Of a stretch of 64,000 bases of DNA, positions 1 to 64,000 are shown piece by piece. This stretch comes from Pseudomonadota bacterium (GTDB lineage Bacteria > Pseudomonadota > Alphaproteobacteria > Paracaedibacterales > CAIOTO01). The notes under the pieces are model-generated. The model was not told where the DNA came from. It saw only the letters and a list, made by a program, of their open reading frames with translations, and searched no databases. The stretch spans positions 11,933-75,932 of the forward strand of contig JAZKDQ010000007.1 in the NCBI GenBank assembly GCA_040387495.1. Reading direction: 5' to 3'. The position numbers and the translations under genes are program-made. Numbering within the stretch: position 1 is the first letter of the stretch; each line of letters starts with the position of its first letter.

Positions 1-8926: not shown

Positions 8927-10012
8927 TTATGACCCAACAAAAGTCCAAACATATAAGTCTTTAATAAGACCTAAATAATGATATGTTCTTGAAGCCAAAG
9001 ATTGACCTTCAAGCCTTGCAATCGGCACGGACCGCAGAGCATTTTGTACACTCTTAACTTCGTCATAATCAACATTTTTAACCACAGCATCGCCATTAAT
9101 ACACACACAAAACCGCCCGAAAGGCTTGTGTGCTAATGATCCATAACGACTATCAATCACACAAAATCCATGTGCCGTCTGCGCTTTAGTCACATAAATT
9201 CCGTTTGTAAACCAATCATACGTCTTGAATGCAACGTGTTCACGTATGGATTCTGGAATTGCTGTAATTGTTTGCGCAACCCATGGCCTACATTTTTTCG
9301 TCCACGTTGAATATTCACTGACATACACGGTATCATTTGTTTGCACCCAAAGTCGTTGCGCAAAGATGGTTGGCAATAATGGAAATGCCTCAATTCGCGA
9401 ACATTTTAAATTGTTTTGTGCACAAAAACTACGTGCAACCCCCAATGCTTTATCATGCTGCGCAATCCCCAACAGCAAATAAGTCGACGTTAAAAACAAA
9501 GCAACACTGCTGACAGTAAAGCTTTTACGAGGGATCACTAAACCGACAACAATGCTTGCTATTAAAGGCAAGCTATACACAAGGTCAATAATCGGAATCG
9601 CATTTAATGCAAACCGATGATTCGAAAATGGCGCAAGCAATTGCGTGCCAAATGTCGTAAACAAATCCAAAAGCGGATGCGTGATCAATGCCCAAAAACA
9701 CAAAAGGCTCCAGGTCTTAATTTGATCAGCACGTAGTCGCATGTCGCTTTTTATCATCCACTTTCGATCAATATGATACAACGCCATACCCAGCGGAATC
9801 GCCATAATAAAGGCAAAAAACACACTATGCGTCAAACCACGATGAATCAATTCCATCGCCATTAGGTTCGGCACACATTTAGCCACCAACACGTCCGCAT
9901 CTGGGAACAAACCAACAATGCCACCCCAAAGAATAGCGCGCTTTCCCAAATGCCGTTGAAAGCCAACTTGCCCAACGACGGCACCTAAAAGGCCTTGTGT
10001 TACGAGGTCCAT
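8927..10012 (-). CDS. Membrane-bound metal-dependent hydrolase, YdjM/YbcI (DUF457) family
   Basis: 361 aa. MDLVTQGLLGAVVGQ start, HRGLTHS motif and multiple TM segments, as in DUF457 proteins. Confidence 0.65.
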   Translation of the reverse strand: MDLVTQGLLGAVVGQVGFQRHLGKRAILWGGIVGLFPDADVLVAKCVPNLMAMELIHRGLTHSVFFAFIMAIPLGMALYHIDRKWMIKSDMRLRADQIKTWSLLCFWALITHPLLDLFTTFGTQLLAPFSNHRFALNAIPIIDLVYSLPLIASIVVGLVIPRKSFTVSSVALFLTSTYLLLGIAQHDKALGVARSFCAQNNLKCSRIEAFPLLPTIFAQRLWVQTNDTVYVSEYSTWTKKCRPWVAQTITAIPESIREHVAFKTYDWFTNGIYVTKAQTAHGFCVIDSRYGSLAHKPFGRFCVCINGDAVVKNVDYDEVKSVQNALRSVPIARLEGQSLASRTYHYLGLIKDLYVWTFVGS

Positions 10013-10077
10013 AAAGAAAAATCACCCGGAAATATGTGTATATTTATGGTACACTCAAAAGACATAAAATAATAGAT

Positions 10078-10659
10078 ATGTCACCTATGCACACCAAGCC
10101 CACTCGCTTTCTTGCCCCAAGGCCCCTCACACAATCTGACGCCTCTTGTATGGCTGATATTCACAAATTATGTTTCCCAAACGCATGGACCGCTGAAACA
10201 TTTCTTGATTATTTTGATAAACCTGAATGGGACGGTGTCTTTGGTTTTGCAGTAGAGCAAGAATTACCTGAGCACAATTCAAGAACACACAATTCAAGCG
10301 CCCACAACTCCATCACACAACGCCCATTTGCCCCACCGCTCGCCGGATTCATCCTTGGACGAACTGTTTATAATACCAATGATATTTTAACATTCGCTGT
10401 TGCGCCACTTTATCAAGGCAAAGGCTTAGGGCGCTTGTTACTAACAACATATTTGGATGCCATTTCATGTGGCTGCCTACTTGAAGTTGCCACTGGCAAT
10501 ACAGCTGCAATCCATTTGTATAGCACGTTTGGGTTTGAAATTATCGCCTCACGACGTGAGTATTATGATAGCCCAGACCCTGCAATGCGGGATGCGTATG
10601 TAATGGGGCGAAAGACCAAGGTGTACGAACCCAGTCTCATTAGTAATAAAGAGAGCTAA
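10078..10659 (+). CDS. rimI: GNAT N-acetyltransferase, RimI-like (ribosomal protein S18 alanine acetyltransferase)
   Basis: The track ORF starts at GTG 10036; the ATG at 10078 is more plausible. GNAT motif A is VAPLYQGKGLGRLLL, followed by LEVATGNTAAIHLYSTFGFE. Carries a low-complexity HNS-rich insertion. Confidence 0.7.
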   Translation: MSPMHTKPTRFLAPRPLTQSDASCMADIHKLCFPNAWTAETFLDYFDKPEWDGVFGFAVEQELPEHNSRTHNSSAHNSITQRPFAPPLAGFILGRTVYNTNDILTFAVAPLYQGKGLGRLLLTTYLDAISCGCLLEVATGNTAAIHLYSTFGFEIIASRREYYDSPDPAMRDAYVMGRKTKVYEPSLISNKES

Positions 10660-11149
10660 TGTGTATCTCGATGGATTTATATATAAAATGATTTTTGGTA
10701 AAATCAAAAGATGGTTGCGGCCTATCAATCGCCAATGTATCCCTTACTTTTATAGGTAAGGATGCAAAAACCAGAATAAATATTATTTTTCTAATAATGT
10801 GAACCATAAAAATTCTCACTATTTACAAGAAACATCTATGCTTAACATGAATTTTTCATGATATACAAGTAAAATATTTATAGTATATTCACCAAAGGAT
10901 TCATGGTTACTCAGCCTTTATTTTTTTAAAAAAACCTGGTTAGGTATAAATTATACTGATTGAAAGTCAAAATAAGACTATTTGGTAGAAATGATTTAGT
11001 GCAAGGACACTAGTTTTTATTTAAAAGCCAGACTTGCCCAAATCACTCACCCACCTTATACTGATCAAACTGTAAATGCGTAGACTAATGCGGATAGCCT
11101 ACAATTCAAAAAAAGATAAAAATGGACTAGGAATGGGTGTATTGAATAA

Positions 11150-12154
11150 ATGATTCGAATCGGAACACGCTCTAGTCCACTTGCGCTCATCCAAGCCTCG
11201 CTCGTACGAGACGCCTTAGCACAGGCGCACCCACACAAACAAATCGAGATCATTCCCTTCACCACCCGTGGCGACCGCACATTGCGAAGCCTACATGATA
11301 TTGGCGGAAAAGCCCTATTCACAAAAGAACTACAAGATGCATTGCTGATGAACACGATTGATGCTGCTGTGCATTCGCTGAAAGATGTTGAACTGCATAA
11401 TTTGCCGTTAACCCTTGGTGCGTACCTGCCTCGCGAGGCGCCACACGATGTATTGATCACACGAAAAAATAATGATGCTCTAATTTTCCTCGGTGATCAG
11501 AAGGTCCAAGGATCCTCCGATCAAGCCGGAGAAAAAGTAAATAATCCTCGTGTTTTTAATAATCAATCATTTCCAAAAGAACTATCTGGCATTCTTGGAT
11601 CATGTTCGCCCCGAAGGTGCGCCCAAGCAAAACTCACCTGGCCAGACATCACTATTGTTGATTTACGTGGCAATGTTGGTACCCGACTACAGCATATGGT
11701 TGATGGAAAAATTGATGCGACCATTTTAGCTGCAGCAGGGTTAATACGACTTGGGTTAATCGGCCATGCGTTTGAGGAAAGATATCCAACATTACAGCAG
11801 TCGGTGCTACCCATTGAAACGTTTATACCAGCTGCAGGGCAAGGCGTTATTGCCATTGAGTGCCGCCCCGAAGATGCTGGTTTGTTTGCACCAATTAGTG
11901 ATGTAAATACACAATACTGCGCGCAATTAGAGCGTCAATTTTCAAAACACTTAGGCGGAAGTTGCCGCACAGCCCTAGGTGCACATGTACGGTTTGCTGA
12001 AGGGTCTTTGAAAATCAATAATGAGTCAATCGATGCAACTAAATTAATAGAAATTCTGGCATTTTTCGAAGGTCGCACGCTAGGGCGTATGTTTCCTGCC
12101 ACAGGCGATCTTTCTGAAGCAATCCACGATATGGCAAATGCGTTGAAAGAGTAA
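11150..12154 (+). CDS. hemC: Hydroxymethylbilane synthase (porphobilinogen deaminase)
   Basis: 334 aa. IRIGTRSSPLALIQA, AVHSLKDV, LRGNVGTRL and PAAGQGVIAIE are all HemC signatures. Confidence 0.92.
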   Translation: MIRIGTRSSPLALIQASLVRDALAQAHPHKQIEIIPFTTRGDRTLRSLHDIGGKALFTKELQDALLMNTIDAAVHSLKDVELHNLPLTLGAYLPREAPHDVLITRKNNDALIFLGDQKVQGSSDQAGEKVNNPRVFNNQSFPKELSGILGSCSPRRCAQAKLTWPDITIVDLRGNVGTRLQHMVDGKIDATILAAAGLIRLGLIGHAFEERYPTLQQSVLPIETFIPAAGQGVIAIECRPEDAGLFAPISDVNTQYCAQLERQFSKHLGGSCRTALGAHVRFAEGSLKINNESIDATKLIEILAFFEGRTLGRMFPATGDLSEAIHDMANALKE

Positions 12155-12158
12155 GCTG

Positions 12159-13385
12159 TTAAATTGTTCCAATAATAAACGCCATTAGTTTTGCCAGGTG
12201 GGATTGGGTGTCGACACTAAATATCTCATGTGCACGACTTAATTGTTGTAAAAAATCACCAAAATTTAATGAGTTTCTTGCTAAATTAACAACTGAATTT
12301 GCATCATATGCAACAATATGTAGTGTATCAATCAGCTTACCATCACCATCAACATGCGATACAAAAGAAAAAACCTCATCTTTTTCCAAAGGACGCTTAG
12401 GCAAATTTTCTAACCACATATTATTAGGCGAAAATGTTCCATCATGTGAATGGACAGAGTAGCCTCTTGTATTGTCAATCTCGATTATTGCGCCTCCATT
12501 TACCCCATTTGATATACGAGTATTAGCAGATACATTACGAGGTTGCGAGTCTGCATTAATAAGCGCGTGAGCGCGAATAGTATAGGGAGACCTAGAACTG
12601 TCTGTTTCTGCGATCTTATCATCGAAGAATGGATTTTCAATAACAATGTATCTTTCTCTGCCTTCTTTTGCTGGCAAATGTACAAAAAGACCATTGTTTA
12701 TTATTTGATGCCTATTAAGATTATATGTTGAAACAAAAACAACAGATTGGCCTGTTATTGAACGCTTTTCAATATTGCCAAATTCAACCATTTCGTTCAT
12801 TCCATTAACTTTTTTTGATTGATATAATTTAAGATCCGCTGAAACACTATTAACTTTTTGTGCCCAAAAGCCAGGTCTATGCTTTTCAAGTGCATCTTCA
12901 AACCAGGCCTTAAATGTATTTACATCTTTGCCACTAAAACCATATAAATTTTCATAACCAGTTAAACCATGGATATTCATAGATCCATCATTGAATTGTG
13001 CTAAAAGGCCACCCGTGAGCTCTTCCGTCAGGCGAAGAATCTCAAAATGCTGATAGAGACCGTCACCAACTTTAATCCTATGTGCAGGCAATCGATAGGT
13101 TGAATCAAATCCATGAATCACCATAGATGCCATCACGGCTTTTAAAATCGTTTCTTTTTCATTATCAGTAGCGTGACGTTTAGCATCAACATTAGTTTTT
13201 TCTTTCAACACATCATTGATGTTTTCCGTGTGTGAAGTATATGCTTCTGGCATTAAAGGATTTACATTAAATTTGGCACAGCGATTTTCATTTTCATTCG
13301 CAATATATGCCACACCGTCAGCAAAACACTGGGTCGCTATAAGAAATACCGCCAACACAACATTTAAATAAAAATTGATATTCAT
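12159..13385 (-). CDS. Hypothetical secreted protein, paralog of 13566..14804
   Basis: 408 aa with a signal peptide. The N-terminal ~190 aa are collinear with the neighbouring gene (GVAYIANE / GVVYIENQ; EKETILKAVMASMVIHG / EKRKILKAIIAGVLIHN; FKAWFEDALEKHRPGF / FALWFNETLEEHNKGF). Confidence 0.7.
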   Translation of the reverse strand: MNINFYLNVVLAVFLIATQCFADGVAYIANENENRCAKFNVNPLMPEAYTSHTENINDVLKEKTNVDAKRHATDNEKETILKAVMASMVIHGFDSTYRLPAHRIKVGDGLYQHFEILRLTEELTGGLLAQFNDGSMNIHGLTGYENLYGFSGKDVNTFKAWFEDALEKHRPGFWAQKVNSVSADLKLYQSKKVNGMNEMVEFGNIEKRSITGQSVVFVSTYNLNRHQIINNGLFVHLPAKEGRERYIVIENPFFDDKIAETDSSRSPYTIRAHALINADSQPRNVSANTRISNGVNGGAIIEIDNTRGYSVHSHDGTFSPNNMWLENLPKRPLEKDEVFSFVSHVDGDGKLIDTLHIVAYDANSVVNLARNSLNFGDFLQQLSRAHEIFSVDTQSHLAKLMAFIIGTI

Positions 13386-13565
13386 GCAATAACTCCAATT
13401 TAATTATTTTAATTTATTTTACAACAATACTTGTTAATATATTATATAGAAACGAAAAAAACAATATCAAACACTATTTTTATTATTAAGCGCTTGATCA
13501 TTAAGCGTGACGCGACATTTATAGTTATTAAAATATATGGATAATTTCATGCACATATACTTTGA

Positions 13566-14804
13566 TTATTTTCTTTTATACCAGAGGACTGATACGGTAC
13601 TTATCGTTATAAACGCAAGAACTATCATAGCTGGAGAAAAATTTGAGAATGACGAAGCATTATCATTCAAATCTTCTTTTATTTTATTTAAAATAATCTC
13701 ATGATCTGCTTGATTGCTATTAATTTCGAGAATATTAGCTTTCTCCTCTGTACTGATTCTATGCTTTTCTTTTGCGAATCCATTGCCCTCTACATTTGCT
13801 TTGTTAGACGCATTAACAACCACATTTAAACTAGAATTGTTAGTGCGTAAGGAAGTGCTTGCTGCACTTGGTGATTCCAGCTTACCTAAGGCTTCCAACT
13901 CACTTGAGGCTTCCAAGACAGATGCTTCCTCTTCATTAATTGAGTCTTCTAACGTTTCAGAATCTTTGTCCACTGTATTGATGTCTCCTGCATTCCTAGC
14001 CATCATAGTTGACGTTTGCGGCATGCTGAGATGGTTTGTATTTGTTAAATCTTCAGAAAAGGTATCCATATTGCTGTACTCACCAGTAACAACAAAATTT
14101 ATTGCTACCAATTCTTGCTTTGCTTCAATTCCATCGACTCTTTTTTCTTCTATAAATTGAGCTTGTTCTTGTTGTTCCATGATTCTAGCCTGTTTTTGTT
14201 CTTTTTTTTGCTTTTCCGCATTTTGGACAAGTACAACGAAACCCTTGTTATGTTCTTCAAGCGTTTCATTGAACCACAATGCAAACATTTCTTTGGTTAT
14301 TCCGCCGTATGTCTCAAGTTCAGAAAAGATCGACCAGTGCTCATTTAAAGTAGGATCATTAAGCACTCTTCTGCCATCATTTTGAACATTAAGTATGCCA
14401 TTAAGCAAGATTGACAAAGTTTCCCCACGCTCTAGAATTCTGAAATGTTTCCAAAAAATATGATTTCCCTCTAAATTGCACTGATGTAATTTTCTCTCGC
14501 CATTATGAATCAACACACCTGCAATAATTGCTTTTAGAATTTTTCGTTTTTCTTCTTCATTTGCATGATTGTGGGAAACCTTGCTAGAGTCTGAAAGTAA
14601 TTTTATAATATTATCTGTTTGTTTTGAATTCCGAACAATTTCTTCTGGTCTAATTGTAAAATCCTCACGACGTATTGCATATTGATTTTCAATATATACC
14701 ACTCCAGAAGAAATTGAGTCGTTTGACCCTCCCGGCACTGAAAAGCAATGCGTTGCCATAGAGATTACGAATAGACCAAATTTTAAGAAAAATTTTAATT
14801 TCAT
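13566..14804 (-). CDS. Hypothetical secreted/tail-anchored protein, paralog of 12159..13385
   Basis: 412 aa. Signal peptide, shared N-terminal domain, acidic Glu/Gln/Lys-rich middle, C-terminal TM segment MIVLAFITISTVSVLWYKRK. Confidence 0.7.
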   Translation of the reverse strand: MKLKFFLKFGLFVISMATHCFSVPGGSNDSISSGVVYIENQYAIRREDFTIRPEEIVRNSKQTDNIIKLLSDSSKVSHNHANEEEKRKILKAIIAGVLIHNGERKLHQCNLEGNHIFWKHFRILERGETLSILLNGILNVQNDGRRVLNDPTLNEHWSIFSELETYGGITKEMFALWFNETLEEHNKGFVVLVQNAEKQKKEQKQARIMEQQEQAQFIEEKRVDGIEAKQELVAINFVVTGEYSNMDTFSEDLTNTNHLSMPQTSTMMARNAGDINTVDKDSETLEDSINEEEASVLEASSELEALGKLESPSAASTSLRTNNSSLNVVVNASNKANVEGNGFAKEKHRISTEEKANILEINSNQADHEIILNKIKEDLNDNASSFSNFSPAMIVLAFITISTVSVLWYKRK

Positions 14805-15270
14805 TTTATTTATTCTTTTATATTATTAATTTATTTATGAATATATCTTTATCATAAAAATTTTAATACCTCAACGTATATTCTTTATAAAAGAACAATT
14901 TTGCAATCTGCCAAAAAAAATACTTATTTAAAGATCAAGTAAGAAATCAGTCGATTCATGCGTGATGCTATATAAACAAGTTCAACAGCAATTTATGATT
15001 ATTTTTGAATAAAAGTTTGCTGAACTATGCGCCAATTTCACAATTTATTTCACGTGAAGTTTTCTAAAACGCACACATCTTATATTTTTTTTAAATTTTC
15101 CACATTTTTTACTTGATAAAATCTGAGTAAAGCTTGAGATAATGATACATATAATAAAAAATGTAATTACCATATATTTATCCTTGAGAGTCCGCAATTA
15201 AGCTTAGCTTTATTTCTGACTCACCAGATAATGTTGGTATTAAGCAAAAAGAATAATAATTAAGGAATTT

Positions 15271-15762
15271 ATGTCAGACTTACATCACTACAAACCTCTA
15301 AAACTAATTGCTGAAGATGTTAATCATCTGCTGCATTTCTCAACACACCTGCAAGATGGTTTGTTTCCTGTTACTTCCATGACCTTCGATCCCACAAGAA
15401 ACACTTTCACCTGCCTTATCAATCGCTTTTGCTGGGAAATGAATGAACATTTTGACCACCATGAAAGTTATTTCCGCGTTCATAGTGGCCTAACTTTTCA
15501 TCATGTCACAAATGTATTCAAACGTAATTTTCATCAAAAGCACTCTATTCGCGTGCTTAATTTGCTTATGTTGAATGCTGAAAAATCAAAACAATCAGAG
15601 GGTCAATATTCAATTCGCATGCTCTTTTCTGGTGATATCGAAATCGACTTACAAGCATCAGCGATTCATTGCGCAATGCGTGATTTTCAGCATCCCTGGC
15701 CAACCAAAAGCCGTCCAATGCATTGGCATGAACATGTTGAAGAGCATGCCAGAACAGGATAG
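15271..15762 (+). CDS. Conserved alphaproteobacterial protein, DUF2948-like
   Basis: 163 aa. LKLIAEDVNHLLHFSTHLQDGLFPVTSMTFDP..NTFTCLINRFCWE resembles the DUF2948 N-terminal pattern as I remember it (unverified). Confidence 0.5.
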   Translation: MSDLHHYKPLKLIAEDVNHLLHFSTHLQDGLFPVTSMTFDPTRNTFTCLINRFCWEMNEHFDHHESYFRVHSGLTFHHVTNVFKRNFHQKHSIRVLNLLMLNAEKSKQSEGQYSIRMLFSGDIEIDLQASAIHCAMRDFQHPWPTKSRPMHWHEHVEEHARTG

Positions 15763-16269
15763 TTGTGTGTTTACACAAAAACAGTAATTCAACACGAGAT
15801 TCAAAGCACGGTACTACAGAATAGTACTCGTTACATTGTGTAATTTGTAAGATGCCAACTGCCCGACACAATCAATGCGGCCATGTATCTCTTGGACTAC
15901 TTATTCAAGAAAAGTCACCCTTGAAAATTTGATTTTCGATACCCATATGTTATTAAAGGCCTAAATGAAAGTACTGCCATGGTAATCATATATCAATTTG
16001 TATTCGGTTTATTGTTTCAGGTGATATTTCCTGCACTCTTTCGTTCACTGAAAGGTTCAAACGAGAATTCAGACAAGAGTTACAAAAATTACAAAGATAA
16101 ATGGAAAAGTAAGCATTCAAATGACAAACTTGAAGATTAGAACCTGTTTTATTTGCAATAAAAAGCGGTAAAAACATAATTTTAAAAAAGTCAAGTTGTT
16201 TTTTATGTTGATTTTCTTATAAAATCTAAGCTAACTTTTTCGAAACGAAAAGTAGAGAATAAACAAACA

Positions 16270-17316
16270 ATGTATATTTTATCTAAAATTAAACACACCT
16301 TAATCTTTACAATATTATCAACGATTATAAATTCATTTGTTTTTTCAGGAGACTACGAATTTACAGAGGAAAAATATGAAGACTTTAAAGGCAAAAATTG
16401 TTGGGTGTCTAAAAATAATATAATGCCTGATTGTGTTGATTTAAGTGAGGAAATGGATAATACATCACCAAAATCTATATATTTTTGTCAATATACGGAG
16501 ATAGTCTCAGATGGACTTCCTAATATTGATTTAGATAAGTATGACAATGGGTATCATTATGAGGAATCAAAGGAACATATAACTCCACTATCCGTGGCTT
16601 TAAGAAAATCTCCGTACTTACCGCAAACAAAAATACAAGAATCTGAACCTATATCCCATGATTATCAACTATTAGATATATCTCGTTATAAAAGTGTGGA
16701 TCTTATATCAATCAAAGAAAGAGATCCTCCTCTTGCTACATCGACTATAAAATCGGTAGACATAAATCTATCAACAGAAGAACTGTCTATTTCCCTAGTC
16801 TTCACAATCAATTTGCGATCAAACCATACCAAAACAGTTTATAAACTTAGGGATGCTATTGGCAAACCCATAAAAGAATATATTAGAGCTTTAAAAATAA
16901 AAAATATATTAAATGAAATAGATCGCCAAAATTATAATTTTGGAAGCCCAGTTAGTTATTACCTGCCATTACCGCAGAGTATCTTGGATAGCTTGGGAAT
17001 TAGCACCATAACAGAAAATACTATTGTTACTAAAGATGTCGCTGAACAATTAAATGAGTACAGTTGCATTTTTGAGTTTTCTTTCGAAAAACAAACTGTC
17101 CTTTCGAGCAACCATGAACGAGCCACATACCCAATTTACCAAAAAGAAAGAAATCCAAGAGTATATGTGAAATTTATGGAAGTAAGACAGAGTGAAAAAT
17201 ATATAAGAGAACAAATGACAACTGATTTTACAAAAAGCACTAGAGAAACAAAAATATCTCAGCAGGCTGCGAAAAATATGATCCAGAGTGATTTTTTTAA
17301 AAATACTAGAAAGTAA
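16270..17316 (+). CDS. Hypothetical protein with N-terminal signal/anchor (orphan)
   Basis: 348 aa, hydrophobic N-terminus (LIFTILSTIINSFVFSG). No recognised domain. Confidence 0.6.
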   Translation: MYILSKIKHTLIFTILSTIINSFVFSGDYEFTEEKYEDFKGKNCWVSKNNIMPDCVDLSEEMDNTSPKSIYFCQYTEIVSDGLPNIDLDKYDNGYHYEESKEHITPLSVALRKSPYLPQTKIQESEPISHDYQLLDISRYKSVDLISIKERDPPLATSTIKSVDINLSTEELSISLVFTINLRSNHTKTVYKLRDAIGKPIKEYIRALKIKNILNEIDRQNYNFGSPVSYYLPLPQSILDSLGISTITENTIVTKDVAEQLNEYSCIFEFSFEKQTVLSSNHERATYPIYQKERNPRVYVKFMEVRQSEKYIREQMTTDFTKSTRETKISQQAAKNMIQSDFFKNTRK

Positions 17317-17510
17317 GAATACCGTAGAATGACGATAATAAAAATTTGAGCACTAAGTAATTTTTAAAGCGCAAAGCATGTTAAGCATGGCGATCTTGCG
17401 GCACCACTACACTCTTTGCCTTTGTTATAACTAATTTTGATGCACTCGTGAGAAAATGGTGGATATTAGAGGTTTTTAAGGCGTGAATTACCATCAAAGA
17501 ATCACCACCC

Positions 17511-17539
17511 TTGACGCAAACCCCAGATAATCCTAATTT
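17511..17539 (+). promoter_or_regulatory. Sigma70-like promoter candidate for gatCAB (TTGACG-N17-TAATTT)
   Basis: Read directly; it ends ~32 nt upstream of the gatC start. Confidence 0.3.
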
Positions 17540-17571
17540 AAGAGCATACGAAATAAACGATATCAGTTTTT

Positions 17572-17859
17572 ATGACCCTTACACCTGAAGCCATTAAAAA
17601 AGTCGCAAAATTATCGCGCCTCACCTTAAATGACGACGACACCGCTTATTATCAAGCCCAACTCAATGGCATATTCAACTGGATTGATGCACTGCAAAAT
17701 GTTGATGTATCAAAAGTTGACCTCACCGTCGATCAAACCACGCCGCAAATGCATGAACGACCAGACGTTGTCACAGCGCCAAACCGCGTTACCGAAGTGA
17801 TGAGCAATGCCCCGGCATCCACGCATGATATGTTTTCCGTTCCCAAAGTTGTAGAATAA
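17572..17859 (+). CDS. gatC: Asp/Glu-tRNA amidotransferase subunit C
   Basis: 95 aa. VAKLSRL...L..I..W...L..VD pattern, directly upstream of gatA and gatB. Confidence 0.92.
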
Positions 17860-17870
17860 AGGTTCCTGTA

Positions 17871-19334
17871 ATGTCTGATTTATTAAACCTCTCTCTGGTC
17901 GAGGCGCGCGACGCTCTAGCCACCAAAAAGATTTCATCGGTCGAATTGACCTCGGCTTACTTAAAGCAAATGGAAGCCAAACGTTCGCTTAATGCATACG
18001 TACTTGAAACACCAGAACTCGCCCTCGCTGGCGCTAAAGCCAGCGATGAACGCATTCAAAGTGGTACTGCTGGTAGCCTAGAAGGGCTGCCACTCGGTAT
18101 CAAAGATTTATACTGCACAAAAGGCATTCGCACAACAGCGTGTTCAAAAATCCTTAGCAATTTCGTGCCAACGTACGAATCAACCGTTACGCAAAACTTG
18201 TGGGATCAAGGTGCTGTTTGTTTAGGCAAACTCAACATGGATGAATTCGCTATGGGTTCAACCAACTTAAACAGCTGTTTTGGGGGCGTTGAAAATCCAT
18301 GGAAACGTAAAAGTGATCCGACAAAAAAGCTTGTCCCTGGTGGTTCATCCGGTGGCTCAGCGGCGGCAGTTGCAGCGCGCATGGCACTTGCGACTACGGC
18401 ATCTGATACCGGTGGATCCATTCGTCAACCAGCGGCATTTTGCGGCCTTGTAGGCATTAAGCCAACCTATGGCTTATGTTCACGCTGGGGTATGGTGGCG
18501 TTTGCATCATCGCTCGATCAAGCTGGTCCATTGACACGCAATGTGGCTGATGCGGCATTGATGTTGCAATACATGGTTAGTTTTGATGACAAAGACGCAA
18601 CCAGTATAAAGTCGCCAGAGCAGAATTATCATGCAAATCTAAAAGCTGATGTAAAAGGCATGCGTATTGGCGTTCCAAAGGAATACGTCGAAGGTCTTTC
18701 CCCAACCATGCAGGCTTTGCTCGATAAAGGCATTCAATGGCTGAAAGATGCCGGGGCTGAAATCCGTGAGGTTAGCCTTAAAACGACTCCGCATGCTTTG
18801 CCGACGTATTACATTATTGCGCCTGCTGAAGCTACTGCAAACCTAGCGCGTTATGACGGTGTTCGTTATGGTGCACGTGTTGAAGGTGGATCATTGGATG
18901 AGCTATACGAGAATACACGCACGGCTGGTTTCGGCGCAGAAGTCAAACGCCGTATTATGATTGGCAACTACGTATTGTCATCAGGGTATTACGATGCCTA
19001 TTATTTGCGTGCACAAAAAGTACGCCAACTGATTAAGGATGATTTTGCAGCGGCATTTAACGATGTTGATCTTTTGCTCACACCAACAACACCAGGCGCT
19101 GCGTTCGGCATGGATGAAGTGCCGTCTGATCCAATTGCAATGTATTTACAAGATATTTATACGGTGACCGTGAATTTGGCTGGTTTACCTGGCATATCAA
19201 TTCCGGCTGGTTTGGATGATGATGGCTTACCATTGGGCTTGCAATTAATCGGCCCTGCCCTTTCCGAACAACGTTTGTTTAATGCAGGTAGTGTGATTGA
19301 AGCCGCTGCACAATTCCCCTATTTAAAGGATTAA
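17871..19334 (+). CDS. gatA: Asp/Glu-tRNA amidotransferase subunit A
   Basis: 487 aa. Amidase signature [13 protein letters not shown]...[10 protein letters not shown]. Confidence 0.96.
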
Positions 19335-19338
19335 TCCC

Positions 19339-20820
19339 ATGTCAGAAAATAATTATTTTGTTGAAGGAAAAACGGGTCTCTGGGAAGTTGTCATTGGCCT
19401 TGAAGTACACGCACAGATATCATCGAAGGCAAAGCTGTTTTCAAATGCATCAGCAGAATTTGGTGCTGATCCGAACACGCATGTAGACTATCTTGATGCC
19501 GGTTTGCCAGGCATGCTGCCAGTAATTAACCAGTTATGTGTTGACCAAGCAATTAAGACAGGCCTTGGCATCAAAGGTGAAATCCAACCGATTTCTGTAT
19601 TTGATCGTAAGAACTATTTTTACGCGGACTTGCCACTTGGTTATCAGATATCACAGTTTGAAAAACCGATCGTGCTTGGTGGTTATATCGATATTAACCT
19701 TGAGGACGGCACGCCAAAGCGTATTAATGTAACACGTCTTCATATGGAACAAGACGCTGGTAAATCGACGCATGATTTGCACCCAAGTCTTTCGTACATC
19801 GACTTGAACCGTGCAGGCGTTGCGTTGATGGAAATCGTTTCTGAACCGGAAATGCGTTCTCCGCATGAAGCACAAGCGTATGTAAAAAAGCTTCGCACAA
19901 TCGTGCGTTATTTGGGCACCTGTGATGGCAACATGGAACAAGGCAGTATGCGTGTTGATGCGAACATATCGTTGCATAAACCGGGGGCTCCATTCGGTAC
20001 GCGCGCGGAAATTAAGAACGTGAATTCCATTCGTTTCTTAGGTCAAGCCATTGAATACGAAATTGCGCGTCAGCTTGAGATCTTAGAATCAGGCGGCGAA
20101 GTCGTTCAAGAAACACGACTGTTTGACCCAAGCAAAGGGGAAACTCGTTCTATGCGCAGCAAAGAAGATGCGCACGATTATCGCTATTTCCCAGATCCAG
20201 ATTTAAAACCATTGGTGTTGGTGCCAGAACGGATCTCAACTATTAAAGCAACTATGCCTGAATTGCCTGATGCTAAAAAAGAACGCTTTATGGCGAATTA
20301 CGCGTTAAGCGCTTATGACGCTGATATCTTGGTATCTGAAATTGAAATCGCGGCTTACTATGAATCAGTGGTGAAGGCCAGCACGGCAACGGATACAAAA
20401 GCAGCGGCGAAAACAATGGCGAACTGGCTAATTGTTGAAGTATTCGGCGCAATGAACCGTGAATCACGTACGCTTAATACGTTGCCATTTACGCCAGCGC
20501 ACTTAGCGAAATTGGTTGACCTGATTATGGACGGCACCATTTCTGGTAAAATCGCGAAGGATATCTTCGCTAAAATGTGGGAATCAGGCAAAGCACCCGA
20601 TGCATTGGTAGAAGAATTAGGCCTAAAGCAAATCTCTGATACATCTGTGATTGAAAAAGTCGTCGATGATATCATTGCCGCCAACATGGATAAGGTAGAG
20701 GCGTACAAAGCCGGTAAAGTTCAATTGTTCGGATTCTTTGTGGGCAGCGTGATGAAAGCGTTAGAAGGCAAAGCAAACCCAGGTATGGTGAATGAGTATC
20801 TGAAGAAGAAGCTCGGATAA
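19339..20820 (+). CDS. gatB: Asp/Glu-tRNA amidotransferase subunit B
   Basis: 493 aa. [43 protein letters not shown]. Confidence 0.96.
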
Positions 20821-20835
20821 TAGGTACATATTGCG

Positions 20836-20866
20836 CCATGAAAATCTAAATTTTGAATTTTCATGG
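20836..20866. terminator. Hairpin with 10-bp stem (ccatgaaaat / attttcatgg) between convergent genes
   Basis: Read directly. Followed by tgtttt on the plus strand. Confidence 0.4.
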
Positions 20867-20974
20867 TGTTTTGATTGCAATATAACTATAAACTAAATCT
20901 TCATTATCTCAATAAGCCATGGGCTATAACGCTTCATCTTCAAGCAGGGCATTATTAGCCCTACGTCAAGCGTA

Positions 20975-22252
20975 TTATTTACTATTTGGTGCTCTATGCA
21001 TAAAATCATCGCGAACTTCGGCAGCAGCTCTTTCTACTTTCATGGACGAATTATATCTTTCATGAAGTAATTCAACTACCTCAAAATGTTTATTAACGAT
21101 TGCAAAATCGATTGCTAACTTATTTGCACGTTCATACTCTTCCTCAGTAAGGTTAACCTTATTTTTTTCAACTAAGAACTCTATAATTTCGTGATATCCA
21201 TTAGCTGCAGCAAGATTCAGCAATGTTTCATTGGTACAAATTCGAACACCTCGCGACACATCATTTCCAAAAATAGAAGCATTGCAATCAAAACCAGGAG
21301 TTGTGGCTATTATATCTTTAAGCAAATTCAACTTATTTTCTTTAACAGCAACACCTGCATCTTCGTAAGGCATAGAAATCACTTTCAAATTGGGAAAAAG
21401 TTCCTTGAAAGGGATAAGGTCAGCATATGAAAGCCTTAAAGCATCTTTTAAATTCACGATTTTCAAGTCTGGATAATGCGTCGCTAGTTTGATAAGCACA
21501 TCTACGGTAATATTCATGCAATTTTCTATCGATAATTCCTTTATTTTGGGGAATTTTTTATAAAATAATTGGAAATTTTCACCAGTAAGGATTTGAGAGC
21601 TAATTTCAGCTTTAGTACGACTTATGTCGATTGTAGATACTAATTTTTCTCTAATCTGCATACTATTAAGTTTTTTAGTATTGCAAGGTAAAGAGCCTAT
21701 ACTGGAAGAGCCAACTGCGGTATGAATGTTAATCTCCTCTTTCGGGGCTAACCAATTGTTCAACATTGCAATAAATATATATTTAGGGAACTTTGCGACA
21801 CATGCAATGCTACCAGCTGCCATGCGAAGCTTTTTATTTTGCATATTTTCTTCCCGAATTCTTTTTAGATCTTCTGTTTGTTTTCGCAGTGCTTTCTCAG
21901 CTTTTTCTTGCTCTTCTATCCTTTTAAGTTCCTCTTGCTGCGCTTTCTCGAGGACTAATAATTCTTTAAGTCGAAGTGCTTCTTCATTCTCTTTTTCTTC
22001 AGTGTAATCTTCTTCATATATATAGTCAGATTCATATCCAGAGTCATATTCTTCTTGGTCCTGATTTTCCATATCAACCGAGTTGCCTGATTGAGAAAGA
22101 TTGTCATCTTCTTTTTCTTCGTATTGATCTCTCATTGAAACAGTAGAAATTAATTTAGAAGCCTCATCATAAAAATATGTCCCCCCCCCCTCTGCACAAA
22201 ACCCGTTTCCAGCAATAAAGGAAGTTGTTAAAAATAGTGCTAATTTTTTCAT
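20975..22252 (-). CDS. Secreted eukaryote-like repeat protein: acidic/coiled-coil region, RNI/FBXL-type leucine-rich repeats, C-terminal ankyrin repeats
   Basis: 425 aa. Signal peptide MKKLALFLTTSFIAGNGFCA. LRR-like KIKELSIENCMNITVDVLIKLATHYPDLKIVNLKDALRLSYADL. ANK-like TLLNLAAANGYHEIIEFLVEKN and AIDFAIVNKHFEVVELLHE. Confidence 0.7.
   Translation of the reverse strand: MKKLALFLTTSFIAGNGFCAEGGGTYFYDEASKLISTVSMRDQYEEKEDDNLSQSGNSVDMENQDQEEYDSGYESDYIYEEDYTEEKENEEALRLKELLVLEKAQQEELKRIEEQEKAEKALRKQTEDLKRIREENMQNKKLRMAAGSIACVAKFPKYIFIAMLNNWLAPKEEINIHTAVGSSSIGSLPCNTKKLNSMQIREKLVSTIDISRTKAEISSQILTGENFQLFYKKFPKIKELSIENCMNITVDVLIKLATHYPDLKIVNLKDALRLSYADLIPFKELFPNLKVISMPYEDAGVAVKENKLNLLKDIIATTPGFDCNASIFGNDVSRGVRICTNETLLNLAAANGYHEIIEFLVEKNKVNLTEEEYERANKLAIDFAIVNKHFEVVELLHERYNSSMKVERAAAEVRDDFMHRAPNSK
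22181..22190. repeat. C10 homopolymer (G10 on the coding strand) inside the 5' end of the 20975..22252 gene
   Basis: Ten consecutive C counted; the tract encodes the GGG run immediately after the signal peptide. Confidence 0.9.
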
Positions 22253-22407
22253 AACTATATTTTCCTAAAATGTATTAATTTTTTTTATACATATCATATA
22301 ACTATTAAACAATAAATTTTCAAGGGGTGAAATGAGAAAACATTTCAGTCGAATCATGTTGTACCCTTTTTCGATGATTTTACGTAAAAGAGTAATGCTC
22401 ATCTTTC

Positions 22408-22498
22408 GCTGTCATTGCGAGTCTGCCTAGCACATATGGCAATTCATCTATTAAAACAGCCCTAGATGGTCGCGACTTTTGCGATCTCGCCGTGACTG
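22408..22498. repeat. GC-rich palindromic intergenic element (family member A)
   Basis: Arms gctgtcattgcgagtctgcctagc ... ctagatggtcgcgacttttgcgatctcgccgtgactg. Imperfect inverted repeat, collinear with the element at 46255..46355. Confidence 0.55.
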
Positions 22499-22588
22499 TA
22501 GAGGTTCGTATAGACATTTATTCCCATCTAGAACATAATTTTCTTATGTTACCCGAACAATTGTCGTATTTTCTAAATAGGAGAAAAA

Positions 22589-23665
22589 ATGACATTACCT
22601 GCCTTTTGGAACTATCAAGACTATAAGGAAATTCCATTTTTATTAAAAATGCGTTCTGAATGGGGAAACGCCAAACCTCTCGCAGACGTTCGTATTTTAA
22701 ATAATACACCTCTTACGCTTGATACGTTATGCAAGGTAGATGTCCTTATACATGCCGGCGCTATTGTCACTTTGACACGCACCCAATCAATTCGCCCAAC
22801 TATTGAAGAAAAAACGTATCCGTATATCGCGGCGCTAGGCATTGAATACATACCAGAACACGATACCCTAAAAGGCAGGGATAATGAGTTTGATTTCATA
22901 TTAGATTGCAGCGCAGAAATTGCTCATATTGTAAAGCCGCGTCAAGGAATAATAGAACTCACGCAGTCAGGTACTCAGATTTATCGCAATATAACCACGC
23001 ACGTCCCCATTATTTCTGTTGATGATTCTAAACTCAAGAACTTAGAAACATTTTTAGGCACAGCTGAAGGTTTTCTACGGGCATTCAAATTCTTTTCTCC
23101 CTGCCCACTCACTGATGGTCCTATTGTTATTTTTGGATATGGCAAGGTTGGCAGTGGTGTTGCTTATTCTCTTCTTAAGGAAACGAAAGATATTACTGTT
23201 ATTGATACTTCACCAAAAGCACTTGAAATGGCAAAAGCAAAAGGTCTGAACGTATTATCATTTTTTGAAAAAGAAAAAGTGACGCAAGCAATATCGAGTG
23301 CACATACGATTATTACTGCCTCTGGTGTTAAGAACCTCATCTCAGACAGCTACCCAAGTTCTCTCTTTGCAGGAAAGATTCTAGCAAATGTTGGTGCAGA
23401 AGATGAATTTGGGCCAAGGTTTTCTGATGAGCAGGTGCTCGCCAACAAACAACCACTCAATTTTTCATTGCCAAACCCAACAAAAATGCGCTACCTGGAT
23501 CCTATTTTCTATGCGCATAACTTAGGGTGCCAAATTATCCTTGGTCAACAATTAGAACCTGGTTATCATCCCTTTCCATTGGGAATAGATTCTGAGATTT
23601 TAAAGACTTGGAAGAAATATTATCCAGCAGAAGATTTATCATTTTTAGATGAACAACCAGCTTAA
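22589..23665 (+). CDS. Short, divergent S-adenosylhomocysteine-hydrolase-like NAD-binding protein
   Basis: 358 aa. KPLADVRILNNTPLTLDTLCKVDVLIHAGA resembles the SahH N-terminal region. Also VDDSKLKN..E...GT.EGF and the Rossmann motif IVIFGYGKVGSGVAYSLL with ITASGVKNLI / ANVGAEDEF, collinear with SahH but ~70-110 aa shorter. Confidence 0.5.
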   Translation: MTLPAFWNYQDYKEIPFLLKMRSEWGNAKPLADVRILNNTPLTLDTLCKVDVLIHAGAIVTLTRTQSIRPTIEEKTYPYIAALGIEYIPEHDTLKGRDNEFDFILDCSAEIAHIVKPRQGIIELTQSGTQIYRNITTHVPIISVDDSKLKNLETFLGTAEGFLRAFKFFSPCPLTDGPIVIFGYGKVGSGVAYSLLKETKDITVIDTSPKALEMAKAKGLNVLSFFEKEKVTQAISSAHTIITASGVKNLISDSYPSSLFAGKILANVGAEDEFGPRFSDEQVLANKQPLNFSLPNPTKMRYLDPIFYAHNLGCQIILGQQLEPGYHPFPLGIDSEILKTWKKYYPAEDLSFLDEQPA

Positions 23666-23843
23666 GCATAATGGCTCTTATGCAAACTGAGTGGATAAAA
23701 GTGTCATCTTCGGATTCCTCCAACGTGTCATCGCCGGCAGCCAGGCAATTTTGCAATTGCGTAAAATGAAAAACCAAAATGCAGGGGTGTATTTCTGCAA
23801 GAAACTTGTTATGCTCAATAAAACACCAATCAGCGCTTGAGAT

Positions 23844-24896
23844 ATGTTCCAACGTCCCCGCAAAAAACAACATGCCATCGATATTTGGCCAGGATTTGTA
23901 GATGCACTTGCAACCGTGCTTATGGTTATTATTTTCGTTCTTATGACGTTTGTGATTGCACAGTTGTATTTAACCGACGCGCTTACAGATAAAGAAGAAA
24001 ATGTTAGTGTCCTCGAAAGAAAAGTGCATGAACTAACGAGTATTTTATCGACTGAACGTGAAAGCAAAGAAAACCTTTCAAAAAAGAAAGAACAGTTAGA
24101 TGAATTGTTGTCAGATCTAAATAAGCGACTTGCGAAACTTAATGAAGACCTTGATTCAAAGAAAGATGCACTTAAAGAAAAAGAAGTTTCGCATCGTTCC
24201 GTACTTGAAGAAATGGAATACCTGAAACGACAAATCGATCGACTCCTTAAATCAATTACTCTGTATGAAACAACAACAGAAGATAACGAAAATAAAATTC
24301 AAGATCTAACAAAAAAACTCAACCAAGCATTATTACAACGTGTGGAAGAGCTCAATCACCTCAATGATCAAATAAATAGCCTCAAGGAAAAGAATCAGTT
24401 GCTATCAAAAGATGCTGATGCAAACAAAAGTTTGACACGTATTGGTCAATATCGTTCTGAGTTCTTTGGTAAGCTACAAAAAGTGCTTGGTAATCGTAAT
24501 GACATTCGTGTTGTGGGTGATCGTTTTGTGTTTCAATCTGAAGTTTTGTTTGACAAAGCTTCAGCTGAATTGGGTGGTGAAGGACAAAAAGGACTTGATT
24601 TGCTCGTAACAGCACTTAAAGAAATTAGCGCAAGCATCCCGAAAGAATTACCATGGATACTACGAATTGATGGGCACACAGATCATCTGCCAATCCGAAG
24701 CCTTCAGTACCCATCAAATTGGGAACTATCATCAGCACGTGCAATTGCCGTCGTGAAGTACTTGATCAGCAAGGGCATTCCTGAAAGCCACTTGGTAGCG
24801 GCTGGATTTGGACAGCACCAGCCACTCAGTGATGGTAAAGATGAAAAAGAATTGGCTAAAAACCGACGGATTGAGTTCAAACTAGACCAGCGATAA
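23844..24896 (+). CDS. MotB-like protein: N-terminal MotB TM plug region, long coiled coil, C-terminal OmpA/MotB peptidoglycan-binding domain
   Basis: 350 aa. IWPGFVDALATVLMVIIFVLM; ~140-aa Glu/Lys/Leu-rich heptad region; C-terminal IDGHTD....SNWELSSARA..V..YL...G......AAGFG...P......E.AKNRRIEF. Confidence 0.8.
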   Translation: MFQRPRKKQHAIDIWPGFVDALATVLMVIIFVLMTFVIAQLYLTDALTDKEENVSVLERKVHELTSILSTERESKENLSKKKEQLDELLSDLNKRLAKLNEDLDSKKDALKEKEVSHRSVLEEMEYLKRQIDRLLKSITLYETTTEDNENKIQDLTKKLNQALLQRVEELNHLNDQINSLKEKNQLLSKDADANKSLTRIGQYRSEFFGKLQKVLGNRNDIRVVGDRFVFQSEVLFDKASAELGGEGQKGLDLLVTALKEISASIPKELPWILRIDGHTDHLPIRSLQYPSNWELSSARAIAVVKYLISKGIPESHLVAAGFGQHQPLSDGKDEKELAKNRRIEFKLDQR

Positions 24897-25109
24897 TAAG
24901 ATATGCCACCTATATCTCTCATTATACCTATTTCATTATATCGTCATGGCACCATGCCAGGCTGAAAAGCTTTTCGTTACAAAATAACGTAAAATAAGTA
25001 AAGAAATGAAGCTTCGCATTAAAACAGTACATTTCAAGATAATTTTGGTATATTTTTCACATTTCATTGTTAATACTAATATGAAGCATGACATGTTATA
25101 GGGCTTTAT

Positions 25110-25355
25110 GTGGTTAAATCTATTTACTTAATTGTTTTTACACTACTCGTACAAATTGCATTTTTAAATGCTATGGACGAAGGCACTGATCAGCCCTTAT
25201 CTATTCTTAACAGTGTTGTAAAAGAACATAAAGAACATAAAGAACATTATGAACCAAGAAAATTAATTACTGATAATAAAGATGAATTTGAAGTAGTAAG
25301 CCAGGATGCTTGTAATATTGTATATGCTCCCGGCCCGAAAGGCTTGATTAATTAG
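25110..25355 (+). CDS. Small hypothetical secreted protein (possibly the 5' part of a frameshifted gene)
   Basis: 81 aa, GTG start, signal-like IYLIVFTLLVQIAFLNA, KEHKEHKEH repeat. Confidence 0.35.
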   Translation: MVKSIYLIVFTLLVQIAFLNAMDEGTDQPLSILNSVVKEHKEHKEHYEPRKLITDNKDEFEVVSQDACNIVYAPGPKGLIN

Positions 25356-25423
25356 ACTTCTTTCGAAACTAGAAAAATCATATGAGTTTTGTTGGTCTCA
25401 AAAGTGTGAATAATTGAGTTTAG

Positions 25424-25812
25424 AAAGAAGTCTATTCAAACAGGATCAAATTCGGATTCATATCAACATTATATCAATACGTTACCAAAGAACCTGAAAA
25501 AGACGAGAATGAATCACAAATAAATGATTTAATTATAAATGTTGATAGGGTAATCCAAAAAATTGCGAGCAAGAACGAGATTCCTTATTTAAAAAAGAAA
25601 GTCTTTAATAAAGATATTGAGACACAAAGAATAATTGGCACTCTCGCATCTACCCTCCAACTAAAGAATGAATTATTGTTATTCAATTTAAAAAGAACCG
25701 ATAGTGACACATTAAATGATGTAGAAAAAAGAAAACGCTTTTTAGCAGAACGGATGCAAGAAGAATTTGTTTTAGAAGAATCTCCAACAGAACAAATCGC
25801 GATTATATCTTA
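25424..25812 (+). pseudogene. 129-codon open frame without a usable start codon; possible 3' part of a frameshifted gene
   Basis: My own translation from the stop at 25421-25423 gives KEVYSNRIKFGFISTLYQYVTKEPEKDENESQINDLIINVDRVIQKIASKNEIPYLKKK...SPTEQIAIIS*. There is no ATG/GTG/TTG until ~45 codons before the stop, and it is absent from the ORF track. Confidence 0.3.
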
Positions 25813-25842
25813 AAATCTAATGCTAAAACCATGTGAATCATA

Positions 25843-26490
25843 TCACCAGCACGGTTCCAATACCGAACATAAGCGCATTTTGTAAACTAAAGAAACAGGG
25901 AACCAAGGCGATAAATACCATCGTAATGCTTCACTTGCTTCTGGTGACCTGGGAAGAAAGCGCGCCGTTTTAATTCTTTCTTGTAGTAATTCAAATGCAG
26001 AGTTTAAACGTTCTACTGCTGGCATTGCGCAAGACGTATTTGAACATGGATAACGTGATAACCAATTGTAGCTATAATGAATAAAAATAGACCAAAATGA
26101 TTTCTCATCCAAAAATGGAATAAATTTATACATGAGTGTTGCGTAATATTTTGATTCATTCGCTTGGCTTATGATGCATAACCAAGTCTCAGTGCAATTA
26201 AAACCCGAATCGGAACTATTTTCTCTTAAAATAATAGGACGATGTTCTTTTGGAATTTCAGCAATTCTCTTCATGAGATAACTAAAATTAGGCAGGTCCA
26301 AACCCTTTCGATAATTCTTGATAATTCGAGCAGCGTACCAGCACACGGAATCTTTATCATCTAATGATACGGCTATCTCTTGTAATATTATGTTAAAATC
26401 ACTAATTTTGAGAAATTTACAAAGCGAGTGAACTTGTTTCAATCTTCCATTTAGCGCCCTGAAAATTTCTGTATGATAATCAATATGCAA
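25843..26490 (-). CDS. Hypothetical protein; downstream part of a 343-codon frame interrupted by one TGA
   Basis: 215 aa from a TTG start, in the same frame as 26518..26874. Confidence 0.45.
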   Translation of the reverse strand: MHIDYHTEIFRALNGRLKQVHSLCKFLKISDFNIILQEIAVSLDDKDSVCWYAARIIKNYRKGLDLPNFSYLMKRIAEIPKEHRPIILRENSSDSGFNCTETWLCIISQANESKYYATLMYKFIPFLDEKSFWSIFIHYSYNWLSRYPCSNTSCAMPAVERLNSAFELLQERIKTARFLPRSPEASEALRWYLSPWFPVSLVYKMRLCSVLEPCW

Positions 26491-26517
26491 ATCTGGTGGA
26501 ATTGCAAAGAAAACATC

Positions 26518-26874
26518 TCAAATTCCATTTAGAAAGTCGTAATATACCTTTTGCAAAGTAGTATCGATAAAATCAACATTGTCTTTAGACTCACATAAAG
26601 TCGCATAATCAAAATAACTGACATATGAATCAGAAAGTTTGCATACAGATTTAATTTCTGCATCCATGTTCTTTTTTTTAACTATAGCTAATTGCTGATT
26701 TTGCTTATAACGGTCACGTATTATTGTATGGCTCGTATCACGAATAGCAGCTAATTGATCTTCACATCCCCATACCAAACCTGTTTGGAAATAATCACTT
26801 GCCAGCAATCCTGCGGAAAAATAGATGGCGGTAGAAATATTGCCCATCGCAAGCCATAAGAATTTTAAAAGCAT
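26518..26874 (-). CDS. Hypothetical protein with hydrophobic N-terminus; upstream part of the interrupted frame
   Basis: 118 aa. Its TGA stop at 26518-26520 is followed in frame by 9 sense codons (DVFFAIPPD) and then the next ORF. Confidence 0.45.
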   Translation of the reverse strand: MLLKFLWLAMGNISTAIYFSAGLLASDYFQTGLVWGCEDQLAAIRDTSHTIIRDRYKQNQQLAIVKKKNMDAEIKSVCKLSDSYVSYFDYATLCESKDNVDFIDTTLQKVYYDFLNGI

Positions 26875-26934
26875 GCTGCTTTGTGATGTTGCACGTTACC
26901 TAACCTTACTGTACAAAGAAATTATGAATAAAAT

Positions 26935-27996
26935 ATGAAGGTGCTCTTGTTGATTTTAAAAACAAATAATCACATCCTCACACATCAACATGGGGTACTC
27001 GGCATTATTACGCTAAATCGCCCCGAAGCATTGAATGCAACCAGTTATGAAATGGTATTGGCCATCGATGCTGCACTAACGGTTTTTGCAGAAAATGATT
27101 CTATCAAGCATGTTGCAATCATGTCGAATTCTGATCGTGCATTTTGTGCGGGCGGTGATATTCGTATGGCCTATGCGATAATGAACGACGGTGAAGTGGA
27201 ATTGTGCGGAATGTATTTTAGGGCTGAATACCAGCTTGTGCATCGATTGGCGACATTTCTAAAACCAATTTATGCATTTATCAATGGTCTCTGTCTAGGC
27301 GGTGGCATGGGGATTTCAGCACACTGCACTGCGCGCATTGCAGGCGAGAATGCACTATTTGGCATGCCCGAAACAGCCATTGGATTTTTTCCTGATATTG
27401 GCGCAGCGTATCTTTACAATCAATTTGAAGATCCAGCTGAGGGCATCTATTTAGCGCTTACTGGACATAAATTCAACCGTGATCATGCTATACGTAACGG
27501 TATTGCAACACATGCTATTAATGAAGAGCAGTGGGATAACGTCACAGAACAGTTAGCTGCAGGAGCATCGCTAAATGAATGCGTCTTTGAAATAGCTAAG
27601 ATACAATCGATTTTTTTGCCAGAAGATATACATGCTTCCTTTTCGCATGAAACCTTTCCTGAAATCATTGCGTCTTTATCGTTAGATACATTGAATGAGC
27701 TTCGCACAAAATCCCCCCTTAGCATTGCTGTGGCATATGCTTACATGCAACGCGCGCATGGCCTATCTTTAGTAGAGGTATTGAAGCTAGACTTTGCGCT
27801 TGCCATGAACTTTGTTCGTCATGGTGAATTTAAGGAAGGTGTGCGGGCCTTACTGATTGATAAAGATAAAACACCAAAATGGCATTATCCATGGCCTAAT
27901 GATAAAACAATGCCGTTTATTCCTAACAATGTTGTAGATAGAATGTTTGATTATACAGTGACTACATTATTTCCCATAGAAAAGACATCCCAATGA
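26935..27996 (+). CDS. Enoyl-CoA hydratase/isomerase family, 3-hydroxyisobutyryl-CoA hydrolase-like
   Basis: 353 aa. ITLNRPEALNA, AFCAGGDIR, GLCLGGGMGIS, MPETAIGFFPDIGA; its length and C-terminal extension are typical of HIBCH-type members. Confidence 0.85.
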   Translation: MKVLLLILKTNNHILTHQHGVLGIITLNRPEALNATSYEMVLAIDAALTVFAENDSIKHVAIMSNSDRAFCAGGDIRMAYAIMNDGEVELCGMYFRAEYQLVHRLATFLKPIYAFINGLCLGGGMGISAHCTARIAGENALFGMPETAIGFFPDIGAAYLYNQFEDPAEGIYLALTGHKFNRDHAIRNGIATHAINEEQWDNVTEQLAAGASLNECVFEIAKIQSIFLPEDIHASFSHETFPEIIASLSLDTLNELRTKSPLSIAVAYAYMQRAHGLSLVEVLKLDFALAMNFVRHGEFKEGVRALLIDKDKTPKWHYPWPNDKTMPFIPNNVVDRMFDYTVTTLFPIEKTSQ

Positions 27997-28601
27997 CATA
28001 TTCTTCAAATAATAAATGGCATGGTCAAAAACTAATCATCGCCAGCCATAACAAAGGAAAAGTTGTGGAAATCGCTGATTTGCTCGCACCTTTAGGATTT
28101 ATCGTATCATCAGCGGCTGATTATGCCCTTGCTGAACCTGAAGAAACTGAAGACACATTTGAGGGAAATGCCCTTATCAAAGCACGTTTCGTTCATTCTC
28201 ACACAAAGCAAGCGGCATTAGCTGATGATTCAGGCTTGGTTATCCCGGCATTAGGTGGCGAGCCAGGTGTATATTCAGCACGCTGGGCTGAAAATGGTAA
28301 TTTCAAAATTGCCATGGCAAAAGTTCAATCGCGCTTACAGACAGACATGGATCATAGTGCTTATTTCGTATGCGCCTTGGCTTTTATAAACACTGATGGG
28401 ACCGAGTTTGTTTTTACGGGCACTTGCCATGGTCACATAGAATTTCCAGCAAAAGGCCTCACTGGCTTTGGGTATGACCCAATTTTTGTACCAAATGGAG
28501 AAACGCGCACCTTTGGAGAAATGCTTTATACGGATAAAAAGAAATATTCTCATCGAAGCCGCGCGTTTGAACAATTCCAACAATTTTTGTTAAAATCGTG
28601 A
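27993..28601 (+). CDS. rdgB: dITP/XTP pyrophosphatase (RdgB/HAM1 family)
   Basis: 202 aa. IASHNKGKV.E, EETEDTFEGNALIKA, ADDSGL.....GG.PG.YSAR, GFGYDPIF, SHR. Its ATG overlaps the upstream TGA (ATGA). Confidence 0.92.
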   Translation: MTYSSNNKWHGQKLIIASHNKGKVVEIADLLAPLGFIVSSAADYALAEPEETEDTFEGNALIKARFVHSHTKQAALADDSGLVIPALGGEPGVYSARWAENGNFKIAMAKVQSRLQTDMDHSAYFVCALAFINTDGTEFVFTGTCHGHIEFPAKGLTGFGYDPIFVPNGETRTFGEMLYTDKKKYSHRSRAFEQFQQFLLKS

Positions 28602-28628
28602 TTAATCATTCGTTTATGAGTAATTACC

Positions 28629-29660
28629 CTACTTCTTAAAATCACAACTTTTCTTGAAAGCCCCTGCCCATTCACAATCAGAAGCTGCGATGCATGATCC
28701 TTCGTTTGCAATGGCGACACAGTTGGTTCGGCAGAATTTGTTATGCAAAGTACAAGCGGCATTTTCGCCACATGTTGTAACTGTAAACATATTACAAGCT
28801 GTTTTATGCCCAGCCACCTCAGTCGATTTTTGAACTGTTCCTTTTGCATCATCTTTATTTTCACTTGTTACTATTTGAGCATCTGCCTGAGGAATTGAAG
28901 TTATTGATGCAGGAACGTTTAGATTTACCATTCTAGAGCTGACTTCATCCTTCACTTGCTTTTTAATCACTTCTTTCAATTCAGCCATCAGTTCTATTTT
29001 TATTGCTTCTTGTAAACCCGGAACATCTTTTTTAGGCTCCGCGGTTGGGACTACTGATTTATTCCCAAGATCAACTACTGGCTCTGTTGTTGGCGCAATT
29101 GCAGGCACAAGTGCTTTCTGTGATAAAGTTTCTTGCTTTACATCAGCTGGTAATGCTGGAGCTGCTGCTGGCATTGCAACTGACTCTGCTACTTTATTCA
29201 TTGTTGCTTTTTCTGCTGCTTTGGTTTCGTCCTTAGCAGTTACTTTTGCTGCTTCCTTTTCATTTTTTGTTAATTTTTTAGTTGATTCTACAGCAACAGG
29301 TTCTGCTGCAACAGGCTTAGGATCTGCTGCTACAACCGGCTTAGATTCTGCGGATACAACTGCTTTAGGGTCTGCTACTACAACTACTGCTTTAGGGTCT
29401 GCTTTAGGTTCAGCAGTTACAACTGCCTTAGGTTCTGCCACTGTAACTGCCTTAGGTTTTATTACTGCAACCTTTTTAGGATCTGCGGCCGTTTCCTTTA
29501 CAGGCCCAGCAGTTACATCTGGCTTACCACCTGTTGGCGTAGTCTCTGCAATCTTTGAATCAGCATTAACCGCGCTATTAAGCGTCAAAAGGCACATACT
29601 TACAAAAGCTATTTTTAAACCAATAAAGTATCGATTGATCGTTGACGTTTTTACTTTCAT
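28629..29660 (-). CDS. Hypothetical secreted protein with Pro/Lys/Ala/Val-rich repeats and a C-terminal Cys/Trp-rich module
   Basis: 343 aa with a signal peptide. Degenerate AEPKAV/ADPKAV repeats. C-terminal CNMFTVTTCGENAACTLHNKFCRTNCVAIANEGSCIAASDCEWAGAFKKSC. Confidence 0.75.
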   Translation of the reverse strand: MKVKTSTINRYFIGLKIAFVSMCLLTLNSAVNADSKIAETTPTGGKPDVTAGPVKETAADPKKVAVIKPKAVTVAEPKAVVTAEPKADPKAVVVVADPKAVVSAESKPVVAADPKPVAAEPVAVESTKKLTKNEKEAAKVTAKDETKAAEKATMNKVAESVAMPAAAPALPADVKQETLSQKALVPAIAPTTEPVVDLGNKSVVPTAEPKKDVPGLQEAIKIELMAELKEVIKKQVKDEVSSRMVNLNVPASITSIPQADAQIVTSENKDDAKGTVQKSTEVAGHKTACNMFTVTTCGENAACTLHNKFCRTNCVAIANEGSCIAASDCEWAGAFKKSCDFKK

Positions 29661-29720
29661 ATTGATGTATCCTTTAAATGCAACAAACTAATATCATTAA
29701 AAAAAATATACCATGCAATT

Positions 29721-29736
29721 GATTAACAAATTGTTA
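29721..29736 (-). promoter_or_regulatory. TTAACAATTTGTTAAT box (TTAA-N7-TTAA), with 60 nt between the box and the 29660 start codon
   Basis: Read on the minus strand. It matches the boxes at 1434 and 2253 at 13 and 12 of 16 positions respectively. Confidence 0.35.
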
Positions 29737-29772
29737 AATTAAAGAAAAATGTATCCCAAAATATAAATATAA

Positions 29773-31059
29773 TCACAAGCATGCTAATAGATTCTTTTTC
29801 ACTACAGCAAAATCATTTTCGATTACTGTTGATAAAACTAGTTCATCGACAACGGCTGCAATCTCCTTTGGCAAAGAAATATCCATCTCTAATATTTTAT
29901 CAACACTTTGTTTAAATTTGGCAGGATGAGCCGTACATAGAAATACGCCTTTTTCGAATGGCTTAAGGGTATCTTTAAGCGCCTTATAAGCTATCGCACT
30001 ATGTGGATCAGCAATATAACTGAGGTCTTTAAGTTCACGCATAGCATGCTTCGTTTCCTCTTCGCTCACGGAAGCACTGCGCACAACATCATGCAAACTT
30101 TCTTTTTGCCTCATAAAGACCTCTTCAACCCTTGGCCAATTATTGGGCTGACTCACATCCATCGCATTTGAAAGCGTCACAATTGTATCATTCGGGGCCC
30201 ATTCGCCTGACTCTAAATAACGTGGCACTGTATCATTCGCATTTGTCGCTGCTATAAATGATTGAGCCGGCAGACCCATCTGACGCGCAAAAAGCCCCGC
30301 GGTTAAGTTACCAAAATTTCCACTTGGCACTGATATGGCGTGACATTCACTCCCCATTTGCGCAATGGCCTCAAAATAATAAAGTGATTGCGCTAAAACA
30401 CGGCTGATATTGATTGAATTTGCTGAATTCAAACGATATCGATTGGTTAAGTCTTTATCCACCAAACACTGTTTAACTAACGTTTGGCATGCATCAAAAT
30501 CGCCTTTCACAGCAAACGTATGGATATTCCCGCCCATTGTACAAAACATCTTTTCTTGTAAGTCCGATATGCGCTGATAGGGGTAAAGAATGGCTACTTC
30601 CACATTTGGCACGCCATAAAAAGCATGCGCAACAGCCGCCCCTGTATCGCCCGATGTCGCGGTGATGATACGAATTGGTTTTTGATTTACACTGTCTTTA
30701 TTAATTTCAGCCAGCATTTGTGCCATGAAACGCGCGCCAAAGTCTTTAAACGCTAAGGTCGGACCATGGTAAAGTTCAAGCGCAAAGATATTATTAGTAA
30801 CTTGCTTTAAATGGATTGGGAAATTAAAAGCACTCTTGATGCATCGTCCAATAACATCAGCCGCCATTTCATCACCTAGCATTGCATTGACGATATGCGC
30901 AGAGCGCGTCACAAAATCTTTATCAAGTAGTGCTTGTATATCATTAAACTGCGGCAAATTGGCTGGAAAATAAAGCCCTCCACCACTCCCCATCCCTTTG
31001 GTAATAGCCTCAGCAAATGTAACGTGTTCATTCGCATCTTTGATATTGTAAAACTGCAT
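29773..31059 (-). CDS. thrC: Threonine synthase
   Basis: 428 aa. PTLAFKDFGARF PLP-lysine motif, TSGDTGAA, and overall ThrC layout. Confidence 0.93.
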   Translation of the reverse strand: MQFYNIKDANEHVTFAEAITKGMGSGGGLYFPANLPQFNDIQALLDKDFVTRSAHIVNAMLGDEMAADVIGRCIKSAFNFPIHLKQVTNNIFALELYHGPTLAFKDFGARFMAQMLAEINKDSVNQKPIRIITATSGDTGAAVAHAFYGVPNVEVAILYPYQRISDLQEKMFCTMGGNIHTFAVKGDFDACQTLVKQCLVDKDLTNRYRLNSANSINISRVLAQSLYYFEAIAQMGSECHAISVPSGNFGNLTAGLFARQMGLPAQSFIAATNANDTVPRYLESGEWAPNDTIVTLSNAMDVSQPNNWPRVEEVFMRQKESLHDVVRSASVSEEETKHAMRELKDLSYIADPHSAIAYKALKDTLKPFEKGVFLCTAHPAKFKQSVDKILEMDISLPKEIAAVVDELVLSTVIENDFAVVKKNLLACL

Positions 31060-31260
31060 GATATTTTCTTATTGATAAGTAGTGCCTAGCAATTATGGTA
31101 AAGCGCATGAAGCAAGATTGTCTATACACAATTCTTTGCATCATATAAAAATGACACTTCGTACTGCTATCCATAAAATTAGACCCTTGAAATCATATCC
31201 TGGCATTCCCATATATAATATATGGATGCGTCATCTTTATTTTAAATAAAGGATAATGAC

Positions 31261-31674
31261 ATGATTGATATTACACGTGAGCAGTTTTTTGATTTTGTCG
31301 CATCAGAAAATGACAAAGATGGAATCATAAGCAACCCTAGCCAACATTACTTAGCTTACTTTGACAAGTATCAAGAAACAGGTGATCCGACAATTTGCAC
31401 GAATTATGCTGCCTTATTATTTGGTCCATTGTGGTTTTTTTATCGGAAGATGTATCTATATGGTGTAATATTTTTTGTTGCTGATGAAACCTTGGCTCAA
31501 ATATGTCAGTACATTTATAAAGCTATATATGGGCAGTTAAACAACGGATTATTTGAAGGCGGACGACTTGAATTAATCATAGGAGCACTCTTTATGCGTG
31601 CTCTTTTATATTATGCTAATTATATTTATCTTCGATCTGCTTGTAAGCAAATAGGAAAAAGGAAAATGGCATGA
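31261..31674 (+). CDS. DUF2628-like small membrane protein
   Basis: 137 aa. NYAALLFGPLWFFYRKMYLYG resembles the DUF2628 core as I remember it. Confidence 0.55.
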   Translation: MIDITREQFFDFVASENDKDGIISNPSQHYLAYFDKYQETGDPTICTNYAALLFGPLWFFYRKMYLYGVIFFVADETLAQICQYIYKAIYGQLNNGLFEGGRLELIIGALFMRALLYYANYIYLRSACKQIGKRKMA

Positions 31675-31835
31675 TTGCCGATATTATTTTGGGCTGCATT
31701 TGGGAATTTATTTGTTTTCTCTACAAAGCAATACGAAGCAAAAAAATTAATATCATCTGCGCAGCATTAATACTCATCTCTGTTCTTGCGATTATAGCTG
31801 CATTTTTTCTTAAATATTTCCATGAATATTATTAG
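31671..31835 (+). CDS. Small hypothetical two-TM membrane protein (54 aa), start overlapping the upstream stop (ATGA)
   Basis: My own translation: MIADIILGCIWEFICFLYKAIRSKKINIICAALILISVLAIIAAFFLKYFHEYY*. It is below the ORF-track length cut-off. Confidence 0.35.
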   Translation: MIADIILGCIWEFICFLYKAIRSKKINIICAALILISVLAIIAAFFLKYFHEYY

Positions 31836-31853
31836 TATATTATATAATTAATA

Positions 31854-32696
31854 TTAACCACGCACACTCTTCGGCATACAGAAATGACATTTCGTTTCGC
31901 CATCCATAAAATCAAATACGATTTGCGTTGCGCGATCCTGATTCGCCCCTGCAAGCGCTTCACGTTGCTTCATAACACGTGCATTAAACGGCGCATCATC
32001 ATCTTCATTAAATACATTTTTATAAATAGCCTGAACTTGCTGAATTACCGCATTGGAAAAACCATGACGTTTCATACCAACGATGTTTACACCATGTAGA
32101 TTCGCGCGTTCACCCATAACCATTGCATACGGCACTACATCTTTTTCAACACCAGACATACCGCCAATCATTGCATATGCCCCAATACGAACAAATTGCT
32201 TAATCGCTGATAAACCGCCAATAATAACGTGGTCTTCAATAATGACATGCCCTGCTAGGGTGGCATAATTTGCCATAATCACGTTATTTCCAACATGACA
32301 ATCATGCGCTACGTGTACGCCAACCATTAACAAGCAATCATTGCCCACAGTCGTTTTCATGCCGCCACTTGTTGTGCCAGGTTGAATCGTTACATATTCA
32401 CGAATCGTGGTGTTTTTGCCAATGGTAACAGTAGATGGCTCCCCACTATATTTCAGATCTTGTGGATTATGTCCAATAGATGCGAAAGGATAAACAAGTG
32501 AATGCGCACCAATATGTGTAATGCCATCTATACAAATGTGGGAAACAAGCCGCACACCTTCATCAAGCCGAACATTGGCACCAATGACACAATACGCGCC
32601 AATAACAACGTCTTTACCAATGATTGCACCATCTGTAATTAGCGCTGTGGGGTGGATCTGTGCAGAAGGGTGAATGGGGGCAATAAAATCTGTCAT
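31854..32696 (-). CDS. lpxA: Acyl-ACP--UDP-N-acetylglucosamine O-acyltransferase
   Basis: Hexapeptide repeats and an LpxA C-terminal helical domain. The track ORF extends to 32714, but the ATG at 32696 (MTDFIAPIHPSA) sits 1 nt after the fabZ stop. Confidence 0.92.
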   Translation of the reverse strand: MTDFIAPIHPSAQIHPTALITDGAIIGKDVVIGAYCVIGANVRLDEGVRLVSHICIDGITHIGAHSLVYPFASIGHNPQDLKYSGEPSTVTIGKNTTIREYVTIQPGTTSGGMKTTVGNDCLLMVGVHVAHDCHVGNNVIMANYATLAGHVIIEDHVIIGGLSAIKQFVRIGAYAMIGGMSGVEKDVVPYAMVMGERANLHGVNIVGMKRHGFSNAVIQQVQAIYKNVFNEDDDAPFNARVMKQREALAGANQDRATQIVFDFMDGETKCHFCMPKSVRG

Positions 32697-32697
32697 A

Positions 32698-33237
32698 TTA
32701 CTTCTTATCAACAATCATGGCCATAAAGCTTGCTTCACTTGCAAGTGTATCACCAACAAAGGCTTGCCCCTTAAAACGCCAAATATTGCCGCGTGCGCGA
32801 TCTTTTGTAACTTTGAGACGTAATACATCACCAGGCACAACAGGCTTTCTGAATTTAGCTTCCTCAACAGACATGAAATAAACCATTATGTTGGCTCCGT
32901 CTGCTTGTTCAGCATTTTTACCGTTTTGTACTTGCATCGTTTTAACAACAAGCGCACCAGCTGTTTGCGCCATGGCTTCAATAATCAAAACGCCTGGCAT
33001 AATGGGATGCTCTGGAAAATGTCCTTGAAAGAACCACTCGTTCATCGAAACATTTTTAATACCGACAGCACTGTGTCCAAGGTGTAAGTCTACCATGCGA
33101 TCAACAAGTAAAAATGGATAACGATGTGGGATCAATTTCATGATCTCTTCAACACCAATTTCATCTATTATTTTTGTCGAAAAATCAGGCGTTATAATTT
33201 CAGCAGTTGTTTTTTCAGCAAGCGCATTATTTTGCAT
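32698..33237 (-). CDS. fabZ: 3-hydroxyacyl-ACP dehydratase FabZ
   Basis: 179 aa. [34 protein letters not shown]. Confidence 0.95.
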
Positions 33238-34255
33238 GTTTCTTTTCTCGAATTAAACGTTGAAGTGCGATGGTTTGCTTATGCCAATCACGCACAGGAA
33301 CAGCTGGTGAACCAGCTACAGTATCTCCATCAGTTACATCGCGCATTAAACCACTTTGTGCTGCAATTTTAACACCGTTTCCAATATTAAGATGCCCGGC
33401 AATACCAGCTTGCCCAGCGACAATCACAAAGCGCCCTAAATGAGAACTACCGGCAATGCCGGCTTGCGCAACAATTACTGACTGATCACCAATATAGACG
33501 TTATGCGCTATTTGTACAAGATTATCGATACGTACACCATTTCCAATGATCGTATTATCAAGACTTCCACGATCAATACAGGCATTTGCACCAATTTGAA
33601 CATCATTTCCAATAATCACAATGCCAAGCTGCGGCACGTCAAAATGGCCTGCTTCATCCATATGAAAACCAAAACCTTGTTGTCCAATGTGCGTGCCTGG
33701 CTTAATCATAACGCGATCACCAATAATAGAATGGCTAATGGTAACATGTGATGCAATGTGGCCATTTTTGCCAATTTTAACATTATCATTAATAACTGTA
33801 TGGCTTTCAATTGTTAAGCTATCACCCAATTCAACATTTTCACCAATCACAACATAAGCACCAATTGAGCATCCTTTACCAAGAATAGCTGTGGATGCGA
33901 CAACTGCTGTTGGGTGAATAAATGGCTTGGCAACAGGTGTGGGATGTAAATACTGGGCTATCAACGCATAAGCACGTTGCGGTTTTGGGTGCACCAATAT
34001 AATTACACCTTTGGCAACATGTGCCGCCGATGTCTCATTCGTGATGCATAAACCAACACGCGTTGTCGAAGCTTCTGCACGATATTTTGTATTATGATAT
34101 AAGGCAATCGATGAGGAACCACCATCTTTCAACGTTGAGACGTTTGTAAACAAACGCTCCTTATCGGCACCTATTGGCAGTGAAACAGACAAAAGTTCAT
34201 AAATTTTTGCTAATGAAATAGCATCATGCTGTTTATGAAAACGGGAATCTGTCAT
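33227..34255 (-). CDS. lpxD: UDP-3-O-acylglucosamine N-acyltransferase
   Basis: 342 aa. LpxD N-terminal domain plus a long hexapeptide-repeat left-handed beta-helix, positioned between skp and fabZ. Confidence 0.93.
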
Positions 34256-34263
34256 TACAACCT

Positions 34264-34845
34264 CTATTCTGTAATATTAGGCAGTTTTATATTTTTAAGG
34301 TGACTATCAAGTTTGGCAATAACTTCGTCAGTTAAATCCATTCGTTTTTCAACAAAAAATACAGAACGCTTATCATCAATTGTTTTGTTAAGCACAATGC
34401 TTATATTTTTTTTAGCTGAAATTTCATTAATAATTGAAAAAACCATTTCCTGAATTATCTCTGACAAAGAATCTCTTTGCTTTTCCAAAAGAGATCTCTT
34501 TTTCTGCATCTTTTGTTCAAGTTCAGCAACACGCACTTCAAATGCATCATTTCGCTTTTTAGCGTTTTCAGGGTTTTTCTTTGCCTCTAATCGAATTTCT
34601 TCTTGTTCTTTTAAAAGCGTTGTCTCAATGGGTAAAATTTCCTCATGTGCTTTTGATTGCTCTGCGATAAGAATATCATGCACTGCTTGAAAAGATTTAG
34701 ATTCTTTTTTAAGACGATCACCATCAACAACAGCAATCGTTAATGTGCCCGAGGGTATCAAAAAGCGATTTACCCCCAGGCTAAATCCCAAAAGCCCTAC
34801 ACATATGACACACGTGGCAGCAATGATTAGGTTCTTTTGGGTCAT
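34264..34845 (-). CDS. skp: OmpH/Skp-family periplasmic chaperone
   Basis: 193 aa. Signal/anchor followed by a Lys/Glu-rich coiled coil, in the canonical position between bamA and lpxD. Confidence 0.8.
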
Positions 34846-34856
34846 TAAAATTATCC

Positions 34857-37106
34857 TTATATGCGGGTTGAAAAGCCAAACAAGATCGTTTGCGTGCTAT
34901 CATATTTTTGCTTCTTCACAGCACGTGAATAATCAATACTGATTGGTCCAAACGGTGAATCCCATGAAATACCACAACCAATAGAGGCGCGCATTTTATT
35001 TTCATCAAGAACGGTTGTATCTGGAAGTTTCTCACCGACGCGCCATAAAGAACCGACATCTGAGAAAACCGCACCTTTTATTCCAAACTCACTTGGCAGG
35101 CCAAGCGGAAATACAAGTTCGTTCGTTTGTGTCCAGAAACGTGTACCGCCAAGTGGGTCTTTTGTAAGCGCATCACGCGGCCCAATACCGCCGAACTCAA
35201 ACCCGCGGAATGATTGTCCACCAAGTGAGAATTTATCAACGGTACGAATTTTTTTCCCAACACGCTCCATATCACCTACTTCACCACGGATATTCAAAAT
35301 AACCTCATCCGCGACAGGGTAGTACCATCCCGCATTAAAGACATTCTTTAAATATTCTACACTACCGCCAATACCTGCATATGTGTTTGACATACCGATA
35401 ATATAACCTGATGTTGTATTACGTCCAGCATCACGACGATCATAAGAAATCGAATGTGTTAATGCTGATGTAATTGTAGTGCCAACTTGCTCATCAATAT
35501 ATTTAGACACGAAGCTTTTAGATCTTCCAATCTTCTCTTGCATAACAAGATAGCTAAAGCCTTGTGACCAGTATTCGCTCAAACGGTAACCTATACCAGT
35601 TTTAATACCTGTTGCTTGTTGTGAATACGCATCAAAACGAGTGGACTTCGAACTAAAGACGCTTGCACTTCCTGTCATATTACGACCCAAGAAATATGGT
35701 TCAATAATACCAACGTCAAAGTCTTGGCGTTTTTTAGCAATAGATAAATCTGAATGCAAAACGCGGCCAGTTCCCATAAAGTTACGCTCAACTAAACGAA
35801 TCGATGCCAATGGACCATCCAATGTAGAGTAACCACCTGCAAGCCCGATTTCACCTGTTGATTGTTCTTCAACCTTGACAACAATACGTGCCTGATCTGT
35901 TCCTGCGCCTGGCTCAGTATCGACTGTTACTGTTTTAAAATAACCTAAGTCTTTCAGACGACGTTCTGAGTTTTTAAGTTTTTGTGAGTTAAATGCGTCA
36001 CCTTCATGAAGCTCCATCTCGCGACGCAACACATGATCACGTGTACGGTCATTACCCGCAAACACGATTTTCTCGATATAGACGCGCGGTCCTTCTTTAA
36101 CTTCAAACGTAATATCTGCTTTTTTAGTTTCAGGGTTTTTCTTAACAATTGGCTCGATTGCAACGAACGCATACCCTTGCACACCAACAGCATTTGACAT
36201 GAGCGTAATTGATTTTTCAATTTGCTTGCCGCTGAATGTATCGCCTTCTGCAAACGTAAGAATTTCCATAAGATCGCTTGTTTTTACATTTGGCAATTTT
36301 GATGTGATTTCAGTTTTTCCAAAATCATATTTTTCGCCTTCTTCTACGTGAAATGTAAAGAAGAAGTCTTTTTGATCGGGGCTTAATTCAGCATGTGCTG
36401 TTATAATACGGAAGTCAGGGTAGCCATTATCATAATAGAATTTACGAAGCGCCTGTTGGTCAGCCATAAAACGATCTGGGTCATACACATCATCTACTGC
36501 AAAGAAGCGATACCAGCGGGCACGCTTTGAATTCAGCTGCTCTTCAAGTTTTTTGGATGGGATATGTTTATTACCAATAAACGTAATTTTACGAACGTAG
36601 GTTACAGGGCCTTCATCAATTTCAAAAATAAGATCAACACGATTTTCTGGCAGTTTAATGATTTTTGGTTCAACACGCGCACCAAAGCGTCCCATACGAC
36701 GATAAATTTCTAAAACACGTTGTTGCGCTTCTTGAATACGCGCGCGCGATAGAACTTCACGAGGACGGAATTTAATTTCCTGCTGAATCACATCATCTTT
36801 TAATTTGCTATTACCTTCATAAGCAATTCGATTGATGATAGGATTTTCTTCCACTTTAATAATCATCGTATCATTTTCATTTGATACGTGAACATCTGTA
36901 AAATACCCTGTGGCATGGAGTGCCTTTAATGATTCATCAAGTTTTTCTGGCCCAAATTCTTCGCCCACTTTGATCGGAACATATGAATGAATGGTTTCCG
37001 ATTCAATACGTTGGTTTCCTTCAATACGTATGACTTTAAGTGGGGCAGCGATTGTTGAAGAAATGAGGGCTGCAAAAAATAAGGTTGCTAGTGCTGTTCT
37101 TTTCAT
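34857..37106 (-). CDS. bamA: Outer membrane protein assembly factor BamA
   Basis: 749 aa. Signal peptide, five POTRA-like repeats (I..I.IEGN.R...), Omp85 C-terminal barrel ending GFSTRI. Confidence 0.95.
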   Translation of the reverse strand: MKRTALATLFFAALISSTIAAPLKVIRIEGNQRIESETIHSYVPIKVGEEFGPEKLDESLKALHATGYFTDVHVSNENDTMIIKVEENPIINRIAYEGNSKLKDDVIQQEIKFRPREVLSRARIQEAQQRVLEIYRRMGRFGARVEPKIIKLPENRVDLIFEIDEGPVTYVRKITFIGNKHIPSKKLEEQLNSKRARWYRFFAVDDVYDPDRFMADQQALRKFYYDNGYPDFRIITAHAELSPDQKDFFFTFHVEEGEKYDFGKTEITSKLPNVKTSDLMEILTFAEGDTFSGKQIEKSITLMSNAVGVQGYAFVAIEPIVKKNPETKKADITFEVKEGPRVYIEKIVFAGNDRTRDHVLRREMELHEGDAFNSQKLKNSERRLKDLGYFKTVTVDTEPGAGTDQARIVVKVEEQSTGEIGLAGGYSTLDGPLASIRLVERNFMGTGRVLHSDLSIAKKRQDFDVGIIEPYFLGRNMTGSASVFSSKSTRFDAYSQQATGIKTGIGYRLSEYWSQGFSYLVMQEKIGRSKSFVSKYIDEQVGTTITSALTHSISYDRRDAGRNTTSGYIIGMSNTYAGIGGSVEYLKNVFNAGWYYPVADEVILNIRGEVGDMERVGKKIRTVDKFSLGGQSFRGFEFGGIGPRDALTKDPLGGTRFWTQTNELVFPLGLPSEFGIKGAVFSDVGSLWRVGEKLPDTTVLDENKMRASIGCGISWDSPFGPISIDYSRAVKKQKYDSTQTILFGFSTRI

Positions 37107-37284
37107 AAAAATAAATCTAATAAATGGATATACTGCTTTGTTTATACAAAGGGTTTGCGTCTATGGCTAGTCATAAAATGAATTTAGGTGAAGAATTCTT
37201 ACATATCACTGTTTGTAGCAGCAGGGTAACAAAGATAAAATATCGGCAAAATATACTATGCAAGGCATTCTTCTCACCGATTAA

Positions 37285-37569
37285 TACGTACACATCATAC
37301 GTCAAGCTTTCAAGGAATGCTTTGCGCAAGAAGATCATTTGTGGCTTTTTGGTTCACGTGTTGATCTTTCTAAAAAAGGTGGGGATATTGATTTATACAT
37401 TGAAAAAATGCTTAACGATGTGACGCACATCACTGACACTAAATTTTTTTTCTTAGCAAAATTAGAAAAATAATTGGGTGAGCAAAGAATTGATGTCGTT
37501 ATAAAATATGATGACAAAACTCAGCTGATATACGATATCGCGCGAAAAGAAGGAGTCCAGCTAATATAA
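37285..37569 (+). pseudogene. Degraded minimal nucleotidyltransferase (MNT-type, HEPN/MNT toxin-antitoxin family): no start codon and an in-frame TAA
   Basis: My own translation: YVHIIRQAFKECFAQEDHLWLFGSRVDLSKKGGDIDLYIEKMLNDVTHITDTKFFFLAKLEK*LGEQRIDVVIKYDDKTQLIYDIARKEGVQLI*. Shows the G-S-x(9-10)-D-x-D nucleotidyltransferase motif and an LG..IDVV tail. Confidence 0.6.
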
Positions 37570-37608
37570 ATGATCCTTTAAAACATGATTAATACCTTCA
37601 AACTTTTC

Positions 37609-39087
37609 TCAATTCTTAATGCCTAAAAGTTTTTTTGAAAAATTCATGATGCGCATTTCTAATTCACGAAGTTTACTGACCTGTGCAACCTCTTCTTCAG
37701 GTGTTTTAGCAAGCTTGTTATTGGTTGCATTTCTCTCTGTAATGATTTTTGACAGAATTTGCGGAAATTTATCATTGCCTGCAAACAGTGGTGCCAAAGC
37801 ATCAGCTTCAATTTCATACAGGATCACTTGTGATTCAGCCTTAACTGTTGCGGATCGCTTATCACCTGTCAATAGTGACATTTCTCCAAAAAAATCTTCT
37901 GGTATCAAAACGGCAACCTGCTGCTGAGCGCCAGCATCATTCGTGATGAATACTTTTAAGCAACCATCTCTAACGATAAAGAGCGAACGTCCGTCATCAC
38001 CTTGCCGACAAATAGAATCACCCTTATTAAAGTTGCGCTCTGTAGTGGCTGCTGCAATATCATTAACTTGCCCTTCAGTTAATGTCTCAAATAAATCAAT
38101 TTTTGAAATGTAGCTAGCTATTTCATGGCCTGGCACAAGAACCGGAAGCTTCGTCTGCACAAGAAAGTTACGCTGATCTGTATTTGACAACGTTATTCCA
38201 GCAGCCCTTAGAAAGCGAAAGACGCGTGAATGAATCAAGTGGCGCGCTTTGCCAGGCCCACATTTTACAGGATCAACAAAATACTTTACTTTATACAATA
38301 CGCCATCAATGGTTGGTTTATTGATACGACATTTATAATCCCTAATAATCCCAGTACATCCAACCGCATCTAATCCATGTGTAATTGCTTTAATGACACT
38401 ATTCTCATTAAAATCAAATGGGATGCAATAAAACAACTCAAATTCAGATTCGGACGCCGGGCGACTAAGATTCGTCACTATGTATTGTCCAAAAACACTA
38501 TTCGGAATTTGGTGGGTAACATTTTCTCCGGTTTGTACACTGACAGCACGCCAGCTCATTTGAACAATTTCACCATAAATATCTGTGCCACCATTTTTCA
38601 GTGCAATCCATTCACCAATTCGAAATGACTTGTCCATATCAATGGAAATACCTACAAAAAGATCTGAAAATATTTTTTGTAATCCAAAACCAAGAACGAC
38701 ACCGAATGCACCAGTTGCGGCTAACGCACTGTTTACATTAAGATCGAAAATAATGCGACAAGCAAGAAATATAATTACCAAATAAATACTAAAATTGATT
38801 ATTCCAATCAACAAAGAAGATAGTCTGATGTTTTTTCTTTTAGGAAGGTAATAATCCCAAACACAGTTTTTAACAATTTTTATAAGTTGAGCAGTCGTAA
38901 ATAGACATACATATAACATTAATAAATGCGCAGGAAATATTTTTTTATCACCATAAGTGATAATAGGCACATAAAATTTTTCATACCAAAAATGCAAAAG
39001 TATTTGTGCTGCAATAAATACAAAAACAATCTTGAATAATGCAAGTGCTATATTACGCATGTTCATTTTATAAATATTACTTGCCAT
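37609..39087 (-). CDS. MscS-family mechanosensitive channel fused to a C-terminal cyclic-nucleotide-binding domain
   Basis: 492 aa. TM helices, MscS core GFGLQKIFSDLFVGISI...FRIGEWI, and a CNB domain ending FGEMSLLTGDKRSATVKA. Confidence 0.8.
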   Translation of the reverse strand: MASNIYKMNMRNIALALFKIVFVFIAAQILLHFWYEKFYVPIITYGDKKIFPAHLLMLYVCLFTTAQLIKIVKNCVWDYYLPKRKNIRLSSLLIGIINFSIYLVIIFLACRIIFDLNVNSALAATGAFGVVLGFGLQKIFSDLFVGISIDMDKSFRIGEWIALKNGGTDIYGEIVQMSWRAVSVQTGENVTHQIPNSVFGQYIVTNLSRPASESEFELFYCIPFDFNENSVIKAITHGLDAVGCTGIIRDYKCRINKPTIDGVLYKVKYFVDPVKCGPGKARHLIHSRVFRFLRAAGITLSNTDQRNFLVQTKLPVLVPGHEIASYISKIDLFETLTEGQVNDIAAATTERNFNKGDSICRQGDDGRSLFIVRDGCLKVFITNDAGAQQQVAVLIPEDFFGEMSLLTGDKRSATVKAESQVILYEIEADALAPLFAGNDKFPQILSKIITERNATNNKLAKTPEEEVAQVSKLRELEMRIMNFSKKLLGIKN

Positions 39088-39238
39088 TTAACACCGCATT
39101 TTAAATATATTTGTCTGTGATTTTTCTTTAATCACTACTTTTTTATATCATGCCAACAATAAATAAATGGTTAATTTTGAACAAAATGTGCGAGTCAATT
39201 TTTAAAATTAAACCGTATAAAACTGCGCGTGCAATTGC

Positions 39239-39817
39239 TTAAAAAAGGATGTGTTTATTAAAAAGATAAGCCATTTCGATGTAGGCTCTGCCACCAATTT
39301 TCTCAATTTTCTCTTGCGTTGCCACCCCTCCTAATTTTTCATAGAAACCTCGTGCTAATGTATTATCGGCTAGAACCCAAACAATAAATGGCAAAAGATC
39401 ATTTCGCATAAGCTGTTCTTACGCCTTTTGCATAAGCAACGTGCCAATTCCTAGCTCTTTAAAGGCACTATCCACATAAATAGCATAGATTTCACCCTTA
39501 TATCCCGAGGTTCTACTTGCACCTGCATCACAAAACCCAACGCTTTTTAAACACTTTGCAACAAGATGAATGCTATTTGGTATTGAGTTGTCCAGCATCT
39601 TACGTCGCCTTGTTAAAAAATCATTATAACGAAGCGCATCAAGATAGCTTTGATCAATGATCCCTTTATAGCTTTCTTGCCATGCAGTATGGTGAATAAG
39701 CGCAATATCTTCGGCATCAGTAGGTGTTGCTTGCGTAATTAAGATAGCGTGAATACTGCGCTTGTTAATCATAATTTTTGCAGGATTCTCCTTCAACTTA
39801 TCGATAAACCGACGCAT
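39239..39817 (-). pseudogene. GNAT acetyltransferase interrupted by an in-frame TAA (39419-39421)
   Basis: The track ORF 39419..39817 ends ...YVDSAFKELGIGTLLMQKA*. The same frame continues EQLMRNDLLPFIVWVLADNTLARGFYEKLGGVATQEKIEKIGGRAYIEMAYLF..., so GNAT motif A and motif B are split by the stop. Confidence 0.65.
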
Positions 39818-39858
39818 GTGTGGGTCAGCATTGCCACATGGAGTCTCGTCGTATGCCC

Positions 39859-58481: not shown

Positions 58482-58573
58482 CAAATATTAATTCTTCCAT
58501 GTCAAATTCTAGATAGATGGTGGAAGTTTGTTATTTAGATTTCCTCATTTTATAGAAAATTTTGGAGGTTTAA

Positions 58574-60022
58574 ATGAAATTAAAATTAAAATTACTAGGC
58601 ACGTGTTTAGGTCTTGTTTTATCCTGCACAAATTCATATGCAGTAACTGGTGTAAGTGAATTATTAAATGGAGTGGGAGCTGGTGTAAGTGCTCTCGGTA
58701 CTAAAGTAATTTTACAAGCAAATGCAAGTGATATCGCTGCTTTGGACACAGTTGTTGTTGCTAACTTTACCACAGGGCAATTTGCAGGGTTATCTACAGT
58801 TCAAATTCCTGCATTAACAACAGCGCAACTTGCTGGCGTAACAACAGCGCAAATAGGTGCAATGACATCGGCGCAAGCTAAAGTTTTAACTTCAACACAA
58901 GTTGCGGCTCTTCCTTCCATTAGCAATATGGGGTCAGCTGTTATTACAGCTATAACCACAGCGGCACTTCCAAGTTTACCAACATCACTACTCACTACGT
59001 TAACAACAGCACAAATTGCTGCATTGACAGCAGCGCAAGTGGGTGTTTTATCAGCAGGACAAGCTTCTGCATTAACAACCACACAAATGCCTGCATTAGG
59101 AACAGCACAGCTTGCGGCCATGACTTCGGCACAATTTGCTGCTTTATCATCAACTCAAATTAATACATTGTCAAATTCAGGTGTTGCAAGCCTTGGATCA
59201 GCAAAAATAGCAGCCATGCCAACTTCAGTGATGAGTGGTCTATCAACAGCTTTAGTTCCTTATATAGTTGACACAGTGATACCATATATGACAACAGCTC
59301 AAATAGCTGCGATACAATCTGCCCAATTAGCCGTTTTAGACCTGACACAAGTCAACGCCCTTACATCGGCCCAATTAAGTGCTATAGGTAGTGCTGTATT
59401 TTCAGCATTGACTTCTCGTCAAATCCCTGCTTTGCATACAGCAGCACTTGCTGGCATACCTACTTCAGTGATGAGCGCTATAACCCTTGCACAAATTACA
59501 GCACTAAACACAGCTCAATTAAATGCTTTGTCATCAGCTCAAATAAACTCCATACCATCTGGAACCTTTTCCACATTAACAACAGCGTCAACGGGGCAAA
59601 TCCCCAGTTTACCGACATCGCTCATTGCAAATCTTCCAACCACCCTATTAACAGGTTTAGGAACAAGCTTAACTGCTTTAACATCAACTCAAGTAAATGC
59701 CTTGACATCTACACAGCTCAGCGCAATGACAACAAGTGTAACAAGTTTATCTTCATCCGGTATTCGAGGACTTAATTCTAACAATATTGCTGGCTTAACC
59801 ACAGCAGCATTAGCTGGGTTAACATCAGCAAAGATCCAGGCAATACCTACTGCTGCTATACCTGGTGTGGACTTTGGTGCAGCGATTGCAGCAAATATCA
59901 CAGCACTTTTAACAAATACTACTGGCTTCACCACTGCGCAACAACGTGCATTTACTACGAAACAATTTGGTGCTACAAACTTTGATACATCTGTGTTTGC
60001 TACTTGGTTAACACAACACTAA
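58574..60022 (+). CDS. Secreted (possibly lipidated) protein made of ~45 degenerate octapeptide repeats [LMV]-[TS]-[TSA]-[AT]-Q-[ILVF]-x-[AGV]
   Basis: 482 aa. Signal peptide with a VLSC lipobox-like site or an SYA/V cleavage site. Runs such as LTTAQLAG VTTAQIGA MTSAQAKV LTSTQVAA ... LTTAQIAA LTAAQVGV LSAGQASA LTTTQMPA LGTAQLAA MTSAQFAA. Confidence 0.8.
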   Translation: MKLKLKLLGTCLGLVLSCTNSYAVTGVSELLNGVGAGVSALGTKVILQANASDIAALDTVVVANFTTGQFAGLSTVQIPALTTAQLAGVTTAQIGAMTSAQAKVLTSTQVAALPSISNMGSAVITAITTAALPSLPTSLLTTLTTAQIAALTAAQVGVLSAGQASALTTTQMPALGTAQLAAMTSAQFAALSSTQINTLSNSGVASLGSAKIAAMPTSVMSGLSTALVPYIVDTVIPYMTTAQIAAIQSAQLAVLDLTQVNALTSAQLSAIGSAVFSALTSRQIPALHTAALAGIPTSVMSAITLAQITALNTAQLNALSSAQINSIPSGTFSTLTTASTGQIPSLPTSLIANLPTTLLTGLGTSLTALTSTQVNALTSTQLSAMTTSVTSLSSSGIRGLNSNNIAGLTTAALAGLTSAKIQAIPTAAIPGVDFGAAIAANITALLTNTTGFTTAQQRAFTTKQFGATNFDTSVFATWLTQH

Positions 60023-60064
60023 TTAAAGTATTTAATTTAATATTGATTCACGAGATTTACAATT

Positions 60065-60094
60065 TACGGGGGTGCTGAACCCCCGTATTTTTTT
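60065..60094 (+). terminator. Rho-independent terminator (tacggggg-tgctgaa-cccccgta followed by T7)
   Basis: 8-bp GC-rich stem, 7-nt loop and T-run, 43 nt after the stop at 60022. Confidence 0.85.
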
Positions 60095-60343
60095 ATACAT
60101 AAAAAGTATGGAGGATTTCTATAAACTCTCCTTTTGTCTATAATCCCGGGCTCAATCCTCCGTGCTCTGTTGTACTTCACTGTTAAATCGACGTTCTTTT
60201 AAAAGTTTTTTACTCATTTTTATAAAAACAAGAAGTTTTTGCACACCACTTATCATTAAATTTTATCTAAAATTTTATATTGTAAATCCCCTCAAAATCT
60301 TCCATTCTTGTAGTATAGTTATTATTAGTTTTAGGAAAATTTT

Positions 60344-62887
60344 ATGAAAAAGAAGTCGTTTATTCTTCCCTTACTTATGTCCACATCTCTTACGTGCGGG
60401 ACTGTGTTAGCAGCAACAGAAGATCAATCAGAAAATGTCCTGTCTGGAGAATTGCAATCAGTAGTTGTCGTAACAAAAGATCAGCCAGAAACTGTTTTGC
60501 ATGAAAAATCAAAATCAACACTAACAACAGAAGATCCTACAGGAAATATTTTATATGGGGGCCAACAAGCACATGAATTTTTTCAAAAGCAAGGCTTAAA
60601 TATAGCGTATTTTCTTGCATGTAAAATAGAGCAAAGATGTAGTTTTGACACGATTCATGAAGATGCAGCAAACCTTCGAAAGGATGTTGCTAAGAAAACA
60701 AATACACTAAATGCAGAAGATTTTGGCATTTCGCGCACCCCAGAAAGCGTGCCGTGGGCCGCTGGAGCGACCACACCTGTTTTGCAATACCCAGATATGA
60801 CAAAAACACTTATTTCACATTTATTGCACCTATCAGAAACAGAAGAATTTACCCCACTTAGTGATGAACTTGAATATCGCTATCGCACTCATACAGTTGC
60901 TGAATGGGTCGATCTTGCTGAAAGTGAACACACTGAAAACAATCAATTAAAGACATTTTTATACCGTGTTTTCACTGGACAACGGGATCCTCAAAATAAA
61001 GATGGTTGTATGTGGTTCTTTGATAAAGAAAAAGATTGGGTTGATATTAATGGTGCTAAGGCATTCCAACCGAATCCACTAACTATGCACCGATACAGTC
61101 GATGGCTTAAAGCTGCATATGAAATGAAACTAAATAAGGAAGATCCTTATGATCTATCTGGAAAAGTAGATATTACACTTTCTTACATTGAAGTACGATT
61201 TAAAGACACGGATGTGCACTCACGCGGCTTCATGTTTCCAAACGATAAAGATAGCACGGCCGAAGTTTCTGATCGCCCTTTTGCACTTTGTCATCCGCCA
61301 ACAAATAGTGTGGAATATCATTTAGGGAAATGTCGCTCTGCTTTTGAGGCAGCGCGCCGTTCCACAGGTGATAAGAAAACAAAAATTATGAAAATTCTTG
61401 ATTTTATGCACATATGGTCCATAACTATGCCCTATGCTAGAGGATCAGCGGCCGACAATGAATTTATTACTAATGCATTGTTTATTCATCACAATTTAGG
61501 TTTACCAAAACGGGATATTCTGAAAAAAGCAGATGAATATGCACAAGCATCTTTCACCTCTAAGCAATTTATAGACAAAATGCTTGAGTTGGGCATCGAA
61601 GAATTAGATCCATTCCCCTTTACAATGGAAGAATTCTTAAAGTCATTGCTTCCTGAAACGCTCACTGAACAAGCCGCCAAATTAAGAGAAATTGAAGAGA
61701 AACAAAAAGAAGCAGAATTAGCTAAAAGTAAGCTTGCCCAAAAAGAATATCCCGACTCAATTTTTGGCGTATCAGCAAAGCCTGGCATGTATGTATTGGA
61801 TACCTTAATTCATCATTTGGGAGCAAATGCGCCATACTTTGATCTTTTAAATTACATTAGTGGATACATCAAAGGTATTGTATCAAGAATACCAGGAATT
61901 GATGCAGATGCTTATCAAAGACTGCAAGCACCTCTCTCAAAATTGGCACCATGCGAAGAAGCATTCAATGCTGCACTTACGTATCAAAGTGATGACGCAA
62001 CGACATACAAAAACATCAAGAGCTACTATAACTTATACAATGAAACAAAGCCTTATGCTGAAGGAACAGAACTTGTAAATAATTTATTATTCCAAGCTTT
62101 ATGTTTACACCATAATATCGTCCCACAGTTAATGGATGGCAATTCATTAATCACTCCATTACAACCAGATGCTCCACTAGCATACCCACTATTTAAAGGT
62201 CGCCATGTGGTTGCTTCTACTCAAGAAACGGCTGACAGAATAAGTGGTTATTTAAATGAAACATTTGATCCAGAAGCACGCGAAACACCATTATGCAAAA
62301 TAATGAAGGACTGCAATTCTGATAAAAGTACCGTTCATAATTACACGAAAATGTATAATTTCTTGCTTCAAAATAAGCGTGACGCAGCAACAAACGTTTT
62401 TGAAATCGGAATTGGATCCACCGATCCTCAGTTTGCCTATACAATGGGGCCAAATGGTACTGCAGGCGCATCTTTACGTGGATGGCGCGAGTTTTTCCCG
62501 AATGCACACATTTACGGCGCAGACATTGATAAAGCTGCATTGTTTCAAGAAGACCGTATTAGCACCCATTTTGTAGATCAATTGAATACAGGGACGATCA
62601 AAGAAATGTTTGAACAAATCCCTGCAAAACTCTTTGACGTAATGGTTGATGATGGACTGCATTGTTTTGAGGCGAATGATATTTTCTTTAAAGCTGCACT
62701 TGATAAGTTAGCGCCTGGTGGCGTTTATATTATCGAAGACATTGCACCACGGGGAGTTCCTCTTGTTTTGAAATTACTTGAAGAAATTTCTGGCGAATAT
62801 GATGCAGCATTTATTCAATTGCCGACTGTGCCTGCACGATATGACAATAATATCTTTGTAGTATTTAAAAAAGCAATAGAGGCTTAA
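60344..62887 (+). CDS. Large secreted multidomain protein: unknown N-terminal region, internally duplicated ~55-aa module (degenerate Fic-like P-Y-x-x-G motif), C-terminal class I SAM-dependent methyltransferase domain
   Basis: 847 aa. Signal peptide MKKKSFILPLLMSTSLTCGTVLA. The C-terminal ~190 aa contain VFEIGIG (motif I-like), YGADID, VMVDDGLH and GGVYIIEDI. Confidence 0.8.
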   Translation: MKKKSFILPLLMSTSLTCGTVLAATEDQSENVLSGELQSVVVVTKDQPETVLHEKSKSTLTTEDPTGNILYGGQQAHEFFQKQGLNIAYFLACKIEQRCSFDTIHEDAANLRKDVAKKTNTLNAEDFGISRTPESVPWAAGATTPVLQYPDMTKTLISHLLHLSETEEFTPLSDELEYRYRTHTVAEWVDLAESEHTENNQLKTFLYRVFTGQRDPQNKDGCMWFFDKEKDWVDINGAKAFQPNPLTMHRYSRWLKAAYEMKLNKEDPYDLSGKVDITLSYIEVRFKDTDVHSRGFMFPNDKDSTAEVSDRPFALCHPPTNSVEYHLGKCRSAFEAARRSTGDKKTKIMKILDFMHIWSITMPYARGSAADNEFITNALFIHHNLGLPKRDILKKADEYAQASFTSKQFIDKMLELGIEELDPFPFTMEEFLKSLLPETLTEQAAKLREIEEKQKEAELAKSKLAQKEYPDSIFGVSAKPGMYVLDTLIHHLGANAPYFDLLNYISGYIKGIVSRIPGIDADAYQRLQAPLSKLAPCEEAFNAALTYQSDDATTYKNIKSYYNLYNETKPYAEGTELVNNLLFQALCLHHNIVPQLMDGNSLITPLQPDAPLAYPLFKGRHVVASTQETADRISGYLNETFDPEARETPLCKIMKDCNSDKSTVHNYTKMYNFLLQNKRDAATNVFEIGIGSTDPQFAYTMGPNGTAGASLRGWREFFPNAHIYGADIDKAALFQEDRISTHFVDQLNTGTIKEMFEQIPAKLFDVMVDDGLHCFEANDIFFKAALDKLAPGGVYIIEDIAPRGVPLVLKLLEEISGEYDAAFIQLPTVPARYDNNIFVVFKKAIEA

Positions 62888-63127
62888 AGAATCTAATTTT
62901 ACCCCTTATTTTGGAAACAGAATGAGGGGATACTCATTGCTGCTTATTTCTCTTGCAATTAATTACTGGACCCACTTATACTAAGAGTGGTTTTTTAATA
63001 TGATCGTTCAACATGACGCGCCATTCTCTTTTTAACGCTTATCATACATATTTTCGATTTAGCCCCTTTATATGGCAATTTCGAACAGTAGGGTGTGAAT
63101 TAAAGCAAAATGAAAGTGAATGTTACA

Positions 63128-64000
63128 ATGAAAAAAAATCTCAAAATCATCTTAATCAGTGTTAGTCTTTTAGCTGCCATTAGCTATCTCCTTTTAAAAA
63201 AATCTGCGACTACAGTTGATGAATCAAAACCCGATCTTCCCCTTGTTTGTTTATCACAAGTGATTGAACATCCAGCCCTGGATGAAGAACGACGCGGCAT
63301 TATTGATGCACTTAAAACTGCCGGTTATATCGATGGGAAAACCATTAAAATTATTTACCAAAACGCCCAAGGGAATTTAGCAACCGCTGCACAAATTGCA
63401 CAGATGCAAGCAGCGCAAAACCCAGCTGTGTTGGTTGGCATTTCAACATCATCCGCACAAGCATTACTTCCTATTGCAACAGCACAAAAGATCCCACTTG
63501 TCTTTACAGCAGTGACTAATCCGTATGATGCAAAGTTGGTTAAATCAGCCGATGCACCTGTTAATGGCGAGAATACTGTTTTTGGTATATCCGATGCGCT
63601 GCCCCTTAACAGTCAAGTAACGCTCATGCGAGAATTTTTGCCTAATCTTAAAACAATCGGTGTGATCTATAATGCAGGCGAAGTCAATTCAACACACATG
63701 GTGAATGAACTCAAAACGTTATGCGAAAAAGATAATCTTACATTGGTCCCAGCCATTGCCACAAAAACAGGTGATGTTGCAGGTGCAACGCAAAGCCTTA
63801 TTGGACGCGTTGATGCGATTTACGTACCAAATGATAACACAGCCGTTTCAGCCATGAGCAGTATCGTACAAGTCGCTGAAAAAGCAAATGTCCCCCTCTT
63901 CGCAGGTGACACCGGATCGGTGCAAAATGGTGCACTTGCAACCCGCGGGTATGATCGCTTTAAGCTTGGACAAAAAACAGGTGCGCTTATCATACGTATC
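63128..64000 (+). CDS. ABC transporter substrate-binding protein (ABC_sub_bind / PF04392-like); its 3' end runs off the window
   Basis: My own translation: MKKNLKIILISVSLLAAISYLL...VCLSQVIEHPALDEERRGIIDALKTAGYIDGKTIKIIYQNAQGNLATAAQIAQ...VLVGISTSSAQAL. There is an alternative in-frame ATG at 63110. Confidence 0.75.
   Translation, partial: MKKNLKIILISVSLLAAISYLLLKKSATTVDESKPDLPLVCLSQVIEHPALDEERRGIIDALKTAGYIDGKTIKIIYQNAQGNLATAAQIAQMQAAQNPAVLVGISTSSAQALLPIATAQKIPLVFTAVTNPYDAKLVKSADAPVNGENTVFGISDALPLNSQVTLMREFLPNLKTIGVIYNAGEVNSTHMVNELKTLCEKDNLTLVPAIATKTGDVAGATQSLIGRVDAIYVPNDNTAVSAMSSIVQVAEKANVPLFAGDTGSVQNGALATRGYDRFKLGQKTGALIIRI

Follow-up and report, generated by a model that had tools for sequence, protein, structure and literature searches.

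A promoter element shared by three exported-protein genes is a probable CtrA site within a predicted genome-wide regulon

Three genes in the 64-kb window, the whole stretch of DNA that was analysed, share a 16-nt sequence upstream of their start codons, and the question they raise is whether this box marks a private regulon of one secreted protein family, as the original prediction proposed, or belongs to a known and wider regulatory system. The first gene, g1 (1502-1981, + strand), encodes a 159-aa exported protein with eight cysteines in its mature part. The second, g2 (2321-3259, + strand), encodes an exported protein of about 312 aa that has a coiled-coil-like, K/E-rich middle. The third, g3 (28629-29660, - strand), encodes a 343-aa exported protein composed of a signal peptide, Ala/Pro/Lys/Val-rich repeats and a C-terminal 8-Cys domain, and contains 24-nt tandem repeats at 29303-29471.

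A search for TTAACRRTTTRTTAAT gave exactly three matches in the window relative to 0.06 expected from shuffled sequence, and no further copy was found in the window even when one mismatch was allowed. This confirms that the box is common to the three genes. The matches are TTAACGATTTATTAAT for g1 (1434-1449, + strand), TTAACGGTTTATTAAT for g2 (2253-2268, + strand) and TTAACAATTTGTTAAT for g3 (29722-29737, - strand). All three boxes are on the coding strand, and each is located 5' of an open gene whose product has a signal-peptide-like N-terminus and a tail rich in cysteine. Between the 16-mer and the ATG lie 52 nt in both g1 (ATG at 1502) and g2 (ATG at 2321), as was first reported, but 61 nt in g3 (ATG at 29660) rather than the 60 nt that had been given. 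The TTAA-N7-TTAA core of the g3 box is a perfect TTAAC-N5-GTTAA palindrome. Downstream of the boxes we read putative -10 hexamers, which are TATGAT for g1 (1461-1466, + strand), CATATT for g2 (2279-2284, + strand) and TATATT for g3 (29705-29710, - strand; 11 nt past the 16-mer box), and in g3 a likely Shine-Dalgarno sequence, AAGGA (29670-29674, - strand), is situated 9 nt 5' of the ATG. From this arrangement we infer that the g3 box overlaps the -35 position. A generic sigma-70 scan found no TTGACA-type -35 element paired with the proposed g3 -10 hexamer, as is expected where an activator site replaces the -35.

The absence of the box from the other orphan secreted genes, which had also been claimed, holds for the strict 16-mer, but a TTAA-N7-TTAA core that had been missed (TTAACCAAATATTAA, 58477-58491, + strand) is present 82 nt 5' of the exported-protein gene at 58574-60022. 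The other orphan genes on the list that was originally checked have no core box even at one mismatch, with the exception of the 48253 and 60344 genes that have weak one-mismatch sites on their 5' sides. A further core box (TTAATAATATATTAA, 45090-45104, + strand) is found 49 nt 5' of a gene at 45154-46185 that codes for an exported protein of 343 aa and that was not on this list.

Two of the three boxes go back to one duplication. Alignment of 1360-1520 with 2180-2340 revealed that g1 and g2 have tandemly duplicated 5' regions, a unit that takes in some 50 nt from the 3' end of tsaD and the box and that runs into the signal peptide. The mature parts of g1 and g2 exhibit no significant similarity to each other. 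A fossil of the tsaD 3' end (…CTTGAGGGATAA) is located 5' of the g2 box (2196-2234, + strand), and CTTGAGGGATAA occurs at only two places in the genome, the tsaD stop region and this fossil copy. Thus, the boxes of g1 and g2 do not amount to two independent observations and the pair is counted once. The duplication also bears on a GGGATA motif that was described as preceding the box in all three genes. The motif is present, but in g1 and g2 it belongs to the tsaD stop region and its fossil copy, respectively. There are 528 GGGATA sites genome-wide, and only 3 of the 67 box promoters described below (g1, g2 and g3) have one nearby; the 10-mer TTGGGATACA has five genomic copies, which is about chance. 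Since no other box promoter has GGGATA, a chance match is the best reading of the copy at g3, and we rejected the motif as a part of the element.

The wider distribution of the box was assessed by a scan of 1.66 Mb of genome sequence (20 contigs, 1430 crude genes, with gene starts taken from a crude ORF caller). Upstream regions contain 159 TTAA-N7-TTAA sites versus 35-51 sites for each of the N5, N6, N8, N9 and N10 spacings. An N7 site is present 25-75 nt 5' of the start in 67 of the 1430 genes as compared with 10-15 genes for spacings of 5, 6, 8, 9 and 10, so that with the other spacings as background the N7 excess is about 55-65 promoters. This comparison of spacings indicates that the N7-specific enrichment in promoter regions exceeds what composition provides. 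The N7 sites concentrate 40-60 nt 5' of start codons, and in 40 of the 67 box promoters the best TAtaaT-like -10 hexamer is located 11-12 nt past the 15-mer. Beyond the box and the -10 region a position matrix stays near background, indicating that the element is not a dispersed repeat. The genome consensus is TTAA[C/T]AATTT[A/G]TTAAT. The sites at promoter positions have C at position 5 in 32/67 and G at position 11 in 16/67, which constitutes a partial dyad, and the 8-mer TTAACCAT is found 5' of genes 16 times in gene sense versus 4 times in antisense. When the 67 sites were ranked by a leave-one-out PWM, the boxes of g1, C19:1226, g3 and g2 took ranks 3, 4, 5 and 6, respectively. The 16-mer of the original prediction is therefore a form of the genome consensus and is not specific to one family, and the proposal of a family-specific regulon does not survive, given that the box is the consensus of an element that is widespread upstream of unrelated genes, at about 55-65 promoters.

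We then consider the shared protein feature, the 'Cys/Trp module', which is an 8-cysteine C-terminal domain of about 58 aa. The family was defined by a regular expression followed by profile searches (with 5, then 21 domains) of the six-frame translation; pairwise phmmer comparisons between modules gave no significant link. The full domain, with the pattern C-x7-C-x5/6-C-x-[WL]-x4-12-C-x3-C-x8-C-x5-8-C-x-[WY]-x5-9-C, is at the extreme C-terminus of five proteins, which are g2 (about 2996-3200, + strand; 44.1 bits to the family profile), g3 (28632-28805, - strand; 45.8 bits; C-x7-C-x5-C-x-L-..-C-x3-C-x8-C-x5-C-x-W-x7-C) and the products of C14:110914-112749, C3:126624-127637 and C19:1226-1561. 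Degenerate versions are found in two small proteins, g1 and the product of C10:37711-38196 (E 0.004, six-frame search). In g1 the second half alone is recognisable (E 0.012, from a profile search of a tiny database). Consequently the statement that all three window proteins end in the same module is accurate for g2 and g3, which have the full 8-Cys domain, but applies to g1 only as a weak second half. The profile search revealed no additional family members in the six frames of this genome. In an alignment of 21 domains, four Cys columns are invariant and four more are conserved at 90% or above. The domain was observed in 7/7 genomes of the genus, in 3/3 of the sister genus and in 2/31 other genomes of the order.

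Box and module are strongly associated. Six of the seven module genes have an N7 box at 43-62 nt, relative to a background rate of about 5% for all genes (67/1430) and about 10% for exported-looking genes (43/420). With g1 and g2 counted once, five of six independent loci have the box (binomial p roughly 5e-5). The only module gene lacking an N7 box is C10:37711, which has TTAA-N11-TTAA only. The half-sites are also retained at 43-62 nt in orthologues of g3, g2, C14 and C3:126624 (six or more genomes or contigs), while the spacer and the flanks vary. For example, orthologues of g3 are found between thrC and rdgB (Ham1) in four metagenome contigs, and the six g3 orthologues whose promoters were compared are all in a syntenic thrC-g3-rdgB(Ham1)-ECH context. 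All six have the site at 59-62 nt, with four exact and two with 1-2 mismatches in the distal half-site, and they keep the -10 hexamer as TAtAnT and the Shine-Dalgarno sequence as AAAGGAT. The site is likewise kept in a g2 orthologue in genome G001, which has TTAATAATTTATTAAT at the equivalent place, in the C14 orthologues, which have TTAATAATCTATTAAT, TTAACTATACGTTAAC, TTAACTCATTTTTAAC and TTAACTCAATTTTAAC, all at 51-54 nt, and in the C3:126624 orthologues, which have TTAATTTTTTGTTAA[GT] at 43-54 nt. Two relatives of 955-1024 aa have TTAATATTTTGTTAAG at 54 nt. The upstream regions of g3, C14, C3:126624 and C19 have nothing in common beyond the box and the -10 hexamer. Since the box is tied to the module family and is conserved in orthologues, co-regulation of the module genes is likely, by way of a known mechanism that would operate genome-wide. 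The predicted co-regulated secreted family is thus upheld in part, in that the cis element is real, but the box is not private to this family.

A candidate for the regulator is provided by the motif. Published CtrA motifs are TTAA-N7-TTAA(C) and the 8-mer TTAACCAT (PMC9791040, PMC11264516). All three window boxes fit the TTAA-N7-TTAA core, and the C14:110914-112749 box, TTAACCATCTGTTAAC, fits both published motifs, TTAA-N7-TTAAC as well as TTAACCAT. A single near-consensus CtrA site over the -35 is the usual layout of CtrA-activated Caulobacter promoters (PMC11264516). The genome contains only two OmpR-type regulators, the second of which is C9:4529-5263. It also contains a CtrA equivalog (NF045991, 389.6 bits versus a curated cut-off of 350) that matches all 224 profile positions over its full length, DNA-binding domain included, and the receiver domain of which aligns to Brucella CtrA (PDB 4qpj). 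ChpT is also present (PF10090, 59.8 bits), and GcrA was absent from the genome when looked for. The ctrA and chpT genes have N7 sites of their own, located 110 nt and 102 nt upstream, respectively. CtrA autoregulation is known from the Caulobacter ctrA promoters, and these sites fit such autoregulation. Taken together, we assign a probability of about 0.75 to the reading that the box is a CtrA binding site that overlaps the -35 of an activator-dependent sigma-70 promoter. As the box falls within a genome-wide CtrA-type set, the three genes would be members of a large CtrA regulon and not of a private one. CtrA, phosphorylated through the CckA-ChpT phosphorelay, would occupy both TTAA half-sites, which are separated by one helical turn, and, contacting RNA polymerase at the -35, would bring it to the -10 hexamer that follows 11-12 nt further on. 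Transcription of the three genes, and from about 55-65 other promoters, would then take place while CtrA is active, which may correspond to a cell-cycle or developmental stage. We infer CtrA as the binder, activation over repression, the transcription start and stage specificity.

A protein other than CtrA could instead recognise the element, for which the candidates are the second OmpR-type protein and a symmetric HTH dimer with TTAAC-N5-GTTAA as its target, and the secretome regulon so defined would not involve CtrA. The partial dyad (C in 32/67, G in 16/67), the palindromic nature of TTAA itself, the lean of the sites toward TTAAC-N5-GTTAA and the perfect palindrome of the g3 box would fit such a dimer; the second OmpR-family gene at C9:4529-5263 exists, and classical CtrA targets are not confirmed among the box genes. 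We nevertheless regard this as unlikely given that the core, the spacing and the 8-mer variant are exactly those of the published CtrA motifs, that the CtrA equivalog is above its curated cut-off over a length that includes the DNA-binding domain, that ctrA and chpT themselves have a site, and that the predicted -35-overlapping layout agrees with CtrA-activated promoters (PMC11264516). A related possibility is that CtrA does bind the box but represses, with the box either occluding polymerase or lying between an upstream promoter and the gene. CtrA is in fact a repressor at some promoters, such as hemE Ps and the upstream pilA sites (PMC11264516), and a weak sigma-70 match (TTAGCA-16-TATATT, 9/12, 29787-29760) is present just 5' of the g3 box; were it the true promoter, transcription would begin before the box, and CtrA bound there would repress. 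That match is within expectation, as the generic sigma-70 scan returned 5 matches versus 3.5 ± 2.0 from shuffles. Furthermore, a -10-like hexamer at a fixed 11-12 nt past the box genome-wide is the geometry of an activator, and single near-consensus sites at the -35 activate in Caulobacter (PMC11264516), which makes repression improbable.

It is also conceivable that the shared box has no regulatory role and is either a relic of ancestry, copied along when promoters were duplicated with their paralogues, or a chance occurrence in AT-rich spacers. The duplicated 5' module of g1 and g2 (tsaD tail, box and signal peptide) is a case of precisely this kind, and the intergenic DNA is AT-rich. This account is very improbable, however, in light of three exact 16-mers where 0.06 are expected, a four-fold N7-specific excess that does not come from base composition, and the presence of the box at dozens of unrelated genes. 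It is also difficult to reconcile with the upstream regions of g3, C14, C3:126624 and C19 being alike only in the box and the -10 hexamer, and with orthologues that keep the half-sites while their spacers diverge.

With CtrA as the favoured regulator, the content of the predicted regulon can be described. Exported-looking products, as called by a crude hydropathy test, are encoded by 43 of the 67 box genes versus 420 of the 1430 genes overall (odds ratio 4.7, p = 2.7e-9), and most of the box-gene products are orphans. The box genes identified by Pfam include those for a T6SS sheath subunit (VipA/TssB), a T2SS-F-type platform protein, DciA, Usg, an alternative oxidase and a sigma-70-family protein, the last of which we take to be RpoH-like from a reading of its sequence. 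Upstream sites are also present at what are presumably rpoD, rpoC, cysS and typA, as judged from the N-termini of their products. The box gene at C1:235959 was considered as FlgB but has no Pfam support, and we claim no flagellar target; indeed, no canonical CtrA target was demonstrated among the box genes. The regulon is thus predicted to be dominated by Sec-exported, lineage-specific proteins, with the Cys/Trp module family forming one part of it.

This arrangement resembles the CtrA system of Caulobacter crescentus in the core motif, the 7-bp spacer and the predicted placement over the -35 with a downstream -10, and also in the size of the regulon (about 55-65 excess promoters here, about 100 target genes there) and in the presence of a site before ctrA. 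There are several important differences. About two thirds of the products here are exported, mostly orphans, accompanied by T6SS and T2SS-F-like genes, whereas genes for flagella, pili, division and methylation do not make up the bulk of the set, and GcrA is absent. The consensus here is also AT-rich, TTAAYAATTTRTTAAT, with a C after the promoter-distal half-site. In the obligate intracellular Ehrlichia chaffeensis, CtrA targets are bolA, surE, ompA, gshA/B and gst, with sites of the form TTAA-N7-TTAAC or TTAACCAT (PMC9791040; see also PMC4251998). Ehrlichia is likewise an intracellular or symbiont-type alphaproteobacterium, with symbiosis being presumed for the organism studied here, and among its CtrA targets are envelope and stress genes, in place of the cell-cycle programme of free-living species. 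In contrast to what is predicted for the promoters analysed here, the Ehrlichia sites cited are often far upstream (gst, -181 to -166), with no fixed -35 class reported (PMC9791040), and a target set dominated by the secretome, as predicted here, is not described there.

The remote relatives of the 8-Cys domain include protist proteins. A search of 1.84 billion representatives with the family profile recovered 218 proteins at E up to 1e-3, and the top matches are giant proteins with 12-76 tandem units, among them CUG90295 of Bodo saltans and the product of a transcript from Ploeotia vitrea. Protein P0007 matches the 21-domain profile at E 1.9e-40 with 12 full-length repeats and also passes the Paramecium surface antigen domain PF01508 at 35.4 bits. 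The 98-kb contig that encodes it is made up of small ORFans and has the look of viral DNA. Note that scores of single repeats are modest (15-30 bits). Conversely, PF01508 gives sub-threshold matches in 9 of the 21 family domains, with a best E of 1.2e-4, and a relative in G014 scores 17.9 bits versus the gathering threshold of 21.2; g1, g2 and g3 gave no match to PF01508 in a Pfam search at E up to 1. As the window proteins are below the 21.2-bit threshold, we do not regard the module as a certified PF01508 member. What the module shares with PF01508 is a unit of about 57-62 aa that contains eight cysteines and C-x-W motifs. It differs in that here a single copy ends the protein, preceded by a Sec signal and by a stretch that is either of low complexity or coiled-coil. 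This pattern suggests that the module is a bacterial, single-copy, C-terminal relative, remotely related, of protist surface-antigen-type Cys repeats.

AF2 with the 21-sequence alignment predicts a confident small fold of two hairpins and short helices (mean pLDDT 84), and a Foldseek search with this model gave nothing significant, the best matches being the PSI domains of plexin and RON at E 1.9 or worse (top match plexin A1, E 1.9, TM 0.46). Like PSI domains (PF01437), the module is small, rich in disulfides and marked by a C-x-W motif, but this is a resemblance only, as the 'W-C' and 'C-x2-C' signatures are absent here. PSI membership was also rejected on scores, in that only g1 gave a match, at 15.1 bits versus a cut-off of 23.1, and the Foldseek E was 1.9. 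The module proteins are extended, with low-complexity or coiled-coil regions. They probably sit in the envelope or at the cell surface and make contact with a host, in which case the 8-Cys domain would be an oxidised, exposed, disulfide-rich knob that terminates the extended exported protein and makes the contact.

These observations replace an anonymous shared box with a named, testable mechanism, and they give an uncultured lineage a set of about 60 promoters that are predicted to be under CtrA control. The TTAA-N7-TTAA and -10 geometry should also be usable for promoter finding and start-codon correction in such metagenome-assembled genomes. What we find of most interest is that the predicted CtrA regulon is secretome-heavy and that it contains a protist-type domain. 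If the CtrA reading is correct, then a reduced, symbiont-like alphaproteobacterium times its host-facing exported proteins via the conserved CckA-ChpT-CtrA relay, and if the relationship of the domain is correct, then a compact, well-folding 8-Cys domain that is shared with protist surface proteins is a candidate host-interaction module. Tentatively, and with some doubt, one may speculate further that CtrA has become the master regulator that turns on a stage-specific secretome, which includes dozens of orphan exported proteins as well as T6SS genes and a putative papain-like protease, in a lineage that is probably protist-associated. One of the best-wired families of this secretome might end in a surface-antigen-type Cys knob that was acquired from protists or their giant viruses and that is presented outwards so as to touch the host surface or imitate it, as part of a transmissive-stage programme analogous to that of the Ehrlichia dense-cored cell.

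The g1 and g2 genes, which code for exported cysteine-rich proteins, are separated by a decayed copy of the 3' end of tsaD (window 2196-2234; original at 1376-1414). This fragment comprises the final ~40-50 nt of tsaD, stop codon included, and the g1/g2 arrangement originated either by tandem duplication of a unit made up of the tsaD tail, promoter box and signal peptide, or by insertion of a cassette at the tsaD 3' end. A 10-mer, TGTATCCCAA, also occurs on the + strand upstream of g2 (2177-2186) and of g3 (29751-29760), the third gene of this group. Its orientation relative to the gene is opposite in the two cases. The genome has five occurrences of this 10-mer, a number that we attribute to chance.

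Within g3, at positions 29303-29471 of the window, a 24-nt unit is imperfectly repeated in tandem ~6-7 times, each copy coding for an A[ED]PKAVV-like octapeptide, and it is probably in this region that the length variation among g3 orthologues (281-402 aa) arises. A congeneric genome has a g3 orthologue (L038, G001:C5:205-381), the 5' end of which is missing at a contig edge; in this sequence two of the eight cysteines of the C-terminal domain are replaced (C2 by Y and C4 by S) while the other six are kept. This hints either that C2 and C4 form one disulfide or that the L038 copy is decaying. A much larger protein, P0007 (L058, ENA ERZ27275054 k141_132316, 79570-93477), recovered by the family-profile search, has 12 tandem repeats and scores above the Pfam Paramecium_SA cut-off. 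Its 98 kb contig is dense with small ORFans on both strands and resembles that of a giant virus, or of a large phage, from a protist-associated community.

With regard to the regulators themselves, TTAA-N7-TTAA sites lie ~100-110 nt upstream of both ctrA (C3:141327-142154 of the same genome as the window) and chpT (C3:79158-79748), an arrangement suggestive of autoregulation. The ctrA site is common to a divergent gene coding for an exported protein (C3:142410-144320). Inside the window, a CtrA-type box (TTAATAATATATTAAC, 45090-45104) is located 49 nt upstream of the ATG of gene 45154-46185, the product of which is exported and 343 aa long; this gene is a predicted member of the g1/g2/g3 box regulon. 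Beyond the window, in the same genome, upstream boxes are also observed at known and putative loci of the type VI secretion system (T6SS; C6:13543-14205 and C9:32288-34868), being 45 nt upstream of the VipA/TssB sheath gene (Pfam 177 bits) and 82-120 nt upstream of genes that, from our reading of their N-termini, resemble additional T6SS components. The T6SS itself may thus share its regulation with the other box-bearing genes.
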